Shown here: piece by piece, positions 1 through 64,000 of the stretch | How positions within the stretch are numbered: the first letter of the stretch is position 1 | Layout: every line of letters begins with the position of its first letter | Source of the DNA: Prevotella sp. | Lineage (GTDB): Bacteria; Bacteroidota; Bacteroidia; Bacteroidales; Bacteroidaceae | Assembly (NCBI GenBank): GCA_024697645.1 | Contig: JAILFH010000037.1 | Span: forward strand, 7,338 to 71,337 | Direction of reading: 5' to 3' | Length of the DNA: 64,000 nucleotides | Translations under genes and position numbers: made by a program | Notes under the pieces: model-generated | The model's input: only the letters and a program-made list of their open reading frames with translations | What the model was told of the DNA's origin: nothing | Database searches by the model: none

Positions 1-199
1 CGATAAGAAAGCCCTATTTAACGAATTTTTCCACGAAGAAAGAAGATATGAGACCTATAACGAAGGGGAAAAACTTTGAGTTTCCAAAGGTCATAAAAGA
101 CATAGTAAGAGAAACTTGAAATAGACTATTATCCCTATACATTTATTATAGGCTTGCCTATGCACTCGAATTATTCAAGACCTGCGTAATCCCAAAGGA

Positions 200-239
200 A
201 AAAGGATGCTTCGATAATACGTTCTCGAAGCATCCTTTT
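200..239. terminator. Probable intrinsic terminator (15-bp perfect stem with A/T flanks) downstream of the GT2 gene
   Basis: aaaaggatgcttcga (200-214) and tcgaagcatcctttt (225-239) are exact reverse complements. Confidence 0.8.
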
Positions 240-260
240 ATAATATTAGTTGTTTGCTGT

Positions 261-1058
261 TTAATTGTCTGCAGGCAGTGATGGATATTTTCTGAACCAA
301 CCGTCCCAGCGCAATCTCATCACGCCGAAGAATGCTTCACTAAAGATGCCACCCGACATCTTCGAAACGCCCTCACGACGATTAATGAAAATGACAGGAA
401 CCTCCTTAATCTTAAAACCAATCTTATAGGCTGTGTATTTCATTTCAATCTGGAATCCATAGCCCTTGAAACGTATCTTATCAAGTTCGATTGTCTGCAA
501 TACGCGACGCTTGTAGCACTTGAATCCTGCAGTAGTGTCATGAACCTTGAATCCTGTCACTATTCTCACATACTGCGATGCGAAATAACTCATAAGAACT
601 CGTCCTATAGGCCAATTCACGACGTTCACGCCACTAATATAACGTGAACCAATGGCAAGGTCATAACCTTCGTCGTGACATGCTGCATAGAGACGAGGAA
701 GATCGTTGGGGTCATGACTGAAGTCGGCATCCATCTCAAAGATGTAGTCGTACTCATGCTCCAACGCCCACTTGAATCCTGTAATGTAGGCCGTACCCAA
801 ACCAAGTTTTCCCGAACGTTCCAAGATGAACAGTCGGTCGCTAAACTCAGTTTCCATCAGACGATGCACAATCTGGGCTGTGCCATCTGGTGAACCATCA
901 TCGATGACCAAGATATGAAACTGGTGTCCTTCCGGCTGAACAGTTCCATCAACCGGATTAACCCTAGACTGGCCGAGCGAAAACACGGCACGGATAATCT
1001 TCTCAATATTCTCCTTCTCGTTGTAAGTGGGAATAATAACGATGCTGTCGCTGTTCAT
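261..1058 (-). CDS. Polyprenol monophosphomannose synthase (GT2, Dpm1/Ppm1-like)
   Basis: IIPTYNE, VIDDGSPDGT, GLGTAY, EMDADFSH, GSRY, DTTAGFK motifs. Confidence 0.9.
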   Translation of the reverse strand: MNSDSIVIIPTYNEKENIEKIIRAVFSLGQSRVNPVDGTVQPEGHQFHILVIDDGSPDGTAQIVHRLMETEFSDRLFILERSGKLGLGTAYITGFKWALEHEYDYIFEMDADFSHDPNDLPRLYAACHDEGYDLAIGSRYISGVNVVNWPIGRVLMSYFASQYVRIVTGFKVHDTTAGFKCYKRRVLQTIELDKIRFKGYGFQIEMKYTAYKIGFKIKEVPVIFINRREGVSKMSGGIFSEAFFGVMRLRWDGWFRKYPSLPADN

Positions 1059-1074
1059 ATTATTCTATCGAAAT

Positions 1075-1779
1075 CTATTGTGTCGAAATCGTTGTCACTT
1101 CAGGAGTATTCGCAGGTTCACTCTTTACCTCCTTCACTTCCTTCACCTCTTTCTTTGGCTCGGGAGCATCTTTCTTCACCTCGTGGCCAGCGCCTGTAGG
1201 TTCATCAGCAAAAGCAGCCTCAGGAAGTGGCTCGGTAATGACGGGAACTTCACTCTTCGGTTCGGCTCGTCGTGAAGGTTTCTCTTCAACCACAACCACA
1301 TCCTCATCCACTTCCGTGCTCTTATCCATATCAACGATATTGCGGTTCATGGTGTTCAGGCGATAGAGTTTGTCAAGATTACCCTGACGAATGGTGAGCA
1401 TAATGTATTTCTCATCCTGAGAAAGTTTTGCATCAACCACACTGCCACTAGCAACACCAGGAACGGCCATCTCTTCCAGCAGTTTGCTCTTGCCATTGAA
1501 ACAATAAAGCACACCACTATTCAGATAATAAAGATCGGCACGCTCGGCATCTGGGAATCGACCTACTACCACACTACCCTTTGGCAACACAGAATTCAGA
1601 CTATCGAATGCTTCTGCAATTGGAAGTCCAGGACCACTTGCACGTTTCGTTGAACCTGTGCAGAACGCCAACACCAGGACTAACAGGACACAGGCAGCAA
1701 TAGCCAAACCTGCCCACAGACGGTTGGTCTTCACTTTATTGATCAATTTGCCTGTTTCTTCTTTCAGATTTTTCTCCAT
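1075..1779 (-). CDS. Hypothetical membrane-anchored protein with acidic/Pro-rich disordered C-terminus
   Basis: Long ORF in operon context, N-terminal hydrophobic helix, KEV-repeat tail; no family recognised. Confidence 0.7.
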   Translation of the reverse strand: MEKNLKEETGKLINKVKTNRLWAGLAIAACVLLVLVLAFCTGSTKRASGPGLPIAEAFDSLNSVLPKGSVVVGRFPDAERADLYYLNSGVLYCFNGKSKLLEEMAVPGVASGSVVDAKLSQDEKYIMLTIRQGNLDKLYRLNTMNRNIVDMDKSTEVDEDVVVVEEKPSRRAEPKSEVPVITEPLPEAAFADEPTGAGHEVKKDAPEPKKEVKEVKEVKSEPANTPEVTTISTQ

Positions 1780-1871
1780 TCCTATAATGTTCTTTTCTGT
1801 AAAAAAGTTCTATTTGTCTGCGAAGATACAACATTTCTTCGATTTATCAAAATAAAAGTGGAAAAAACTGA

Positions 1872-2633
1872 TTATTGGTCTGGATTCTCCACAAATCCTT
1901 GATACTCTGGCACCAAACTACCCATTATCACCTTATAACTCTGCTCTTCAGCATACTTAATATTATCAGGCCCTTGACCAATGGGGGTTATGGGTTCATG
2001 AATGGTCAATCGAAGTGGATGCCAGAAAACCCAGTAGATATCTTTCATGCGTGGTTTCACATTGAAAGATCCATTGATAGTCAGTGGGCAAACTGGTAAC
2101 TGGAGTTCATCTGCTAACATGAATGCGCCACGCTTAAACTGTCCCATATGACCAGTGAACGTACGTGCTCCTTCGGGAAACACCACAAGCGACATCTCAT
2201 CCTTCAAAGTCTGTCGGGCATGTTCATAAGTTTCACGAATCTTACTTGGTCCGCGTTTGTCAACAAAGATATGATGAGCAGCCTCACAAGCCTTCCCGAC
2301 AAAAGGAATACTGCGCAACTGCCGCTTCATCATCCACTTGAAATTACGTCCCAAGAAACCATAAATCAGAAATATGTCGAATGCTCCCTGATGATTACTC
2401 ACAAACACATATGATTGCCCTTTAGCCAGATGTTCACGGCCTTCCACCTTCACTGGCAACAGCAGAATCCTGATAATCAGTTGCGACCACCAACGTCCGG
2501 GATAATAACCCCAGAAATGGCCGTTACCTATGGAACATCCGATAATTACAGCCAATGCAGTTAACAATGTGGCAACAAGGCATATAGGTGCTGCCACTAA
2601 CAGTTGATACAGTCTATATAAAAACGTTTTCAT
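1872..2633 (-). CDS. plsC: 1-acyl-sn-glycerol-3-phosphate acyltransferase family
   Basis: NHQGAFD (NHX4D) and FPEGART motifs. Confidence 0.85.
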   Translation of the reverse strand: MKTFLYRLYQLLVAAPICLVATLLTALAVIIGCSIGNGHFWGYYPGRWWSQLIIRILLLPVKVEGREHLAKGQSYVFVSNHQGAFDIFLIYGFLGRNFKWMMKRQLRSIPFVGKACEAAHHIFVDKRGPSKIRETYEHARQTLKDEMSLVVFPEGARTFTGHMGQFKRGAFMLADELQLPVCPLTINGSFNVKPRMKDIYWVFWHPLRLTIHEPITPIGQGPDNIKYAEEQSYKVIMGSLVPEYQGFVENPDQ

Positions 2634-2689
2634 GCTACCTTATTTATAGTGGTTCTTATTGAACAAAGGGATATTGTTTACCGTATAAG

Positions 2690-3850
2690 TTATTTCGAAA
2701 CCAAAGTAATCACGACAATCTCAGGAGTCACACCAAACCGGAACGGAACGAGTCCACCCAATCCGCAGGTGACATAGAGTTGATGATCTTTTCCGTCATC
2801 ATAGAGGCCATGTATTTCCTTCTGGGTGATTGTGGAGGTACCTATTCCAAATAGCGACAACTGACCGCCATGCGTATGTCCGCTAAGCGTCAGAGGAATA
2901 TCTGCTTCTTTTAAGATAGACTCCCGCCAGACAGCCGGATCATGTTCAATCATAATGACACAATCGTCATCCTTTACACCTTCCAGAGTCTTCTTCACAT
3001 CGCCACGTGCTACTTTTGAGTTACCTGTGCCATTCTCCATACCACCAATGACCAATCTTTGGCCGTCGCGAGTCAGAACACGATGCTCGTTCATCAACAA
3101 TGTCCAACCAAATTGTCGCATGCGGTTCTGGGTATCCTTCTCATTGGCGGCACAGATTGCAGGGTCGTCATTAATATAAGCACTGTAATCATGATTACCC
3201 AAAACAGCGAATACGCCATCGGGTGCTTTCAATAGCCTCAACTTGTCTTGAACAGGATAGAGTTCCGAAGGGCGAAGGTTTTGCAAATCACCTGCAAAAA
3301 CAATCGCATCTGCTTTCTGTGCGTTGATGACATCGATATCACGTTCGAGATATTTCTGGCGCCACCCTTCCATTGAACCCACATGGGCATCTGAGAATAA
3401 CACCATCCTATATCCATTAAATGCCTTGGGCAATCCTTTCACTGCAATCTCCACCTCTTTCACTTCCAATCGGCTCACACCAATAAAACTGCCATAGGCA
3501 ACAATATAGAAAGCCCAGAATCCAAAGAACAGGCCTATGAGATTTCCCCAATTATAGCGTGAGTGAAAGAGTCGCTTCACCAGACGTCCTAATCCTCCGC
3601 AAAGAGTATAGATGGCTTTTGGCACAAATATCAAACAAAACAACAGCAGATAAGTGTTCGTTTCTGTCATGTCTTCTGGAACAAAACTACGTTCCAAAGC
3701 CAGTCTGACGGTCCATACCATCATCGCCAATGTTGGCAACCAACGCAGGACACGTACCCACATTGGCTTTTTGCGAAGACGTCGACGGTCTATATAAAGT
3801 TGAGAAAACAGAAGCACCGCCAACAACAAAAACACGATTCTTGCTATCAT
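2690..3850 (-). CDS. Membrane-bound metallophosphoesterase (YkuE-like)
   Basis: N-terminal TM helices; SDAH, GDLQN, GNHD and GHTHGGQ calcineurin-like motifs. Confidence 0.9.
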   Translation of the reverse strand: MIARIVFLLLAVLLFSQLYIDRRRLRKKPMWVRVLRWLPTLAMMVWTVRLALERSFVPEDMTETNTYLLLFCLIFVPKAIYTLCGGLGRLVKRLFHSRYNWGNLIGLFFGFWAFYIVAYGSFIGVSRLEVKEVEIAVKGLPKAFNGYRMVLFSDAHVGSMEGWRQKYLERDIDVINAQKADAIVFAGDLQNLRPSELYPVQDKLRLLKAPDGVFAVLGNHDYSAYINDDPAICAANEKDTQNRMRQFGWTLLMNEHRVLTRDGQRLVIGGMENGTGNSKVARGDVKKTLEGVKDDDCVIMIEHDPAVWRESILKEADIPLTLSGHTHGGQLSLFGIGTSTITQKEIHGLYDDGKDHQLYVTCGLGGLVPFRFGVTPEIVVITLVSK

Positions 3851-4632
3851 TGTTTAAGAAACTTTCTCATTTGTTCAACACTCATCCCACGACGGCGGGC
3901 ATAATCTTGCAACTGGTCTTCACCCACTCTTCCTACTTCGAAATAGCGAGCCTGTGGATGGGACAGCATCAGCCCCGAAACACTTGCATGGGGACGCATC
4001 ATGCCATTCTCAGTCAATCGAATACCAATCTGCTTCATGTCCAGGATATCATCGAGCAGGAAATTTAGACTCACATCAGGCAATGAAGGATAGCCCACTG
4101 CAGGACGTATTCCCTGAAATTCCTCTCGGTGCATTTGCTTCATCGACAGTTTTTCTTCAGGAGCATAGCCCCACCATTTCTTTCTTACCTCCTCGTGAAT
4201 GCGCTCAACCGTGGCTTCTGCTAATCTATCTGCCAGTGTCTGTACCAGAAGCCGGAGATAATCATCAGTAGCATATTCCTGTTCCATCTCTGAATCCACA
4301 GTTGCTGCAAACAGTCCAATGCGGTCACTGCCCACTTCTGTCCGAATGAAATCGGCCAAACATAAAGAAGGCACCTGATTCTGCTGGCGCAACATAGGCA
4401 ACCGACGATTATTTTCCTCCAGTACAATGTCATCATCCTCGCTATGGGCTCTGAACAATTGGAAGACGGCATGTGTCTGATAGCGTCTGGACAATTCGCA
4501 AAGCATTTCGTCAGCCTCAGCCCGCAGCGCATCACGCTCCTGCTGAGGTTTTCCGTTCAGTCCCCAGGCGTGAAAGAAGTAAATCCAGTTCACGTAGGGA
4601 ACCACTTCGTCAATAGCATAATCTATTTTCAT
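3847..4632 (-). CDS. Stand-alone B12-dependent methionine synthase activation (AdoMet-binding) domain protein
   Basis: YVNWIYFFHAWG, LADRLAEA, GIRPAVGYPSLPD, PHASVSG..HPQARYF match the MetH C-terminal domain; no other MetH domains. Confidence 0.85.
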   Translation of the reverse strand: MKIDYAIDEVVPYVNWIYFFHAWGLNGKPQQERDALRAEADEMLCELSRRYQTHAVFQLFRAHSEDDDIVLEENNRRLPMLRQQNQVPSLCLADFIRTEVGSDRIGLFAATVDSEMEQEYATDDYLRLLVQTLADRLAEATVERIHEEVRKKWWGYAPEEKLSMKQMHREEFQGIRPAVGYPSLPDVSLNFLLDDILDMKQIGIRLTENGMMRPHASVSGLMLSHPQARYFEVGRVGEDQLQDYARRRGMSVEQMRKFLKQ

Positions 4633-4724
4633 CTTGCCTGCGAATTTACAAAGAAAAAACGAAAGGCCGACTTCTTAAAACCAGAAAGGATTTGCAGACC
4701 TTCTACTTTTTGTATTTTACTAAT

Positions 4725-6092
4725 TTAGCAGTCGAATCTGATTTCCTCACCACGGCCACTTGCATCAAACTGTCCTTCATTCAGAGTGAGATGTCCATTG
4801 CAGAATGTATGAGAAACCCGCCAATTCAATGTGGAGCCAGCCAAGGGAGTCCAGCCACAACGACTTTCAACGACATCATCGGTCACAGTCCATGGCTCCA
4901 CAGACCTCACAATGGCTATATCAGCCTTGTAACCCGGCCTCAAAAAGCCTCGCTCACTCACTCTGAACAAACGCGCTGGATTATGACACATCAGTTCTAC
5001 CACCCGCTCCTTTGCAAGAACTCCCTCATCAGCCAAGCCCAGCATGACAGGCAGAGAGAACTGTAACATAGGCATTCCAGATGCAGCCCGACGACAACCA
5101 CCTTCCTTCTGGGCAAGCAGATGAGGAGCATGATCAGTTGCAATTGTCGCAATGCGCCCATCATTCAAAGCACTTCTCAAAGCATCACGGTCGGCAACAG
5201 TCTTCACAGCAGGATTGCATTTAATGCGCGTTCCAAGTTTCAGATAGTCATCTGAAGTGAAAAGCAGGTGGGCAACACATGCCTCAAGAGTGAGATTAGA
5301 AGAGAGAGGCGAATGGACTGATGACTTTGAGGGCTCTACCAATTCGAGTTCCTTTGCCGTAGTCACATGTGCAATGTGAAGTCGCGTTCCATAAGTGAGG
5401 GCAAGTTGAGCAGCAAGAGCCGACGATTCGAGACAGGCTTCCTCCGAACGGATAAGCGGATGAAGCATCACGGGAGGATCGTCGCCGTAAGCCTTCTGCA
5501 TCTGCTTCATATTCTGAGAGATTATATCTGAAGCCTCGCAATGCGCCATCAGTTGCAAGCCAAGTTCCGCAGCCATCTGGAATATCTTCAACAACGAACC
5601 ATAGCGGTCGACCAACATATTACCAGTCGATGATCCCATGAAGAGTTTCACGCCCGGTGTACGCTTTCGGTCGAGTTGTTGGAAGAGTTGATAGTTATTA
5701 TTTGTTGCACCAAAGAAGAATGAATAGTTCACATGACTTTTCTCACTTGCCAGTTGAAACTTCTCATCGAATGCTTCCAAAGTTGTGGTCTGGGGAACTG
5801 TATTCGGCATGTCGAAGAACGAAGTCACACCGCCAAAGGCAGCAACACGACTTTCACTTTCAATATCAGCCTTCTCAGTAAGTCCCGGCTCGCGGAAATG
5901 TACATGTGTATCAATCACTCCGGGCAAAACGAATGCTCCCGTGGCATCAACGATTTTGTCGTAGTTGCCACGGGGAGCATCTTGATTTTCTGTGATTGTT
6001 GCTATACGGTCGTTTTCGATAACGACAGAGCCTCGGAAGGTCCTGCCCTCGTTTACGATACTACCGTTCTCTATCAGAATCTTCTGGTCCAA
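4725..6092 (-). CDS. pyrC: Dihydroorotase (amidohydrolase superfamily)
   Basis: PGVIDTHVHFREPG, DMPNT, KCNPAVK, ATDHAPH; start inferred at TTG 6092 because no ATG lies near the family N-terminus KILIENG. Confidence 0.9.
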   Translation of the reverse strand: MDQKILIENGSIVNEGRTFRGSVVIENDRIATITENQDAPRGNYDKIVDATGAFVLPGVIDTHVHFREPGLTEKADIESESRVAAFGGVTSFFDMPNTVPQTTTLEAFDEKFQLASEKSHVNYSFFFGATNNNYQLFQQLDRKRTPGVKLFMGSSTGNMLVDRYGSLLKIFQMAAELGLQLMAHCEASDIISQNMKQMQKAYGDDPPVMLHPLIRSEEACLESSALAAQLALTYGTRLHIAHVTTAKELELVEPSKSSVHSPLSSNLTLEACVAHLLFTSDDYLKLGTRIKCNPAVKTVADRDALRSALNDGRIATIATDHAPHLLAQKEGGCRRAASGMPMLQFSLPVMLGLADEGVLAKERVVELMCHNPARLFRVSERGFLRPGYKADIAIVRSVEPWTVTDDVVESRCGWTPLAGSTLNWRVSHTFCNGHLTLNEGQFDASGRGEEIRFDC

Positions 6093-6111
6093 GAGTTTCT
6101 TTATTACGTTA

Positions 6112-6900
6112 TCACTTGACGGATGGTTGTGCCAGTTCATTAGGTGTGGGAGCAGGAGCGACTGGCGTTGCAGGAGGAGTTGTAGGCGCAGCAACTGGCA
6201 TTTCACGCATGCCGTTCATAATCTGCTCGTTCTCCTGTGCCTTTTGGTAATAGTCCTTCACATAGGCATCGTTCTTGAAACGCGCAGTAGCCTTGCTCAT
6301 GATATCCTCAATCCAAGGAGTCAGTTGTGGGTAGGGATTACCTACTGTAACCATCATGAACACGCCCGGACCGAGTACGTTATCGAAGTTTTCGGTCACA
6401 AACGTCGTCACCAAACTATCCTCCAAGGCTGACAACTTCAGCGACTTCGCATTCAGTTCATTCACCACCTTATTCATATCACTGCCATCCATGATAGCCT
6501 GATCGTGAAGATGAATCAGTTCCAACTGCTCACTACGCAACTGATTCCACTTATTGAAAAACTGGAACAACTCATCGTTGAGTGGGGTTCCACTGACCAC
6601 TTGCTGCGTATTGTCAATCTTGATGTCAATATCGCCACCTTCAAGAACAAGCGGCAACACACTCTCATCGTCCATAAAGATGCTGGCCATAGCCACCGAG
6701 TCGAAAGCCCCAGAGAAATGGAACTGCCCGTGAACAACGTCACAGGAGTCGAGTTTCTTGAAATCATTGTCCTTGAGAACTTTCAGATAAAGCATCCGTC
6801 CATCGAGCGTAGAGACGTTCGACGAACCCTGAATGTTATAAGTGGTGCCACACGAGGCAAGCCCCAACAGTGATATAAGTGTGTAGAATAGTTTGTTCAT
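6112..6900 (-). CDS. DUF4369-type lipoprotein
   Basis: Lipobox LASC after a short signal; GQFHFSG..DS and SGTPLNDEL typical of DUF4369; start moved to ATG 6900. Confidence 0.75.
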   Translation of the reverse strand: MNKLFYTLISLLGLASCGTTYNIQGSSNVSTLDGRMLYLKVLKDNDFKKLDSCDVVHGQFHFSGAFDSVAMASIFMDDESVLPLVLEGGDIDIKIDNTQQVVSGTPLNDELFQFFNKWNQLRSEQLELIHLHDQAIMDGSDMNKVVNELNAKSLKLSALEDSLVTTFVTENFDNVLGPGVFMMVTVGNPYPQLTPWIEDIMSKATARFKNDAYVKDYYQKAQENEQIMNGMREMPVAAPTTPPATPVAPAPTPNELAQPSVK

Positions 6901-7008
6901 AAACCGTTTTCTGATTCGCGATGTCAAAGGTAATATCAATTCTTCAAGGATAAAAATATTTTTATGCTATTTAAATGAAAACGGCTCAGTTTAAGTTTTT
7001 TTTTCTTT

Positions 7009-7461
7009 TCAAACGCCTTTTCGCGGTGTTTCCGACCCTTTCTCCTGTTCCATTTCGCCACTAATGCGGAATGTTGTGTAGAGTTCAAGCAGGGCTGCAA
7101 TGAGCAAAAGTACTACCCATTTGTTATACACATATTCTATATAGGTGAGATAGCCGTTGCCACCACCTTTGTAGAACAACGGAAGAAGGAACTGATAGCA
7201 GGTATCAACCATCAATATGCCCGACAAGATAAGAAGCAAGTCGGCCACATTCATAATATTCTTCAAACGTTTCACACGGAGATTGCGTCCTTCATAGAGT
7301 TGCATCGACTGAATTGTAGCAAACAATACGGCTCCAACCATATAGACCCAGCACATTACCTCTCGCCAGACTTGTGCTACAAAGCAACAAGCACCCACTA
7401 CGAGCATAATGCCTCCCAGTGCCATCAGGAAAGTCTTCAGTCTACTCAACTGTTTCATCAC
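7009..7461 (-). CDS. Hypothetical four-helix membrane protein
   Basis: Four hydrophobic segments; overlaps the upstream FtsB-like gene. Confidence 0.7.
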   Translation of the reverse strand: MMKQLSRLKTFLMALGGIMLVVGACCFVAQVWREVMCWVYMVGAVLFATIQSMQLYEGRNLRVKRLKNIMNVADLLLILSGILMVDTCYQFLLPLFYKGGGNGYLTYIEYVYNKWVVLLLIAALLELYTTFRISGEMEQEKGSETPRKGV

Positions 7462-7756
7462 TCTTCAAGATATAAATGTCCTCATCATCGGCTTTCATAA
7501 AATACCGACCACGGGCAATCTTCTCAATTGCCTTCGGGTTGTTTTTCAATTCATGCAACTGTATCGAGTCCGCTCTATGCTTGGCATTGTAACGCTCAAT
7601 CTCAGCCTTCAGGTTATTAATCTGAATTTCGTATTTCACCCGACGAACAAAACTATTATCATCGAGGAATCCCACGATGGCAGTTCCGATAATCACTACA
7701 ATAAGATATTTGTAGTGACTCAGAAATTTCATTATTGCGTTCAGTTTGCTGGCCAT
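7442..7756 (-). CDS. Septum formation initiator (FtsB/DivIC family)
   Basis: Single TM, coiled coil, IEKIARGRYFMK..EDIY motif. Confidence 0.8.
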   Translation of the reverse strand: MASKLNAIMKFLSHYKYLIVVIIGTAIVGFLDDNSFVRRVKYEIQINNLKAEIERYNAKHRADSIQLHELKNNPKAIEKIARGRYFMKADDEDIYILKSDETVE

Positions 7757-7815
7757 GCCACTGATAAGTTCAATGTTTCTAATTATAAGTTTAGAGCGTA
7801 CCGCTCAATTTTTTG

Positions 7816-7877
7816 CAAAGGTACAAAAATAATTATGAATTATGAATTATGAATTATAAAAAATTTTCGTACCTTTG
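7816..7877. promoter_or_regulatory. Back-to-back Bacteroidetes -7 boxes (ftsB-like gene / dnaX) separated by (AATTATG)x4
   Basis: TACCTTTG on the minus strand at 7816-7823 and on the plus strand at 7870-7877; heptamers at 7831-7858. Confidence 0.75.
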
Positions 7878-7935
7878 CAAAAATATTTCAAAAACCCTAT
7901 AACTTGAAACTCGAAACTCGATAATTAGGATTTCT

Positions 7936-9744
7936 ATGCAAGAATACATCGTTTCAGCACGCAAGTATCGCCCGATGACCTTCGACTCTGTTGTAGGACA
8001 ATCGGCCCTTACCACAACGCTGAAGAATGCGGTGAAGGGCGGTAAACTCGCCCATGCCTACCTCTTCTGCGGTCCTCGTGGTGTGGGAAAGACCACTTGT
8101 GCGCGCATCTTTGCCAAGGCCATCAACTGCCTTTCGCCTACCGAAGAAGGCGAAGCCTGCAACCACTGTGAGAGTTGTCAGGCTTTTAATGAGCAGCGTT
8201 CTTACAACATCTTCGAACTTGATGCCGCATCGAACAACTCGGTCGAAAACATCAAGTCGCTCATGGAGCAAACCCGCATCCCACCGCAAGTAGGCAAGTA
8301 CAAGGTGTTCATCATTGACGAGGTTCACATGCTCTCGACACAGGCTTTCAACGCGTTCCTTAAGACTCTCGAGGAACCGCCACAGCATGTTATCTTCATT
8401 CTTGCCACAACTGAGAAGCACAAGATTCTGCCGACAATCATCTCTCGTTGCCAGATTTATGATTTCGAGCGAATGACTGTCGCCAACACCATCAACCACT
8501 TGAAGCACGTTGCCGAGCAAGAAGGCGTTCAGTATGAAGACGAAGCGCTGGCAGTCATAGCGGAGAAGGCAGACGGTGGTATGCGAGACGCACTTTCTAT
8601 CTTCGACCAAGCAGTTTCATTCTGTCAGGGGAATATCACTTACCAAAAGGTCATAGAAGATCTGAACGTGCTCGACAGCGACTACTATTTCCGCATCATC
8701 GACCTCTCACTCGAAAACAAGGTCAGCGAAATTATGGTGCTGCTCAATCAGATTATCTCGAGAGGTTTCGACGGAGGTCACCTCATCAATGGCCTCGCTG
8801 CCCACGTGCGCAATGTGCTGATGGCGAAAGACTCTCAGACGCTGCCTCTACTCGAAGTCAGTCAGCAGCAAGTACAACGCTATCAGCAACAGGCACAGAA
8901 GGCACCCACGCAGTTCCTCTATCGAGCCCTGAGCATTATGAATCAGTGCGACCAAGGGTATCGACAGAGCAGCAACAAGCGCCTTCTTGTTGAACTAACT
9001 CTCATCCGCGTGGCACAGATTACTCAGCCTGAGGATGCAGATGTGCCCAGTGCGGGGCGTAGCCCCAAAAGACTGAAATCCCTGTTTCGGAAACTGCTCA
9101 ACAACGTTCAGCAACCTAAGGCGAGTCAGCAGGGTGCCGCCGCCGGACGTAAGAAAGCAACTACAGCAACAAAGGCCGAACCGGTCGTCGTTGCTGAGGA
9201 AAAACCTATGCCCAAACCTGCACCGAAACCGGTTGCAGCGATGCCCACAGGAGCCAAGTTAAAACTCGATCAACTCGGAGTAACCTTTGCCCGTTTGCGC
9301 CAAAACGAACAAGAGACTGCCAACAAAGAAGAAACTGAAGAAATTGTCAGTGAAGAACAGCATCTTTTCACTAAAGAACAACTTCAGGAAGTCTGGATTG
9401 GTATGTGCAATCGAATGCCTGTCTCGATGAAGGCTATGTCGCAACGTATGAAGAATATTGAACCACACATTCTAAATACACCTAAGAATGAAGATGAGGA
9501 AATTCTCATAGAAATCGTTGCCGACAACCAAATCCTTCTCAACGAGTTGAATGGTATCAAAGGCCGAATCCGAGCCACTCTCACCAAAGAACTTCGCAAC
9601 GGCCATATCCAGATTAATATCAGACAAGCCGAAGCCGAAGAGATTAAGCCGATTCTCACCAAGCGGCAGATTTTCGACGAGGTTCGTCGCGACAATCCCG
9701 CCATCGAGAAACTCCGAACCCTACTCGACTTACAACTTACTTAA
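7936..9744 (+). CDS. dnaX: DNA polymerase III subunit gamma/tau
   Basis: SARKYRP, GPRGVGKTT Walker A, Zn-finger Cys, IDEVHMLS, SRC motif. Confidence 0.97.
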   Translation: MQEYIVSARKYRPMTFDSVVGQSALTTTLKNAVKGGKLAHAYLFCGPRGVGKTTCARIFAKAINCLSPTEEGEACNHCESCQAFNEQRSYNIFELDAASNNSVENIKSLMEQTRIPPQVGKYKVFIIDEVHMLSTQAFNAFLKTLEEPPQHVIFILATTEKHKILPTIISRCQIYDFERMTVANTINHLKHVAEQEGVQYEDEALAVIAEKADGGMRDALSIFDQAVSFCQGNITYQKVIEDLNVLDSDYYFRIIDLSLENKVSEIMVLLNQIISRGFDGGHLINGLAAHVRNVLMAKDSQTLPLLEVSQQQVQRYQQQAQKAPTQFLYRALSIMNQCDQGYRQSSNKRLLVELTLIRVAQITQPEDADVPSAGRSPKRLKSLFRKLLNNVQQPKASQQGAAAGRKKATTATKAEPVVVAEEKPMPKPAPKPVAAMPTGAKLKLDQLGVTFARLRQNEQETANKEETEEIVSEEQHLFTKEQLQEVWIGMCNRMPVSMKAMSQRMKNIEPHILNTPKNEDEEILIEIVADNQILLNELNGIKGRIRATLTKELRNGHIQINIRQAEAEEIKPILTKRQIFDEVRRDNPAIEKLRTLLDLQLT

Positions 9745-9770
9745 AGTTTTAAGAGATAATAAGTAACAAG

Positions 9771-9816
9771 TGCCGCATTACTTGACTAAGAACAACAATC
9801 ATCAAGTAATGCGGCA
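9771..9816. terminator. Hairpin between convergent dnaX and porin-family genes
   Basis: tgccgcattacttga / tcaagtaatgcggca, 15-bp perfect stem. Confidence 0.75.
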
Positions 9817-9844
9817 ATTTATTTTCTACCTCACGAAAATTCAA

Positions 9845-10543
9845 TTACAACTGGAAGCGATAACCCACAGATAGTTGAACCACGCTGTTGCGCGACTTCA
9901 CCACATCGAGTTCATAGATGCGTGAAACGCCAATGCAGTATCGGGCATCTATCACCACATTCTCATATTCATAACTGATTCCGACGGGAATGGAAATATC
10001 CGTCTTCTTGCAAGCATCCATCAAATCTTCACTGCGACTAACAGCAGAACCTTGCTCTCTGCCGCCAGACTCAAGCGGAATGATCTCTGTTTCCGACAAT
10101 TCTGACTTCGCATTGACCAACATTCCCATCTGAACACCAGCCTTCACACTCAGGCCTCCTATAATGCGGCAACCCACAAGCAGAGGCACATTGACATAAT
10201 CAAGATTCGTGTGCCAATCGCTGTAGCCACGCATTTCATCGCCCTCAGTCCTTTCAAAATCGGGATAGCGAGAACCCTGACGACTATAATGGCCGCCCAA
10301 ACTAAAGAAAAGGCGGTCAGTTGCCTGCCATTCAGCATCAACTCCCACAGCAAGCCCCGGCTGAATGCGAGAAGAAAGTGTACGACTTTGGTCCGACAAG
10401 TCTGCGACCACCTCGTTATCGGTGATATTCGCCAAATTCAATCCTACACGAGGAACTATTGAGAATGTGCCCGACCTAGGTTGCGCCTGTAAGGAAATTG
10501 TGGCTACGAACACACAAAGTATAAAGAGAAGTTTTCTTTTCAT
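9845..10543 (-). CDS. Outer-membrane beta-barrel (porin/PorT-like family) protein
   Basis: Signal peptide, PRVGLNLA, LDYVNVPLLV, C-terminal QLSVGYRF beta-signal. Confidence 0.8.
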   Translation of the reverse strand: MKRKLLFILCVFVATISLQAQPRSGTFSIVPRVGLNLANITDNEVVADLSDQSRTLSSRIQPGLAVGVDAEWQATDRLFFSLGGHYSRQGSRYPDFERTEGDEMRGYSDWHTNLDYVNVPLLVGCRIIGGLSVKAGVQMGMLVNAKSELSETEIIPLESGGREQGSAVSRSEDLMDACKKTDISIPVGISYEYENVVIDARYCIGVSRIYELDVVKSRNSVVQLSVGYRFQL

Positions 10544-10588
10544 TTTCTAAATATGAATACTTTCGTTATCGTTTTCATTTGAATAACG

Positions 10589-10620
10589 AAAAAGCCGCTG
10601 GCAATATTGTGCCGACGGCT
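10589..10620 (-). terminator. Intrinsic terminator of yhhQ-queF
   Basis: GC stem agccg.tggca/tgccg.cggct followed by a U-tract on the minus strand. Confidence 0.65.
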
Positions 10621-10658
10621 ATAAAATAACAGAAAGGAATGCTGTTTCTAAACATTTC

Positions 10659-11120
10659 CTATTCCTGTTCCATCAGTCGCTTCTCAGCCAACTTCTCCCA
10701 TTTAGTACCCGGCTTTCCATAATTGGCATAAGGCCAGATTGCAATTCCGCCACGAGGTGTGAAGATGCCGCGCACTTCCAAATACTTCGGGTCCATCAGA
10801 CGCACGAGATCCTTCATAATCACGTTGACGCAATCCTCGTGGAAATCTCCATGATTGCGGAAAGAGAAGAGGTAGAGTTTCAGACTCTTCGACTCCACCA
10901 TGCGCTTTGCCGGAACATAACTGATGCGAATTTCAGCAAAGTCGGGCTGGCCCGTGATGGGACAAAGCGACGTGAACTCTGGACAATTGAAACGCACCCA
11001 ATAATCATTACCCTGATGTTTGTTCTCAAATGTCTCAAGCACATCGGGTGCATAGTCGTCCCGATAATTAGTCTTGCGACCTAACGCCTTAAGGCCCTCA
11101 TCCTTTCGATTTTCGTCCAT
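10659..11120 (-). CDS. queF: NADPH-dependent preQ0 reductase
   Basis: [40 protein letters not shown]. Confidence 0.97.
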
Positions 11121-11167
11121 AATTGAAATTATTTGATTTTAGATTTTTAAATTCTGCAATTGAAAAA

Positions 11168-11848
11168 CTAGAACGAGAAAACCTTCAGCACATTATAACT
11201 GATGTTTTCATCGTAAACGTCCACCTGCTCATAGTTCTTTACAATGCGAACAATGCGAATACTCAGCGGCAACACTACGACTTCATAGCCAGTCTTGACA
11301 ACCACCTGCCAGAACATCATTGCCGGCATTGCTTCCCAGGGAATAACGCCTCCAAGCGCAAGAGGGAAAAAGATGAGAGAATCAACCACTTCTCCGAATA
11401 CAGAACTGAGCACAGCACGCGTAGAGAAATGCTTCCCTCGGTCGCGAAGTTTCATTCGACTCATCACGTAGGCATTGACAAACGAACCGCATAGGAATGC
11501 TATAAAGGAAGCCATTGCGATGCGCGGAGCCAGACCAAACACATAGTGAAACTGCTCGTCATATTGCCAATAGGAGGCTCCAGGAATCCAGTCGCAGAGA
11601 GCACAGACCGCTACCACGAAGAAATTCATCAGGAAACCAATCCAGATGAGAAGGCGAGTCATGCGATAACCCCACACCTCGCTCACGCAATCGTTGATAA
11701 TGTAACTGATTGGAAAGACAAGTACGCCGCCAGTCAGTGCGATGGGACCCACTTGTATTTGTTTCGTTCCCAGCAAGTTAGATGTAATCAGACACACACA
11801 GAAGACTATGCTAAGGAACATGAAAAGCAAACTTACTTTTTTATTCAT
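11168..11848 (-). CDS. yhhQ: Queuosine precursor transporter (VUT family)
   Basis: SNLLGTK, FPISYIINDCVSEVWG, RIAMASFIAF, GEVVDSLIF; sits next to queF. Confidence 0.9.
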   Translation of the reverse strand: MNKKVSLLFMFLSIVFCVCLITSNLLGTKQIQVGPIALTGGVLVFPISYIINDCVSEVWGYRMTRLLIWIGFLMNFFVVAVCALCDWIPGASYWQYDEQFHYVFGLAPRIAMASFIAFLCGSFVNAYVMSRMKLRDRGKHFSTRAVLSSVFGEVVDSLIFFPLALGGVIPWEAMPAMMFWQVVVKTGYEVVVLPLSIRIVRIVKNYEQVDVYDENISYNVLKVFSF

Positions 11849-11852
11849 TGGT

Positions 11853-11887
11853 CTTGTTTTGTTAAAGGGGGTTGAGCAAGTACCCCT
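11853..11887 (-). ncRNA. preQ1 class I riboswitch aptamer
   Basis: RNA AGGGG-UACUUGCUCAAC-CCCCU-UUAACAAAACAAG: 5-bp P1, loop starting with U and ending in the specificity C, A-rich tail matching the T. tengcongensis aptamer tail as recalled, loop CUUG can pair with tail CAAG; upstream of yhhQ-queF. Confidence 0.9.
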
Positions 11888-11912
11888 GGATTCATACTCA
11901 TGAAAGCGGGTG

Positions 11913-11920
11913 CAAAGTTA
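11913..11920 (-). promoter_or_regulatory. -7 promoter box for riboswitch-yhhQ-queF
   Basis: TAACTTTG on the minus strand, ~25 nt upstream of the aptamer. Confidence 0.7.
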
Positions 11921-12090
11921 CAAAATATTTGCGAATCTGAACCCATAATCAGAATCATTTTTGAAAGAAAGGCGAAAAATGCCCGGAAAAAGAGTTACAT
12001 TGGACATAGAAACTGAGCACTCCCCATTAAACCCCTGCCCCTATTTTTCGTCAAAATAAAGACCGAATCGAAAAACCAAGTCCACATTAT

Positions 12091-12163
12091 TTATAAAAAT
12101 AATTAATCGTGATTATAAAAATGATTAATCGTGAACTGAAAAGATTTTAATTTTATAACTTTG
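12091..12163 (+). promoter_or_regulatory. 22-bp tandem direct repeat (OxyR-like four-box geometry) plus -7 box of the GPx operon
   Basis: ttataaaaat(a/g)attaatcgtga x2 at 12091-12134; TAACTTTG at 12156-12163. Confidence 0.55.
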
Positions 12164-12195
12164 CATCGAATATTTAAACAATACAAAATACAAAA

Positions 12196-13335
12196 ATGAA
12201 AAGACTTCTGGCTATTTGCATGATGGTCGTCGTGGGAACTTTGGCTACGATGGCACAGGGAATCTATGATTTCAAAGTAAAGAATGACATTGGACAGGAT
12301 GTTTCGCTGTCCGACTACAAAGGCAAGGTGATGCTGATTGTGAACACGGCGACTCGTTGCGGATTCACGCCACAATATACTGAACTTGAAGCGCTCTACA
12401 AGAAATACCACGATGCAGGACTCGAGATTTTCGATTTCCCCTGCAACCAGTTCGGGCAGCAGGCTCCAGGCAGCATTCGCGAGATTCACGAGTTCTGCAC
12501 GGCGAACTACGACATTCAGTTCCCGCAGTTCGACAAAATCGACGTCAATGGGGCAAATGCCTCACCACTTTTCACCTATCTGAAAAGTCAGCAGGGATTC
12601 CAGGGGTTCGACACCAATGATCCCAGAGGCAAGATGATGGACCAAATGCTGCGCAAGAGCGACACCGACTACGACAAGAAAACCGATATCAAGTGGAATT
12701 TCACGAAATTCCTTGTCTCTGCTGATGGTCGTGTGGTAGCCCGTTTCGAGCCTACTGACAAGATGGAAGCAGTAGAAGCAGCCGTAGCGATTGAACTGAA
12801 TCCCGTCGTGCAGAGCATCATGGCCCGCCGTTCCATTCGTAAATATCTGGATCGTCCCGTTGAACACGAGAAACTCGCAGCACTTGCTCTGTGTGGCATT
12901 AATGCTCCGAGCGGAATGAACCAGCAGCCTTGGCTTCTGCGTGTGGTTGAGGACCAGCAACTCATCAGTCAGGTCAATGAGGTCTATAAGAAGGCAAATC
13001 CCGAACAAATAAAGCGTGACCCGAATTTCAAGAACATGTTCCGCAATGCTCCTAACCTCATCTGCGTATGCACTCCTGCCAATGGTGGCGGTCAACTCGA
13101 TGCAGGACTATTGGGCGAGAACATCATGCTGGCAGCACAGTCGATGGGACTGGGAACCTGCTGTCTGGGCGGTCCCGTTCGTTTCCTGAAGCAGAACGCT
13201 GACGCAAAGTTCTTCCTCGACCGCCTCGACATTCCTGCCGACTACGAACTCTGCTACATCATTGCAGTCGGCTATCCTGACGAGCAACCCGAGGCTCGTC
13301 CTCGCGATGCTTCGAAGGTGAAGTTTGTAAAATAG
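12196..13335 (+). CDS. Exported Cys-glutathione peroxidase / nitroreductase fusion
   Basis: Signal peptide; NTATRCGFTPQY, FPCNQF and WNFTKF (GPx), then RRSIRKY, APSGMNQQPW and GLGTCCLG (nitroreductase) in one ORF. Confidence 0.9.
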   Translation: MKRLLAICMMVVVGTLATMAQGIYDFKVKNDIGQDVSLSDYKGKVMLIVNTATRCGFTPQYTELEALYKKYHDAGLEIFDFPCNQFGQQAPGSIREIHEFCTANYDIQFPQFDKIDVNGANASPLFTYLKSQQGFQGFDTNDPRGKMMDQMLRKSDTDYDKKTDIKWNFTKFLVSADGRVVARFEPTDKMEAVEAAVAIELNPVVQSIMARRSIRKYLDRPVEHEKLAALALCGINAPSGMNQQPWLLRVVEDQQLISQVNEVYKKANPEQIKRDPNFKNMFRNAPNLICVCTPANGGGQLDAGLLGENIMLAAQSMGLGTCCLGGPVRFLKQNADAKFFLDRLDIPADYELCYIIAVGYPDEQPEARPRDASKVKFVK

Positions 13336-13422
13336 TAGTTGACTTCAATGTTTGAAAACGCCTCAAAGAATCAGGCAAACAAAAGGAAAATCAATAAAAA
13401 CAAAAATAGAAAAGAAAGAAAT

Positions 13423-14142
13423 ATGAAGAAATTGCATTTGAATATTCTCCTTCTGGCAGGAGGTCTGCTTCTCGGTGCTTGCTCACAGAAGGCAGAAAAG
13501 GCAGAAACCAACGTAAACGAAAACGCTGCTGAGCAGAAAGTGGAAGTGAAGGAAGTGGAAGGTCGCAAGAACTTTACCGATCAGGCTGTCATCACACCAC
13601 TACCTGCTATCATGATTGCCACTTGGGACGCCAACGAACAGCCCGACGTAATGATGGCTGCATGGGGCGGACAGTGTGGTCCGAAGCACATCTGCTTCAA
13701 CCTCTCGGCTCACAAGACAACTGAGAACATCAAACTGAAGAAGGCTTTCACTATCAGTTTTGCCACAAAGGACGATATCGTGCAGAGCGACTATTTCGGC
13801 ATCGTATCGGCCAACGATGTTCCTGACAAGGTTGCAAAGGCAGGCTTCACCGTGACGAAGAGCCCGAATGTCGACGCTCCTATCATCAACGAATACAAAC
13901 TGACATTGGAATGCCGCGTAGTGACTTTCGACGAGAACGAAAACGGTGGTGCTCGTGTTGTGGGTGAAATTGTAAATATGAGTGCCGATGAGAGCATCCT
14001 CAACGAGGAAGGCAAAGTTGACCTCGGCAAACTGCAGCCTGTCATCTTCGATTCTTCGAACAACACCTATCGCGTAGTGGGCGAGAAAGTTGGCGACGCA
14101 TGGGGTTCTGGCAAGAAAATCCAGGAAGCAGAAGTAAAATAA
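13423..14142 (+). CDS. Flavin reductase-like (FMN-binding split barrel) lipoprotein
   Basis: Lipobox LGAC; P.PAIMIATWD..E.PDVMMAAWGG, APIINEYKLTLEC; start moved to ATG 13423. Confidence 0.8.
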   Translation: MKKLHLNILLLAGGLLLGACSQKAEKAETNVNENAAEQKVEVKEVEGRKNFTDQAVITPLPAIMIATWDANEQPDVMMAAWGGQCGPKHICFNLSAHKTTENIKLKKAFTISFATKDDIVQSDYFGIVSANDVPDKVAKAGFTVTKSPNVDAPIINEYKLTLECRVVTFDENENGGARVVGEIVNMSADESILNEEGKVDLGKLQPVIFDSSNNTYRVVGEKVGDAWGSGKKIQEAEVK

Positions 14143-14247
14143 ATCCTTGATTTGTCTTCTTTTTCATTCCCGACTCTTCGGGAAAAACAAGATGGAAATT
14201 GACTATTCAAAAGTTATCGAATCACAGATTTAAAACAGAATAATAAA

Positions 14248-15411
14248 ATGAAAAAGTATTTAGTAATCGCACTCATGGGTCTGCTTTGTCTGCCCGCATG
14301 TGCACAGAATTCAGTACCTGCCAAGAAAATCATTCCCCAGAAGGGGCAGCCTGTGGCTGTCGCTGGAACAGGTGCTGAAATTGAGTTTACTGTCAACGGA
14401 ACTTGTGCAACTGACGTGAAAACCGTCTATCTGCTGAACCCGATGAATCCTCGGGAGCCAATCGACAGTGCAAAAGTTGCTGACGGAAAGTTCACTTTCA
14501 AGGGCAAGGCTCCGCAGAATTCCTTCCTCGGTGTGGTTTCTGGACGTGAGCAGCCTATGTTCATTGTCGATGGAAAACCTGTCAGCATCGATATGACAAC
14601 TGGAAGCGTGAAAGGCTCAGCACTGAACGAAAAACTGGGTGTCTATTTGCAAAAGGCTAACACCTATGAGAAATCTCAGCAGGCCATCATCGAACCTTAC
14701 ATGCAGGCTCAGCGCGAGGGCAAATCGCAGGAAGAACTGGCAGCAATGGTTCCCACTATTCAGGCTGCGCTCGAACCCTTAATAAAGGAGCAGACCGACT
14801 TCATGAAACAAGTGGTTAAGGACAATCCTGACAACATCATTCCCGCAGCATTCCTCAATAGTATCATGTACGAATATGAACTTCCCGAACTGAAGGAGTT
14901 GCTCAGCGACAAATATGCTTATGCCAATCATCCTATGCTCGACCGCACTAAGAAATATCTTGCTGCCGAGGAGAAGAAGCAGGCCATTGTAGGTCAGCAG
15001 TTCATCGACATCGAGGAGAACGACACCGAAGGCAATCCCCACAAACTGAGCGAGTATGTCGGCAAGGGCAACTATGTGCTCATCGACTTCTGGGCTTCTT
15101 GGTGTGGTCCCTGCATGCAGGAAATGCCGAATGTGAAGGCCAACTTCGACAAGTATCATGCTAAGGGCTTCAATGTTGTTGGTCTGTCGTTCGACCGTGC
15201 TAAGGAGCCTTGGGTGAAGGCCATCAAGGAGAAGGAACTCAACTGGGTTCACCTCTCCGACCTGAAGTTCTGGCAGACTATTGCCGCTTCTACTTATGGC
15301 ATCAACGCTATTCCTGCATCTCTACTCGTTGACCCAACTGGTAAGGTGATTGCCCGCGATTTGCGTGGTGAAGCCCTGGGTAAGAAACTTGCCGAGATCT
15401 ACGGCGAATAA
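14248..15411 (+). CDS. TlpA-family thiol-disulfide oxidoreductase (DUF4369 + AhpC/TSA thioredoxin domain)
   Basis: LIDFWASWCGPC, GINAIP, signal peptide. Confidence 0.9.
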   Translation: MKKYLVIALMGLLCLPACAQNSVPAKKIIPQKGQPVAVAGTGAEIEFTVNGTCATDVKTVYLLNPMNPREPIDSAKVADGKFTFKGKAPQNSFLGVVSGREQPMFIVDGKPVSIDMTTGSVKGSALNEKLGVYLQKANTYEKSQQAIIEPYMQAQREGKSQEELAAMVPTIQAALEPLIKEQTDFMKQVVKDNPDNIIPAAFLNSIMYEYELPELKELLSDKYAYANHPMLDRTKKYLAAEEKKQAIVGQQFIDIEENDTEGNPHKLSEYVGKGNYVLIDFWASWCGPCMQEMPNVKANFDKYHAKGFNVVGLSFDRAKEPWVKAIKEKELNWVHLSDLKFWQTIAASTYGINAIPASLLVDPTGKVIARDLRGEALGKKLAEIYGE

Positions 15412-15427
15412 ATCGTGATATTTTCCG

Positions 15428-15472
15428 AAGTCCTTTCCTCATTTTCAATGCAAAGGTGAGGAAAGGACTTTT
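15428..15472 (+). terminator. Intrinsic terminator of the redox cluster
   Basis: aagtcctttcctca / tgaggaaaggactt 14-bp stem followed by T residues. Confidence 0.75.
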
Positions 15473-15516
15473 CATTTAAACCAGACTGAAGTAACACAAA
15501 ATCAATCTGAGAATAA

Positions 15517-15760
15517 AGAGCATGTCTTTCGACTATACAGAGCATGCCTTTGTACCTTACAAAGCACGTCTTTATACCCCTATAAAGCATGCTTTTATAT
15601 ACCTAAAGAGGATACCTTTCTATGGTCGAAAGGTATCCTCTTTATCATCAAAAGCATTGCTCTCTTCGGTCGAAAGGATTGCTCTGTTGAAACGGGAGCA
15701 TTGTTTTCTTTATGCTGAGGCATTTTTGCTTTCAGACGAAAGCATCACGCCAAATCAATC
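15517..15760. repeat. Degenerate 22-bp periodic tandem array, ~11 units (copy A)
   Basis: A(A/G)AG(C/G)A-type unit starts at 15517, 15539, 15561, 15584, 15607, 15629, 15651, 15673, 15695, 15717, 15739. Confidence 0.8.
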
Positions 15761-16738
15761 TTATACTGCGACTTGAGTCACCAACCAAGTCATATAGCCA
15801 AAGAAGATGGCAGTAAGCACTGCTCCTTCCCAACGGGAAACGGTAAGTTTCGTGTAGGAGAAAAGCCAGAGCAGGAACACGGAACCTGTCATTACTGACA
15901 AGTCAACGATGTTAATGTCCTTCACTTCCATTGGACTAATGAGACCAGCAACACCCAGAATGAGCAGGATGTTCAAAACATTTGAACCCAGCACATTACC
16001 AATGGCAATTCCACTGTTACCCTTACGAGCCGCAACCACACTTGTTGCCAACTCGGGCAGCGAAGTACCTCCTGCGACAATGGTCAGACCAATCACTGCC
16101 TCACTTACGCCAAGTTTCTCTGCCACAAAGGTGGCTCCATCAACAAAGATATTTGAACCGAACACCAGACAAGCAAGTCCCAGAACGAGCAAGCCTATCG
16201 CCTTCACCACTGAATAGCCACGAGGTGCAGCCTGTTCCTGTTCCATTGCATGACTTCCCTTGGCACCACGAAGCGTAACCCACATGAAGACAAGAAAACC
16301 TGCAAAGAGCAATGCTGCGTCGAGACGGGAAATATCGCCGTCTATCAGTATCATCACAGCAAGGACAACAGAAGAAAGGATGGCGACGGGAACATCTTTC
16401 TTAACCGTTGATGGAAGAATTGTCATTGGTGCAACCATTGCGGCAACACCTACAATGAGCATTGTATTGAAAATGTTGGAACCCACGACATTACCTACGG
16501 CCAAATCGGCTGTTCCGCGCAATGCAGACACAAGGCTCACGCAGAACTCGGGCGCTGAAGTTCCCAGGGCCACAATGGTCAGTCCAATCACTATCTGAGG
16601 TATCTTCATACGCTCGGCCAATGCCACAGCACCATCAGTGAGGCGGTCGGCACCCCATAACACCAACACCACACCCGCGATAATCATCGCGAATTGAAAC
16701 CATAGGGCTTCAGGTAGAGCAAAAGTTGTCATCATCAT
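15761..16738 (-). CDS. Calcium/sodium antiporter (YrbG/CaCA family)
   Basis: Two alpha repeats GTSAPE..GNVVGSNIFN and GTSLPE..GNVLGSN. Confidence 0.92.
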   Translation of the reverse strand: MMMTTFALPEALWFQFAMIIAGVVLVLWGADRLTDGAVALAERMKIPQIVIGLTIVALGTSAPEFCVSLVSALRGTADLAVGNVVGSNIFNTMLIVGVAAMVAPMTILPSTVKKDVPVAILSSVVLAVMILIDGDISRLDAALLFAGFLVFMWVTLRGAKGSHAMEQEQAAPRGYSVVKAIGLLVLGLACLVFGSNIFVDGATFVAEKLGVSEAVIGLTIVAGGTSLPELATSVVAARKGNSGIAIGNVLGSNVLNILLILGVAGLISPMEVKDINIVDLSVMTGSVFLLWLFSYTKLTVSRWEGAVLTAIFFGYMTWLVTQVAV

Positions 16739-16835
16739 TCTTGCAAACGTCAATTATTAGAAAACTGCTGCAAAGTTAAAAAAAAATGATGAATAATGAG
16801 CAATGAATTATGAATTATTTCGTATCTTTGCGCCC

Positions 16836-17522
16836 ATGATTGGAACAATTGTCAATACTTGTACAATAATTGCAGGCACTGTGATAGGTGCGGTACTGCA
16901 TCGCGGGATAAAGGAAAAGTACAAAAACATACTCTATAACGGACTGGGATTAGCGAGTTTGGCTATCGGACTGAATGCTGCAGTCCAGAATCTGCCGAAG
17001 AGCCAATACCCCGTGCTTTTCATTGTGGCGATTGCCGTAGGTGGAATCTTCGGCACTTGGCTTGACATTGACGGTTGGTTCAAGGGAATGGTGAACAAAC
17101 GCAGCAAGGAAAATGCCAATTCACTGGCCGACGGTCTCTCTACCGCTATCCTACTCTATTGCATCGGACCGCTTTCGATGCTCGGCCCTGTGATTTCGGC
17201 TTTGAAGGGCGACAACACGTTCCTTTACACAAACGCAACACTCGACTTTGTTTCGGCTACCATTTTTGCATCGACCTATGGTATGGGTATGATTCTTGCC
17301 GCACCTGTGCTTTTCTGCTGGCAGGGAATGTTCTATCTTGTTGCAAAGATTTCAAGTGAAGCCGTTAGTGATGCACTGATGTCAGAACTGCTCATTGTGG
17401 GAGGTCTGCTCATCACTGCCTCTGGTCTCTCTCTCCTCAAACTCAAGGACTGCAAGACGCTCAATCTGCTGCCAGCCCTGCTCGTACCAGTGTTGTGGTT
17501 CCTTGTGCGAAGTCTGTTCTAA
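16836..17522 (+). CDS. DUF554 (YdfK-like) membrane protein
   Basis: MIGTIVNT..II.G, CIGPLSMLGP, LDFVSA; start moved to ATG 16836. Confidence 0.85.
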   Translation: MIGTIVNTCTIIAGTVIGAVLHRGIKEKYKNILYNGLGLASLAIGLNAAVQNLPKSQYPVLFIVAIAVGGIFGTWLDIDGWFKGMVNKRSKENANSLADGLSTAILLYCIGPLSMLGPVISALKGDNTFLYTNATLDFVSATIFASTYGMGMILAAPVLFCWQGMFYLVAKISSEAVSDALMSELLIVGGLLITASGLSLLKLKDCKTLNLLPALLVPVLWFLVRSLF

Positions 17523-17554
17523 AAACTCCAAAGTAACCGATTCTATAAAAATAG

Positions 17555-17610
17555 ATTCCCGCATCAGCGAAGTTGGACCAAAGAATCCGAAACGTTGATG
17601 CGGGAATTTT
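17555..17610. terminator. Hairpin between convergent DUF554 and DUF5606 genes
   Basis: attcccgcatcagcg / cgttgatgcgggaat stem followed by ttt. Confidence 0.7.
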
Positions 17611-17656
17611 GATTGATTCTTCCATGCAGAATTTCCGCATAGGATAAACTAAAGAT

Positions 17657-18097
17657 TTATTGTTCGGCGCGGTCGTCGACGTTTTCACCTTCAGTGGGAG
17701 CAAGTGTTGCCTCGAAATCTGTGATTCCGTAGCGCACAAGGATGTCGTACCACTGAAAAAGTTTGCGAATATCACTGTCGTGGACTCGGTCGCGATCGTA
17801 ATCGGGAAGAACCTCTGCAAAGAATGCATGCAGTTCTTTGCCGCTTGCCTTCTTATAGTTGAGGGTGCAAGGCTTCAACTCACACTTCTCTCCGAGGTTC
17901 TTGAGCACCTGCCAGAGGGGAACGTCCTCGCTATCAGTGAACATTGCTATATCTCCAAGACTTGTGATGCGGTCGGTACCAAAGGCAGGCATGCGCTTCT
18001 TGGCTTCGTCGAGTGATTCTACGATAAGATTCATTTTTCCACGGCTCACGAGGCGATAAAGGCCCGGCTTGCCTGAAATAGAAAGAATTGTTTCCAT
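17657..18097 (-). CDS. Bacteroidetes conserved protein (DUF5606-like)
   Basis: ILSISGKPGLY, ITSLGDIAMFT, LPDYDRDRV..SDI.KL..WY. Confidence 0.8.
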   Translation of the reverse strand: METILSISGKPGLYRLVSRGKMNLIVESLDEAKKRMPAFGTDRITSLGDIAMFTDSEDVPLWQVLKNLGEKCELKPCTLNYKKASGKELHAFFAEVLPDYDRDRVHDSDIRKLFQWYDILVRYGITDFEATLAPTEGENVDDRAEQ

Positions 18098-18191
18098 TTT
18101 TTTTGTTTCTGTTTTGTTATATTGTTTATTTAAAATTTTCTTGGTTATTTGACACCTTATTTCTCTGCAAACAAGTTACATTGCGACTCTG

Positions 18192-18767
18192 TCACTTAGA
18201 TACTTTGGAGAGCAACTCGTCAATCTGAGGTTCAAGTGGGGCAATTCCATCATTAAGAATAACGAAGTCGCTCATGGTTTCTACCTTTTCCTGAGGCATC
18301 TGACGATGAATCCACTCAAGGGCACGTTCGGGAGAGATTCCATCCCGATTCACAATACGACTGACGCGTACATGTTCAGGAGCGCTGACGCAGAGTACAA
18401 AGTCGAATGACACGCGACGATGAAAACCACTATCGAAAAGAATGGCACTCTCCAACCAGTGATAGTCTGACGCCATAAAATCGGCTGCAACTGCTGGATG
18501 AACAACATCATTCACTGCCTGCTTATTCTCTTCGGAGGCAAGCAGGAACTCCGCAAGCACACGCTTCTGCAAGATGCAGCCTCGATAGACTTGAGGTCCA
18601 ACCAACTCACGCAGTTGCTGACGCAACGATGCCGACGTTCGCATCAGTCGCTTAGCCGCCGCATCGCAGTCGTAAACACGAATATCACGCTTCTCAAGCA
18701 AACGGCAGACATAACTTTTACCACTGCCGATGCCGCCTGTTATGGCTATGAGCGGTCTTTTCATCAC
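18192..18767 (-). CDS. coaE: Dephospho-CoA kinase
   Basis: ITGGIGSGKS P-loop, YDCDAAAK, VHPAV, ESAILF. Confidence 0.93.
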   Translation of the reverse strand: MMKRPLIAITGGIGSGKSYVCRLLEKRDIRVYDCDAAAKRLMRTSASLRQQLRELVGPQVYRGCILQKRVLAEFLLASEENKQAVNDVVHPAVAADFMASDYHWLESAILFDSGFHRRVSFDFVLCVSAPEHVRVSRIVNRDGISPERALEWIHRQMPQEKVETMSDFVILNDGIAPLEPQIDELLSKVSK

Positions 18768-19744
18768 TGTTCCACGAGATAATCGACCTGAGAGATGTCG
18801 AGTTGAGCACTCCTCACATTAGCGGGTTTCTCACGCAGGTAGATGTTACACTTATCAGAACTGCTTCCGGCAATTTCGTTGTAATCGGCCTCAACGCGGA
18901 ACTGATCAGCACGTATCGAACGATACTGGCGGGCTCCTGCAACAAAGCGAACCTTCACTCGAGAAGGGAATGTACGGAGAACCTTGCCCTCTGGCATGTT
19001 GACCGCCTCGATGGGCACTTCAACGCTCTCTTCAGTTAGAATATCGGGACAAACCGTCACCTTTACCTCATTAGGAACAATCTTGGCGCCCTTGATGGCC
19101 TTCAGTTTCACAGTGAGTTCGACCGTATCCTCTACGTTGAGAATACGCAGAGACTCGCTGTTGACAAAACGAATGCTGTCCATCAGATTTTTGCTGGCAT
19201 AGACCACAACATTGCTTGGACTGATGAGCGTATGGGCAATATATCGATTGTTAACTGCCTCAATTTGTCCTACTATACGAACGGGAACCTTCTTGGAAAT
19301 TCCGTGATTGTAGTAGAATTCCAGCCTATCGGGTTTCAGTGAGGTAATTCTCGACGAACCATAGAGATGCTGATAAATTTGCTTCTGAATATCGGCTGAA
19401 GGAATCTGTGCATACCCATTGTCCCTTGCTGTGTAGGTCTTATAATTGAAGAGAAGTGGCTGCAAGCCATCACCATACATATAGGTAGCAAGCGTGAAGC
19501 CTTTGTCGCGAACGGTGACGCGAACCGTATCATTCATCTCGGTCGTAATGACAACGTCGCGAGGCACATTGGTCAATTTGACCGGCACCTCAAATTCGCG
19601 CTCATAGGTCTCATTGAGCGCGGTGAGCAGCCAGAATGTTCCGGCCACAGCGAGAAAGAACAAAAAAATAAGGAACTCCCTATTCACAATACTGAACAGG
19701 AAGTTCCTTAATGCACGAAATATACTACGTACTTGTTCTTTCAT
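18764..19744 (-). CDS. YbbR/CdaR-like domain protein
   Basis: N-terminal TM then FEVPVKLTNVP repeats; located between yajC and coaE. Confidence 0.8.
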   Translation of the reverse strand: MKEQVRSIFRALRNFLFSIVNREFLIFLFFLAVAGTFWLLTALNETYEREFEVPVKLTNVPRDVVITTEMNDTVRVTVRDKGFTLATYMYGDGLQPLLFNYKTYTARDNGYAQIPSADIQKQIYQHLYGSSRITSLKPDRLEFYYNHGISKKVPVRIVGQIEAVNNRYIAHTLISPSNVVVYASKNLMDSIRFVNSESLRILNVEDTVELTVKLKAIKGAKIVPNEVKVTVCPDILTEESVEVPIEAVNMPEGKVLRTFPSRVKVRFVAGARQYRSIRADQFRVEADYNEIAGSSSDKCNIYLREKPANVRSAQLDISQVDYLVEQ

Positions 19745-19760
19745 CGGTTGCTCTTACTTG

Positions 19761-20090
19761 TTATGCATTACCGTTGTTGGGCTGTGCTGCACTGGCAAAC
19801 ACATAGCCTTTGTCGACAGTGATGACTACACCACGGGCAATCTCCACCTCAACAGTGTTCTCAGCAAGATTCACTCGCTTCACAGTTCCATGAACGCCAC
19901 CACCAGTTACAATTCTCGTACCTTCAGTAATTGAGTTCTGGAACTGACGGATTTCTTTCTGACGCTTCTGCTGTGGACGAATCATAAAGAACCACATGAT
20001 AGCAAAGATAGCAATCATCATCAGCAGCATCGACATACCGCCGCTACCGCCTTGTGCTGCTGCTTGTGCAGCAAGAAGGATTGTTGTCAT
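19761..20090 (-). CDS. yajC: Preprotein translocase subunit YajC
   Basis: MWFFMIRPQQKRQK, VTGGGVHG. Confidence 0.93.
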   Translation of the reverse strand: MTTILLAAQAAAQGGSGGMSMLLMMIAIFAIMWFFMIRPQQKRQKEIRQFQNSITEGTRIVTGGGVHGTVKRVNLAENTVEVEIARGVVITVDKGYVFASAAQPNNGNA

Positions 20091-20102
20091 AATACTTAAA
20101 AT

Positions 20103-21143
20103 TTATTCGTTTGAGTAATTTTCGTTGTCTATTTCTGTTTCTGTCTCAGTCTCCAAAGGTTCTTCGACCGGAGCATCTTCATGAGAACGAGGAGCAAATG
20201 TTCTCGGACGCGGACTATCGACAGCCTTCATCATCTTTCCCCTCTTCACAAGATAGCGGGCTATCGCATCAAGCATTCCGTTGATATAGCCACCACTCTT
20301 ATAGGTGCTATAGAGTTTTGCCAAATCAACATATTCGTTGATAGTTACGCTGACAGGCACATTCGGGAAAGTAAGCATCTCGGCAATGGCAATCTGCATG
20401 ATGACCACATCCATATAAGCCAGACGCGAGAAATCCCAGTTGCGTGAAGTCTCGCTCATGTAGCGCTGATACGTATCAGCATTGAGAATCGTAGCGCGGA
20501 ACAGTTTGCGGGCAAAATCCTTGTCCTCCTCATCCTTGTATTCGGGCAGAAGGTCCTGTCGCGAACTATTCTTCGGGTCGAAGCGCTTGATGGTCTTCAG
20601 TACAAACGTATCCACGACTTCCTTGTCGTCGTTCCAATAGAGACTCTTCTCTTCAAGTAACTGGTCGAGTTCTTCATTTTCCTGAATCAGTTGCTTGTAA
20701 AGTTTACGCCAAACCTCGCGGTCGGCTTCATAGGAGTCCTCGCTACTTTCCATATATTCCTGATAGGTAGCGCTCTCCTCAATGAGCATGCACAATTTGC
20801 GTACAAACTCGATGTTATCTTCCCAAGTTTGCTTCTGGGATTCTTTCCACTGACGCAACATCTTGTTATCCTCAAGTTGCGTTGCAAATTTGTTGTCGAT
20901 AAACTTTGTCGACGGGAACTCATTACCCTCGCGTTGGGCACGCTGCGTGGCAATTTCCACGCGGTGGCGTTCCTCTCTTGAAACGGCTACGATGAGTTCA
21001 AGCAAGAAATTGTACAGGTCGTATGCCTTTGAAAGACTGAAGAGCAGTTCCTTCTCAGCATTGTCCAGATTGCGGTTCCCATTCTGATAATAGGCATATA
21101 CCAACTGTACAATCTTGATTCGAATTAACTCGCGATTAATCAT
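20103..21143 (-). CDS. nusB: Transcription antitermination factor NusB (long Bacteroidetes form)
   Basis: MINRELIRIKIVQ..YAY, NWDFSRLA.MD, INEYVDLAKLYST..S..YINGMLD; start moved to ATG 21143. Confidence 0.93.
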   Translation of the reverse strand: MINRELIRIKIVQLVYAYYQNGNRNLDNAEKELLFSLSKAYDLYNFLLELIVAVSREERHRVEIATQRAQREGNEFPSTKFIDNKFATQLEDNKMLRQWKESQKQTWEDNIEFVRKLCMLIEESATYQEYMESSEDSYEADREVWRKLYKQLIQENEELDQLLEEKSLYWNDDKEVVDTFVLKTIKRFDPKNSSRQDLLPEYKDEEDKDFARKLFRATILNADTYQRYMSETSRNWDFSRLAYMDVVIMQIAIAEMLTFPNVPVSVTINEYVDLAKLYSTYKSGGYINGMLDAIARYLVKRGKMMKAVDSPRPRTFAPRSHEDAPVEEPLETETETEIDNENYSNE

Positions 21144-21379
21144 TTTACAATTATTATTTGTGTTCTCGATGTAATTACGAATGCAAAAATAGCAATTTTC
21201 CTCAGAATAAACAAGAAAAAAGAACAATTTTCTACTAGTTTTAGAAATTTTTCTTCGCAAAGCATTTCTTATTCACATTTTTTTCGTAACTTTGCAGCCG
21301 CTTTTTGAGCACATCGTGTGATGGCGAATTAAGGCATTCAAAATTATTAACAACTTAATTTAGAGTAACACAACAAGTT

Positions 21380-21979
21380 ATGAAAGAATTTACACTGAAC
21401 GGTCAGAAGCGTGAGACCGTAGGAAAGAAGGCTGCACGCCTACTGAGAAAAGAGGGTCTGATTCCCTGCAACATCTATGGTGAGAAGAAAGAAGACGGCA
21501 AGGTTGTTGCCGAGACTTTTACAATTGCAATGACTGACCTGCGCAAGGTTATCTACACTCCTCACATCTATGTAGTAAACCTCAACATCGAGGGTGAAGA
21601 GCGCAAGGCTGTCATCAAGGAACTCCAGTTCCATCCCGTTTCAGATGCAGTGCTGCACGTTGACTTCTATGAAGTGAACGAAGAGAAGCCCATCACCATT
21701 GGTATCCCCGTAAAACTGAACGGTCTGGCACAGGGTGTTCGCGACGGTGGTAAACTGAACCTTTCTATCCGCAAGATCAACGTTACTGCTCCCTATAAGC
21801 AGATTCCTGAGACTCTCGACATCGACGTTACAAACCTGGAACTCGGCAAGAGCATCAAGGTTCGCGACCTGAGTTTCGAAGGTCTGGAACTGGCTACATC
21901 TGGCGACGTAGTGGTTTGCTCTGTGAAGGCTACCCGTGCTTCGCGTTCTGCCGCTGCTGCCGAGGCTACTGAAGAGTAA
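21380..21979 (+). CDS. rplY: 50S ribosomal protein L25/Ctc
   Basis: [27 protein letters not shown]. Confidence 0.95.
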
Positions 21980-21996
21980 TCATCAGAACCAACTGT

Positions 21997-22632
21997 ATGG
22001 ACAAATACTTGATTGTGGGGTTGGGAAACCCTGGCGACCAGTACGCCGAGACCCGCCACAATGCTGGATACATGGTATTGGACGCTTTTGCGAAGGCGTC
22101 CAATATTGTTTTTGAAGACAAGCGCTATGGCTATCTAGCAGAGACAAGCATCAAGGGCCGAAAGGTATTCCTACTGAAACCCACAACATTCATGAATCTC
22201 TCGGGCAATGCGGTGCGCTATTGGCTCGGCAAGGAGAACATCGACCAGAGCAGATTGCTCGTGGTCAGTGATGAGGTGGCCGTACCGATTGGCCAGTTCC
22301 GTCTGAAAGCCAGTGGTTCCAACGGCGGACACAACGGACTTGGACACATACAGCAACTGATTGGCCAGAACTATGCCCGACTGCGTATGGGCATTGGCAA
22401 CGACTTCCCGATTGGGATGCAGATTGAGCATGTGCTCGGACGCTTTTCCGACGAAGAGCGCCAACTGCTTCAACCGGCCATTGATCTGGCCGTAGAAGTC
22501 ATCCGGAGTTTTGTACTTGCCGGCATCGATATCACCATGAACCAATACAACAAATTGGGAAAACAATGCAAGAAACCGCAAGAATCGACAAATGGCTCTG
22601 GGCAGCCCGAATCTTCAAAACCCGAAGCATAG
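21997..22632 (+). CDS. pth: Peptidyl-tRNA hydrolase
   Basis: [32 protein letters not shown]. Confidence 0.96.
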
Positions 22633-22982
22633 CCGTTGATGCTATCAAGAACGGACGAGTCACCATTGAGGGCGTCAACGTGAAACCCAGCCGAATGGTA
22701 AAAGTCGGTGAGGTGGTGAACGTGAGGAAACCGCCGGTGACCTACTCGTTCCGCATCTTGAAAACCATCGAACAACGTGTCGGGGCAAAACTGCTGCCTG
22801 AGATTTACGAGAACGTCACTGACCCGCAACAGTATGAACTGCTGGAAATGAGTCGTATCAGTGGATTTGTTGACCGCGCCAGAGGCACTGGCCGCCCAAC
22901 GAAGAAGGAACGCCGCGCAATGGATGCATTCGTCGACCCTACCCTATTTGGTTTCGGCGATTTTGATGACGACGACGAATAG
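22566..22982 (+). CDS. hslR: RNA-binding S4 domain protein (Hsp15)
   Basis: [25 protein letters not shown]. Confidence 0.9.
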
Positions 22983-23140
22983 TCTTCAGTAAGGTTTCGG
23001 AAACTCATCCATCTTTCAAACCTTATGTCCTTCATTCATTATTGAATCCAGACATTACTTAAATAACTGAACAGGAGAACAAGAGTACTCATATTTCCTC
23101 TTGCTCTCCTGTTCTATTTTTATCTGTTTCTGCGTTTGGT

Positions 23141-26131
23141 TTAGAATCCACCAGGGCCACCGAAGCCGCCACCAGGACGACCGCCGCCAAAGCCTCCACC
23201 GCCACGATTGCCACCTCGGTTACCTCCGCCGCGATTACCTTCGCGTCCGCCAGGACCACCGAAACCGCCCATTCCGCGACGTGCTTCCTTACCACCAAAG
23301 GCATTGAAGCGGTAAATGACGTGAAGCATCGCATAGGAGTTGATGGAGTTGTACCAAGTATCGGTTCTCGACATTGCAGAGAGTTGACGGCTAAAGTTGG
23401 TCTGCTCGTGCAGAATATCGTAGAACTGCAGCATCAACGTGAGATTGCGTCCCTTCAGGAAGGTCTGCGAAATCTGAGCATTCCACAACAGTTCGTTGGT
23501 GTTCATCGACTGATCGTTGTAGCCGCGACGACTGCGCTCGTGAATATCCATTGCAATCGATGTACCCCAAGGTGCAGTGATATTCATTGATCCACCATAA
23601 GAGAAACTCCAGGTGTCGAGATTGGCCTGTGACTGCAGTTTGTTGCGGGCGTGACTATAGTTGACCATTCCATCCAGTTCGAACTCAGTCATCCACTCAC
23701 CAATAACGGGTCGGAAACTCAAACCGAGACGCTCGCTGACGGTTGTCTCCTTCGTCGTGTTCTTCTGCGACGACGAAGTACGGTCGAGCGTCACGTAACC
23801 TACGTGGTTATTGTAGCCAAAGTTCGTGAACGTATTGATGTTCCAGACACCCACTGTGTCGATAGCCATATTGAACATTCCACCCACGCTAGCATTCCAG
23901 TTGCCGTTGATATTCTCCGGACGTGTCGTACGACCACCCGTCTGCTCATTGTAGGTCACCATCGACGAAATCGAATTGTTGGTCGTCGAGAAGCGCACGA
24001 ATGCCATTTCAGTCATCATGTGATGCTGCTGGTAGCCGTTGAAATAGACGTTCATCGACTGCGTGAACGACGGCTTCAAACCGGGATTACCACGCGAGAT
24101 GTTCAGCGGGTCGCTGTCATCGTAGATATCGAGCAACTGCGTCATTGAAGGTTGGGAAGTCGAACCACGATAGTTGACACGCAGATTCGAAACCTTTGAG
24201 AAACGATAGCGGAAATCAAGGGTCGGCGTCACATTGAACACAGTGCGGGTTGTGTCGACATAGATGCCCTGATAGTCCTGAATGAATTTCGAGACCTGCG
24301 GCTGCATCATCACACCCACATTGAAATTGTATTTCTCGCGAATCATGCGGAACATCAACTCAATGTTATGAGTGTAGTTCTTATATTCCGAATAGCGACT
24401 CAACGAAGAATCGCGATAGGCCTCGTAAGGATGAGAAAGGCGAGTCAGATAGTCATCCCACTGACGATAGGTAGGAGTCAGTCCGCTGAAGAAATCCTCA
24501 CCAAGATTCGAGAAGTCGAATGTCTGGCGATCGCTCTTGTTGAACGAGTAGTTGAAGCGATAACTGAACTGTAGGAATGTGGCTCTCCAAAGGGGCTCGC
24601 TATAGGTCGTCTGCAACGTATAGTTGAAACTCTTGGTAGGTGCGAGATTGTAGCGGTTGGTCTGATAGGTAGAGTCAACGCCCAACTGATTCAGCACCTG
24701 ATAGAGGTGCACATTGTTGGTAGAAAGACTTGTCGATTCACCATCGGTATAACTCACCTCGCCTCTCAACGTCAAGTTACGACCCTTCGAGCCAAACTTA
24801 CGGTTTAACTGCAACGTGGCACGATAGCGCTCGGAGTCGCTGTAGTTGATACCGCTATTGTTGCGAGAGTTCACCATCAGGCTGTCTGAAGCCAGCAAAG
24901 CGATACTCTCAACGGCAAGCGGGTCAACAACATATAAATAAGGATCTTCCTTATAACTGGCCGAATTGCTCCACGAGCGACCATCGCTCTTCGAAATCTG
25001 GACATTCGGACGGAACATGATGTTGGTCATTGTGTCAGGAGTCCACTCCAGACGGCCCTGCATGCTCCACGAATCCGAACGAGAATAGTTCTGTGAATTG
25101 CTGTTCGAGAAAGCGCCATTCAGCGAAACGAAGTTCTCACTCGAGCGTTCCGTATGCGAGTCACCGTCGCTATGGTTCCAACGCACCGAAGCATCGGCCT
25201 TGAGTACGTCCTTCTTCTCATAGTTGAAGTTTGTACCAGCCATCTTCGAAGAATTCAGTCCCGTGTTGCCACGACCACCGCCTCCACGACCGCCAAAGCC
25301 ACGATCGCCAGTGTTGTTGGCATTACCCATAGCCATTACGCGCCAGTCTTCCTTAGTATACATTCCCATCACGCGGCCCGTATAGCGGTCGTGTGTACCA
25401 ACACCAACGTCGCCGTTAGCCATGAATCCCTTGTTCATGCCGCGCTTAATGGTGAAGTCGAGCGTGGTTTCTTCGTTTCCGTCATCAATACCCGTAATGC
25501 GTGACAGGTCGCTTTTCTCGTCATATACCTTAATATTCTCAATAATCGACGTGGGCAGGTTCTTCATCGCCGTCTGTGTGTCGCCGGTCATGAATTCCTT
25601 ACCGCCGACCTTCACTTTCTTCACTTCCTTACCGTTGATGGTAATCTTACCGTCATCGTCGACCTGAGCACCAGGAATGCGCTTCACCAACTCTTCTGCC
25701 ACAGAGCCTTCCGGTACGCGATAGGCAGCAGAATTATAAATAAAGGTGTCTTCGCGCAGAACAACCTTCTGTGCAAGGGCTGTCACCTCTGTACCTTTCA
25801 GCATGACTGCATCGCTGTTCATCACGAGAGTTCCCATAACCAAATCATGGTTATCGACTATCTCCAGTTTCTTCAACTGCGCCTCATATCCAATGCTCGT
25901 AATCTTCAGCAGATATTTGTCGTTCGCCGGGGCCACGACAGAAAACTTGCCATCGTCGCCCGACACAGTTCCGCCAACAAATGCTGAATCGGTTTTCAAC
26001 AATTGTATCGTCACCTGCGGAATGGGTTCTTTCGTATCGCGGTCGATAAGCGTGCCGGAAATCTTACGCTCCTGTGCAAAAGAAAATGCTGCTACGAACG
26101 TCAGCAGCAGCATGAATAGCGATCGTTTCAT
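23141..26131 (-). CDS. Large outer-membrane beta-barrel protein with N-terminal carboxypeptidase-regulatory-like domain and Gly/Arg-rich tail
   Basis: Signal peptide, DTFIYNSAAY..PEGS.AEELVKRIPG, DPLNISRGNP.LKP; start moved to ATG 26131. Confidence 0.8.
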   Translation of the reverse strand: MKRSLFMLLLTFVAAFSFAQERKISGTLIDRDTKEPIPQVTIQLLKTDSAFVGGTVSGDDGKFSVVAPANDKYLLKITSIGYEAQLKKLEIVDNHDLVMGTLVMNSDAVMLKGTEVTALAQKVVLREDTFIYNSAAYRVPEGSVAEELVKRIPGAQVDDDGKITINGKEVKKVKVGGKEFMTGDTQTAMKNLPTSIIENIKVYDEKSDLSRITGIDDGNEETTLDFTIKRGMNKGFMANGDVGVGTHDRYTGRVMGMYTKEDWRVMAMGNANNTGDRGFGGRGGGGRGNTGLNSSKMAGTNFNYEKKDVLKADASVRWNHSDGDSHTERSSENFVSLNGAFSNSNSQNYSRSDSWSMQGRLEWTPDTMTNIMFRPNVQISKSDGRSWSNSASYKEDPYLYVVDPLAVESIALLASDSLMVNSRNNSGINYSDSERYRATLQLNRKFGSKGRNLTLRGEVSYTDGESTSLSTNNVHLYQVLNQLGVDSTYQTNRYNLAPTKSFNYTLQTTYSEPLWRATFLQFSYRFNYSFNKSDRQTFDFSNLGEDFFSGLTPTYRQWDDYLTRLSHPYEAYRDSSLSRYSEYKNYTHNIELMFRMIREKYNFNVGVMMQPQVSKFIQDYQGIYVDTTRTVFNVTPTLDFRYRFSKVSNLRVNYRGSTSQPSMTQLLDIYDDSDPLNISRGNPGLKPSFTQSMNVYFNGYQQHHMMTEMAFVRFSTTNNSISSMVTYNEQTGGRTTRPENINGNWNASVGGMFNMAIDTVGVWNINTFTNFGYNNHVGYVTLDRTSSSQKNTTKETTVSERLGLSFRPVIGEWMTEFELDGMVNYSHARNKLQSQANLDTWSFSYGGSMNITAPWGTSIAMDIHERSRRGYNDQSMNTNELLWNAQISQTFLKGRNLTLMLQFYDILHEQTNFSRQLSAMSRTDTWYNSINSYAMLHVIYRFNAFGGKEARRGMGGFGGPGGREGNRGGGNRGGNRGGGGFGGGRPGGGFGGPGGF

Positions 26132-26249
26132 ATTGACTGTTGTTATCTTGTTTCTGCTATTTTGACGCAAATTTACCCAAAGGGTTTAATCGACACTCAT
26201 TTTTTATTTCTCTCCCCTCTTGTCTCTCTCGATTTCTTAAATAACGAGA

Positions 26250-26592
26250 AAGACCTACCGACCTACCATAACCACTCGCAAACCCCGATGGATAAAGGGC
26301 TGAAGGCATGGTAGGTCTTTCTACAACACCTACCATAGACCTACCATAAGACCTACCATCAAACACCCACAGACGTTCATGAATACTACTCTAAAATTAT
26401 TTCCAAAGCCTCTTTTGGAGTCTATAATCTCACACTTTATTCATATAATAATTAAAGTTGCAAGAAGCAAAAAACAAAAGCATTATGGTAGGTCTATGGT
26501 AGGAGCATGGTAGGTGTGCCAAAAAGACCTACCATGCTTCAACCCCTTTGTCAGAAGGCATTTGCGAGGGGTTATGGTAGGATGGTAGGTGT
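26250..26592. mobile_element. Non-coding inverted-repeat element (MITE/REPIN-like) with ~110-bp imperfect arms built of CCTACC(AT) units
   Basis: Arm 26250-26360 is the reverse complement of arm 26483-26592 with scattered mismatches; 12 CCTACC/GGTAGG units; AT-rich core; no transposase and no clear TSD. Confidence 0.6.
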
Positions 26593-26631
26593 TAATAGAT
26601 AAAAATCCTTTTGGAAACATGCTGCCCATAG

Positions 26632-26800
26632 AAAGTGTTCCTTTTTACCTTACAAAGCAGGTCTTTCTACCATACAAACCATTCGTTTATACCCCTATAA
26701 AGCACGTCTTTCTAGGATAGAAAGGACATCTCTTTAGGGTCGAAAGCATTGCTTTACAAGGTCGAAAGCAATCCTTTGCAAAGTCAATTGCATTGCTTTG
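26632..26800. repeat. Degenerate 22-bp periodic tandem array, ~8 units (copy B)
   Basis: Unit starts at 26632, 26654, 26676, 26699, 26721, 26743, 26765, 26787; shares taccttacaaagca and tttatacccctataaagca with copy A. Confidence 0.8.
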
Positions 26801-26904
26801 TTAATAACTCGCTCCTTATCTATAATATAGCACCTTCATTTTCAAAATGAGGAAAAATTGAAAATCATTTGGCGTTTTTTCTGTTTTTTTGTAATTTTGT
26901 ACCG

Positions 26905-27966
26905 ATGAAACAGAGTATTATCTTTTCCCAAAACCTCGAGCACGATCTACAATGCCAGATTGATGCTTGCAAGCCCGACCGACTGTTTGTGCTGACCGAT
27001 GCGAACACGCACATCAACTGCTATCCAGTTGTAAAAGGGTTCGAATGTCTGCAGAATGCAAATCTGATTACGATTCCTGCCGGCGACACCAACAAAAATC
27101 TCGACAGTATCAGCCATGTTTGGCAGCAACTGCAAGAAGGTGGTGCCACTCGCCACTCTATGCTTGTCAACCTTGGAGGCGGCATGCTCACCGATCTTGG
27201 TGGATTCGCGGCAAGCACCTTCAAGCGAGGCATCAGTTTTGTCAACATACCTACAACGCTTCTGGCTATGGTCGACGCATCTGTAGGAGGGAAAACGGGC
27301 ATCAATTTCCTCGGTTTCAAGAACGAGATTGGTGTATTCAGTGAGGCTCAGGCAGTCATCATCGATACTCAGTTTCTTCGTACGCTCGACCACGAAAATC
27401 TCTTTTCAGGTTATGCAGAAATGCTCAAACATGCCCTGATAGCAGACGAGTCGATGTGGTCCGAACATTTACTATTCCTACTCGACGAAATACAACAACC
27501 CGATAATCTCCAGCGCCTGCAACAACTCATTGAAGAGTCGGTTGCCGTCAAGGAGCGCATTGTCACTGAAGACCCCCATGAACAGGGGCTTCGCAAGGCA
27601 TTGAACCTGGGACATACCTTCGGGCACGCACTCGAGGAATGGAGTCTGAAGCAACCGTCCCCACTCCTTCACGGTTATGCTGTGGCTCACGGCCTTATCT
27701 GCGAACTCTATCTGAGCGCTGTTAAGTGCGGTTTTCCAACTGATAAGTTCCGACAAACGGTCACATTCATCCGTGAGCATTATGGAACATCGGGTATCAC
27801 TTGTCGCGACTATCCCGAATTGCTACAACTGATGACCCACGACAAAAAGAACATTGCTGGTACCATCAATTTCACGCTTCTTGCCAATATTGGTGATTTG
27901 AGGCTGAACCAGACTGCTTCTGACGAAGAAATCCGTGAGGCATTGGACTTCCTTCGCGAAGGCTAA
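26905..27966 (+). CDS. aroB: 3-dehydroquinate synthase
   Basis: GGGMLTDLGGF, PTTLLAMVDASVGGKTGIN, LNLGHTFGHALE, DKKN; start moved to ATG 26905. Confidence 0.96.
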   Translation: MKQSIIFSQNLEHDLQCQIDACKPDRLFVLTDANTHINCYPVVKGFECLQNANLITIPAGDTNKNLDSISHVWQQLQEGGATRHSMLVNLGGGMLTDLGGFAASTFKRGISFVNIPTTLLAMVDASVGGKTGINFLGFKNEIGVFSEAQAVIIDTQFLRTLDHENLFSGYAEMLKHALIADESMWSEHLLFLLDEIQQPDNLQRLQQLIEESVAVKERIVTEDPHEQGLRKALNLGHTFGHALEEWSLKQPSPLLHGYAVAHGLICELYLSAVKCGFPTDKFRQTVTFIREHYGTSGITCRDYPELLQLMTHDKKNIAGTINFTLLANIGDLRLNQTASDEEIREALDFLREG

Positions 27967-28077
27967 ATGCACGCTGGACAAGAATTGCCATTTCTGCAAG
28001 ATTTCAATACAGAAGAAAGTTCATCGCCTATTATCATTCATCAACTTAAAACTCATCAACAAAAATATCCGACACAC

Positions 28078-29094
28078 ATGAAAAAAATCTTTGCCACTCT
28101 CATGTTTCTGGCAACATTCTGCCTGCAAACCAATGCCCAAATTTATAGCGGAAACCCCATTCTAACGGGCTTTCACGCCGATCCTGAGGTGATGTACTCA
28201 AACCTCACGCAGCGTTATTACATCTACTCCACTACCGACGGCGTTCCTGGATGGGGAGGCTGGTATTTCACCGTATTTTCTTCCGATGACCTTGTCCATT
28301 GGCGCTATGACGGAATGTGCCTCAACCTGCCTCGTGATACGAAATGGGCAAGCGGCAACGCATGGGCTCCTGCTATCGAAGAAAAACTCATCGATGGCAA
28401 ATATCGCTATTTTTTCTATTATAGTGGAGAAACTGGTCACGGCAAAGCCATTGGAGTAGCCATGAGCGACCGCCCAGAAGGCCCTTTTGTCGATCTCGGT
28501 CACCCCATCGTTGATCATCGCCCACAGGGAGTTCGTGGCGGTCAGCAGATTGATGTTGATGTGTTTACAGATCCTGATACTGGCAAGTCTTATCTCTATT
28601 GGGGAAATGGCTATATGGCAGGTGCTGAACTCAATGCCGACATGACTTCCATCAAAGAGGAAACGACTACAGTTCTGACTCCAAAGGGCGGAACTCTTGA
28701 GGACTATGCCTATCGTGAGGGAACCTATGTGTTCAAGCGTAACGGAACCTACTATTTCCTCTGGTCGGTCGACGATACTGGCGCCGCAAACTATCATGTG
28801 GCTTACGGAACCAGTTCCTCACCTCTTGGGCCAATCACTGTTGCCTCAGAGCCTGTCATCCTGCAGCAAAATCCTGAGTTGGAAATGTATGGAACTGCGC
28901 ACAATAGTGTACTCCAAATTCCCGGTCGTGACGAATGGTATTTTGTCTATCATCGCATCAATCCAGACTACCTCCAGCGCGACCGTGGACCTGGCTTCCA
29001 TCGTCAGGTTTGTATCGACCAACTCAATTTCAACCCCGATGGGACCATAAAAGTCACACGTCCTTCTCGTCACGGCGTGCCAGCATTGCGCTGA
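28078..29094 (+). CDS. GH43 beta-xylosidase/arabinofuranosidase family
   Basis: Signal peptide, HADPE, WAPA, IDVDVF.D, YREG; start moved to ATG 28078. Confidence 0.9.
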   Translation: MKKIFATLMFLATFCLQTNAQIYSGNPILTGFHADPEVMYSNLTQRYYIYSTTDGVPGWGGWYFTVFSSDDLVHWRYDGMCLNLPRDTKWASGNAWAPAIEEKLIDGKYRYFFYYSGETGHGKAIGVAMSDRPEGPFVDLGHPIVDHRPQGVRGGQQIDVDVFTDPDTGKSYLYWGNGYMAGAELNADMTSIKEETTTVLTPKGGTLEDYAYREGTYVFKRNGTYYFLWSVDDTGAANYHVAYGTSSSPLGPITVASEPVILQQNPELEMYGTAHNSVLQIPGRDEWYFVYHRINPDYLQRDRGPGFHRQVCIDQLNFNPDGTIKVTRPSRHGVPALR

Positions 29095-29167
29095 CACGAC
29101 CGTGGTAAACATTAAATAACCTTCCAAAATACCACAAAAAACACAATTTCATAATCTCATTTTTGTA

Positions 29168-29245
29168 TTTTTGGGACAAAATTTTGTAAATTTGGAACAA
29201 TTTACCAAACTTTCTTGCAAGTTTCAGGAAAATTGTGTAATTTTG
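29168..29245 (+). promoter_or_regulatory. Promoter of module 1 with upstream 14-bp quasi-palindrome
   Basis: TTTTTGGGACAAAA 29168-81; TTG 29215-17; TAATTTTG 29238-45 (20-nt spacer). Confidence 0.65.
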
Positions 29246-29350
29246 TACTAATAATATATATGATGAGCACGCATTGGAAAAATGCTACTCGAGATAAAAC
29301 TAGTTTCAGTTATTTACAAATATTTTTCAAATTTAAATAAAATAGAGCTT

Positions 29351-32300
29351 ATGAAAAACTATTTACTAAACAAACCCAAATGGCTTGTATGGGTTGCAGC
29401 ATTTATAATGTCTGCCCTAACACTCCCACTACAAGCACAAAACGTGACCATTAAGGCCACGAATGGTAGTACTATTGCTGCCGTGAAACAAGGTGGTACG
29501 ACAGACTCTTTCTTTGCAGCAGGTGGTTTTGCAACTTGGCAACATGAACAATTGGCTATGGTGCTGACGGTCTCTGACGGAACTGCCCTGACACCTAACG
29601 GACAATTGGACAACCCTGCCAACAACCTCTTTACAGATGGAAGTTACGTGCAGATTGCCAAAGGTCGCGCCGATGGTGCAAATGTTTGCTATGTGTCACT
29701 GAGTTTGCCCAGTGGTTATCGTTTCACAGGTTATGAGATTAGTTTTAACAAACCATCTGATGTGTCCAAGGGAAGTGACATCTCTTTCAACACAAGTTAT
29801 ACCGAATCAACCTTTGGTGAGACAAACAGCACATTTGACACATACGCTACTTCTGCCTCAATTTATACTGGAGGAACAGCACAGACCATCTCCCGTACTG
29901 AGATGACCGAAGGCGAAATGAGTAACATTCTCTACTTCAAGTTAGAGAATCCTTCTAACAGACGCGCCCTGATTAATTTATTAAGCGCAGAGTTCTTCTT
30001 TACAGCCGAGGAAAGTTACACTCCTGTTATGCCAACAACTTCTGTGACATCTGTTAGCGCGGTAGACATTCCTTTCTCAACCAGTAAGGTAGACTATGGA
30101 AGTGTTCAAAACCGCTCATATACAATCAATGGCAGAACATATAACCGAATTAGCTACAGCTCTGCCAACGTGACTGACCTCTCTGCCAACTTCGTATTAT
30201 ACGAAGCCGAATCTATTGAAGATGGTACAGACATTGATGAAGTTCCTGGTAAAGTCGTGAAATACGATGCTGGAACTATTTCATCTGCAGGAGGATTCTT
30301 CAAATTGGGCCGTGAGAGTCAGGAGCAGATTTATTATTTAGAAACTCCTACTTTTGTTACTTTGTCCGATGGTACTAAGAATCCAGTGGGCTATCGTATT
30401 ACTGGTGCAGAGTTTGAATATAGTAGTTCATCTACATCAGGTGAAAATTCTTTCTACATATCATGTACATATAACGGTACGGTATATTATTTGAATACGG
30501 AAGGCCGTTTCACTACTACCCCAGTAGTCTGGGAAATTGATAGCGAGGGATACATTTCCAGCTCTGGCAATTATATTTATTGGAATAATAACTATGTAGC
30601 AACACAGACTACAAAGCCCGGTTCTTCTGAAAGATTTACCATTGCAGATAATGGACGTATTTATCAAACAGAATACACTAGGTACTATATTCGTTTCTAT
30701 GCTCAAGGTGACACTTATTATGGTTTAATAACTAATGATAATTATGGTGAATATGCAATAGCTGAAGAGATTCCTGTAACAAACGTTGGTGATTATACAC
30801 TTAAAATTTATGATAAGACAGGTACCACCTCTCAGAATATCACTGTGAACAGTGAGAACCCAAGTGGCAAGGTAAGCCTTACGGGTCTGAACAACGACGC
30901 TGTGAAGTTTGGCGTACAGGGTATTGGTCTTGTTCGCGCCACACTCACTTTACAGGCTCTCGACCCCTACCTCGACCATATGTCAGTAGTATGTCAGGAT
31001 AAAGTACAGACGGAGATTCGTCTGAGTCAGACTTTTACAGCAAGTGACTTCAGTGTTAGTGGTGGTGAGTTCTACTTCTACCTCCCCACCGATTGTGCTG
31101 GACATTCAGTTGCTATTACCTTCGAAGATCTCCAAAGTAAGTATTTCGATGAAACTTATACGGGCGGCAGCAGCAATCATACTTCGCGCATCAATTTTGT
31201 GAAGTCGGATCACTATAATGCCTTTGGTGCCTCACAAAACAAACTATATAATGATGTAGACGAGGCAGCCAATGCTCAGTTGGAACGACTGAAGGTAGGT
31301 ACTGTGGGTACTGCAGCATTCAAGTTTAACAATGCCGATGAGGTGGGTACCTCGGGTGGTACGCTTACTGAATACCCCTTCTCACTGGAGAATTATGCCG
31401 CTGCTCCTAACAATGGTGAGTTTACCAACATGGGATTCACCGTGTCAGAAGAAGATCAGAGCCTGACTCGTTACGTCTTCACTACAGACGAAACACGCTA
31501 CAACATTGCTCCTACAACAGCAGTTCAGCATCGTGCGTATGCCTTCTATGAGATGATTGTTCACGTGCAGACACAGACTTATGAGCCGAAGGTTAAATTC
31601 ACAAAGATTTACGACCCAACCCTCTATGGTACTGGCCAGACCGATGCTTTCTATGGCGCTAAGGTGACGGCCTATGATGGCAACACGCCTCCAAGGGCTG
31701 GTTACTCATCAACTACAGAGATCTTCAAGCACATTTCTAATGCCATTAAGAATGGTGTTGATGACTTCGGTAACACCGATGTGCCCAGCGATTCAAAGTA
31801 TATCCTCTATCTTGACTTTAGCGAGATGGCTGGTATCTATCAGACCACAGATTCCGAGCATGGTTCTATGGAAGACTTCTCGGCCACCAATGCCAAGAAT
31901 TGCCTAATTTTCATCCCAGTTGGTGCTTCTGCTCCGAACAACAATGTTGCCTATAAGATGGAGTCTGGTGGTTTCCACGCCGCACACGACATCGTGCTGA
32001 CAGACAAGGAACCATTCTATTCTCCTTACGACATCACCGTAGATGCAGCAAACAAGATTACATATAGCCGTCTGATTTCCAAGGATAGTTATGGTAAGGT
32101 TCAGAATGCTTCACTGATTATGCCATTCGCAGTTTCAGTTGACGGCGGTACGCACACCAACATCGACGGTTCAACCTTCTCATTGCACTATATGCAAGAA
32201 ACGGCAGCCCTGACTCAGATTGAAGGTAAAACCTATGCCTACTTCCCTGCTTTAGTCGATGTTACTACAACTAAGGCCAATACTCCTTATCTCGTGCAAC

Positions 32301-32833
32301 TGACTAAGAACAGCAGCGAAGATGGCGTTTCATTCGTCGTTACCCAGCCTGGTACAACCATCAAGGCTACTTCTGGAATGGGCAGTGATTACACATTCAC
32401 TGGTGCTACTTCAACAGGAACTGCTACTGAGGGAGACGCAGAGGGAACATACAACTTCACGAGTAAGGGAACCTACGCAGGTGCTAAGATTCCAAAAGCC
32501 GACAATGTATTCTACTTCGCAAAGAACCAGTTCGTGAATTCCGGTAATTTGGCCGAAGGATACAACTATGCTAACATTGCACCGTTCCGCGCTTACTTCG
32601 CCACATCGTCTTCTGGTGCTAAACTTTCTGCCTTCGATATCATCTTCGGTGAAGGTCAGGGCGACGTTCCGACAGGAATTCAGGCTGTTGATGCATCACA
32701 GTTCATCGATGTCAACGCACCTGTCTACGACCTGCAGGGACGCATGGTAGCACCTGCTTATCGCGAATTGGCTAGTAAGAAGTTGCAGAGTGGACTTTAC
32801 GTAGTTAACGGAGTAAAAATCATGATAAAGTAA
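29351..32833 (+). CDS. Module 1 large secreted protein with T9SS-type C-terminal domain, function unknown
   Basis: Signal peptide ..LPLQA/QNVTI; PFRAYF; CTD TGIQAVD..VYDLQGRMV..SGLYVVNGVKIMIK; paralogous to 33724 and 38314. Confidence 0.85.
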   Translation: MKNYLLNKPKWLVWVAAFIMSALTLPLQAQNVTIKATNGSTIAAVKQGGTTDSFFAAGGFATWQHEQLAMVLTVSDGTALTPNGQLDNPANNLFTDGSYVQIAKGRADGANVCYVSLSLPSGYRFTGYEISFNKPSDVSKGSDISFNTSYTESTFGETNSTFDTYATSASIYTGGTAQTISRTEMTEGEMSNILYFKLENPSNRRALINLLSAEFFFTAEESYTPVMPTTSVTSVSAVDIPFSTSKVDYGSVQNRSYTINGRTYNRISYSSANVTDLSANFVLYEAESIEDGTDIDEVPGKVVKYDAGTISSAGGFFKLGRESQEQIYYLETPTFVTLSDGTKNPVGYRITGAEFEYSSSSTSGENSFYISCTYNGTVYYLNTEGRFTTTPVVWEIDSEGYISSSGNYIYWNNNYVATQTTKPGSSERFTIADNGRIYQTEYTRYYIRFYAQGDTYYGLITNDNYGEYAIAEEIPVTNVGDYTLKIYDKTGTTSQNITVNSENPSGKVSLTGLNNDAVKFGVQGIGLVRATLTLQALDPYLDHMSVVCQDKVQTEIRLSQTFTASDFSVSGGEFYFYLPTDCAGHSVAITFEDLQSKYFDETYTGGSSNHTSRINFVKSDHYNAFGASQNKLYNDVDEAANAQLERLKVGTVGTAAFKFNNADEVGTSGGTLTEYPFSLENYAAAPNNGEFTNMGFTVSEEDQSLTRYVFTTDETRYNIAPTTAVQHRAYAFYEMIVHVQTQTYEPKVKFTKIYDPTLYGTGQTDAFYGAKVTAYDGNTPPRAGYSSTTEIFKHISNAIKNGVDDFGNTDVPSDSKYILYLDFSEMAGIYQTTDSEHGSMEDFSATNAKNCLIFIPVGASAPNNNVAYKMESGGFHAAHDIVLTDKEPFYSPYDITVDAANKITYSRLISKDSYGKVQNASLIMPFAVSVDGGTHTNIDGSTFSLHYMQETAALTQIEGKTYAYFPALVDVTTTKANTPYLVQLTKNSSEDGVSFVVTQPGTTIKATSGMGSDYTFTGATSTGTATEGDAEGTYNFTSKGTYAGAKIPKADNVFYFAKNQFVNSGNLAEGYNYANIAPFRAYFATSSSGAKLSAFDIIFGEGQGDVPTGIQAVDASQFIDVNAPVYDLQGRMVAPAYRELASKKLQSGLYVVNGVKIMIK

Positions 32834-32846
32834 GGAGGAAAACGAT

Positions 32847-33035
32847 ATGAAAAAAGTGTATATTAGTCCCGCTATTGAAATCGTCGCCTCACGACTGAAT
32901 CAACAAGTAATGCAAGGTCACAGTTTTGACTGGGCCGACGCCAAGGGAGATCCCATGGGCGGAGGCGGCGGTGGCGGAATGGTCATCACCAACGGCCAGA
33001 TGGAAGGTTCAAGCCCCAACATCTGGGAAGATTAA
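32847..33035 (+). CDS. Module 1 Gly-rich peptide with MKKxYxxP leader (62 aa)
   Basis: GGAGG 8 nt upstream of ATG; conserved in three copies with an in-frame indel. Confidence 0.8.
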   Translation: MKKVYISPAIEIVASRLNQQVMQGHSFDWADAKGDPMGGGGGGGMVITNGQMEGSSPNIWED

Positions 33036-33058
33036 CAACTCCAAAACATTGAGTGTCT

Positions 33059-33340
33059 ATGCGCGACAAAGCATTTCTCATCCTATGCACACTGCTGCTG
33101 ATACTGCTGTTCTTCTATTCTTCATCGAATGACGACAGTATTGCATCACCAGACATGCCCAGTGCCAACAATACGTCGTGGTTCGACCGACTTCTCGGTA
33201 ACGATGACGAGACCGCCGGCTTCGGTGAAGCAGGAGGTGGCGGCGGAGGGTTCTTCTTCAGTTCTTTCTACGGAGGAGTGGAGTTTCGCTTCAAGGTGAA
33301 GGACTACCGTGCATGGAACGACGACGATTTGTCGGAATAG
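33059..33340 (+). CDS. Module 1 single-TM Gly-rich microprotein (93 aa)
   Basis: Three copies differ mostly at synonymous sites; ATG at 33059. Confidence 0.8.
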   Translation: MRDKAFLILCTLLLILLFFYSSSNDDSIASPDMPSANNTSWFDRLLGNDDETAGFGEAGGGGGGFFFSSFYGGVEFRFKVKDYRAWNDDDLSE

Positions 33341-33357
33341 ACAAACTATACAAATGC

Positions 33358-33397
33358 AAGGAGCGGTGGGCCATTAGGCTCGCCGCTCTTTCTGTTT
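33358..33397 (+). terminator. Module 1 intrinsic terminator
   Basis: gagcggtgggcc-atta-ggctcgccgctc then tttctgttt. Confidence 0.8.
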
Positions 33398-33525
33398 AAA
33401 AACTTCCCAAACTTCCATACAAAAAAAATGACAACATTTAGCAATTAACCTATTGAAAGAACTTTATATCAATCACATTGTACTTATTGTTATAATTTTG
33501 CAACAAATATAACAAAATTAAACTT

Positions 33526-33591
33526 TTTTGTCCCTAAAACGAATATTTTTAAAGAAAAACTTGGAGATTTGGGATAAATTAGTTATTTTTG
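33526..33591 (+). promoter_or_regulatory. Promoter of module 2 with upstream 14-bp quasi-palindrome
   Basis: TTTTGTCCCTAAAA 33526-39; TTG 33561-63; TATTTTTG 33584-91. Confidence 0.65.
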
Positions 33592-33723
33592 TGCCAAATT
33601 ATATGCTTTGCATACATTGACACATTCTAATTCGAGACAAGACTAATTCAAGTTATTTACTTATTAGTTCTTCAATCATAGTTATTTACAAACATAATTC
33701 CAAATTTAATTAAAATAGAGTTT

Positions 33724-36700
33724 ATGAAAAATTATTTACTAAACAAACCCAAATGGCTTGTATGGGTTGCAGCATTTTTGATGTCTGCCCTTACACTCCC
33801 ATTACAAGCCCAAAACGTGACGATCCGCCCGGACAATGGTAGCCTTATTACTGGTCAGGCTGGTGGTAACACCGGAGACTCAGGTATTGGAAGAGGAATG
33901 TCTTCCATGTGGCGTCATGAGCAATTGCCCTTGATGATGACCACATCTGACATTGCCAACCTCACATCTGCCGGAGAACTGGCAGACCCCTCATGTGCTA
34001 TCGATGTGTACAATGGAAATCTGATCATTGGTGCTGGTCAGACTCAGACTTTCATGGTTGTGTCCTTGCCCAAAGGTTACCGCATCACTGGTTACACGCT
34101 GGTATTGCAGCCAAATGTCTATGGTAACAATATCCAGTTACATACTGGTAAGGATTCTTGGAATATCGGAACAGATGATCAGATGAGTTTCTATGAGACT
34201 CCTGCTTGGAGTTCTGGTAATCCATATATTAGACCTAATGGCACTGGCAATGACCTCAATACACATTGTACTTTGTTGGATCTTGACGAATATGATTATT
34301 CATACTATGCTGTTGCCACCGCCTCTGATGGCAGCACTGTAATGCAAAACAACAATGCAACTAACAGAGCCAAGGAATTTGTCATTTCACGTACCAGCCA
34401 GACTGAGACTGATATGACCAACCAACTTCACTTCTTCTTCGCCAGAGCATCAAGTCAATATGCTGTCACCATCAAGTCGTTTGAAATTCAGTTCACGGCT
34501 GAGGGAACTTTCAATGCAGAATTGACTCCTTCTGCTTCCGGACCGGCTGTTAGTATGGTTCAGTCCCCATTCTCAACAAGTAAGATGGATGTAGGTGCCA
34601 TAACCCTACAAAACGGCCTCTATACTTATGACTATACTGGTGTACGTGACCTTATTGCCTACAACTGGATATACCAAGACGATGCTATTAATGCAGGTAA
34701 GCCAGCCGATGTAGCAGTTAATAAGAATATTTATCCTGTTGTGGTTGACGGGAAGGGAGTATTTGCCTATGGTAATGACACCTATTTCGTTGAACCGCCC
34801 ACCACGATTACAACTGCTTCTGGCTGGGAATCACCCATTGGTTTCAGAGTTGTTGGCGCCCAGTTCGACTATCAGTGGGGTACACAAACAGCAGGTGGAA
34901 CCGTAACAATCGCGAATGGATACCGGATATCGGTAACACGGGATGGTACCACGTATTATTTGAATGACAATTTGGATTTCGTTAATGTCAATCAGAATAA
35001 TGCATTCGTATGGCAGATGGACGATTTAGGCAATCTCTATACTGGTACTGATTATAAAAGATACCTTGCCTGCTTTGGTAGTGGTAATGAGCGAGTACTC
35101 TCTTTAGGTTCTGCTGCATCTGGTGCCGAGGCAACTTGGAATCTGAGGGTAGCCGACAATGGTGATGTTTATTATCTTAGCGATGGTGGCAATACCTATT
35201 ATCTAAACTATCACTACATTCAGGAAGGATCAGCCTATCACTTAAGAGGCTATGTTACGAATGGTGCTACTACAAATCTGGCAACTGCCACTTCAACAGG
35301 TGGAACACATTCTGTTGAAGTACCTTCATTTACTCCTGGCGCCTATACGCTGAAGATATATGGTACAGATAAGAATACCGTGGTTAAGACTGTTACAGTA
35401 AACAGTGCCGCCGATGCAGGAACCTATCAACTGCTTGGTATTAACAACGATGCCGTGAAGTTTGTAATTGAAGGTCTTGAGGGAAACACTCAGGCCTTGG
35501 TGAATGTTTCATTGCAGTTGGAGGCTTTGGATCCTTATATTAACAGTATGGATATTGTCTGCCAAAGTGAGAAGGATGCCCAAGGCAAGCAACTGGAACT
35601 CATCCAGACGTTCACAGCCAATGACTTCTCAGTGAGTGGCGGTAAGTTCATCTTCTATATTCCGACGGACTATAGCAATCATGATTTAACCTTCACCTTC
35701 CGCGACCTCTTCAGCCAATATGGTGATGTAACCTATGGAGGAACAGGCAATGCACGCTATAGTTTTGTAACATCGCCATACTTTGAAACGGTTGATGGTA
35801 ATGGTGATAATGGTCTGTACGATTCAGGCTATGATCCAAATCATGCTTGCACAGATAAGATCTACACGGGAGTGGCTGGTAACATCCGCTTCAAGTTCAA
35901 CAACGCGGAAGAACTTACAGGCAGCGGTACTGGTACGAAAACACTGCAGGAGTACCCATTCTCTGTGTCAACTTATCTCGGCTCTACTGACCCCGATGGC
36001 AGTAGCAAGACCGGAGCGTTTTCAGATATTGTTATGAATGCCTCTAAGGAGGATCAGAAGAGTGGTATATATTATGTGTTTACTGCTGATGAAACCCGTT
36101 ACAATATTGCTCCCACAACTGCACTGGAGCATCGTAGTTACGCATTCTATCGCATGGATATTGAATTGGTTGCAAGACAATATACACCAAGTTTAGAGTG
36201 GAAAAAAGTCTATGATGTGACTTGCTATGCTGACCAGGATGAATCCGGCAAGGATATCGAAGCCAACAAGTCGATGTGGGGATTAACCCTGAGAGCAAAG
36301 GATACAGATGGTACTTATCCGGAAAGCGGCGGTTACCTTTCTGTAAAGGAGATTATGGATGCCTTCAATGGAGTTGAGACTCAGGCTCATGATGGTCCTA
36401 CCATTGGACAAGAAGGTGCCCCAGAATCGGCAGACCAGATTCTCTATGTTGATGGTAGCCTGTTGTCTACAATAGTTGCTAGTTCAGGTTACGATTTGGT
36501 AAGTCTGAGAGACGCACTTGCAAAGAATGTGCTGATCTACTTGCCGGAGAACATGACCTCGACAGCCGACAACTTTGCCTATAAGACAGCAAGTGGTTCG
36601 TTCATGGCAGGTAAGAACATTGTACTGACCGACCGCAAGCCTTTCTATGCTCCCTATGATATTCAGGTGCAGGCTGCTCCTAACAACATCACCTATACCC

Positions 36701-37461
36701 GCGATATCACTTGGCAGACCAATGGTCAGGTTACCAATGCTTCTATCATCGTTCCGTTCGAGATTGCAGTCGATGCAAATGGCGTGCATAGTGACAGTGA
36801 TGGCAATAAGTTCTCCGTTCATCAGATTCAGACTTCTGGTAGTTGTTTGAGCAATAACCCACTTACAGAAGACGACTATATCCACGTGCTCCCGCTTGTA
36901 GGCATGACGAAGACTGTTCCTAATGTTCCTTATGTTGTGAAAGTTGAAAGCGTGGCATCTGCCACGGGATCTACTCCTTCATTCATAGTGAAACAGACAG
37001 GTGCTCTGCTGAAGGCCACCAGTGGTATGGACGCCAACTATGAGTTCGCTGGAACTGCTGGTACTGGTATTGATGACAAGTCTTCAGTAACCTTCACTCC
37101 CACGGGTTCATTCTCAGGAAAGTTGCTTGCCAAGGCCAGCAATAACGTCTACTATTTCGCACACAATATGTTCCTTGACATTCAGACTCTGAACAGGGCT
37201 AATCTGTACGTTTACCCATTCCGTGCTTACTTCAGAACTAGTGGCGGTTCTAGTGCTAAGAGTCTGAACATCTTCTACGGAGAGAATTTCGACACAACGG
37301 GCATTAATACCGTTGAGGAAGAACCTGTAATGGTAGACCCGAATGCACCGGTCTATGATATTTACGGACGTATGGTTGCGACCACTGTTCGCGAGATTGC
37401 CGGCAAGAATCTGCCACGAGGCATCTATGTAGTTAAGGGTATTAAGTTTAATGTTAAATAA
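33724..37461 (+). CDS. Module 2 large secreted protein with T9SS-type C-terminal domain, function unknown
   Basis: Signal peptide nearly identical to module 1; PFRAYF; CTD TGINTVE..VYDIYGRMV..RGIYVVKGIKFNVK. Confidence 0.85.
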   Translation: MKNYLLNKPKWLVWVAAFLMSALTLPLQAQNVTIRPDNGSLITGQAGGNTGDSGIGRGMSSMWRHEQLPLMMTTSDIANLTSAGELADPSCAIDVYNGNLIIGAGQTQTFMVVSLPKGYRITGYTLVLQPNVYGNNIQLHTGKDSWNIGTDDQMSFYETPAWSSGNPYIRPNGTGNDLNTHCTLLDLDEYDYSYYAVATASDGSTVMQNNNATNRAKEFVISRTSQTETDMTNQLHFFFARASSQYAVTIKSFEIQFTAEGTFNAELTPSASGPAVSMVQSPFSTSKMDVGAITLQNGLYTYDYTGVRDLIAYNWIYQDDAINAGKPADVAVNKNIYPVVVDGKGVFAYGNDTYFVEPPTTITTASGWESPIGFRVVGAQFDYQWGTQTAGGTVTIANGYRISVTRDGTTYYLNDNLDFVNVNQNNAFVWQMDDLGNLYTGTDYKRYLACFGSGNERVLSLGSAASGAEATWNLRVADNGDVYYLSDGGNTYYLNYHYIQEGSAYHLRGYVTNGATTNLATATSTGGTHSVEVPSFTPGAYTLKIYGTDKNTVVKTVTVNSAADAGTYQLLGINNDAVKFVIEGLEGNTQALVNVSLQLEALDPYINSMDIVCQSEKDAQGKQLELIQTFTANDFSVSGGKFIFYIPTDYSNHDLTFTFRDLFSQYGDVTYGGTGNARYSFVTSPYFETVDGNGDNGLYDSGYDPNHACTDKIYTGVAGNIRFKFNNAEELTGSGTGTKTLQEYPFSVSTYLGSTDPDGSSKTGAFSDIVMNASKEDQKSGIYYVFTADETRYNIAPTTALEHRSYAFYRMDIELVARQYTPSLEWKKVYDVTCYADQDESGKDIEANKSMWGLTLRAKDTDGTYPESGGYLSVKEIMDAFNGVETQAHDGPTIGQEGAPESADQILYVDGSLLSTIVASSGYDLVSLRDALAKNVLIYLPENMTSTADNFAYKTASGSFMAGKNIVLTDRKPFYAPYDIQVQAAPNNITYTRDITWQTNGQVTNASIIVPFEIAVDANGVHSDSDGNKFSVHQIQTSGSCLSNNPLTEDDYIHVLPLVGMTKTVPNVPYVVKVESVASATGSTPSFIVKQTGALLKATSGMDANYEFAGTAGTGIDDKSSVTFTPTGSFSGKLLAKASNNVYYFAHNMFLDIQTLNRANLYVYPFRAYFRTSGGSSAKSLNIFYGENFDTTGINTVEEEPVMVDPNAPVYDIYGRMVATTVREIAGKNLPRGIYVVKGIKFNVK

Positions 37462-37476
37462 GGGAGGGCCACTCAT

Positions 37477-37662
37477 ATGAAAGCAGTTTATCAGAAGCCG
37501 CTCACAGAAGTGGTAGAATATAAGAACGAGAAGTTTTTCATGATTCAGTCGTACGATCACGCTGACTCTAAGGGCTATCCCATGGGCGGAAGCGGTGGTG
37601 GCGGCATGGTCATCACCAACGGCCAGATGGAAGATTCCAGTCCCAACATCTGGGAAGATTAA
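37477..37662 (+). CDS. Module 2 Gly-rich peptide with MKAxYxxP leader (61 aa)
   Basis: GGAGG 9 nt upstream; C-terminal half nearly identical to copies 1 and 3. Confidence 0.8.
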   Translation: MKAVYQKPLTEVVEYKNEKFFMIQSYDHADSKGYPMGGSGGGGMVITNGQMEDSSPNIWED

Positions 37663-37685
37663 CAACTCTAAAACATTGAGTGTCT

Positions 37686-37967
37686 ATGCGCGACAAAGCA
37701 TTTCTCATCGTGTGCACACTGCTGCTGATACTGCTGTTTTTCTATTCTTCATCGAATGATGACAGCATCGCATCACCAGACATACCCAGTGCCAATAACA
37801 CGTCGTGGTTCGACCGACTTCTCGGCAACGATGACGAGACCGCCGGCTTCGGTGAAGCAGGAGGTGGTGGCGGAGGGTTCTTCTTCAGTTCTTTCTACGG
37901 AGGAGTGGAGTTTCGCTTCAAGGTGAAGGACTACCGTGCGTGGAACGACGACGATCTGTCGGAATAG
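37686..37967 (+). CDS. Module 2 single-TM Gly-rich microprotein (93 aa)
   Basis: 10 synonymous versus 2 replacement codon differences to copy 1 (hand count). Confidence 0.8.
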   Translation: MRDKAFLIVCTLLLILLFFYSSSNDDSIASPDIPSANNTSWFDRLLGNDDETAGFGEAGGGGGGFFFSSFYGGVEFRFKVKDYRAWNDDDLSE

Positions 37968-37984
37968 ACAAACTATACAACTGC

Positions 37985-38024
37985 AAGGAGCGGTGGGCCA
38001 TTGGGCTCGCCGCTCTTTCTATTT
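37985..38024 (+). terminator. Module 2 intrinsic terminator
   Basis: gagcggtgggcc-attg-ggctcgccgctc then tttctattt. Confidence 0.8.
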
Positions 38025-38148
38025 ATACATATCTTAACCACGCAAAAATGTTTACATACTATGAACCTAAAACTATTAGGAAACCTTAATATTTTTCATA
38101 CCATATCAACAATTACTTTCTAACAGCAAACATAACATATTAGAACAT

Positions 38149-38214
38149 TTTTAGGCACAAAACGAACATTTATCAATAAAAACTTGCATTTTTCAAATAA
38201 ATTTCTTACTTTTG
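38149..38214 (+). promoter_or_regulatory. Promoter of module 3 with upstream 14-bp quasi-palindrome
   Basis: TTTTAGGCACAAAA 38149-62; TTG 38184-86; TACTTTTG 38207-14. Confidence 0.65.
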
Positions 38215-38313
38215 CACCATATTTATATGATGCGATTATTTTAAGGTTCATTTAAGGCTCTTTTTTAGACAAGAATAAAATCAAAACATCTCTACAATTT
38301 TAAAACAGATTTT

Positions 38314-41300
38314 ATGAAAGCATCTTTACAAAACAAACCCAGTTGGTTTGTATGGGTTGCGGCATTTGTAATGTCCGCTTTGGTTCTACCTATACAAGCC
38401 CAAAATGTGACTATCAGTCCGAAAACGGGTAACCTCGTTGCTGCTGTGACAGAATCGCAGGAAACTGGTTTCGCGTCTGGTTATTCTTCTTTGTGGCGTC
38501 ATGAACAATTGGCGTTGACAATGGTAACTGCCGACAAGCCCGACCTAACAGAAAGTGGAGAAATAGCCGTACCTTCTGCCGACATCAGCACCTACAACGA
38601 CAATTTGATTCTTGTAGGCGGTATGGCTAGAAATATGTTCATCACTGTTACCCTTCCCAAAGGATATCGGTTCACAGGCTATAAACTCGTTCTCAGGGAC
38701 GACTTAAGAAGCAATCCCGATGTGACTGTGACTAAAAACAACACGGCTCACATGCTTGATGCTTCATCTGTTCTCCGATTCTATGAGACTGAAGCATGGG
38801 AAGAGGGTGTGAATATGGATCAGGGCGACCAAGTGCTTACTGATTACAATGCTGTGGCCACATCTGACACTGACGGTGACATCGCGATTGACGGAACAAC
38901 AGGAGAGACTTTCACCATTGAGCGCACAAGTCTGACGGAAGACGACATGAGCAACCAACTCTATTTCCGAATGACTCGTACAGCAGAATACTACGGTGTA
39001 ACTATCCAGTCATTCGAAATCTTCTTCACCGCAGAAGGAACCTTCACTGCCAATGTGCAGCCCACCTCTACAAACTCTACAGCAGTCAGCATGGTGAAGT
39101 CAGGATTCAATACCAGTAAGATTGATATTGGTGAACTTACTGCTCACACGAAAGATGGAGCAACATACTATAGTTTCGACTATGAGGAAGTAAAGGACCT
39201 CATAGCCTACAACTATCTCTATCAAGATGATGCTGTAGAGGATGGTGCACCTGCTGATGTAGCAACAACGAAGAACATCTACGAAATGCAGGTGAATGGC
39301 AACTATTATTATGGTTTGAAAAACGATACCTATTTCGTCGAGACTCCTGTTGAAATTACCAACTCGAGTAATAACGAGGTTCCCATCGGTTACCGCATCG
39401 TAGGCGCTTTCATCAATTATGCCTATGCTGACGGCACTACACCAGAAGAGTACACCATCAACGTCTATGACCGAACGGGCAAAACTGTCCAAAAGACAAT
39501 AACCGTGAATAGCAGTAATGCTTCTGGTAGTTACGATTTAGGACTAATGAACAACGATGCCGTTAAATTTGCCATCGATGGTGTCGACACTGGTGTCGCA
39601 TTGGTAACTATCGACCTGATGCTTCAGGCACTCGATCCCTACATTGACAAGATGGATATTGTGTGCAGTGATGGAAATGAATTGAGTCTTACAGAATCAT
39701 TTACTGCAGATGACTTCTCAGTGAGCGGTGGTGTATTTGAATTCTATGTACCTGAGAAGTATAAAGATGTTGACTTAACCTTCACCTTCTCAGATCTTTA
39801 TAGTAAGTACGGCGACGAGACATACTATGATGGAACTGGTCATGGTGCTGGCCGTTACAGTTATGTAACATCCGAATATTTCGTCCCTATCGATGGCGAT
39901 GGCGATAATGGGCTCTATGATAGTGCTTATAGTCCCGATGCCGACTATACAACGAAAGTCTACACTTCTGTTGCAGGTGACAAGGCATTTAAATTCAACA
40001 ATGCTGAAGACTTGAGCAATACGGGTAGCGGTACTGCAAGTGCACTGGAAGAATATCCATTCTCCGTTGCCACCTATACTGCTGCTGTTGCAGATGGCGG
40101 TACGGGCGGTAGTTTTGTAAAAGTCGTTCTGAATGCTTCTGGAAAAGATACCGACGAGATTAAGAGTTCAGGAACCTATTACGTGTTCACTGCCGATGAG
40201 ACCCGCTGGAACATTGCTCCGACAACTTCCTGGCAGCATCGTTACTACGCTTATTACACGATGGTTATCAACCTGAAGGCCAAGACCTTCGATCCTGTTC
40301 TAACATGGACGAAGATCTATGACAATACATTGTATAAGGACAATGGAACAGTAGCCACCAACAGCATGTGGGGTCTGACATTGGGAACAATCGATCATGA
40401 TACACAGGAATCCATGAAAGGTTACTTGATGACAGATGAAATCCAAACTGCCATTGCTGCTGAGATTGCTGACGAAAACATAGAAACACCCGATACTGCA
40501 ACTCAGATTCTTTACATTGATGCAAGCAACCTGTCTTCTGTTATCTCTACTTCAACAACTACGCTTGAGAACTTAAAAGATAGTCTTGCTACGAATGCCT
40601 TGTTCTATCTGCCCCAGAGCACGACATCAACACTCGACAACGTTGCTTATATGACTACGAGTGGAACATTCCGTGCAGGTAAGAATATTGTACTAACTGA
40701 CATGAATCCTTTCTATGCACTTTATGATATCCAAGTTGATGCAGCCAACTATGCATCCTACAAGCGCCAGATTACAAAGGATAGTTATGGTAAGGTTCAG
40801 AATGCATCGTTGATTATGCCGTTTATCGTTGCGGTTACCGACGGTACTCACACCAACATCGATGGTTCAACCTTCTCTTTGCACTATATGCAGGAATCGG
40901 CTGCACTGACTCAGATTGGTGGTACAACCTATGCTTACTTCCCCGAATTAGTCGATGTGACTACATCTACAGCCAACACTCCTTATCTCGTACAACTGAC
41001 GGAAAACAGTTCTGAAGATGGAATTTCATTTGTTGTAACGCAGAAAGGTACACTCATCAAGGCTACCACAACAATGGATGAAGCAGACTACACCTTCACT
41101 GGCGAGACCTCAACTGGAACTGCTACCATAGATGAAACTGAGGCTACATACACCTTCACGAGTAAGGGTACCTACGCTGGTGCACAGATTGCAAAGGAAG
41201 AGAATGTATTCTACTTCGCAAAGAACCAGTTCTACAATTCTGGAGACTTAGTCAGCAGTTACAGTTATGCTAACATTGCACCGTTCCGTGCTTACTTCAC

Positions 41301-41538
41301 TTCGGCATCGAGTAGCACCACTGCTAAACTCTCTGCCTTCGACATCATCTTTGGTGAAGGTCAGGGAGACGTGCCGACAGGCATTCAGGCCGTTGATGCA
41401 TCACAATTCATCGATGTAAACGCACCTGTCTATGATATGCAAGGCCGTATGGTTTCTCCCACTTATCGTGAGTTGGGTAGTAAAAATCTTCAAAAGGGCT
41501 TCTATGTAGTTAACGGAGTTAAATTCATTGTAAAGTAA
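38314..41538 (+). CDS. Module 3 large secreted protein with T9SS-type C-terminal domain, function unknown
   Basis: Signal peptide ..LPIQA/QNVTI; C-terminal ~250 aa nearly identical to module 1. Confidence 0.85.
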   Translation: MKASLQNKPSWFVWVAAFVMSALVLPIQAQNVTISPKTGNLVAAVTESQETGFASGYSSLWRHEQLALTMVTADKPDLTESGEIAVPSADISTYNDNLILVGGMARNMFITVTLPKGYRFTGYKLVLRDDLRSNPDVTVTKNNTAHMLDASSVLRFYETEAWEEGVNMDQGDQVLTDYNAVATSDTDGDIAIDGTTGETFTIERTSLTEDDMSNQLYFRMTRTAEYYGVTIQSFEIFFTAEGTFTANVQPTSTNSTAVSMVKSGFNTSKIDIGELTAHTKDGATYYSFDYEEVKDLIAYNYLYQDDAVEDGAPADVATTKNIYEMQVNGNYYYGLKNDTYFVETPVEITNSSNNEVPIGYRIVGAFINYAYADGTTPEEYTINVYDRTGKTVQKTITVNSSNASGSYDLGLMNNDAVKFAIDGVDTGVALVTIDLMLQALDPYIDKMDIVCSDGNELSLTESFTADDFSVSGGVFEFYVPEKYKDVDLTFTFSDLYSKYGDETYYDGTGHGAGRYSYVTSEYFVPIDGDGDNGLYDSAYSPDADYTTKVYTSVAGDKAFKFNNAEDLSNTGSGTASALEEYPFSVATYTAAVADGGTGGSFVKVVLNASGKDTDEIKSSGTYYVFTADETRWNIAPTTSWQHRYYAYYTMVINLKAKTFDPVLTWTKIYDNTLYKDNGTVATNSMWGLTLGTIDHDTQESMKGYLMTDEIQTAIAAEIADENIETPDTATQILYIDASNLSSVISTSTTTLENLKDSLATNALFYLPQSTTSTLDNVAYMTTSGTFRAGKNIVLTDMNPFYALYDIQVDAANYASYKRQITKDSYGKVQNASLIMPFIVAVTDGTHTNIDGSTFSLHYMQESAALTQIGGTTYAYFPELVDVTTSTANTPYLVQLTENSSEDGISFVVTQKGTLIKATTTMDEADYTFTGETSTGTATIDETEATYTFTSKGTYAGAQIAKEENVFYFAKNQFYNSGDLVSSYSYANIAPFRAYFTSASSSTTAKLSAFDIIFGEGQGDVPTGIQAVDASQFIDVNAPVYDMQGRMVSPTYRELGSKNLQKGFYVVNGVKFIVK

Positions 41539-41551
41539 GGAGGAAAACAAT

Positions 41552-41743
41552 ATGAAAAAAGTGTATATTAGCCCCGCTATTGAAATCGTCGCCACACAAC
41601 TGAATCAGCAAGTAATGCAAGACGGCCACAGTTTTGACTGGGCCGACGCCAAGGGTGATCCCATGGGCGGAGGCGGAGGTGGCGGCATGGTCATCACCAA
41701 CGGACAGATGGAAGGTTCAAGCCAAAACATCTGGGAAGATTAA
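41552..41743 (+). CDS. Module 3 Gly-rich peptide with MKKxYxxP leader (63 aa)
   Basis: GGAGG 8 nt upstream; one-codon insertion relative to copy 1. Confidence 0.8.
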   Translation: MKKVYISPAIEIVATQLNQQVMQDGHSFDWADAKGDPMGGGGGGGMVITNGQMEGSSQNIWED

Positions 41744-41766
41744 CAACTCCAAAACATTGAGTGTCT

Positions 41767-42048
41767 ATGCGCGACAAAGCTTTTCTCATCGTGTGCACAC
41801 TGTTGCTGATACTGCTGTTCTTCTATTCTTCATCGAATGACGACAGCATCACATCACCAGACATACCCAGTGCCAACAACACATCATGGTTCGACCGACT
41901 TCTCGGCAACGATGACGAGACCGCCGGCTTCGGGGATGCAGGAGGTGGTGGCGGAGGGTTTTTCTTCAGTTCTTTCTACGGAGGAGTGGAGTTTCGCTTC
42001 AAGGTGAAGGACTACCGTGCGTGGAACGACGACGATTTGTCGGAATAG
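41767..42048 (+). CDS. Module 3 single-TM Gly-rich microprotein (93 aa)
   Basis: 10 synonymous versus 2 replacement codon differences to copy 2 (hand count). Confidence 0.8.
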   Translation: MRDKAFLIVCTLLLILLFFYSSSNDDSITSPDIPSANNTSWFDRLLGNDDETAGFGDAGGGGGGFFFSSFYGGVEFRFKVKDYRAWNDDDLSE

Positions 42049-42065
42049 ACATACTATACAACTGC

Positions 42066-42105
42066 AAAGAGCGGCGACCCATTAGGTTCGCCGCTCTTTC
42101 TGTAT
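42066..42105 (+). terminator. Module 3 intrinsic terminator
   Basis: aaagagcggcgaccc-atta-ggttcgccgctcttt; two G-U pairs of copies 1/2 are Watson-Crick here. Confidence 0.8.
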
Positions 42106-42128
42106 TATCATCATCAAAAGAGTTCTCG

Positions 42129-43142
42129 CTATTTTCCTTCCGCTATTCGCTCAGCCTCCTTACGTGCAGGTTTGCCCGTTTCAGTCAGAGGTAAATGAAT
42201 AACCGAGATAAACTGTCGTGGCTGCTCATATTTAGGCAAAACTTGTTGGCAAATGGCACGCAGGGATTCGTCATTGGAACCTTCATAAAGCATCACCACC
42301 ACTTCACCAAATTTCTCATCTCTGCGTTTCGTAATTAGGAATGGTACTGAAATATGGTCAGCAAGTTTGCGTTCTACTTCCTCCGTCTGTATCTTCACTC
42401 CTCCAGTGCAAACAACATTGTCTCGACGCCCGAGAATGCGGAATTCCACAGAAGATGAACCCGAAGAATGAGTTTCCCTTATCTCTGCCAAATCATTTGT
42501 CACCAATCGCTCTGCACAAACAAGTGGAGCCTCTATCATAAGGCAACCTTCCTCACCAAGAGAAACGTTAACACCTGGCAATGGTGTATACCATTCAGAA
42601 CTTTCCGGTCCATTGAGTCTTCTCAAAGCAATATGGGAAAGCGTTTCGGTCATACCATAACTACTCCAAACTGCATACGGGAAATCATGCAAGGCCTCTG
42701 CCATACGTTTATCAATTGCTCCACCACCAATGAGAAGATGTCGCACCTGCCGCAATTCTTCTCGCTCTGCTGCCACCTGTAGTGAATTCCAAACCTGTAA
42801 AGGGACCATAGCGGCGAAGTCAATAATCTTCCCTTCCCCATTGGAACAGAATGGAATAGCCTTCAAAGGATGACCACTTGGTTCCACGTTGATTAACTTG
42901 AGTCCACGATCCAAAGAACGCACGACCATCATCTTACCTGCTATATAGTCAAGAGGCATGCAAAGCAATGCTGTATCACCATTTTTCAACCCAAGAAAAT
43001 CGCATGTCATACGAGCCGATGCTAACATACGCACCTTCTCCACCCACAATGGTTTAGGTTGTCCCGTTGAACCACTGGTATGAACAAGCAAACGCTCATT
43101 GCCGTCGTTCCATTCTGTTAGAAATTCTTCAAGTGTCATCAT
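42129..43142 (-). CDS. menE: O-succinylbenzoate-CoA ligase (short Bacteroidetes form)
   Basis: HTSGSTGQPK, LLIGGG, YGMTET.SH, TNDL, LGRRDNVVCTGGVK; start moved to ATG 43142. Confidence 0.88.
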   Translation of the reverse strand: MMTLEEFLTEWNDGNERLLVHTSGSTGQPKPLWVEKVRMLASARMTCDFLGLKNGDTALLCMPLDYIAGKMMVVRSLDRGLKLINVEPSGHPLKAIPFCSNGEGKIIDFAAMVPLQVWNSLQVAAEREELRQVRHLLIGGGAIDKRMAEALHDFPYAVWSSYGMTETLSHIALRRLNGPESSEWYTPLPGVNVSLGEEGCLMIEAPLVCAERLVTNDLAEIRETHSSGSSSVEFRILGRRDNVVCTGGVKIQTEEVERKLADHISVPFLITKRRDEKFGEVVVMLYEGSNDESLRAICQQVLPKYEQPRQFISVIHLPLTETGKPARKEAERIAEGK

Positions 43143-43150
43143 TCCATCTG

Positions 43151-43198
43151 CAAAAGTACAAAAAAACTTTGAACCTTGAACATTTTTTTGTACCTTTG
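43151..43198. promoter_or_regulatory. Back-to-back -7 boxes (menE / GH2) forming an 18-bp inverted repeat around heptamers
   Basis: TACTTTTG on minus at 43151-58, TACCTTTG on plus at 43191-98; actttga accttga between them. Confidence 0.7.
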
Positions 43199-43222
43199 CA
43201 CCAATAACCATTCAACAACAAC

Positions 43223-45022
43223 ATGAAAAAACTACTGACCATCCTTGTGCTCTTCGTAGCACCTTTCGTTTCAGTACAGGCTCAGCAAGTGCCACAACTG
43301 GGAAATGTACTGAATCGAAACATCACTTCTCTCAATGGCGACTGGCACTACATTATCGACGTGCAGGAAGAGGGCTATTACGATTATCGAATGAAACCCA
43401 TGAGTTGGGGATTTTTCCGCAATGCAAAGCCTCAGCGTCCTGAGGATCTCATTGAATACGACTTCGATAAGGCAGAGACAATGCCTATCCCCTCAGACTG
43501 GAACACACGTGACGAGCGCCTGTTCTTCTATGAGGGAACAGTGTGGTTCATGCGTAGATTCCAAGTCGACAATGCAAAGAAAAAAGCCGACGGACGTCGC
43601 ACATTGCTCTATTTCGGAGCAGTCAACTACGATGCTCAAGTCTATGTGAACGGACGTCATGCAGGACATCATATCGGTGGGTTCACACCCTTCAACTTCG
43701 ACGTGACCGATCTATTGCAGGACGGTGAGAATGTCGTCATCTTAAAAGTCGACAACAAACGCCATGCTGATGATGTTCCCACACAGATTTTCGACTGGTG
43801 GAACTATGGAGGTATCACTCGCGACGTTCTCCTCGTAGAAGTATCACCAACCTATATCGAGAACTATTCGCTCCAGTTGCTCAGTCTTGAAGGTCGCCGA
43901 GTCGGTTTCTCCGTGAAACTCAATAAGGCAGAAGCAGGGCACAAGATTGCATTGCGAATTCCTGAACTGAAAGTGAAGAAAGAACTCACTACACTCACTG
44001 ATGGAACAGCCTCTATCTATATGAAGGCAAAGCCCAAATTGTGGAGTCCCGACAACCCTAAATTATATAAGGTGGAAATAGAAATGGACGGGGAAACCCT
44101 TACCGACGAAATTGGTTTCCGCACCATTGAGACACGCGGCAAGCAAATCCTACTCAATGGCGAGCCTATCTTCCTGAAAGGTATCAGTATTCACGAGGAA
44201 AAACCTTATGGAGGCGGTCGTGCCAATTGTACGGAAGACGCTCATACCTTGCTTTCTTGGGCAAAGGAGCTGGGATGTAACTTCGTTCGTTTAGCCCACT
44301 ATCCACACAATGAGTACGCAGTACGTGAGGCAGAGCGCATGGGAATACTGGTTTGGTCGGAAATTCCTGTATACTGGACAATTTCATGGTCGAATCCCGA
44401 CACCTACAAGAACGCCGAAGCACAGTTGCACGACATGATTGCCCGCGACCACAACCGCGCTAATGTCATCATCTGGTCGATTGCCAACGAGACTCCTCAT
44501 TCGCCTGAGCGCGACGATTTCCTTGGCAAACTCGCAACCTATGCCCGTTCGCAGGATTCCACTCGTCTCATCTCGATGGCAATGGAAGTGACTGGTGCTG
44601 CCAACTATCACAACAAGTTGCAGGACAACATGAACAAATATGTCGATGTGGTATCCTTCAATCAGTACATCGGCTGGTATCGCGACGTGAATGATGCACC
44701 CAAGATGACGTGGGAGATCCCTTACGACAAACCCGTTATCATCAGCGAATTTGGCGGTGGAGCCAAGGCCGGATTGCATGGTGAGAAGAATCAGCGATGG
44801 ACGGAGGAATTCCAGGAGAATCTCTATATCCAGAACACTGCAATGCTCGATAAGATTGAAGGACTTGCTGGCACTACGCCTTGGATTCTAAAGGACTTCC
44901 GCTCACCACGACGAGTTCTCACCGACATTCAGAACTACTACAACCGTAAAGGTCTTTTCAGCGATGAAGGTCAGAAGAAGAAAGCCTTCTACGTGCTGAA
45001 GAAGTGGTACGAGGGTAAGTAG
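43223..45022 (+). CDS. GH2 beta-glucuronidase-like hydrolase
   Basis: Signal peptide, WWNYGGI.RDV, RLAHYPH, WSIANE, ISEFGG, NRKG (NxKG) motif. Confidence 0.88.
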   Translation: MKKLLTILVLFVAPFVSVQAQQVPQLGNVLNRNITSLNGDWHYIIDVQEEGYYDYRMKPMSWGFFRNAKPQRPEDLIEYDFDKAETMPIPSDWNTRDERLFFYEGTVWFMRRFQVDNAKKKADGRRTLLYFGAVNYDAQVYVNGRHAGHHIGGFTPFNFDVTDLLQDGENVVILKVDNKRHADDVPTQIFDWWNYGGITRDVLLVEVSPTYIENYSLQLLSLEGRRVGFSVKLNKAEAGHKIALRIPELKVKKELTTLTDGTASIYMKAKPKLWSPDNPKLYKVEIEMDGETLTDEIGFRTIETRGKQILLNGEPIFLKGISIHEEKPYGGGRANCTEDAHTLLSWAKELGCNFVRLAHYPHNEYAVREAERMGILVWSEIPVYWTISWSNPDTYKNAEAQLHDMIARDHNRANVIIWSIANETPHSPERDDFLGKLATYARSQDSTRLISMAMEVTGAANYHNKLQDNMNKYVDVVSFNQYIGWYRDVNDAPKMTWEIPYDKPVIISEFGGGAKAGLHGEKNQRWTEEFQENLYIQNTAMLDKIEGLAGTTPWILKDFRSPRRVLTDIQNYYNRKGLFSDEGQKKKAFYVLKKWYEGK

Positions 45023-45075
45023 ATGATAATGAGTAATGAGAAATTAGTAATGAATAACTAATAAGGTAATGTGAG

Positions 45076-46446
45076 ATGAGGAAGGGATCTATTCTTCTGA
45101 TAGGACTTTTGTCAATGTCGGTTTCGACGACATGGGCGCAAAGCAGTGAGTTCGAAACGGCCAAGGAGGCTGTGGCAAATATGGCTGTTGGCTGGAATCT
45201 CGGCAATACTCTGGATAGCAATTCTGGCGACACGTTGAATATGTGGATTGAACATTGGACGAGTCGCACACCTTCAGACTACGAAAAGGCTTGGGGACAA
45301 CCTGTCACAAAAGCATCGTTGATGAAGATGTTCAAGGATGCAGGATTCAATGCCATTCGCGTTCCAGTAACTTGGTATCCTCACATGGAGGCAAAATTTT
45401 CCTTCACATCCAGTAGCAACAGTATTTGGTACGCCTCGAAGGACGACCTTGGTACTGAAATCAAGACTGCTTGGATGAACCGAGTGAAGCAGATTGTTGA
45501 CTACGTAATTGATGCCGGCATGTATTGCATTCTGAATGTTCATCACGACACAGGTGCTTCCAATACAGCCTGGCTCGTAGCCGACGAGGACATTTATTCT
45601 CAGCAACGCGAACGCTTCGAGGCTATCTGGACACAGATTGCCGAAGAGTTCAGAGACTACGACGAACATCTTCTCTTCGAAGGATACAACGAGATGCTCG
45701 ACGTGAAAGACTCATGGTGCTTTGCTTCGTTTGCTGCTTCTGGTGGCTATGATGCCTCGATAGCGACATCGGCCTATAATGCCATTAATAGTTATGCGCA
45801 GAGTTTCGTCAATGCCGTGCGTGCAACTGGGGGTAACAATGCACAACGCAACCTCATCGTCAACACCTATGGGGCCTGCGATGGTAGTGGAAACTGGAAC
45901 TCACATCTGCAAGACCCTCTGAAACAAATGAAGTTGCCCAATGACGAAGTGGCAAACCACATTATCTTTGAGGTACATAGTTATCCTGACATCCAGAATC
46001 TCTCGTCTGCCAAAAGTCAACTCACGACAACAATCAACAATCTGAAGACACATCTCGTAAGCAAAGGTGCACCCGTAATTTTCGGTGAATGGGGAACAAG
46101 CACCGACAATGCTTATGACAACTATCGCTCAAATATGGTCAATTTCTATCGCTACTTCGTAGAACAGACAAAGAAGAACGATATGGGAACTTTCCACTGG
46201 ATGGGACTTTCAGATGGAGATAATCGCAGTGTGCCTAAGTTCAATCAGCAAGACCTCGTTGATGCAATCATCAAGGGATATTATGGAGATGGCGGTTACA
46301 TCAGCGGCATTGAGCAAGTAGAGAGTGAAAATGAAATGCCCGCTGATAATGAGAAAGTCATCTACTATCTTAGCGGACGTCGCGTCAACCATGAACTGGC
46401 AAAGGGCATTTACATCATTAATGGTAAGAAAGTCGTCATCAAATAA
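45076..46446 (+). CDS. GH5 endoglucanase/xyloglucanase family with T9SS-type CTD
   Basis: GWNLGNTLD, IRVPVTW, ILNVHHD, FEGYNE, FGEWG; C-terminal KGIYIINGKKVVIK. Confidence 0.9.
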   Translation: MRKGSILLIGLLSMSVSTTWAQSSEFETAKEAVANMAVGWNLGNTLDSNSGDTLNMWIEHWTSRTPSDYEKAWGQPVTKASLMKMFKDAGFNAIRVPVTWYPHMEAKFSFTSSSNSIWYASKDDLGTEIKTAWMNRVKQIVDYVIDAGMYCILNVHHDTGASNTAWLVADEDIYSQQRERFEAIWTQIAEEFRDYDEHLLFEGYNEMLDVKDSWCFASFAASGGYDASIATSAYNAINSYAQSFVNAVRATGGNNAQRNLIVNTYGACDGSGNWNSHLQDPLKQMKLPNDEVANHIIFEVHSYPDIQNLSSAKSQLTTTINNLKTHLVSKGAPVIFGEWGTSTDNAYDNYRSNMVNFYRYFVEQTKKNDMGTFHWMGLSDGDNRSVPKFNQQDLVDAIIKGYYGDGGYISGIEQVESENEMPADNEKVIYYLSGRRVNHELAKGIYIINGKKVVIK

Positions 46447-46513
46447 AGATTCCTCTTTCCCGTAAGAACTCCTATCTAATTCAAAATATTCAATAACAAA
46501 CAATAAAAGAACA

Positions 46514-46975
46514 ATGGAAACAACATTAGTATTACTAAAACCCAGTTGCGTACAGCGTCAACTGATCGGTGAAATTGTGACTCGTTTCGAACGTCGAGGC
46601 CTTCGTATCTCTGGCATGAAGATGATGCAACTCGATGAACCTATCCTTCGCGAACACTATGCCCATCTGGCCGATCGTCCTTTCTTCCCCACCCTCGCTG
46701 CCTCGATGATGGCATCGCCCGTTGTGGCTTTGGCAATCACGGGCAAAGATGCAGTTCAGGTGGTACGCGCAATGACAGGAAGCACCAATGGTCGCGAGGC
46801 TGCTCCAGGAACCATTCGTGGCGACTATTCGATGAGTAATCAGCAGAACATCGTTCATGCAAGTGACTCCACATCGAATGCTGCCATCGAACTCAAGCGA
46901 TTCTTCAAAGAAGGTGAAATCTTCGACTACGAAGCCGCTATGCGTCCCTACGTCTATGGCGCTGACGAGATTTAA
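46514..46975 (+). CDS. ndk: Nucleoside diphosphate kinase
   Basis: TLVLLKP, PGTIRGDY, NIVHASDS. Confidence 0.96.
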   Translation: METTLVLLKPSCVQRQLIGEIVTRFERRGLRISGMKMMQLDEPILREHYAHLADRPFFPTLAASMMASPVVALAITGKDAVQVVRAMTGSTNGREAAPGTIRGDYSMSNQQNIVHASDSTSNAAIELKRFFKEGEIFDYEAAMRPYVYGADEI

Positions 46976-46998
46976 GTATTTTTAAAAACTAACAAACT

Positions 46999-47040
46999 AA
47001 TGCTGTTGCCACTCGGTATAGGAGGGCAACAGCATTTTTG
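46999..47040 (+). terminator. Intrinsic terminator after ndk
   Basis: aatgctgttgcc / ggcaacagcatt stem followed by T-run. Confidence 0.8.
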
Positions 47041-47167
47041 TTTGGCTGAACATCGCTGAAAAATTATCAGAAGAATCTACTCAAACGAAAGACAGAAACA
47101 ATTTTGCAGGAATATTTCTCAATTTGGACACAAAACTGAAGAAAACTGCAAATTGGACCCTTTCCCT

Positions 47168-48181
47168 CTACTTGCTCACCCACAATTTTTCTCCCCGAAC
47201 TTCCAGAGGCATTGGAATATTGTCGGTGAATAATTGACCAGTGCCTAAACCTTGTGGCATCTTGATATCTGGACCATAGAGTTCTTCTGCAAGTAGGGCT
47301 ATAGTATAAAGTCCGACATTGCTTTCCAAAGCCGAAGTAATCCACGAGCCGATTTCCCGTTCGCGAGCCAATCTAACCCATTCTCTCGTTCCATTCATGC
47401 CACCATGAAGCGAAGGTTTCAATATAATATAACGTGGATGAATCGTGTCGAGCAACGACTTCTTCTCTTCAAGTGAATTCACGCCTATCAGTTCTTCATC
47501 CAATGCTATTGGCAACGATGAATCCTTGCAAAGCAGAGCCATATCTGCCCACCTACGATTCTCACCCTGAGGCGAGGCTTTAATAGGTTGTTCGATGGAA
47601 TGAATATCATATCGGGCCAGTTCCTCCAACCGATTCATCGCATTTTCCATCGAGAATCCACCATTCGCATCCACACGCAATTCAATTTGCTCACGTGTAA
47701 AATGCTGACGGATGAAGCGAATGAGCGCAATCTCACGTTCCCAATCAATGGCTCCAATTTTCAATTTCACGCAATGGAACCCTGTAGCCAGTTTCTCCTC
47801 TATCCGCTGATACATTTCCTCGAAGGTCCCCATCCAAATCAATCCGTTGATGGGAATCAATAAGTCTTTCTGCGGTTTGGGACAAGGCGTAAGGCATTGC
47901 TCCAAACCGAATAGCATCGACGGATAAGGGCGAAGCGCCTCATAGGGAATCTCGCCTGTGCGTTCCACGTCATCACAGTACCCTCGAAGCACCTGAGCAT
48001 AGTCTGGAATATCATCACAAGAGAGTTGTGGCAACGGCGCACACTCACCTATCGCTTCTCCTCCTTCACTATCATGCATAGTCAAGAACCACGAGCGGCG
48101 AGTTAGATAAACGCCTCGCGAAGTGCCTGCAGGCTGCTTGAAGTGGAATAGTCGTTCCTCTATATTGATTTTCTTCGACAT
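47168..48181 (-). CDS. menC: o-succinylbenzoate synthase (enolase superfamily)
   Basis: GECAPLP.LS, KLKIG, LRVDANG, IEQP, IALDEEL, LKPSLHGG; start moved to ATG 48181. Confidence 0.92.
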   Translation of the reverse strand: MSKKINIEERLFHFKQPAGTSRGVYLTRRSWFLTMHDSEGGEAIGECAPLPQLSCDDIPDYAQVLRGYCDDVERTGEIPYEALRPYPSMLFGLEQCLTPCPKPQKDLLIPINGLIWMGTFEEMYQRIEEKLATGFHCVKLKIGAIDWEREIALIRFIRQHFTREQIELRVDANGGFSMENAMNRLEELARYDIHSIEQPIKASPQGENRRWADMALLCKDSSLPIALDEELIGVNSLEEKKSLLDTIHPRYIILKPSLHGGMNGTREWVRLAREREIGSWITSALESNVGLYTIALLAEELYGPDIKMPQGLGTGQLFTDNIPMPLEVRGEKLWVSK

Positions 48182-48274
48182 CTTATTGCAAAAAAAGAAA
48201 TAATCCTCTCTTTTTTTCATCCGCATCATAGGGCAAAGTTACCCCTTTACTTTTATATCTTTTTACCGTAAATC

Positions 48275-49135
48275 CTATGGGAATTGTGGGTATTGATCGA
48301 AGTCTGGCTTGCGCTTTTCGAGGAAGGCACGACCACCCTCTTGCGCCTCATCGAGGCAATAGTAGAGCATCGTAGCGTCACCCGCTAGTTCCTGAATGCC
48401 TGCTTGTCCATCGAGTTCGGCGTTAAGTCCAGCCTTAATCATACGCAACGCCAATGGTGAACGTTCCATCATCGTTTCTGCCCAATCCACACACTCATCT
48501 TCAAGTTTACTCAATGGAACGACCTTGTTTACAAGTCCCATCTGTAACGCTTCTTCAGCCGAATATTGGCGACACAGGAACCAAATCTCGCGGGCCTTCT
48601 TCTGTCCAACAATACGAGCCAAATAACTTGAACCAAAACCTGCATCGAACGAACCCACCTTCGGACCTGTCTGTCCGAACATTGCATTCTCACTCGCAAT
48701 GCTCAAGTCACAAACCACATGCAACACATGACCTCCTCCAATAGCATAGCCATTGACCATCGCAATAACAGGTTTGGGCAAACGGCGAATCTGCATCTGT
48801 ACGTCCAGCACACTAAGTCGGGGCACACCTTGTTGGTCAATATAGCCTCCGTGTCCTTTCACGTGCATATCGCCACCTGAGCAAAAGGCGTGTTTTACAT
48901 CCTCCACATTCTTACCCACAGGCACTTCCGACAGAGCACCCGTCAGAATCACAACACGCAAGTCGAGACGGTCGCGGCAGATATTGAATGCTTGCGAAAG
49001 TTCCCACGTGGTCAATGGTGTGAACGCATTGCGATAGCGTGGGCGGTTAATCGTTATCTTTGCTATGTGATTATACTCTTCAAAGAGTATTTCCTTGAAG
49101 TCAACGCCTTCAATCTTTTTCCAAGTTCTTTCCAT
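48275..49135 (-). CDS. menB: 1,4-dihydroxy-2-naphthoyl-CoA synthase
   Basis: [38 protein letters not shown]; start moved to ATG 49135. Confidence 0.96.
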
Positions 49136-49146
49136 TCTTATATGTT

Positions 49147-50817
49147 TCAAAATAATTCGTAATATTTTTCCATTGTTCGGGAGTCTTCTTCTGAATTCGT
49201 GAAGACCTCGAGGAGCAAAGGTCTTTCTTCTGCCCTTCCTCCAGATAAATGAGTTGCTGTTAGCCACTCAATCCCTGCCTGTAGTTCTTCCATACTTCTG
49301 GCAACCCTATAGTTAACATCATAACTTTGGCAGATTCCTTCGGCAGATGTCTGATGTTGAACCATCACAAATCGCTCACGAGCAGGGCTTGCCTTTAGGC
49401 CCTCGAACTTCTCAAAGATTCCGCCGCAACCATTGTTGAGCAGCAAAATACGGAGATTCCGCCGCAAGTCTCGTTGCCATAAGCCATTAGAATCATAGAA
49501 GGAACTCAGGTCGCCTAAAACGCAATATACAAGTCCTTCCTTAACAAGTGAAAAGCCTGCTGCCGTTGAGAGTGTTCCCTCTATGCCATTTACACCACGA
49601 TTGCAGTATACGAAATGACGCGCATAGATATTCGCCAGACGAATTGCACAACTATTTCCATAATGAACGTCCATTCCCTCTGCACTACCCAATTGCTTCT
49701 CGAGTAATTTCACGGCAGCCATCTGCGAATAATCAGGACTGTATTTTTGCGCTACTTCATTTGCCTTCTTCAACTGTTCTCCCCATCGAATTTTAAAAGC
49801 ATTGATTGATTCCGGCTGTTTCTTAACTATCAGTTCCTTCAAGTCGGCAAGCACATCTTTGGGTCGACCTTCAATAACGCCATGAAGATTTTTGAAAGTG
49901 TCGTGTATCTGTCCATCTTCACTGACAGCCCATATCGAAACTTCTGCCGACAATCCACGAAGGAATTTCTTCAAGCGTTTGCTCACGAGCGTATCGCCCA
50001 GAACCAAAACAAAATCTGGCTGAAGCGTCTCAGAATTATCCTTAATAAGCACCTCGTCGAAGCAGCAGCCACCATTTCCGACACTTAACGACTCATTCAA
50101 AACAACTGCCCAGGAATCGATTCCTTTGAAATCGTCCTCCGTAAGACGACCGCGCATAGTTTGTCCAACCACAATCATAGGTTTCTGAGATTGGAGGAAT
50201 TGTTCTGAGATATTTGCTAATAGTCGTCTATCGTTGCGAGCCGTTGCCAAACTAATCACACGTTCCGTTGGCAAAACTTCCGTTGTAAATGTATATAGCG
50301 GTTCCGTCATCGGCACGTTGATATGAACTGGGCCGCCACCTTGCTGAACAGTTGCCAAAAGAGCCTCATTCACGAGTCGGTTGCAATACCAACGCGTTTC
50401 ATCATCATTCGGTTCAGGAAGCGTTACAGCCTTGCGTACAAATCTTCCCAAGGCATCTGCCTGAGGAAGTGTCTGTCCATCAAGTTGGTCAATCCATTGC
50501 TGAGGACGATCTGCGGAGACTACAACCAACGGGACTCGCTGATAATAGGCTTCTGCTACGGCTGGGAGTAAATTGAGCAAAGCAGTACCAGATGTAACAC
50601 AAACCACCACAGGCTCGCTAATAGCAAGTGCTATTCCCATTGCATAGAAGCCAGCCGAACGCTCATCAGTCACGCTGTAACAACTAATGTCGGGACACGT
50701 AACGAGATTATGCACAAGAGGTGCATTTCTGCTTCCCGGACACACCACAGCATGCTTTACGCCATGACCGACTAACAACGCCGTCAGTATGTTTACATTT
50801 TCCTTATTACTATACAC
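49147..50817 (-). CDS. menD: SEPHCHC synthase
   Basis: [32 protein letters not shown]; GTG start. Confidence 0.95.
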
Positions 50818-50986
50818 GATTCAATCGATTATTCATTAGTCCCAAATGGTCATTGAACGCAGATTCCGCAAATGACCACCTTATTTATATAATAGTTCAG
50901 CGAGATTACTTATATAGTTCAACGAGAATCGAAAAGATGAGAATAGTAAATCATAAATATCAACTCTCAACCATCAACTCTCAACT

Positions 50987-52141
50987 CTATAAAAGTCCTC
51001 TCATCGTCTGCATCTTTGCTTCCGTCTCTTGCCACTCCTGATCTTCGACGCTATCAATAAGCAAACCACCACCAGCATATAGTTGACAATGGTCATAACA
51101 GATTTCCATACATCGAAGCGAGACATAGAAACGAGTATCGGAGCCCAAGTTCAAGGGGCCACAGAAACCACTGTAGTAGCAGCGCGCAGTGGACTCGTTT
51201 TCTAAAATGAAAGCACGTGCTTCCTCCTTCGGCAAACCGCAAACAGCAGGTGTCGGATGAAGAGCTGCCACCATATCTCCAATGCCTAAATCTGCTTTAG
51301 GAACAAACGTAAAGTCACTGCGCAGATGTACGAGATTAGCAGCACGAGTTGTATAAGGTCCCTTCTCGATAATCCCCTCTGCAAAGTTCTTTAGCGTTTC
51401 AGCAATATAGGTAGCCACAAGCCGTTGTTCCTGAATATTCTTCTGACTCCACCGAATATCCTGTACTCCGCTTCGGTCAGGATTATCAAATCGCAACAAG
51501 TCTCCTTCAAGTCTCATCGTTCCCGCCAAAGCCATTGTGAAGTATTCGTTTCCTTTATTTTCCAAACCGTTTGTCTCCGACAAATGAGTTCCTGTCTGAA
51601 GAGGAACGAATGGTGAAGAGTTCCGTTGCACCAAAACCTCAGGTGTAGCCATCAGCCACATTCCAGTTTGAGGGGTTGTGAACAAAGCCACATACATACG
51701 AGGATATCGGCGACAGGCCTCGAAAAACAATTCTTCTGCATCGAGTTGACCATCAACATCAACACGCTCACTTCGCGAAAGTACCAATTTGCGGAACTGG
51801 TCCTTTTCCAAAGCATCATGGAAGCGAGTAAAAGTCTCCTTGTAGGAATTTGATGCTTCCTTTAGCAGAGCATCTTGTGACTTATGCCGATCAGGCATCT
51901 CTGCCGTCCACGACTTCAAAGATTCCTCATCTTTCTTCGGTGGAATTGGCAAAGTCAAGCATTCATCTCCCCGAATGACCACAATTGGACAATCATTGCT
52001 CACCACAAAAGGAGCAATAACAAATCCCTGTTGACCGTTCAGTTCACGTAGAGAACTTAACGTCAGCGGTTCACCCTCACCTTGCCGAACCACTTGATAG
52101 TCAGCAGTATGAGGCAATCGATAATAAGCAAAACTCATCAC
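50987..52141 (-). CDS. menF: Isochorismate synthase (chorismate-binding)
   Basis: KLVLSR, ATPEVL, ALAGT, EQRLV, LHPTPAVCGLP, AGGGL. Confidence 0.9.
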   Translation of the reverse strand: MMSFAYYRLPHTADYQVVRQGEGEPLTLSSLRELNGQQGFVIAPFVVSNDCPIVVIRGDECLTLPIPPKKDEESLKSWTAEMPDRHKSQDALLKEASNSYKETFTRFHDALEKDQFRKLVLSRSERVDVDGQLDAEELFFEACRRYPRMYVALFTTPQTGMWLMATPEVLVQRNSSPFVPLQTGTHLSETNGLENKGNEYFTMALAGTMRLEGDLLRFDNPDRSGVQDIRWSQKNIQEQRLVATYIAETLKNFAEGIIEKGPYTTRAANLVHLRSDFTFVPKADLGIGDMVAALHPTPAVCGLPKEEARAFILENESTARCYYSGFCGPLNLGSDTRFYVSLRCMEICYDHCQLYAGGGLLIDSVEDQEWQETEAKMQTMRGLL

Positions 52142-52551
52142 TTTCCTTTCGGAATAATATAGTTAGTCACTTCTACCGACGAAATCAATTCGCCAGCTTC
52201 ATTGCAAATCTCAACGTGCCATTGATGGAGTGTCCTACCTTTGTGCAACAAACGCGCCTTTGCCGTCACAGTATCGCCCTCAAGCACCGCTTTCATGTGC
52301 GAACCAGTCACATTGATACCCACACCAATCTTGTCGGGACACAACGCCAGCGAACCCACACCTGCAAGGTTCTCAGCCAAAGCCAACGAAGCACCACCAC
52401 TAAGAAAGCCAAACGGCTGTCGATTGCATTCGTTCACTTGCATACGAGCCATACATGTATCGGGTTCGGGGGTTGAGATAAATTCCATGCCCAACGTCTT
52501 CGATAAACCTTCCTGTCGGGCCAGACTTTCATTAATATGATCTATGTTCAT
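52138..52551 (-). CDS. menI: Hot-dog thioesterase (DHNA-CoA hydrolase, PaaI/YdiI family)
   Basis: QPFGFLSGGASLALAE; first gene of the men operon. Confidence 0.8.
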   Translation of the reverse strand: MNIDHINESLARQEGLSKTLGMEFISTPEPDTCMARMQVNECNRQPFGFLSGGASLALAENLAGVGSLALCPDKIGVGINVTGSHMKAVLEGDTVTAKARLLHKGRTLHQWHVEICNEAGELISSVEVTNYIIPKGK

Positions 52552-52856
52552 GGTAACATCTTTTTCTTTTTGCTGACTGCAAAGTTACTAATAAGTGAGC
52601 GTAATGCAAAATAAAAAACCATTTTTATTTCATTCGAAACGAACACTCGCGAAACCGATTTACAAATATCATATCAAAATGCGGCAGGCATTTTTCAATC
52701 GTTCTATGCTTAACCAACTTGAAACATAAAGGAAAAAATATGAAACATTAGAGATAGAAAAATGATGAGATGATGACAAGAGTTGTCGAAAATAATATGT
52801 AACTTTGCAGCAAATAAGTATAACTAAAATTGTAGAACAAACCAGACAAGATTACT

Positions 52857-55448
52857 ATGCGACTTAGAACAAGAACACTAATGTTGGCTTTGGTGCTAAC
52901 AACTTTTACTAACGCTGTTGCACAAGAGCAACTGCCTTATCAGAATCCAAATCTGAGTGCAAAGGAGCGTGCTGCAGACCTTTGTAAGCGACTAACTTTG
53001 GAGGAGAAATCTCTACTGATGTTGGATGAAAGTCCTGCAATTCCACGTCTTGGTATAAAAAAATTCTTTTGGTGGAGCGAGGCGCTACATGGTGCAGCAA
53101 ACATGGGCAATGTTACGGTTTTCCCCGAACCCATCGGAATGGCGGCATCATGGAATCCAGAAATGGTTTACAAAGTTTTCGATGTGGCAAGTACAGAGTT
53201 TCGAGCCCAATATAACCACCGCATGTATGATCAGGGTGGTGAAGACGAGAAATTCCATAGTTTGTCGGTATGGACACCGAATGTCAACATCTTCCGTGAT
53301 CCTCGTTGGGGACGTGGGCAGGAAACTTATGGAGAAGATCCTTATCTGACATCAGTAATGGGAACACAGGTAGTACGTGGCCTTCAAGGACCTGAATCGT
53401 CAAAATATCGTAAATTGTGGGCTTGTGCCAAACACTATGCTGTACACAGTGGACCTGAATACACACGCCACACAGCGAATCTAACCGACATTGAGCCACG
53501 GGATCTCTGGGAAACCTACTTGCCTGCATTCAAAACTCTTGTCGAAGATGCACAAGTGAGAGAAGTGATGTGTGCCTATCAACGTTTGGACGATGAGCCC
53601 TGCTGCGGCAATTCTCGTTTACTCCAACAGATTCTCCGTGACGAGTGGGGATTCAAGTATCTGGTGGTAAGCGACTGTGGAGCCATAAGCGACTTCCACC
53701 AGAATCACAAGTCGTCGTCTGATGCTGTACATGCGGCAGCAGTGGGCACACTTGCTGGTACTGATGTGGAATGTGGATGGGGATATGTCTACAAGAGTAT
53801 TCCCGAGGCTGTACGCAGAGGTTTAATCAGCGAGGAAGAAGTTGACAAGCATGTGTTGCGACTACTCGAAGGACGTTTCGATTTAGGTGAGATGGATGAC
53901 CCAAGTCTTGTAGAATGGTCGAAGATTCCCTATTCGGCTATGTCAACAAAGGAAAGTGCACAAAAGGCTCTTGATATGGCACGCCAATGCATTGTGCTAC
54001 TACAGAACAAGCAGAACGTTCTGCCGTTGAAGAAGGGTGGTAAGATTGCCGTAATAGGTCCAAATGCAGATAACAAACCGATGATGTGGGGCAACTATAA
54101 TGGCACTCCGAACCATACCATATCTATCTTAGATGGCTTACGGAAAAAGCAGAAGAACTTGGTCTACCTGCCTGGTTGCGATTTGACTGATACAAAAATC
54201 CTGAACTGTCTGATGGCTTCACAATGTAATATGGAAAAACATCGAGGCCTACGTGGAACATTCTGGAATAACACCGAGATGGAAGGCAAACCTGTGACCA
54301 CTCAATACTACACCACTCCTGTGGCTGTAACTACAGCAGGTATGCACAATTTTGCACCAAACGTTGCACTTGAAGATTTCTCTGCAAAATACGAGACAGT
54401 TTTCACACCTAAGGAATCAGGCGAATATATTGTTAGCGTGGAAGGCACAGGACATTTTGAAGTGTATGTAAACGGTGAGCGTAAACAAGTGAAGCATACA
54501 TGGCGCACTACCCCTACACGAACAGTCATTCAAGCAGAAGTTGGCCATGCCTACAACATTGAGATTCGATATCAATTTGTAAAGACTTGGGGTGCTGATA
54601 TGAAGATTAATATCGCCAAAGAGCGCCCAATCGACTATGGCGCAATCATTCGGCAACTAAAGGGTATTCAGACTGTGATATTTGTTGGTGGCATTTCGCC
54701 CGCACTTGAAGGAGAGGAAATGCCTGTGAACATTGAAGGTTTCCGAGGAGGAGACCGCACTAGCATTGAATTGCCTCGCGTTCAAAGAGATTTCTTGAAA
54801 GCCTTAAAGGCTGCTGGCAAAACCGTCATCTTCGTGAATTGTTCTGGCTCGGCCATTGCCTTACAGCCCGAAACTGAGTCGTGTGACGCCATCGTACAGG
54901 CCTGGTATGCTGGGCAGGAAGGTGGAACTGCTGTGGCTGATGTCATCTTTGGTGATATAAACCCAAGTGGAAAACTACCTGTGACATTCTATCGCTCAGA
55001 CAGTCAGTTGCCTGACTACGAAGACTATTCGATGAAGGGCCGCACCTATCGTTATTTCTCAGATCCACTCTTTGCCTTTGGCCATGGTCTGAGTTATACA
55101 ACATTTGACGTGGAAAATGGGAAGGCAAATATTGGAGACGATGGAGAAGGAACTTTCAGCGTCGACGTGAAGAACACAGGACTTCGCGACGGAGCGGAAG
55201 TAGTTCAACTCTACATCCGCAACTTAGAAGATACAGACGGTCCTCTGAAAACGCTACGAGGATTCCAACGCGTTAACGTAAAAGCAGGAAAGACCGTTAC
55301 TGCTACACTAAAACTTTCAAAGAAGTCATTTGAGTTCTTTGACACCGAAACAAATACGATGCTTACAAAGCCTGGTCGTTACGAAATACTCTATGGAACC
55401 AGTTCTCAAGACAAAGACTTGAAGCATCTGGAAGTAGAAATCAAATAG
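52857..55448 (+). CDS. GH3 beta-xylosidase with PA14 insert and Fn3-like domain
   Basis: WWSEALHG, RDPRWGRGQETYGEDP, CAKHYA, VVSDCGA, PSGKLPVTFY. Confidence 0.92.
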   Translation: MRLRTRTLMLALVLTTFTNAVAQEQLPYQNPNLSAKERAADLCKRLTLEEKSLLMLDESPAIPRLGIKKFFWWSEALHGAANMGNVTVFPEPIGMAASWNPEMVYKVFDVASTEFRAQYNHRMYDQGGEDEKFHSLSVWTPNVNIFRDPRWGRGQETYGEDPYLTSVMGTQVVRGLQGPESSKYRKLWACAKHYAVHSGPEYTRHTANLTDIEPRDLWETYLPAFKTLVEDAQVREVMCAYQRLDDEPCCGNSRLLQQILRDEWGFKYLVVSDCGAISDFHQNHKSSSDAVHAAAVGTLAGTDVECGWGYVYKSIPEAVRRGLISEEEVDKHVLRLLEGRFDLGEMDDPSLVEWSKIPYSAMSTKESAQKALDMARQCIVLLQNKQNVLPLKKGGKIAVIGPNADNKPMMWGNYNGTPNHTISILDGLRKKQKNLVYLPGCDLTDTKILNCLMASQCNMEKHRGLRGTFWNNTEMEGKPVTTQYYTTPVAVTTAGMHNFAPNVALEDFSAKYETVFTPKESGEYIVSVEGTGHFEVYVNGERKQVKHTWRTTPTRTVIQAEVGHAYNIEIRYQFVKTWGADMKINIAKERPIDYGAIIRQLKGIQTVIFVGGISPALEGEEMPVNIEGFRGGDRTSIELPRVQRDFLKALKAAGKTVIFVNCSGSAIALQPETESCDAIVQAWYAGQEGGTAVADVIFGDINPSGKLPVTFYRSDSQLPDYEDYSMKGRTYRYFSDPLFAFGHGLSYTTFDVENGKANIGDDGEGTFSVDVKNTGLRDGAEVVQLYIRNLEDTDGPLKTLRGFQRVNVKAGKTVTATLKLSKKSFEFFDTETNTMLTKPGRYEILYGTSSQDKDLKHLEVEIK

Positions 55449-55569
55449 ATAAAGACTTCTTAACAGAATTGTTTTATTAGGCTCTTGGATAATTTGGGAA
55501 AATGTGTTACCTTTGCAAACTGTAAGGGAATGCATTTTCCCAAATCCGTTTTATGGATACAACAAAACT

Positions 55570-56568
55570 ATGCATACAGCAATCATTCCCCTTTGGGGTT
55601 GGATATTATTCTACGCATTAGTTCTCCTGATGCTGGCCATCGACCTTAAATCTTTCGGTCGGAAAGGACAACATGAGGTAGACATAAAAGAAGCACTGCA
55701 AATGACTGTAGTGTGGATTGTTGTTTCACTTGTTTTCTGTGTGGGTATCTACTTCTTCTATCCAATAGAGCCTCATCAGAAAGCACTGGAATTCCTATCG
55801 GGTTATCTTATTGAGAAATCACTGTCAGTTGATAACCTCTTTGTGTTCCTCATGCTCTTCACTTTCTTTGGAGTGGAACGCAAATATCAGCATGAAGTGT
55901 TGTTCTGGGGTATCATAGGCGCTCTTGTCCTCCGTAGCATCTTCATTTTTCTTGGTGCAGCCGTAGTCTCAAGATTCGAATGGGTACTTGCCATTTTTGG
56001 TGTATTCCTACTCTATTCAGGAGCCAAGATGTTCACCCACAATGAAGAATTGCAGCCTGACCCTTCAAAAAACATTTTCGTTAAGATTTTCCGAAGGTTC
56101 TTCCCCGTCACTAATAAGATGCATGGTGGAAAATTCATGGTTAAGAATCTTTCTCAAGAAGAAGCAATAGAACATGTTGGCAAGAGAAAGAAAATATCGA
56201 CATGGGCCTTTACTCCTCTATTCGTCGCACTTCTTGTGATTGAAACAAGCGATATTGCTTTTGCCGTTGACAGCATTCCTGCAGTGTTCTCTGTGACGCA
56301 GGATCCATTCATCGTGCTCACCTCAAACATCTTCGCTATTCTTGGTCTGCGAGCACTCTATTTTGCATTAGCCGCCATTGCCAAGTATTTCTCTTATCTA
56401 AAATATGGTCTAGGCGTCGTGCTTATCTTCGTAGGTATTAAACTTCTGCTCCACTGCGAACTACCCTATGTCCCACACATAGAGATTTCTACTGGACTAA
56501 GCCTTCTTGTCATCTTTGGCACAATTGCTGGCAGCATTCTCCTTTCCGTTTTAAAGCAGAAAAAATAA
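55570..56568 (+). CDS. TerC/Alx family membrane protein
   Basis: IEKSLSVDNLFVF, LFWGIIGALVLR, SDIAFAVDSIPAVF, NIFAILGLR; start moved to ATG 55570. Confidence 0.92.
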   Translation: MHTAIIPLWGWILFYALVLLMLAIDLKSFGRKGQHEVDIKEALQMTVVWIVVSLVFCVGIYFFYPIEPHQKALEFLSGYLIEKSLSVDNLFVFLMLFTFFGVERKYQHEVLFWGIIGALVLRSIFIFLGAAVVSRFEWVLAIFGVFLLYSGAKMFTHNEELQPDPSKNIFVKIFRRFFPVTNKMHGGKFMVKNLSQEEAIEHVGKRKKISTWAFTPLFVALLVIETSDIAFAVDSIPAVFSVTQDPFIVLTSNIFAILGLRALYFALAAIAKYFSYLKYGLGVVLIFVGIKLLLHCELPYVPHIEISTGLSLLVIFGTIAGSILLSVLKQKK

Positions 56569-57510
56569 AGAGACACCAATACAGGAGACAAACGCTCCAA
56601 GTACTGCACGCAAGGTGATAGGTTGATGGAAAAGCCAGCGAGAAGGAAATAGAATCAGTATTGGAGTTGTTGCCATAAGGGTTGAAGCAATGCCTGCAGC
56701 AGTGTATTGAACGGCAGTGAGCGAGAGTCCCACTCCAATAAATGGACCCGAAAACACCGTAGTTACCATAGCTAGCATAGCACGACGGTCACTAACAACA
56801 CCCCAGAAAGTTTTCTCATCAGTTTTTCCTCTTCTTGACTGATTCCTCAGATAAAGCCAGGCTGAATAACAGATTAGTCCAGCAATGCAACGAATGAGAT
56901 TACTGCCAAATGGCAATACGTTCTCAATACTTGCTAATTGTTCTACAGGCACATTTGAAACATAGTGATCAAGACCTATCTTGCTAAGCACAAGACCAAG
57001 TCCTTGTCCTAAAGCGGCACCAAGTCCAAAGAGGACTCCGCGACGTGGCAATGGCTCTCCATTCTCTGTCCCCTTACTATCAGTTACTGCAATACCAATT
57101 CCTGCAAGCGTGACAACCATAGCCAACAAAGCATTCCAGGAAAGGATCTGTCCTATCATAGTCCAGGCAAAAAACGCCGTAAAAGCAGGAGCCAGTGTCA
57201 TGAACAATTGTCCAAAGCGCGAACCTATAGTCAAATAACTATTAAAAAGGCACCAGTCACCAAAGAAATAACCAACAAATCCACTTGCCAATAACCAAGC
57301 CCAAGCCTCCCAACCCGCATCGAGTGGTAAAGCCTGTCCAGTAGTAACCCACATGAGCAGCATCGAGAGTAGTAATGCCAAGCCCATACGCCAAACATTG
57401 AGCACATAGACTCCCATGCGCTTGCTGGCCACCTCTGCTGTTAGTGCCGACACCGTCCACAATGCCGCCACCATCAGCGAAATAATCTCTCCAATATAGT
57501 TGAATGTCAT
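56551..57510 (-). CDS. DMT (EamA) family transporter
   Basis: Ten hydrophobic helices in two repeats. Confidence 0.85.
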   Translation of the reverse strand: MTFNYIGEIISLMVAALWTVSALTAEVASKRMGVYVLNVWRMGLALLLSMLLMWVTTGQALPLDAGWEAWAWLLASGFVGYFFGDWCLFNSYLTIGSRFGQLFMTLAPAFTAFFAWTMIGQILSWNALLAMVVTLAGIGIAVTDSKGTENGEPLPRRGVLFGLGAALGQGLGLVLSKIGLDHYVSNVPVEQLASIENVLPFGSNLIRCIAGLICYSAWLYLRNQSRRGKTDEKTFWGVVSDRRAMLAMVTTVFSGPFIGVGLSLTAVQYTAAGIASTLMATTPILILFPSRWLFHQPITLRAVLGAFVSCIGVSLFFLL

Positions 57511-57627
57511 CCTGGCTGCAAAGGTACGAATTTTTCATAAATGATTTAGCAATTATTTCCTGAAATTATGCTGAGGTATGCAAAATATTTCGTAATTTTG
57601 CCTCACAAACAAAAATTACAATAAAGC

Positions 57628-59883
57628 ATGAGACACTTACTGCTAACCTTTTTCGTCATGCTTGCACTCAGCATGCAGGCTAATCCCGTAACCGATATGC
57701 TTGAACGCATCGACAAAGGTGCCTCAAAAAAGTTCAAGTTTGAATTGCTGAAGAACGATGGCAAAGAGTTCTTTGAACTCGACCAACAAGGCCAGCGAGT
57801 AGTCATTCGTGGCCACAACTGGATTGATGTAGCCGTAGGCGTCAACTGGTATTTAAAATACCATTGTGGAATTCACATCACTTGGAACAATCCTAAGGCC
57901 AAACTTCCAGCAAACCTTCCACGTGTAGCAAAGAAGGAGCGCCATGAAACAAAAATGAATCTGCGTTACGATTTCAATTACTGTACGTTCAGTTATTCCA
58001 TGGCCTTCTGGGACTGGGAACGATGGCAACAGGAAATTGACTGGATGGCACTTCATGGAGTGAACCTTCCCCTTGCCGTTGTGGGTGAAGAGTGCGTATG
58101 GCGCAACATGTTGTTGAAACTTGGGTACACAAAGGAAGAAGTTGGACAATTCATAGCCGGTCCCGCATTTCTTGCATGGTGGGAAATGAACAATCTTGAA
58201 GGCTGGGGAGGTCCACTACCCGATTCGTGGTATACTCAACAAGAAATCCTACAAAAGAAGATTCTCAAAAGAATGAAAGAATGGGGCATGTATCCAGTTC
58301 TGCCTGGATATAGCGGTATGGTACCCAGTAATGCTCGTGAAAAATTAGGTCTGAACGTGGCTGTGGGAGGACTTTGGAATGGCTATACCCGACCAGCCTT
58401 CCTGCAACCCACCGACGAGCGATTCCACGAGATTGCTGCTTTATATTACAAAGAACTCACTGCCCTTTTCGGTACGTCCAAATACTATTCCATGGACCCA
58501 TTCCATGAAGGAGGCAACACCATAGGAGTTGATCTCGAAGCATCGGGCAAAGCCATCATGAAAGAGATGAAACTTGTGAATCCTGCAGCGACATGGGTCA
58601 TACAAGGATGGCAGGAGAATCCACGTGAAGAACTGATTCAGAACCTTGAGGAAGGTGACTTGCTCATTCTGGACTTGTTCTCGGAGTGTCGTCCTAAGTG
58701 GGGCATCGCTTCTATTTTCCAAAATGACAAAGGTTACGGAAAGCATGAATGGCTATTCTGCCTTCTGGAAAACTTCGGTGGAAACGTAGGTTTGCATGGA
58801 CGTATGGATCAATTGTTGAGCAACTGGGCCCAGACGCAGAGTAACCCGAAAGCCCAACACCTGAAGGGCATCGGATTCACGATGGAAGGTTCTGAAAACA
58901 ATCCCGTAATGTTCGAACTGATGAGTGAGTTGCCTTGGAGAACCGATATTTCTTCACAGACGGTAGACAACGCTCAATTTAAGAAAGAATGGTTGAAGAA
59001 CTATTGTAAAGCCCGTTATGGCGTGAGCGAGCCTGCCATAGAAGAAGCATGGATGAAATTGGCTAACTCCATTTACAACTGCCCGGCTGGCAATAATCAA
59101 CAAGGACCTCATGAGAGCATTTTCTGCGGTCGTCCTTCCCAAAACAACTATCAGGTGTCGAGTTGGTCAAAGATGTCGAACTATTATGATCCAGACGATA
59201 CTCGCCGTGCCGCCTTGATATTTGCCTCTGTAGCGGAGAAGTATCGTGGAAATAACAATTATGAATACGATCTCGTCGACATTGTTCGCCAGGCACTTGC
59301 CGACCAGGGACGAGTTCAGTACCAACGAACTATGGCCGACTACAAGGCTTTCCGACGTGAACCATTCCAGCAGGATGCTAAACGATTCCTTGAAATGATT
59401 CTCGACCAAGACCGTCTGCTGGGGACACGCTCCGAATTCCGCTTAGGCCGTTGGACTGAACAGGCTCGCGCTTTAGGAACAACAATAGAAGAACAAAATC
59501 AATATGAATGGAATGCCCGTGTCCAGATAACAACCTGGGGAAACCGCACTTGTGCTGATGAAGGAGGCTTGCGCGACTATGCCCACAAGGAGTGGCAGGG
59601 GCTACTCAAAGACTTCTATCATATGCGCTGGGCTGCCTATTTCAAAGCACTAACCGATCAAATGGAGGCTAAGTCGAAACCCGATATTGACAAATTAGGC
59701 AATGGAAAATATAAGGGGCTGACCACTGATGAACTTTTCAAACTCGCTTTGGAACAGGATGTGAAACTCGACTTCTATGCTATGGAGGAGCCTTGGACTC
59801 TACAGCAGAATCCCTATTCTTCTGCTCCCGAGGGATCTCCGACTGACATTGCCCGCCAAATTTGCGAGAAGTATCTGAAATAA
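57628..59883 (+). CDS. GH89 alpha-N-acetylglucosaminidase
   Basis: NYCTFSYSMAFWDW.RW..EIDWMALHG, DPFHEGG, EWNAR.QIT.WG, DYA.KEW.GL. Confidence 0.93.
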   Translation: MRHLLLTFFVMLALSMQANPVTDMLERIDKGASKKFKFELLKNDGKEFFELDQQGQRVVIRGHNWIDVAVGVNWYLKYHCGIHITWNNPKAKLPANLPRVAKKERHETKMNLRYDFNYCTFSYSMAFWDWERWQQEIDWMALHGVNLPLAVVGEECVWRNMLLKLGYTKEEVGQFIAGPAFLAWWEMNNLEGWGGPLPDSWYTQQEILQKKILKRMKEWGMYPVLPGYSGMVPSNAREKLGLNVAVGGLWNGYTRPAFLQPTDERFHEIAALYYKELTALFGTSKYYSMDPFHEGGNTIGVDLEASGKAIMKEMKLVNPAATWVIQGWQENPREELIQNLEEGDLLILDLFSECRPKWGIASIFQNDKGYGKHEWLFCLLENFGGNVGLHGRMDQLLSNWAQTQSNPKAQHLKGIGFTMEGSENNPVMFELMSELPWRTDISSQTVDNAQFKKEWLKNYCKARYGVSEPAIEEAWMKLANSIYNCPAGNNQQGPHESIFCGRPSQNNYQVSSWSKMSNYYDPDDTRRAALIFASVAEKYRGNNNYEYDLVDIVRQALADQGRVQYQRTMADYKAFRREPFQQDAKRFLEMILDQDRLLGTRSEFRLGRWTEQARALGTTIEEQNQYEWNARVQITTWGNRTCADEGGLRDYAHKEWQGLLKDFYHMRWAAYFKALTDQMEAKSKPDIDKLGNGKYKGLTTDELFKLALEQDVKLDFYAMEEPWTLQQNPYSSAPEGSPTDIARQICEKYLK

Positions 59884-59974
59884 GAGATGATTGGGTAATA
59901 CATAGAACCAAAAGACTCTATGGAGTAAATATCAAAGGAACGTTGATTTAAGAGACTGGAGAATTTAGAAAGAA

Positions 59975-60466
59975 ATGCAGGATTTTGCAGCCATAGATTT
60001 CGAAACGGCAAATCAGGAACCAACAAGTGTCTGCTCCGTTGGAATCATTATAGTGAGGAACGGAGAGTTTGTCAATTCTTTCTATTCACTCATCCAACCT
60101 GAACCCAACTACTACCTATATTGGAACACAAGGGTGCATGGTCTAACCTATAAGGACACTGACTCTGCTCCAGTATTTCCGAAGGTATGGAAACAGATAG
60201 AGCCTCTGATAGAAGGACTTCCACTTGTTGCCCATAACAAAGCCTTCGACGAACGATGCTTACGAGCAGTGATGAGATGCTACCAAATGGACTATCCCGA
60301 CTACGAATTCCATTGCACATTAATTGCATCTCGACGAAAAATGAAGTGGCTATCCAATCATCAACTCCACACTGTGGCAGAAGCATGTGGATTCCATTTA
60401 GAGAACCATCATCACGCATTGGCTGACGCTGAAGCATGTGCATGGATTGCCAGAGAAATTCTTTAA
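59975..60466 (+). CDS. DEDDh 3'-5' exonuclease (Pol III epsilon-like)
   Basis: AIDFETAN, VAHN..FD, HHALADA. Confidence 0.92.
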   Translation: MQDFAAIDFETANQEPTSVCSVGIIIVRNGEFVNSFYSLIQPEPNYYLYWNTRVHGLTYKDTDSAPVFPKVWKQIEPLIEGLPLVAHNKAFDERCLRAVMRCYQMDYPDYEFHCTLIASRRKMKWLSNHQLHTVAEACGFHLENHHHALADAEACAWIAREIL

Positions 60467-60502
60467 TAAGTAGATAAGATTTTACTGTAGAAAAATAAGA
60501 AT

Positions 60503-63500
60503 ATGAATAGCAACGATAAGACGTTGAAGATAGAGTATCTGCCTTGCATGAACTATGCAATGACGATGAATGGTCGTCGATGTATAGAATATATTGAACT
60601 GACAAATTCCACCAATGACACTTGGAATGAAATACGTGTAAGCGTGAGCGGGGAACTGTTCACAACTGACACAATGGTGGTTGACAAAATTTCATCGGGA
60701 CAAACCTTCAGACTAACAGAACTGGATGTAAAACCCGATAAGGACAAATTGCGCGAACTCACTGAAAGTGTTGAGACGCAATTCACCGTGGATGTCGTGG
60801 CAGGCAATGAAAGCAAGATGAGAAAAACTTTTCCCCTGAGATTACTTGCATTCGACGAATGGCCTGGTGTAGACGTCATGCCAGAAGTCCTTGCTGCTTT
60901 CGTTATGCCAAACATGCCAGAACTGTCACGCATTAAAATCAATGCAGCCACCTATCTCGAGAAACTCACAGGTTCTTCTTCTCTCGACGAATATCAGACG
61001 CAAGATCCTAATCGTGCACGCGCTCAAGTAGCCGCCATCTATGAAGCCCTACGCTGTGAGGGATTGGTCTATTCTGCCCCACCTGCTTCATTTGAAAAAA
61101 CTGGACAGCGAGTACGCTTGGCCGACACTGTATTAAGTAGTAAACTAGGCACATGCATGGATTTGTCATTACTTATGGTTTCACTACTGGAATCATGTGG
61201 CCTGCATCCGATAATCATTATTCAGCAAGGACATATGTATGTGGGCTGCTGGCTCATTGACCATTATTGTTCACACAGCGTGAGTGATGACTTATCGTAT
61301 CTTTCAAAGGCTACAGCAGATGGCATCAGCCAGATGGTTGTCGTCGAAAGCACTGCCATCACGAGTTCTAATGCCATTCCATTTGAGGAAGCAGTTAGCA
61401 TGGCAGAGCGACATTTGGTTGCCGACCAAGCCAAGTTCGTATTGTTCTGTGATATTTATCGCTGCCGGATGGAAGGCATTCGCCCTTTGCCTATGAAGGT
61501 GAACGGTGTTTGGCAAAACGATGGAATCAACCATAGTAATGCCACCGAAGATGTGGCGAAAATGGAAGACATCACGCTTGATATTAATAAGAAAGGGGAA
61601 CGCTCACGCCAACAGATTTGGGAGCGTAAACTGCTCGACTTTTCCATGCGAAACAATCTGCTAAACCTGCGCATTGGCCGACGTGTCATCCCATTCGCAT
61701 CATTCCAGATTGACAGCATCGAGGACCATCTGCAGGAACATGAGGATTTCTCAATAAGAAGTCTTGATTATGGAGAACGCAAGCAGAAATTTTCTGCCGA
61801 TGAATTTGGCGTTTACGACTCACGTCTATATAAAGACCAACTGGAACAACTTGTCGTTGAAGATCAGAAACATCACATTCTGAACAGTTATCTCTCTAGT
61901 GAAGACCTGTTAACCACACAGAAAACGCTTTTCCGTGAATCACGAACGGCGTTAGAAGAAAATGGAGCATCAACGCTTTACATGGTTTTTGGCTTGATGA
62001 AATGGTACGAAACGGAAAAGAGCGTGCGCCCACGCTATGCTCCCCTTTTGCTTTTGCCCGTTGACCTAATCAGAAAAAGTGGAAACAACTACGTCATTCG
62101 CCGTCGTGATGAGGAAATGACCATCAACACTACACTTGTGGAGAAGTTGCGCCAGGAATATCAAATCGATCTGAAAGGTCTCCAGCCACTACCTGAAGAT
62201 GAACACGGCTATGACGTGCGGAGCATCCTTGCCACAGTGCGAGCACAACTGGCCGGTCATGCCCATTGGGATGTTGTAGACGAAGTTCTGCTTGGATTGT
62301 TCTCATTCAACAAGTTTGTGATGTGGAACGATATTCACAACAATGAGGATAAAATGCGTCGTTCTCCTATTATCGAAAGTTTGCTGAAGAAGCATTGGGT
62401 CGGTGGAAATGACGAACAGAATGCCAAGAATACCAACATTTCTGATATCGACCGCACGATAGAACCAAAGGAACTTGCCATGCCTGTCGATGTAGATTCA
62501 TCGCAAATGGAGGCTGTTGTAGAATCGGGAGAAGGCCATAGTTTCATTCTTTATGGTCCTCCAGGAACTGGTAAAAGCCAAACCATCACAAACATGATTG
62601 CCAATGCTCTCTTCCATGGCAAGCGAGTTTTGTTTGTTGCTGAAAAGATGGCTGCATTGGAGGTTGTTCAGAAACGTCTAAAGAAAGTTGGATTGGACCC
62701 ATTCTGTCTGGAACTACACTCTAATAAGGTGACAAAGAGCCACTTACTGCAACAACTCAAGACCACCCTTGAATTGACACGTATCAAAACTCCTGCCGAA
62801 TATGAACAGGCTTCAAAAGAACTTTTCGAACAGCGCCGGCAATTGACAACTTACATCGAGCAACTTCACAAGAAGCAGTCATCGGGCCTTTCTCTTTATG
62901 ATTGCATTGCCCGATTCAAAGCAATAGAGGGCGAAGCCATTCAACCCTCTGGTGTATTTATGAACGGGCTGACCAAGGAGAAACTCCAGGAAGCCAAAGA
63001 GAAAATAGAAGCGCTCGACACAGTATTTACTATCACAGGACAACCTTCTGAACATCCCCTGTTAGGATTGTCTATCTACGATCCTTCACAAGAAGCGCAA
63101 AGTACAATCGAGGAACGACTATCGCTCATCACAGAACAAATGGGGAAGACTGATAGTCTGATTAGCCGACTGAATGCTTTGGCTAGTTTCAAACAACCTC
63201 ATTCGATGAATGGTGCGCGTTGGGCAGCCAAACTTATCAATCGCCGGCAAACCCTCATTGAGAATTTCGGCGAAGGCATCATCGGACAGGATGTTGTATC
63301 ACTGCGTACAAGATGGACTGAGATAGGCGAAAAATGGTTCCTGCCCCGATTCTTTGCCAAGCGCTCATTCATGAAAATGCTGCGTTCTATTAGTCCGATG
63401 ATGAAGGAGGTTGACGTGGAACCCATGCTGCAGCAATTGGAAGAACTTCGTCAGCAGTTGCAGGAAATAGGCTTAGAAAAAATGCCGACATTGCCAGTAG

Positions 63501-64000
63501 ATGAAATGCAGACTTGCCAGCAACTAGTAGAAACTGTTGATGGAATGAAGGAACTTTGCACATTCGACGATGAGAATTTCGACACATTGCGCCGACAGAT
63601 TCCGCAGTGGCAACAAAACATCAACCACAGCCGCGAATGGACGCAGTGGAGTGTTCGCAAAAGGGAATTGGAGGAGATGCGACTGGAGAAAGTTGTTAGC
63701 CGTGTCAGCAAAGACCATATCACAGGACATAAAGCCGCTCAGGCCATGCTCAAGGGAGCCTATCGATATATGGCTATGCAAATCATTGACTCTGACTCCC
63801 AACTGCAGTTGTTCAATGGTCTGCTCTTCGAAGATGCAATCGAGAAATACCGCAACATGGCCAAAGAATTCCAGGAGTTAACGAAGAAGATGCTTTATTG
63901 TAAACTGGCTGCCAATGTACCGGCACAAACGATAGAACCGTCTGCTGCATCGGAACTCGGAATTCTGAAACGCTACATTGCCTCAAATGGACGTGGAGCC
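60503..64000 (+). CDS. Large DUF4011-type SF1 helicase, 5' part (runs off the window)
   Basis: Not in the ORF track because it is partial. ATG 60503; in the same frame are GTCMDL (61148), WERKLLDFSMRNNLL (61619) and Walker A GPPGTGKSQTI (62555), followed by RVLFVAEK.AAL.VV..RL. Confidence 0.85.
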   Translation, partial: MNSNDKTLKIEYLPCMNYAMTMNGRRCIEYIELTNSTNDTWNEIRVSVSGELFTTDTMVVDKISSGQTFRLTELDVKPDKDKLRELTESVETQFTVDVVAGNESKMRKTFPLRLLAFDEWPGVDVMPEVLAAFVMPNMPELSRIKINAATYLEKLTGSSSLDEYQTQDPNRARAQVAAIYEALRCEGLVYSAPPASFEKTGQRVRLADTVLSSKLGTCMDLSLLMVSLLESCGLHPIIIIQQGHMYVGCWLIDHYCSHSVSDDLSYLSKATADGISQMVVVESTAITSSNAIPFEEAVSMAERHLVADQAKFVLFCDIYRCRMEGIRPLPMKVNGVWQNDGINHSNATEDVAKMEDITLDINKKGERSRQQIWERKLLDFSMRNNLLNLRIGRRVIPFASFQIDSIEDHLQEHEDFSIRSLDYGERKQKFSADEFGVYDSRLYKDQLEQLVVEDQKHHILNSYLSSEDLLTTQKTLFRESRTALEENGASTLYMVFGLMKWYETEKSVRPRYAPLLLLPVDLIRKSGNNYVIRRRDEEMTINTTLVEKLRQEYQIDLKGLQPLPEDEHGYDVRSILATVRAQLAGHAHWDVVDEVLLGLFSFNKFVMWNDIHNNEDKMRRSPIIESLLKKHWVGGNDEQNAKNTNISDIDRTIEPKELAMPVDVDSSQMEAVVESGEGHSFILYGPPGTGKSQTITNMIANALFHGKRVLFVAEKMAALEVVQKRLKKVGLDPFCLELHSNKVTKSHLLQQLKTTLELTRIKTPAEYEQASKELFEQRRQLTTYIEQLHKKQSSGLSLYDCIARFKAIEGEAIQPSGVFMNGLTKEKLQEAKEKIEALDTVFTITGQPSEHPLLGLSIYDPSQEAQSTIEERLSLITEQMGKTDSLISRLNALASFKQPHSMNGARWAAKLINRRQTLIENFGEGIIGQDVVSLRTRWTEIGEKWFLPRFFAKRSFMKMLRSISPMMKEVDVEPMLQQLEELRQQLQEIGLEKMPTLPVDEMQTCQQLVETVDGMKELCTFDDENFDTLRRQIPQWQQNINHSREWTQWSVRKRELEEMRLEKVVSRVSKDHITGHKAAQAMLKGAYRYMAMQIIDSDSQLQLFNGLLFEDAIEKYRNMAKEFQELTKKMLYCKLAANVPAQTIEPSAASELGILKRYIASNGRGA

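Follow-up and report, generated by a model that had tools for sequence, protein, structure and literature searches.

The locus described here raises the question of what two small genes do behind each of three large genes for secreted proteins. On the + strand of the Prevotella sp. window (the whole stretch of DNA analysed, 64,000 nucleotides), we found three tandem units, each consisting of a large gene, then a peptide gene, then a microprotein gene (Table 1). The gap between large gene and peptide gene was 13, 15 and 13 nt in units 1, 2 and 3, and that between peptide gene and microprotein gene was 23 nt in all three, which bore out the identical gene order and spacing reported in an earlier note. 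In every unit a Bacteroidetes-type TAnnTTTG box lies 100-160 nt 5' of the large-gene ATG (29187-29194 in unit 1), and a conserved G+C hairpin with a T run behind it closes the unit. A promoter and a terminator for every unit, also claimed in that note, were both recovered, the promoters as -7 box matches with an exact TTTG -33 element in unit 1 only. The pattern TTTG-N17-23-TAnnTTTG matched 5 times in the window against 2.0 expected, so the unit 1 match is weak by itself. The reading frame of large gene 1 is open from 29282, and its paralogues align from the conserved MKNYLLNKPKW start at 29351; peptide gene 2 is in frame with large gene 2. The locus is three paralogous copies of a Prevotella-group module, each copy one operon.

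Table 1. Features of the three units, in positions of the window
Feature	Position	Strand	Remark
Promoter-like element, unit 1, Bacteroidetes-type (TTTG ... TAAATTTG)	29162..29194	+	exact TTTG-N17-23-TAnnTTTG match
Large gene 1, T9SS cargo, 1160 aa	29351..32833	+	signal peptide and short CTD
Peptide gene 1, 62 aa: YxxP leader, ADAK hinge, Gly-rich core, NIWED end	32847..33035	+	
Microprotein gene 1, 93 aa: N-terminal TM/signal segment, Gly run, invariant EFRFKVKDYRAWNDDDLSE end	33059..33340	+	
Terminator hairpin, unit 1	33358..33397	+	sequence family shared with the scan-found unit 2 hairpin
-7 box TATTTTTG, unit 2	33584..33591	+	consensus match only
Large gene 2, T9SS cargo, 1245 aa	33724..37461	+	
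Peptide gene 2, 61 aa, leader subtype MKAVYQKPLTEVVEY	37477..37662	+	
Microprotein gene 2, 93 aa	37686..37967	+	
Terminator hairpin, unit 2: 15 pairs, 9 G-C	37985..38018	+	hairpin scan
-7 box TACTTTTG, unit 3	38207..38214	+	consensus match only
Large gene 3, T9SS cargo, 1074 aa	38314..41538	+	copy used for structure model
Peptide gene 3, 63 aa	41552..41743	+	
Microprotein gene 3, 93 aa	41767..42048	+	
Terminator hairpin, unit 3	42066..42104	+	read from sequence

The results supported the large proteins as secreted T9SS cargo of adhesin or lectin type with no catalytic domain. As in the 'short CTD' cargo of Prevotella intermedia, the signal peptide at the N-terminus ends in Q, and the C-terminal part has the PT/GI cleavage motif, YDxxGR (motif B), GxYVV (motif D) and a basic end with terminal K (motif E); the study of that cargo, from the Veith laboratory, makes no mention of a peptide gene behind the cargo gene or of a pre-CTD region in common (PMC11969387). 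An AF2 model of large protein 3 was all-beta and multidomain with a mean pLDDT of 79, and Foldseek matched it to tandem discoidin, F-lectin, CBM22, CBM51 and ephrin-receptor jelly rolls. The predicted fold of the large proteins is a chain of lectin/CBM-like beta-sandwiches without an enzyme domain. CTD motifs, profiles and AF2/Foldseek confirmed the T9SS-type CTD, signal peptide and lack of a catalytic motif that had been noted before. Pfam, NCBIfam, PADLOC and PHROGs gave no match for the module proteins of the window except a sub-threshold Por_Secre_tail, and the genome itself carries SprA/Sov. Cargo with a type-B CTD has a cognate PorP/SprF-family gene, for example SprB-SprF of Flavobacterium johnsoniae, and there, as here, the partner gene is dedicated and comes after the cargo gene. 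However, PorP/SprF partners have a signal peptide and form outer-membrane beta-barrels of ~300 aa, whereas the partner here is a soluble peptide of 55-79 aa behind cargo with a type A CTD.

Amino-acid identity was 41-51% among the three large proteins, 62-95% among the peptides and 96-98% among the microproteins, showing that the small genes are far better conserved than the large ones, as had been observed earlier. The dN/dS values (0.05-0.08 for the microprotein, 0.10-0.24 for the peptide) indicate that both are real genes under purifying selection. The small ORFs have no database family and are hypothetical in most records, as would be expected of chance reading frames inside repeated DNA; this reading is hardly credible, being already contradicted by dN/dS of 0.05-0.24, by protein-level conservation across genera despite diverged DNA, and by gene callers that call these ORFs in many genomes. 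dS was ~0.2 for the microprotein gene and saturated for the large genes, indicating that the 3' ends were gene-converted (homogenised) or recently duplicated. The leader of peptide 2 is of a different subtype (Table 1) with the same core as in units 1 and 3, and an additional aromatic-rich insert in large protein 1 has no counterpart in copy 3.

We then compared related loci from Prevotellaceae genomes. Of 74 such loci, 72-73 had an MKKxYxxP...W[DE][DE] peptide gene directly after the cargo gene, at a distance of 3-148 nt from the cargo stop (mostly 13-21 nt), and 2 had the microprotein. Among 300 sampled family genomes the microprotein was found in none, and a set of 1.84 billion proteins gave 16 matches. 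These directly observed gene orders and distributions show that the conserved module is two genes, cargo and peptide, not three, and that the microprotein is a rare add-on. Of the two small genes that the earlier note took for dedicated partners, only the peptide gene co-occurs regularly with large-protein homologues. The same genome encodes 13 peptides and ~83 T9SS cargo genes. All 12 peptides with readable upstream DNA follow a CTD cargo gene, and the 13th lies at a contig start; one peptide start overlaps the cargo stop by 4 nt and the others lie 13-59 nt after it. These cargo are of six unrelated sizes, and the module is not tied to one cargo family. Within the family, 169 of 301 genomes and 23 of 35 genera had the peptide; it is a widespread, undescribed Prevotella-group family trailing secreted-protein genes. 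The literature searched contained no characterised operon of cargo, peptide and microprotein and nothing comparable, in agreement with the earlier note.

The peptide has a conserved N-terminus of 25-30 residues and a variable C-terminus. Y/FxxP occurred in 85/85 sequences by construction, since the set was chosen by that pattern or by profile; a Ser 17-25 residues past the Tyr was found in 81/85 (at +20 in 50) and an A[DE][ASG]K-type hinge in 59/85, and the variable cores had a median net charge of -6. Judged from sequence, this N-terminus resembles a RiPP leader in its YxxP, its Ser near +20 and its AxA-like hinge. A hydropathy scan found no hydrophobic segment in the peptides (highest 19-residue KD of peptide 1, 0.65). 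The peptide is not a signal peptide, as had been suggested, and the suggested roles as chaperone or anchor gained no supporting evidence. Lasso-peptide precursors share the [Y/W]xxPx[L/V/I/F/A] leader motif, although position P+2 here is L/V/I/F/A in only 49/85 peptides and Thr in 27. Lasso systems usually have Thr at -2 and Gly/Ala at +1; the peptides here have neither, and their cores are acidic and 25-40 residues long. The linear polyphosphorylated peptides (LPPs) of Bacillota, reported as restricted to that group and of unknown biological role, have precursors of 35-200 aa with a conserved YxxP N-terminus, a Ser ~18-20 residues later and highly variable C-termini (Nat Commun 2026, PMC13381572). 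The two families share YxxP, the following Ser (+18 in LPPs, mostly +20 here) and variable C-termini, and differ in leader consensus (MKKxYxxPxxExV...LMxGS here, YxxPxVLxHQxIxFETxxS in LPPs).

Candidate maturation genes were found on contig C67 of the same genome, where one orphan operon codes for an RRE of the lasso type, a peptidase resembling S26 and a P-loop kinase; these three genes adjoin rpoD, together with a gene for a 197-aa exported protein. The homology of the RRE is shown by profile: this PqqD protein (PF05402, E 8e-12) is the single discrete lasso-type RRE of the genome, and its profile matches the lasso B1 RREs TfuB1 (3.5e-6), 9x90_B (2e-4) and TbiB1. The peptidase has invariant GxSMxPF, HR and GDGN and matches S26/S24 weakly. 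The kinase has SGTGKST and weak HprK_rel_A/ScmC matches; its relationship to HprK is far below family cut-offs, and its PDB profile matches are P-loop only. Neither the B2 protease nor the macrolactam cyclase of lasso systems is in this operon. The trio was syntenic in 8/8 other family genomes, with no precursor gene beside it in any of the eight. In a genome of another Bacteroidales family (G158), the trio occurs with NTP_transf_5 (PF14907, 4e-33) and an ABC exporter, which together are the LPP core gene set (PMC13381572). This cluster directly follows a 40-aa ORF (MKKLYTSPEIEVVEV...S...EEEEF) with a like leader; its match to the peptide profile is weak (E 0.04), the likeness lying mainly in the first 15 residues.

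Among the peptide-positive genomes of the family sample, 163 had the kinase and 6 did not, in statistics that ignore phylogeny. Three of the six are assemblies 70-87% complete, and in a fourth the cluster is cut by a contig end. In three genomes 94-99% complete, from peptide-rich genera, the peptides were missing along with kinase and RRE. Outside the family, all 3 peptide-match genomes fell among the ~15 of 300 with a close kinase orthologue, and weak peptide matches occurred in 5/11 kinase-positive versus 1/11 kinase-negative genomes. The trio is more widespread than the peptide, with 79 kinase-positive genomes giving no peptide match.

The leader, the variable-core design and the orphan operon point to a RiPP-like precursor, and the G158 cluster and the co-occurrence of peptide and kinase favour a link between peptide and trio. 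We put at about even the chance that enzymes encoded elsewhere in the genome mature the peptide in trans, as a RiPP-type precursor comparable to those of LPPs. From RRE binding onwards, through phosphorylation, cleavage and export to any action on the cargo, we infer the following steps. The peptide would be made in the cytoplasm, and its YxxP would be bound by the single discrete RRE. The RRE would present it to the adjacent HprK-related kinase, which may phosphorylate the conserved Ser ~20 residues after the Tyr, and to the S26-like Ser/His/Asp peptidase, which would remove the leader, possibly at the small-x-small hinge (ADA|K). The released core, strongly acidic with a Trp near its end, might then act together with the co-expressed cargo, a T9SS-secreted surface protein of lectin/CBM-like beta-sandwiches. 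Phosphorylation and cleavage are predictions here, unlike in LPPs. LPP precursor genes lie inside a full cluster with NTP transferase and exporter, whereas a genome here may have as many as 13 precursor genes, scattered and each following T9SS cargo. The operon is reduced to three genes with no NTP transferase or exporter alongside, so that export of the product is left unaccounted for, which counts against maturation in trans. So do two fairly complete genomes (G455 and G518) in which peptides are present and kinase and RRE were undetected, as well as the weak kinase and peptidase matches, the wider spread of the trio, the P+2 residues and the weak profile match of the G158 ORF described above. 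RiPP precursors dispersed behind unrelated structural genes would be without precedent, a further point against, and a RiPP precursor does not by itself give a reason for the position behind T9SS cargo.

An alternative is an unmodified acidic peptide, acting without RiPP chemistry as a dedicated accessory that binds its own cargo, for example just before the CTD; by analogy it would serve as a private chaperone or a factor for export competence, or else as an inhibitor or a partner at the surface. Small acidic chaperones are encoded beside T3SS/T4SS effectors, as PorP/SprF partners are beside type-B CTD cargo, and the peptide too is small and acidic. Near-obligate adjacency in a common transcription unit, and a place behind only 12-13 of ~83 cargo, favour such a role. 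Peptide-linked cargo also share a pre-CTD signature (..PF..NTPY..KGTY..FRAYF..AK.l.f..), found upstream of peptides in other families as well; a simple form of the motif, chosen after the data were seen, occurred in 12/12 peptide-linked cargo versus 6/71 others. However, the shared domain failed cross-validated HMM searches (hhalign E 0.007 over 42 columns), and the peptide has no signal peptide, while the cargo passes through the inner membrane via Sec, to fold in the periplasm. When the natural in-frame fusion expected from read-through was modelled with AF2 (last 380 residues of cargo 2 plus peptide 2; 18-sequence alignment), the peptide was undocked with pLDDT 30-40, a weak test given the shallow alignment and short tether. 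An accessory role leaves unexplained both the leader-like conservation and the like-leadered peptide in the kinase/peptidase/RRE/exporter cluster of G158, and we consider it unlikely. A different cytoplasmic role, such as regulating expression of the cargo operon, translation or mRNA stability, or signalling cargo production, would fit the missing export signal and the fixed position at the operon 3' end, and the tail, which is disordered and acidic and contains Trp, could imitate a binding partner. We regard such a role as distinctly improbable, since features of DNA or RNA binding are missing from the peptide, and variable cores with conserved YxxP, Ser and hinge are better explained by recognition and processing.

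The three-gene form suggests one more role. Class II bacteriocin and microcin pairs comprise a leader with a Gly-rich core and a small membrane protein immediately downstream, and only the three-gene form resembles this layout. The window peptides have the rare Gly-rich core (GGGGGGGMVITNGQMEG..NIWED), and Gly-rich core and microprotein were strictly coupled in 13/13 places, plus 5 more distant ones. The Gly-rich peptide might then be an exported antimicrobial of microcin or class II type and the microprotein its immunity protein. In contrast to class II bacteriocins, there is no double-glycine leader and no dedicated peptidase-containing ABC exporter nearby, and the operon includes a 1100-aa surface protein. 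Together with the lack of an antimicrobial-peptide family match, and with most family members having acidic cores and no microprotein partner, this makes an antimicrobial very improbable. The conserved part of the microprotein, moreover, is its exported acidic C-terminus (EFRFKVKDYRA.DDDL) rather than the TM segment (highest 19-residue KD of microprotein 1, 2.31). If the peptide is instead a precursor matured in trans, the microprotein (93 aa, exported or membrane-anchored) may serve outside the cytoplasm as receptor, carrier or immunity-like partner of the Gly-rich core. In 18/18 places it followed cargo and a peptide variant with a non-acidic core, Gly-rich in 13.

The conserved unit is a cargo gene for type IX secretion (T9SS) followed by a leader-core peptide gene, and it is common across the Prevotella group; the window carries a rare three-gene form in triplicate, in which a microprotein gene comes third. 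The three tandem units repeat the same gene order, with cargo-peptide gaps of 13, 15 and 13 nt in units 1, 2 and 3 and peptide-microprotein gaps of 23 nt in each. A Bacteroidetes -7 box (TAnnTTTG) was found 100-160 nt 5' of each unit's ATG, and a conserved G+C-rich hairpin with a T run 3' of all three units. Coordinates, gaps, hairpins and -7 boxes thus agree with the earlier note, which had described three tandem units of the same order and spacing, each with its own promoter and terminator. A scan for sigma-70-type promoters gave 26 matches against 27.7 expected and is uninformative for Bacteroidetes. The neighbours of the array are ordinary genes of the chromosome, upstream those for 3-dehydroquinate synthase and GH43, downstream those for an AMP-binding enzyme, GH2 and GH5. 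The window is contig C41 of an assembly of 3.5 Mb that is 92% complete; relatives are rumen and gut Prevotellaceae. The array end is syntenic in a related species, since the AMP-binding gene occupies the same place on a metagenome contig (locus L107) whose microprotein is about 80% identical to that of the window. Large ORF 1 is open for 23 codons 5' of the start shared by the paralogues (window 29282-29350); this extension (MLLEIKLVSVIYKYFSNLNKIEL) is probably not translated.

Features of the array in the window, of the orphan operon on contig C67 of the same genome and of a cluster resembling those of linear polyphosphorylated peptides (LPP) in G158, a genome of another Bacteroidales family
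Feature	Position	Strand	Basis or content
Large gene 1	29351-32833	+	ORF listing, translation
Peptide gene 1	32847-33035	+	61-63 codons across three copies
Microprotein gene 1	33059-33340	+	93 codons
Large gene 2	33724-37461	+	ORF listing, translation
Peptide gene 2	37477-37662	+	61-63 codons across three copies
Microprotein gene 2	37686-37967	+	93 codons
Large gene 3	38314-41538	+	ORF listing, translation
Peptide gene 3	41552-41743	+	61-63 codons across three copies
Microprotein gene 3	41767-42048	+	93 codons
Tyr-rich inserts	window ~30400-30900, ~34900-35400		alignment columns 420-565 of large proteins
AMP-binding gene 3' of array	window 42129-43211	-	same place at locus L107:680-1729
Operon beside rpoD	contig C67:74792-77212 (locus L106:1793-4213)	-	exported protein, kinase, peptidase, PqqD RRE
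Exported protein, 197 aa	contig C67 operon	-	family not matched
P-loop protein, 307 aa	contig C67 operon	-	SGTGKST; weak HprK-related and ScmC matches
Peptidase-like protein, ~150 aa	contig C67 operon	-	weak S26/S24/SPase I matches
PqqD protein, 90 aa	contig C67 operon	-	PF05402 E 8e-12
LPP-like cluster, G158	locus L141:1477-5965 (contig C105:129476-133964)	-	precursor, kinase, peptidase, PqqD, NTP_transf_5, ABC exporter

The small genes had been described as far better conserved than most of the large gene, and pairwise identity among the three copies bears this out, at 96-98% for the microproteins and 62-95% for the peptides against 41-51% for the large proteins. By the Nei-Gojobori method, dN/dS came to 0.05-0.08 in the microprotein gene, with a higher 0.10-0.24 in the peptide gene. 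The dS value was about 0.2 for the microprotein gene, as it was for the final 250 codons of large copies 1 and 3, and was saturated across the remainder of the large genes, indicating that the 3' ends were homogenised or recently duplicated, whereas the gene bodies are old paralogues.

All three large proteins begin with the pattern MK..KPxW-hydrophobic-LP(L/I)QAQN, a predicted N-terminal Sec signal read from the sequence, and the highest 19-residue KD of this segment is 1.89. Their C-terminus, DVPTGIQAV...PVYDLQGRMV...GLYVVNGVKIMIK, fits the short T9SS C-terminal domain (CTD) defined in Prevotella intermedia, with its PT/GI cleavage motif as well as motifs B, D and E (PMC11969387). The Por_Secre_tail models (Pfam/TIGR) scored below threshold on the large proteins (17-21 bits against 27), as expected for a CTD of the short type. 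Apart from this sub-threshold tail, searches of all three proteins of the unit against Pfam, NCBIfam, PADLOC and PHROGs gave nothing usable. T9SS machinery is present in the same genome, where a 2666-aa SprA/Sov ORF lies on contig C47 (SprA_N, PF14349, E 2e-233), together with about 83 CTD-bearing ORFs. AlphaFold2 modeling from a 47-sequence alignment gave an all-beta multi-domain chain with a mean pLDDT of 79. We compared the whole model with the PDB using Foldseek, and the results showed tandem discoidin, F-lectin, CBM22, CBM51 and ephrin-receptor jelly rolls and no enzyme; these matches are generic and their TM-scores low because the query has many domains. Motifs, model and Foldseek are at one with the earlier reading of a signal peptide and a Prevotella-type CTD without a recognised catalytic motif. 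Homologues of the large protein form at least 969 clusters, none of them named, and in a few a dockerin (PF00404) replaces the CTD. On the CTD fit, the homologues and the all-beta model with its Foldseek matches, the large protein is predicted to be a secreted or surface binding protein of lectin or adhesin type. Large proteins 1 and 2 also carry an aromatic, Tyr-rich insert of ~110-140 residues at the same site, which copy 3 does not have.

The pairing of cargo and peptide extends well beyond the window. Three further large paralogues on contig C120 of the same genome are each followed, after 13-14 nt, by a peptide of 55-57 aa with an acidic core (the core being the variable C-terminus), and no third gene lies behind any of them. 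The DNA downstream could be read at 74 related loci in public genomes, those of Segatella buccae ATCC 33574, Hoylesella loescheii, Prevotella veroralis and Hallella colorans among them. At 72 of these, an ORF of the form MKKxYxxP...W[DE][DE] (52-79 aa) starts 3-148 nt after the cargo stop, and at a further locus it follows an alternative ATG. A word-indexed homology search with the peptide proved too insensitive (4 clusters), and a profile built from the downstream ORFs of the related loci was used instead. This profile found 13 copies in the genome of the window. Twelve have readable DNA upstream, and every one of these follows CTD cargo; the 13th sits at a contig start. The profile matched 169 of 301 sampled genomes of the family in 23 of 35 genera, with at most 13 copies each. 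Outside the family, 3 of ~300 genomes matched at E<=0.001, two of the matches again lying behind CTD cargo. Public records name these ORFs hypothetical; in Prevotella melaninogenica, one peptide cluster is labelled "iron utilization protein", a name for which the papers searched gave no support. The proposal of a cargo with two dedicated small partners therefore holds in outline, but the core consists of two genes and the third is rare: in the HMM and neighbourhood survey that had been suggested as a check, the peptide accompanied the large homologues at those 72 loci, while the microprotein was absent from all 300 other family genomes searched. The impression that no known system has such an architecture also stood, as nothing comparable to the cargo-peptide pairing, and no like architecture, was found in the papers searched.

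The peptide lacks a hydrophobic segment, which points to its being made in the cytoplasm, and consists of a conserved N-terminus and a variable C-terminus. In a set of 85 peptides chosen by the Y/FxxP pattern or the profile, Y/FxxP is present in all 85, 81 have a Ser +17 to +25 from the Tyr, which in 50 of them is at +20, a hinge of the small-x-small-K type, such as ADAK or ADSK, occurs in 59, and Trp is among the last seven residues in 76. The median net charge after the hinge is -6.

About 15% of the cargo genes in this genome are accompanied by a peptide, and the linked cargo ranges from 407 to 1435 aa. These cargo proteins can be aligned over 150-190 residues before the CTD, with the motifs ..PF.., NTPY, KGTY, FRAYF and AK.l.f, and a simple pre-CTD motif, picked post hoc, is present in 12/12 peptide-linked cargo versus 6/71 others. 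A test for a shared pre-CTD domain did not establish one statistically: HMMs of the large family and of the other peptide-linked cargo miss each other, and hhalign gave E 0.007 over 42 columns. We also modeled the peptide docking on the last 380 residues of the cargo as a fusion, using the natural in-frame read-through of unit 2, with the TAA as Gly, together with 17 loci where cargo and peptide share that frame relation. The results showed a disordered peptide (pLDDT 30-40) beside confident cargo domains, a weak negative from modeling for peptide binding to the cargo C-terminus.

The microprotein yielded 10 clusters in a word-indexed search; when 1.84 billion representatives were searched exhaustively with an HMMER profile, there were 16 matches, ~11 of them small proteins. 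Its conserved layout comprises an N-terminal hydrophobic segment (19-residue KD 2.31), SW(F/I)D.L.G.DD, a Gly run and (F/Y).SS.F.G.EFRFKVKDYRA.(N/S)DDDL.E; by the positive-inside rule, the conserved acidic part would lie outside the cytoplasm. Wherever the context is readable (three places in the window, loci L031 and L056, 8 metagenome contigs and 5 contigs of distant members), the microprotein follows a cargo gene and a YxxP peptide. At the 13 closest places the peptide has a Gly-rich core, GGxGGGG(M/Q)VI(T/E)NG...N(L/I)W(D/E)D; at the five distant ones the core is of a related non-acidic type, and the third gene is never present with acidic-core peptides. That gene and core vary together speaks for the microprotein acting with the core of the peptide.

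We then turn to candidate maturation genes. A genome search for an RRE, the leader-binding domain, found exactly one PqqD protein, encoded in the operon beside rpoD on contig C67 together with a putative P-loop kinase and a candidate S26-like peptidase. The PqqD profile matches the lasso B1 RREs TfuB1 (3.5e-6) and 9x90_B (2e-4), as well as TbiB1 and two 2026 PqqD entries. The kinase has weak matches to TIGR04352 (E 4e-4; 19.5 bits, cut-off 200) and ScmC (9e-5), its G158 orthologue has a weak PEPCK_ATP P-loop match, and the kinase profile matched only ABC-ATPase P-loops in the PDB. Invariant residues of the peptidase are GxS24MxPF, H62R and GD77GN, with a Ser-His spacing of 38 compared with 39 in LppS, and its matches to TIGR02227 (E 4e-4), Pfam S26/S24 (E 0.03) and PDB SPase I (E 0.2) are all below cut-offs. 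In 8/8 other family genomes examined, rpoD is likewise followed by the exported protein, kinase, peptidase and RRE in that order; one of them is S. buccae ATCC 33574, which has both the large-protein and peptide module and the operon. No YxxP ORF was found near the trio in any of these eight, and no precursor, NTP transferase or exporter adjoins it in them or in the window's own genome. Most of the Prevotella-type genomes examined have the 197-aa exported protein with the trio, whereas those of g2 type do not.

LPPs are RiPPs described in Bacillota in a 2026 paper, which called them restricted to Bacillota and their role unknown; the precursors have 35-200 aa, the leader YxxPxVLxHQxIxFETxxS and variable C-termini (PMC13381572). 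LPP systems are further marked by an HprK-like kinase, a Ser/His/Asp leader peptidase resembling signal peptidase I, polyphosphorylation at a core Ser and leader cleavage that depends on the RRE. In G158, the kinase, peptidase and RRE orthologues stand together with NTP_transf_5 (PF14907, 4e-33) and an ABC exporter, and a 40-aa YxxP ORF (MKKLYTSPEIEVVEVIEYGFAASEPLGRSKVSQSFEEEEF) lies directly upstream on the same strand. A full LPP gene set thus adjoins a peptide whose first 15 residues resemble the window leaders (MKKVYISPAIEIVAS). In the family sample, without correction for phylogeny, peptide and kinase occurred together in 163 genomes, the peptide only in 6, the kinase only in 79 and neither in 53. 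Among the six peptide-only genomes, one has the cluster cut at a contig end, one has a weak RRE match and two are 69-70% complete; in three genomes from peptide-rich genera, 94-99% complete, kinase, RRE and peptides are all missing. Outside the family, again uncorrected for phylogeny, 3/3 peptide-matching genomes are among the ~15/300 with a close kinase orthologue, and weak peptide matches, some behind CTD cargo, occurred in 5/11 kinase-positive versus 1/11 kinase-negative genomes.

Like LPP precursors, the window-type peptides have a conserved YxxP leader and a variable core; as in LPP systems, there is a discrete PqqD-fold RRE of lasso B1 type in the genome, on contig C67 and outside the window. 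The trio in this genome differs in having no adjoining precursor, NTP transferase or MsbA-like exporter, all of which G158 has, and the window peptides are therefore filed not as members of the LPP family but only as putatively working alike. Of the lasso peptide enzymes, neither a B2 cysteine protease nor a macrolactam cyclase was found in the contig C67 operon. A class II bacteriocin with its immunity protein is not supported, as the peptide leader does not end in a GG motif and no transporter, including the C39-peptidase ABC exporter of such systems, lies around the array within the window. In the best-supported mechanism, to which we give about an even chance, the orphan RRE/kinase/peptidase operon acts in trans and matures the peptides, which would be LPP-like precursors.

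A broader reading, which we consider unlikely, is that an LPP-like RiPP pathway has been recruited by Prevotellaceae and some other Bacteroidales as an accessory to type IX secretion. Precursor genes would then be carried by the dozen in the operons of certain surface proteins and matured by one housekeeping-like operon beside rpoD, and each phosphorylated acidic product would serve its own cargo; it might, for example, bind the pre-CTD region, anchor the cargo at the surface or release it, or be the acceptor when the CTD is cleaved or the cargo attached. The window's Gly-rich core and exported microprotein would represent a membrane-linked specialisation of this scheme.

The bacteria of gut, rumen and mouth are dominated by Prevotella and Segatella among others, and T9SS cargo make up the main surface and secreted proteome of these two genera. 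A peptide family with up to 13 copies per genome, tied to a defined cargo subset and absent from Pfam, NCBIfam and the papers searched, marks a gap in the T9SS parts list. If the orphan operon matures these peptides, Bacteroidota would join Bacillota in having LPP-type RiPP chemistry, there would be an example of a single central operon that matures scattered precursors, and a link between LPP-like products and surface proteins could be put to the test. This is directly testable because cultured strains (S. buccae ATCC 33574) carry the whole set.

Other cargo loci of the same genome showed further features. In the second array (contig C120:7240-23774, locus L010), genes for a BspA-like leucine-rich-repeat protein and for an 809-aa C10-peptidase-like protein are interspersed among the three large paralogues and acidic peptides, and at the end of each of the two proteins, tandem dockerin-like repeats (DVNGDG.ITIADVTALVNIIL) stand in place of a CTD. 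On contig C107 (35034-38306), a CTD cargo ORF with weak similarity to the last 300 residues of the large family runs nine codons (PNMPWEKRR) beyond the usual ...GKKVMIK end, as if a stop had been lost. Contig C45 (65462-75799) encodes a 3269-aa cargo with the pre-CTD signature FRAFL...AKSLSIEL and no peptide behind it, and 3' of this gene lies that of a 152-aa protein with its own CTD.

Follow-up and report, generated by a model that had tools for sequence, protein, structure and literature searches.

The question raised by this locus is what three very small genes, each located directly behind the gene of a large secreted surface protein in a Prevotella, could encode, and by which enzymes their products could be processed, as their N-termini resemble RiPP leaders and no modifying enzymes are encoded nearby. 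The stretch of DNA that was analysed (the window) comprises 64,000 nucleotides of Prevotella sp. (assembly GCA_024697645.1, contig JAILFH010000037.1, positions 7,338 to 71,337). The region of 29.3-42.1 kb of the window holds three tandem modules of three genes each, with the following features:

29351-32833, + strand: cargo gene 1 (1160 aa from the signal-peptide Met), with a signal peptide, a pre-CTD PFRAYF...AK..F..GE..TGI motif and a T9SS type-A-like C-terminal domain; its stop codon lies 13 nt before sORF 1
32847-33035, + strand: sORF copy 1 (62 aa), putative LppA-like precursor, with a YxxP leader (Y5, P8), a GHS patch at residues 24-26, a Gly-rich/acidic core and a C-terminal NIWED
33059-33340, + strand: 93-aa microprotein of module 1, with an N-terminal TM helix, a poly-Gly run and a VEFRFKVKDYRAWNDDDLSE tail; it starts 23 nt after sORF 1 and is followed by a GC-rich hairpin plus T-run at 33358-33388
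33724-37461, + strand: cargo gene 2 (1245 aa), same architecture, with a sub-threshold Por_Secre_tail match (17.5 bits)
37477-37662, + strand: sORF copy 2 (61 aa); the N-terminal half has diverged, whereas the 3' half is nearly identical in DNA to copies 1 and 3
37686-37967, + strand: 93-aa microprotein of module 2, with a terminator-like hairpin at 37985-38018
38314-41538, + strand: cargo gene 3 (1074 aa), same architecture, with a sub-threshold Por_Secre_tail match (20.8 bits)
41552-41743, + strand: sORF copy 3 (63 aa), with one extra in-frame GAC (Asp) codon relative to copy 1
41767-42048, + strand: 93-aa microprotein of module 3

The gaps between cargo gene and sORF are 13-15 nt, and those between sORF and 93-aa gene are 23 nt. 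The hairpin is found only after the third gene of a module (in modules 1 and 2), from which co-transcription of the three genes is inferred. The sORFs start with MKKVYISP or MKAVYQKP, carry SFDWADAKG or SYDHADSKG, and continue with PMGG(G/S)GGGGMVITNGQME(G/D)SS(P/Q)NIWED. There is no hydrophobic Sec-type segment. These properties, including the extra codon of copy 3, agree with the original prediction in every sequence detail. AlphaFold2 predicts no fold, as expected for a precursor peptide: the mean pLDDT is 66 and the pTM is 0.21, and only the first 20 residues, which are modelled without helix or strand, reach about 80.

The sORFs are real genes. All copies are intact, and in comparisons with distant paralogs and metagenome relatives the dN/dS is 0.10-0.33 with saturated dS. 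The genome holds 13 family members, and two unrelated metagenome contigs carry the same arrangement of cargo end, sORF and 93-aa gene. A word-based homolog search with one sORF found only 4 clusters, but a profile of 18 members, searched against 1.84 billion representative proteins, finds 843 proteins at E<=1e-3, all being 54-75 aa long and matched over their full length. The family as a whole comprises peptides of 46-75 residues, and neither the sORFs nor the 93-aa protein and the cargo proteins gave a usable match in Pfam and NCBIfam scans. One relative is named 'toxin PIN' in NCBI, which a 61-aa disordered peptide cannot be. Within the window, the 3' halves of the three sORFs, the spacer and the 93-aa gene are nearly identical in DNA, and the apparent conservation between the three copies is therefore inflated by gene conversion or recent duplication. 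Readthrough or frameshift fusion of cargo and sORF is rejected, because the frames differ, the spacing in the genome varies from -4 to +59 nt, and each sORF has its own ATG.

The anatomy of the family was derived from 150 representatives anchored on the Tyr. The start reads M-K-K-x-Y-I-x-P-(E)-h-E-V/I-V/I, with Y and P invariant in 149 of 150 members, and the residue two positions after P is T/I/V/L/M in 91%. The window copies read Y5-I-S-P8-A-I and Y5-Q-K-P8-L-T. Fifteen to twenty residues after the Tyr comes h-h-(L/A/M)-(A/G)-(S/G)-S, which is followed by a D/G/E/S/N-rich segment having almost no Cys (7 of 150 members have any Cys in the core). The C-terminus is (N/S)-(V/I/L)-W-(D/E)-(D/E), often followed by a second Trp, and this motif is found in 137 of 150 members.

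The large proteins have signal peptides that are evident by eye, and they end with VYD(L/M/I)(Q/Y)GRMV...G(L/F/I)YVV(N/K)G(V/I)K(I/F)(M/I/N)(I/V)K. Their assignment as T9SS cargo is suggested by sub-threshold matches only (PF18962 17.5-20.8 bits against 27; TIGR04183 12-13 bits against 23), together with a CTD HMM built from this genome, which groups them with 76 ORFs ending in GIYIVNGKKVVIK; a PDB sequence search of the cargo gave no hit. The genome has PorL/GldL. All 12 sORFs of this genome with readable context lie -4 to +59 nt behind a signal-peptide protein that ends in such a T9SS type-A-like domain, and in other genomes of the bacterial family 20 of 26 recognisable sORFs do the same. 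Further relatives follow a C10-peptidase/LRR protein and an uncharacterised 941-aa protein. Of the about 76 CTD-type ORFs of the genome exactly 12 carry a sORF, and these 12 all have a (F)RAY(F/L)...AK..F...GE.T(G)I motif just before the CTD. About six other cargos have the motif without a sORF, and none of the 58 cargos lacking the motif has a sORF. The sORF is therefore tied to one class of cargo, and not to T9SS in general. This genome-wide link was not seen in the original prediction. The 93-aa membrane protein accompanies only the poly-Gly/(M/Q)VI(T/E)NG subfamily.

The contig of the window has no match to PqqD, radical SAM, C39 peptidase or lasso B2 protease, and none to the cluster-type ABC exporter or NTP_transf_5. 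Elsewhere, however, the genome encodes a single PqqD/RRE match, on the contig here labelled C67 (74792-75064; PF05402, 45.7 bits). A single-sequence PDB search with this protein gave no hit, but its ortholog profile best matches the lasso and LPP RREs TfuB1 (8.7e-7), PbaB1 (8.7e-4), TbiB1 and LppB (9x8z, 0.016). It is the last gene of an operon, in which the preceding gene (C67:75106-75666) encodes a 186-aa soluble signal-peptidase-like protein with invariant GxSMxP, HRI and GDG motifs. The profile of this protein matches signal peptidase I, SEC11A/C and LexA, with His at the position of the catalytic Lys of SPase I, as in SipW/Sec11-type enzymes. The first gene (C67:75696-76619) encodes a 307-aa P-loop protein with an invariant Walker A motif (SGTGKST), whose AlphaFold2 model (pLDDT 95) has the PEPCK/HPr-kinase fold in Foldseek comparisons (E 1.7e-7 to 1e-4). 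Its NCBIfam matches to HprK_rel_A (TIGR04352) and ScmC (TIGR04249) are weak (E 4e-4 and 9e-5; 19.5 and 21.9 bits against cut-offs of 200 and 125), and the cassettes described by these models are themselves uncharacterised and have other partner genes. An MsbA-like exporter ortholog (contig C54:38852-40582; 35-41% identical, about 300 bits) and an NTP_transf_5 homolog (contig C71:2046-3191) lie elsewhere in the genome. The latter is only about 25% identical and sits among glycosyltransferase genes, so it may be unrelated.

The kinase, peptidase and PqqD genes and, with less certainty, the dispersed exporter and NTP_transf_5 genes correspond to the parts of the linear polyphosphorylated peptide (LPP) clusters lppA-K-B-S-D-N of Bacillota (Popov et al., Nat Commun 2026, PMC13381572). 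In this pathway the precursor LppA carries a YxxPxVLxHQxIxFETxxS leader, of which Y-16 and P-13 are bound by the RRE LppB; the SipW-like Ser/His/Asp peptidase LppS cuts after T-1, and only when LppB is present; and the HprK-like kinase LppK poly-phosphorylates core Ser3. An MsbA-like exporter and an NTP transferase complete the cluster. The LPP clusters often lie in capsule loci, and some of the Bacteroidales clusters likewise lie in polysaccharide loci next to a Wzc-like kinase. Bacteroidota are not mentioned in that study, and literature searches on T9SS small ORFs and on Bacteroidales RiPP mining did not mention this family or cluster. Only the YxxPxh part of the LppA motif is shared by the sORF family. 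HQxIxFET is absent, and the family instead has E-h-E-V-V followed by the hydrophobic A/G-S/G-S patch, with the conserved Ser at Y+19/20, whereas Ser3 of LppA is at Y+18. The conserved acidic C-terminus of the family also differs from the C-termini of LppA, which are described as highly variable, and in this genome the 13 precursors are dispersed and the enzyme genes are split over three contigs. The paeninodin-type phosphorylated lasso peptide clusters (PadeK/ThcoK kinases) have, as is inferred for the present system, a YxxP/WxxP leader recognised by a discrete B1/PqqD RRE, an HprK-like kinase phosphorylating a Ser of the precursor, and an NTP transferase and exporter as accessories (PMC13381572, PMC7533575). 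However, the genome has no lasso B2 transglutaminase-type protease (PF13471), a signal-peptidase-like enzyme would take the protease role, and no lasso cyclase gene was seen in the cluster maps inspected, although the cyclase family itself was not searched. The products are therefore expected to be linear, and the class is LPP-like, not lasso.

The link between the sORFs and these enzymes rests on homology and on sister taxa. In Prevotella-type loci the trio of kinase, peptidase and PqqD genes sits beside rpoD, and only 3 family peptides were found in 1.43 Mb across 80 such loci, such that processing in this genome would have to occur in trans. In the sister-taxon genome G189, however, a family peptide directly precedes NTP_transf_5, kinase, peptidase, PqqD and ABC genes; in G129, two tandem peptides follow PqqD, NTP_transf_5, ABC, kinase and peptidase; and in a Muribaculaceae MAG (L104) the order is peptide, lipoprotein, kinase, peptidase, PqqD, NTP_transf_5. 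In such relatives the in-cluster NTP_transf_5 (PF14907, 139 bits) and exporter (ABC_membrane plus ABC_tran) are recognised by profile. In 80 metagenome loci of this cluster type (0.67 Mb) there are 14 family peptides, of which 11 or more lie in the same transcription direction within the cluster of K/S/B/N/D genes. For comparison, this sORF-rich genome has 13 in 3.5 Mb and the family-wide sample has roughly 0.2 per Mb, but the pipelines differ and this comparison is rough. One cluster pairs such a peptide, having a Cys-rich core, with a radical SAM enzyme. A reciprocal test, which avoids circularity, is in agreement with this link: an HMM built only from 15 cluster-embedded peptides that are not behind T9SS genes was searched against all 15,914 small ORFs of this genome, and its eight best hits are all T9SS-linked family members, including the three window copies at E = 4.9e-4, 2.4e-3 and 3.6e-3. 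The PqqD ortholog is also present in 59 of 60 sORF-positive genomes, against 104 of 141 sORF-negative genomes (p = 8e-6). Within T9SS-positive genomes the figures are 55/56 against 76/86 (p = 0.05), which is borderline, and as the counts are uncorrected for phylogeny, this pattern is consistent with the model but not decisive.

The best-supported interpretation, which is held with moderate confidence in the absence of expression or chemical evidence, is that the sORFs encode intrinsically disordered precursor peptides of an LPP-type RiPP pathway, processed in trans, such that one enzyme set would serve about 13 dispersed precursors. Processing in trans is also one of the two possibilities that the original prediction had raised. 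It is inferred that the N-terminal KxYxxPxhEhh strand docks as a β-strand on the PqqD-type RRE, as LppA does on LppB, and that the RRE presents the peptide to the adjacent cytoplasmic peptidase. Cleavage would fall near the conserved patch 18-20 residues after the Tyr (in LppA the cut is at Y+15/16), and the conserved Ser of this patch is the prime candidate for phosphorylation by the adjacent kinase. More weakly, it is inferred that the MsbA-like exporter ortholog exports the product, and the NTP_transf_5 protein may decorate it.

Several features are not predicted by the LPP model, namely the conserved hW(D/E) C-terminus, the narrow length range, the 93-aa membrane protein, and the constant pairing with genes of exported proteins, which is also seen in cluster-linked loci, where the peptide is next to a T9SS cargo (3 loci) or immediately upstream of a lipoprotein gene (10 loci). 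The pairing and the conserved C-terminus suggest that the product works at the cell surface or with the partner protein. Together, these features also keep alive a less likely alternative, in which the peptide is an unmodified accessory of its cargo, binding the FRAYF-type pre-CTD module or part of the export machinery through its N-terminal β-strand and its C-terminal motif and acting as a holdase, docking adaptor or regulator, with the resemblance to RiPP leaders being due to shared ancestry or convergence. The strict association with motif-bearing cargos and the physical separation of trio and sORFs in Prevotella favour this alternative. However, the peptide has no signal peptide whereas the cargo folds outside the cytoplasm, so that a direct partnership needs an export route, which in practice brings back the ABC exporter of the cluster. 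It also does not explain why the same leader sits inside the K/S/B/N/D clusters, including the one with a radical SAM enzyme, and as 64 of the 76 CTD proteins lack a sORF, the peptide is not a general T9SS factor. Docking of the leader or peptide on the large protein, which was also raised in the original prediction, is neither shown nor excluded.

The other alternatives are very unlikely. A different RiPP chemistry encoded elsewhere in the genome (lasso, or radical SAM/SPASM cross-linking such as Lys-Trp or Trp cross-links) could be considered, since YxxP-type leaders are shared by lasso and many RRE-dependent pathways, the cores contain a conserved Trp and often Lys, and one cluster-linked relative has a radical SAM partner. 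But there is no lasso B2 protease and only one PqqD/RRE match, core Cys residues are rare in the family, and the radical SAM genes inspected are housekeeping genes, such as a MiaB-like gene next to MsbA on contig C118. Export as unmodified bacteriocin- or signal-like peptides with a double-glycine-type leader is superficially suggested by the resemblance of the conserved patch to a GG/GA/GS cleavage site and by the small, acidic peptides lacking a Sec signal. In the genome, which is 92% complete, no C39 peptidase domain (PF03412) was found, the cluster exporters are 500-560 aa without a peptidase domain, and in our reading the spacing of hydrophobic and acidic leader residues does not fit the double-glycine consensus. 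That the ORFs are chance ORFs or remnants carried along by duplication of the cargo cassette is the least likely possibility; the near identity of the 3' halves could be cited for it, but it is contradicted by the dN/dS values, the always open reading frames and the uniform length of the 843 representatives.

It is also possible, although this remains speculative and rather doubtful, that the peptides are not free natural products but dedicated partners of the co-encoded surface proteins. One cytoplasmic kinase/peptidase/RRE set would then mature a dozen cargo-specific phosphopeptides, which would be exported and would bind, or become attached to, the FRAYF-type module in front of the sorting domain, or fimbrillin-like lipoproteins in other Bacteroidales. 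This would couple a RiPP pathway to surface-protein assembly or anchoring, and would also explain why the 'orphan' trio next to rpoD is kept in most Prevotella-group genomes.

The trio is present in 163 of 201 sampled genomes of this bacterial family, but in Prevotella it has no obvious substrate. The sORFs, which are mostly missed by gene callers and family databases, are a concrete candidate for this substrate, with about 13 per genome. If this interpretation is right, the LPP class extends from Bacillota to the dominant gut and rumen Bacteroidota, with a trans-acting architecture of many precursors per enzyme set, and a RiPP-type pathway is linked for the first time to type IX secretion cargo and surface lipoprotein genes, which gives a handle on the still unknown biological role of LPPs.

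Each sORF of the three modules is followed by a gene for a 93-aa microprotein, which has a TM helix, WFDRLLG, a poly-Gly run and VEFRFKVKDYRAWNDDDLSE, and the segments of the window considered here are the following:
33059-33340, 37686-37967 and 41767-42048: the 93-aa microprotein genes
32832-32846, 37462-37476 and 41539-41551: the regions upstream of the sORF start codons
32940-33060, 37567-37687 and 41648-41768: the regions compared between the three modules
about 32560-32680, and the equivalent place in the other cargos: the pre-CTD motif

The 93-aa microprotein occurs only in these three modules of the genome, but it recurs as a 93-aa or 83-aa gene after sORFs of the same poly-Gly/(M/Q)VI(T/E)NG subfamily on the metagenome contigs L122, L123 and L127. 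Its acidic, Trp-containing tail resembles the C-terminus of the sORFs. When the three modules are compared, they are found to be nearly identical in DNA from the PMGG codons through the stop, the spacer and into the 93-aa gene, whereas the 5' half of sORF copy 2 has diverged strongly. This is a recombination or gene-conversion mosaic. A Shine-Dalgarno-like AAGGAGG or AAGGGAGG lies 8-10 nt upstream of each sORF ATG, which is unusual for a Bacteroidota genome, where SD-led initiation is thought to be rare.

The pre-CTD motif, '(P)FRAY(F/L)...AK..F..(I/L)..GE..TGI', marks all 12 sORF-linked probable T9SS cargos of the genome and about 6 cargos without a sORF, whereas the 58 CTD proteins without the motif never have a sORF. 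The domain to which this motif belongs has no Pfam match. Elsewhere in the same genome, two proteins encoded downstream of sORFs (contig C120, 11346-12590 and 17458-19887) end in repeated dockerin-like segments (DVNGDG(R/E)(I/V)TIADVTALVN(I/Y)(I/L)L), which is unexpected in a Prevotella. A 61-aa family member (protein P0171, loci L124-L126), found behind a 1,930-aa Inhibitor_I69/Peptidase_C10/LRR_5 protein, is named 'toxin PIN' in NCBI/nr, and this is almost certainly a misannotation.

The kinase-peptidase-PqqD operon of the genome lies directly downstream of an rpoD-like sigma-factor gene and a 197-aa secreted Lys-rich protein (contig C67, 76619-78097), and the same secreted protein is also found upstream of the trio in loci L083 and L087. 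In locus L146 (1484-3168), a peptide with the same leader but with a Cys-rich core (MEVKKKFEKPQMEVVKLKPAGMVCASCSTHCGGDGCMFYDPDCTYD) is followed by a 445-aa radical SAM enzyme and then by the HprK-like and PqqD genes, and this looks like a hybrid cluster. In loci L168, L197 and L040, LPP-like clusters or peptides sit inside polysaccharide loci, directly after a Wzc-like tyrosine autokinase with a GYGYGY tail, which parallels the capsule-locus location of the LPP clusters of Bacillota.

Follow-up and report, generated by a model that had tools for sequence, protein, structure and literature searches.

A rare, highly constrained single-helix microprotein gene at the end of a three-gene operon behind large secreted proteins in Prevotella sp.

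As judged by sequence comparison, the open reading frame at positions 33059-33340 of the window (the whole 64,000-nucleotide stretch of Prevotella sp. DNA analyzed here) truly encodes a small protein, predicted to be bitopic and hereafter called the microprotein. Gene order and transcription signals place it at the end of an operon of three genes, and comparison with other loci shows it to be a facultative third member of the much commoner two-gene module cargo + peptide. Database searches characterize it as a rare, highly constrained family without known relatives, and its setting suggests that Prevotella-like bacteria of the rumen use it as an aid to protein export.

Results

Purifying Selection on Three Copies of the Microprotein Gene

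The gene is present in the window in the following copies:

33059..33340, forward strand: microprotein gene copy 1 (93 aa), with the TM segment at residues 5-23, SWFDRLLGNDD, a Gly6 run and FFFSSFYGG-VEFRFKVKDYRAWNDDDLSE
37686..37967, forward strand: microprotein gene copy 2, amino acid identity to copy 1 of 98%
41767..42048, forward strand: microprotein gene copy 3, amino acid identity to copy 1 of 96%

An alternative GTG start 6 nt upstream would extend the copy 1 ORF to 95 aa. With a 35-nt probe from the 3′ part of the ORF, three copies and no more were detected in the window; a protein search against all 3.54 Mb of the assembly recovered just these three.

An earlier reading of the bare DNA (the sequence-only reading) had counted 10 synonymous and 2 replacement codon changes between copies 1 and 2, and again between copies 2 and 3. 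Our recount gave exactly these numbers; copies 1 and 3 differ by 12 synonymous and 4 replacement codons. Sorted by codon position, the three pairwise comparisons yielded 2/0/11, 3/0/9, and 3/0/14 differences; with 63 synonymous and 216 non-synonymous sites, neutral evolution would leave replacements this scarce with a probability of 4e-6 to 1.4e-5. When the same differences were read in the overlapping alternative frame at 33129-33299, the ratios of replacement to synonymous changes were 8:0, 11:1, and 7:1; as nearly all changes would be replacements in that frame, the 93-codon frame is the selected one. Direct alignment also upheld the claim that the final 35 residues are invariant, as they are identical in all three copies.

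For a wider sample, dN/dS was calculated according to Nei-Gojobori from the DNA of 15 distinct microprotein coding sequences. Values were 0.05-0.08 among the three copies of the window, 0.09-0.12 between these copies and a 77%-identical relative (P0001, dS ~1), and 0.06-0.17 among six other loci. The purifying selection proposed from the window copies was thus borne out, with dN/dS of 0.05-0.17 in the unsaturated comparisons rather than values near 1. Five DNA versions of P0001 from different metagenomes are up to 5 synonymous changes apart without a single replacement, and between window copy 1 and P0001 the final 29 codons have accumulated 9-10 synonymous changes and no replacement. The 11 residues EFRFKVKDYRA are invariant across the compared sequences at an overall identity of ~50%, and Arg103 is constant in residue with five different codons in use. 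Codon comparison confirmed that purifying selection on the microprotein is strongest over the last 30 residues. The close likeness of the three window copies is partly due to recent shared ancestry or gene conversion, because a whole block of DNA is shared between them (see below); this does not account for the synonymous bias or for the conservation across genomes.

The Microprotein Gene Closes a Three-Gene Cassette

Each copy is part of a cassette, which occurs three times in the order large secreted protein, peptide of 61-63 aa, microprotein, and terminator:

29282..32833, forward strand: large secreted protein 1 (1183 aa), with a signal peptide and a putative T9SS-type sorting tail, ...NAPVYDLQGRMV...GLYVVNGVKIMIK
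32847..33035, forward strand: peptide gene copy 1 (62 aa), N-half MKKVYISPAIEIV...DAKG and tail DPMGGGGGGGMVITNGQMEGSSPNIWED, without a hydrophobic signal segment
33358..33397, forward strand: hairpin terminator of copy 1, -28.6 kcal/mol, with a T-rich tail
33724..37461, forward strand: large secreted protein 2 (1245 aa), Por_Secre_tail at 17.5 bits, under the cut-off of 27
37477..37662, forward strand: peptide gene copy 2 (61 aa), with a different type of N-half, 85% identical to that of locus L018, and a tail 89% identical to that of copy 1
37985-38018 and ~42066-42099: equivalent hairpins 3′ of microprotein copies 2 and 3
38314..41538, forward strand: large secreted protein 3 (1074 aa), Por_Secre_tail at 20.8 bits, under the cut-off of 27
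41552..41743, forward strand: peptide gene copy 3 (63 aa)

The gaps are short, 13-15 nt from the large gene to the peptide gene and 23 nt from there to the microprotein gene, and the hairpins after the three microproteins have energies of -25 to -29 kcal/mol. A motif scan of the cassettes placed six Bacteroidota-type TAnnTTTG promoter-like motifs in the spacers before the large genes and four inside the large genes, with none between the three genes of a cassette. A Shine-Dalgarno-like TAAGGAGGAAAAC lies 6-7 nt 5′ of the peptide ATG (32831-32849), at the same site in cassettes 2 and 3, and is kept in a paralogue on contig C120 of this genome; Bacteroidota are generally held to start translation without such a sequence.

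All three large proteins have a signal peptide and end in ...VYDLQGR...GIYVVNGVKIIVK, that is, VYDLQGR...G[IV]YVVNG.K[IF].VK, and large protein 1 did not match Por_Secre_tail (PF18962/TIGR04183). Their family comprises more than 461 homologous clusters in public metagenomes, none of them named and none with a Pfam domain, and a PDB sequence search with large protein 2 returned no relative. Outside the signal-peptide region, no DNA similarity is left between the large genes of cassettes 1 and 2; those of cassettes 1 and 3 and of cassettes 2 and 3 also align at the 3′ end coding for the sorting tail (CTD) and in a few short internal stretches.

The order of cargo, peptide, and microprotein is kept in every homologue with retrievable context, even at ~30-50% identity and including the most distant set (L022-25). 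The upstream cargo itself differs widely: besides proteins of 1074-1280 aa we found a 514-aa protein in L019 and still others in L010 and L022. In the window the cassettes are neighbored by GH43, aroB and a menE-like ligase. Several rumen Prevotella relatives (L017 11949-16952; L066-L071) have the arrangement rpsB, tsf, [cargo-peptide-microprotein], FAA-family hydrolase, porU, porV. In the present genome, which does encode PorV, the rpsB-tsf-porU-porV slot (L075) is filled by unrelated genes and not by the triad; being lineage-specific and missing here, the linkage to porU-porV is not strong evidence. In the most distant triad (L022, 1535-1645) the genes for peptide and microprotein are separated by a long hairpin with a T-run, and this microprotein may be transcribed separately or under attenuation.

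The Peptide Tail and the Microprotein Form One Evolutionary Unit

The peptide family is far more common than the microprotein. It comprises 59 clusters and is present in 76 of 401 family genomes. Its members have 44-71 aa with the pattern MKKxYxKPxxE...[NG][LI]W[DE] and are encoded 7-126 nt after a gene with a T9SS-type sorting tail; among the peptide loci sampled in other family genomes (L037-L065 set), ~21 of 28 directly follow such a gene. With a KD19 maximum of 0.65 the peptide has no signal sequence and looks cytoplasmic. This genome contains four cargo-peptide pairs lacking the microprotein, on contigs C120 and C39:

L034 7240-7413 and 12674-12841; L035 4973-5143; L036 7555-7740: peptide genes of cargo-peptide pairs without a microprotein

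The microprotein is thus absent from all four other pairs of this genome, and it is equally absent from the pairs at the 28 sampled peptide loci elsewhere. Its presence goes along with the type of peptide tail. Microprotein-linked tails consist of a Gly run followed by [MQ]VI[TE]NG[QK][MIL][EDQ]G...N[IL]W[ED]D, whereas peptides without a microprotein have an acidic tail, e.g., LNFEDEDSDDDTNWSSKNIWDE; the microprotein gene is present at every VIxNG-tail locus, at least 16 distinct ones, for which the DNA reaches far enough downstream. On C120, the proteins encoded just after two of the microprotein-less pairs (L034 11346-12590 and L035 2459-4888, both on the reverse strand) carry dockerin-like tandem repeats (DVNGDGxITIADVTALVNIILNK), which are unusual for Prevotella-like genomes.

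The DNA shared between cassettes has sharp limits:

32934..33398, forward strand: block B (465 bp), comprising the peptide tail from the DAKG hinge, the microprotein gene and the terminator

Block B of cassette 1 is 94% identical to 37561-38025 in cassette 2, although the large genes of these two cassettes do not align. The microprotein-less paralogue on C120 is near-identical to cassettes 1 and 3 across the CTD, the spacer and the peptide N-half, and its homology stops abruptly after the D-A-K-G codons. The two halves of the peptide differ in what their identity follows. The N-half tracks the CTD: window cassette 2 and L018 are 85% identical in the N-half and 95% in the CTD, and for window cassette 3 and C120 the values are 89 and 93%. 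The tail tracks the microprotein and the genome: its identity is 86-96% among the window cassettes and drops to 43-50% against L018 and 25% against C120. As N-half identity follows the CTD and tail identity the microprotein, the peptide tail, microprotein, and terminator are, by these comparisons, one evolutionary unit that has been recombined onto different cargo + peptide-N-half units. The microprotein is therefore locked genetically to the peptide tail and not to the large protein, a point that goes beyond the earlier reading. Co-occurrence and the tracking of CTD by N-half could nevertheless reflect linkage together with a recombination hot spot at the DAKG-coding DNA, and not interaction.

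Distribution of the Microprotein

A search of 5.8 billion proteins returned only ten microprotein matches, and an exhaustive profile search of 1.84 billion representatives returned sixteen, some of them fragments or chimeras. The present genome is the only one of the 401 family genomes with the microprotein; among 185,579 species genomes we found five loci in four rumen Prevotella/Prevotellaceae MAGs. The ORF is intact at every locus found. The distant relatives P0012, P0016, P0017, P0020, and L072 share the layout of TM segment, SWxDxLLG-like helix, acidic stretch and Gly run, and their C-termini follow the pattern YFSS[IF]F.[DG][FV]EF.F[RK][VI]K[DN]Y[RK]A[LMW].DD[DN]L. In three database proteins, P0010 (with a YgcG-like N-terminus), P0013, and P0015, the partner sequence or the frame switches exactly at the Gly-codon run. 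These proteins probably arose by chimeric assembly or by frameshift errors in the GGN repeat and were not counted as real microprotein variants.

In model searches no Pfam or NCBIfam family matched the microprotein or the peptide; PADLOC gave no matches to either, and PHROGs gave matches at noise level only. The Glycine rich protein family (PF07172) scored 16.6 bits (E = 0.013) against the microprotein, below the gathering threshold of 30 bits and thus short of membership, and this score comes from the signal-like N-terminus and the Gly run. No relative was found in a PDB sequence search with the microprotein profile, and literature searches on small T9SS partner genes yielded no description of the microprotein module. 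An alignment had suggested that the peptide and the microprotein are paralogues; this candidate was rejected, as hhalign paired the Gly run only, with a probability of 2%.

Architecture and Predicted Topology

The microprotein has a single hydrophobic segment, located at the N-terminus, with values of 2.3-2.9 in a 19-residue Kyte-Doolittle window, a hydrophobic run of 16-19 residues, and K or R immediately before it. The remainder beyond this segment has a net charge of -7 to -13 and a pI of ~4.1-4.4. Sequence and hydropathy agree with the layout given in the sequence-only reading, i.e., an N-terminal TM helix, an acidic linker, poly-Gly, an alternating strand, and a W-acidic end. The protein would consist of a basic N-terminus of 4-8 residues, one signal-anchor helix, and a very acidic C-terminal part of ~70 residues. 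By the positive-inside rule we infer an N-in/C-out signal anchor or a signal peptide; judging from charge and hydropathy, the C-terminal part most likely faces the periplasm.

The second of these options, a cleavable Sec signal, would make the product a soluble periplasmic or released, acidic, Gly-rich chain of ~70 residues, which could act as a holdase or ligand for the sorting tail or the T9SS. The layout of n-region and h-region fits such a signal, as do the small residues found after the h-region in the window copies (YSS-S) and L017 (VKS-N). In L072 (IIQQQ) and P0012 (MMQQR) the h-region is followed by Gln, recalling the Bacteroidota Q-rule for Gln after the signal h-region (PMC10653852). 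Several relatives, however, have no acceptable residues at -1/-3 (LII/QQQ, FVKD/Q), and a signal peptide would usually have a shorter hydrophobic run than these 16-19 residues. We regard cleavage as unlikely, and the microprotein is described below as membrane-anchored.

Along the C-terminal part, a short amphipathic SWxDxLLG helix and an acidic stretch are succeeded by a Gly run, then by a beta-hairpin rich in aromatic residues, with the consensus F[FY][FL]SS[FL][YF][GA]G-[VFI]EFRFKVKDY, and finally by the acidic tail RA[WM]xDDDL. The microprotein profile showed one recurrent resemblance only, a weak one, to FN3 repeats at their E-F loop and F strand (SSLTNGTEYKFKVRAVN versus SSFYGGVEFRFKVKDYRAWN). 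It covers ~20 residues, and the matches come from summing 6-8 repeats in large proteins and are non-significant per single copy. The Pfam fn3 model does not match the microprotein, which does not contain the full seven-strand domain. The weak likeness to the F strand, non-significant for a single copy, fits a beta-strand or beta-pairing element.

Structure Predictions

AlphaFold2 was run on pseudo-complexes, for which natural same-frame read-through fusions from locus L018 were used with stops read as Gly; the run on CTD, peptide, and microprotein used paired fusion rows from L072, window cassette 2, L012, L026, and L019. The peptide-microprotein prediction reached a mean pLDDT of 44.5 and a pTM of 0.20 without confident contacts, and the prediction including the CTD a mean pLDDT of 40.5 without usable contacts. 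Just one low-confidence hairpin, YLSSLF-AG-FEFRFK, was formed in the microprotein. In the sequence-only reading, a membrane-tethered strand was suggested to complete the fold of a partner, or else the protein to be an immunity or retention factor. A real protein under selection with the proposed layout has stood up; the proposed mechanisms were neither borne out nor refuted at these pLDDT values.

Discussion

A Possible Accessory Factor for Secreted Cargo

We tentatively read the microprotein as an accessory factor, anchored in the membrane N-in/C-out and serving the cargo/peptide module, a reading that we consider plausible though somewhat short of probable. In this proposal we infer the topology, the binding partner, and the link to secretion alike. 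The invariant C-terminal hairpin and the acidic tail would bind a conserved partner via strand pairing. The C-terminus of the microprotein is invariant while cargo and sorting tails vary (mean identity of the CTD columns 37%), which points to a conserved element as the more likely partner; the variable cargo is, on this comparison, an unlikely one. The leading candidate would be the hairpin of the co-inherited peptide tail, followed by an invariant component of the T9SS. The peptide could act as a bipartite adaptor, with its CTD-matched N-half bound to the cargo end and its tail to the microprotein, so that the peptide, and through it the C-terminal end of the cargo, would stay at the inner membrane while export or transfer to the T9SS takes place. 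A peptide without a signal and a microprotein with a periplasmic C-terminal part would, however, reside in separate compartments, unless the peptide is exported otherwise or the topology is inverted. A more specific version, in which peptide and microprotein form a cargo-handling device for type-A-like T9SS substrates, the peptide tail docking on the microprotein as its receptor, appears doubtful to us. It would provide certain large cargo proteins with a staging step of their own at the inner membrane, and the step would be modular, as recombination at the DAKG hinge can move the receptor and tail block from one cargo gene to another.

A small peptide gene followed by a gene for a small single-TM protein is also the classical layout of a bacteriocin and its immunity protein, and the 62-aa product could be a bacteriocin-like or RiPP-like precursor that is cut after the Gly run. 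Class II systems resemble the present genes in having a ~60-aa peptide with a Gly motif followed by a membrane protein of ~90-110 aa; here, moreover, the Gly run precedes an 18-residue, highly conserved peptide tail, which is inherited with the microprotein as one block. Unlike these systems, the peptide has no match to a double-glycine leader or to any NCBIfam/Pfam leader or bacteriocin family, and the putative mature tail is acidic and without Cys, not cationic. The contexts examined contain no C39-peptidase ABC exporter, peptidase, modifying enzyme or RRE protein, and no RRE-dependent maturase is found among the neighbors (GH43, aroB, menE-like ligase; in relatives rpsB, tsf, FAA hydrolase, porU, porV). 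Finally, the peptide family has an obligatory place behind T9SS cargo (~21 of 28 sampled loci and all loci studied here), for which bacteriocin genes would have no reason. We consider this explanation improbable.

Even less credit is due to the idea that the microprotein tail imitates a T9SS sorting signal, in miniature or as a decoy, or that peptide and microprotein together are a split CTD. It arose from MAFFT, which repeatedly set CTD ends GIYVVKGIKFNVK under GFYLSSLFAGFEFRFKVK and the N-terminal parts of CTDs under the peptide, and from a short G-x-[VY]-[IV]-x-N-G likeness between the peptide tail and the CTD. hhalign did not support mimicry, giving non-significant probabilities of 0.2% for microprotein versus CTD and 0.35% for peptide versus CTD over 11 columns, and Por_Secre_tail had no microprotein match at E<=1. 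A functionless ORF carried along by its neighbors, the copies being alike through recent duplication or gene conversion, might be expected from a block that is far more alike between cassettes than the large genes and includes conserved non-coding spacer and terminator DNA, but gene conversion gives no bias toward third codon positions, the ORF stays intact, and the protein, notably its last 30 residues, is preserved across genomes at saturated or near-saturated dS, so that dN/dS well below 1 across independent genomes effectively refutes this explanation.

Little is understood of how T9SS cargo is handled on its way from the Sec translocon to the translocon of the outer membrane. The module is a testable entry point into this step, as it comprises three short genes with clear motifs and natural variants with and without the microprotein in one genome. 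In Prevotella of the rumen and gut, which are central to fiber digestion, it might represent an accessory layer of export or of display on the cell surface. The widespread pattern of cargo plus tiny peptide has here a rare three-gene elaboration, whose third member is very strongly constrained, 11 of its residues having stayed unchanged where synonymous divergence is saturated. Genes of fewer than 100 aa are missed by gene callers and family databases, and this case illustrates that they are detectable by counting synonymous and replacement changes between paralogues.

Comparison With Known Systems

T9SS cargo genes clustered with a dedicated partner that is needed for secretion or anchoring are known from Flavobacterium johnsoniae (SprB/SprF) and Porphyromonas gingivalis (PG1035/PorP) (PMC10202324). 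The present cassettes resemble the type B CTD cargo with PorP/SprF in that small dedicated genes come after a cargo gene with a T9SS-type tail. PorP/SprF proteins, however, are outer-membrane beta-barrels of ~300 aa that serve type B CTDs, whereas the tails here are type-A-like and the partners are a soluble peptide of ~60 aa and a single-helix protein of 93 aa without PorP/SprF similarity. With this size, one helix and no Pfam/NCBIfam match, the microprotein does not belong to the PorP/SprF family. For type A sorting tails, neither a review of T9SS effectors (PMC10202324) nor our literature searches revealed cargo-specific partner genes.

In donor-strand complementation, as in chaperone-usher pili and the type V pili of Bacteroidota, a strand completes the fold of another protein, and the alternating strand VEFRFKVKDY of the microprotein could similarly fill or extend the sheet of a partner. 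It differs from these systems in that the microprotein has no pilin domain, and no partner with a missing strand was found.

Small proteins encoded beside effectors are also familiar from other secretion systems, namely the Eag/DUF1795 and DUF4123 adaptors of the T6SS and the Lap/WXG100-like partners of LXG toxins in the T7SS. The secretion system, the folds and the sequences all differ from those described here. The likeness lies in small, effector-linked proteins that are swapped together with effector parts and bind a defined end of the cargo, an interaction that for the microprotein is putative.
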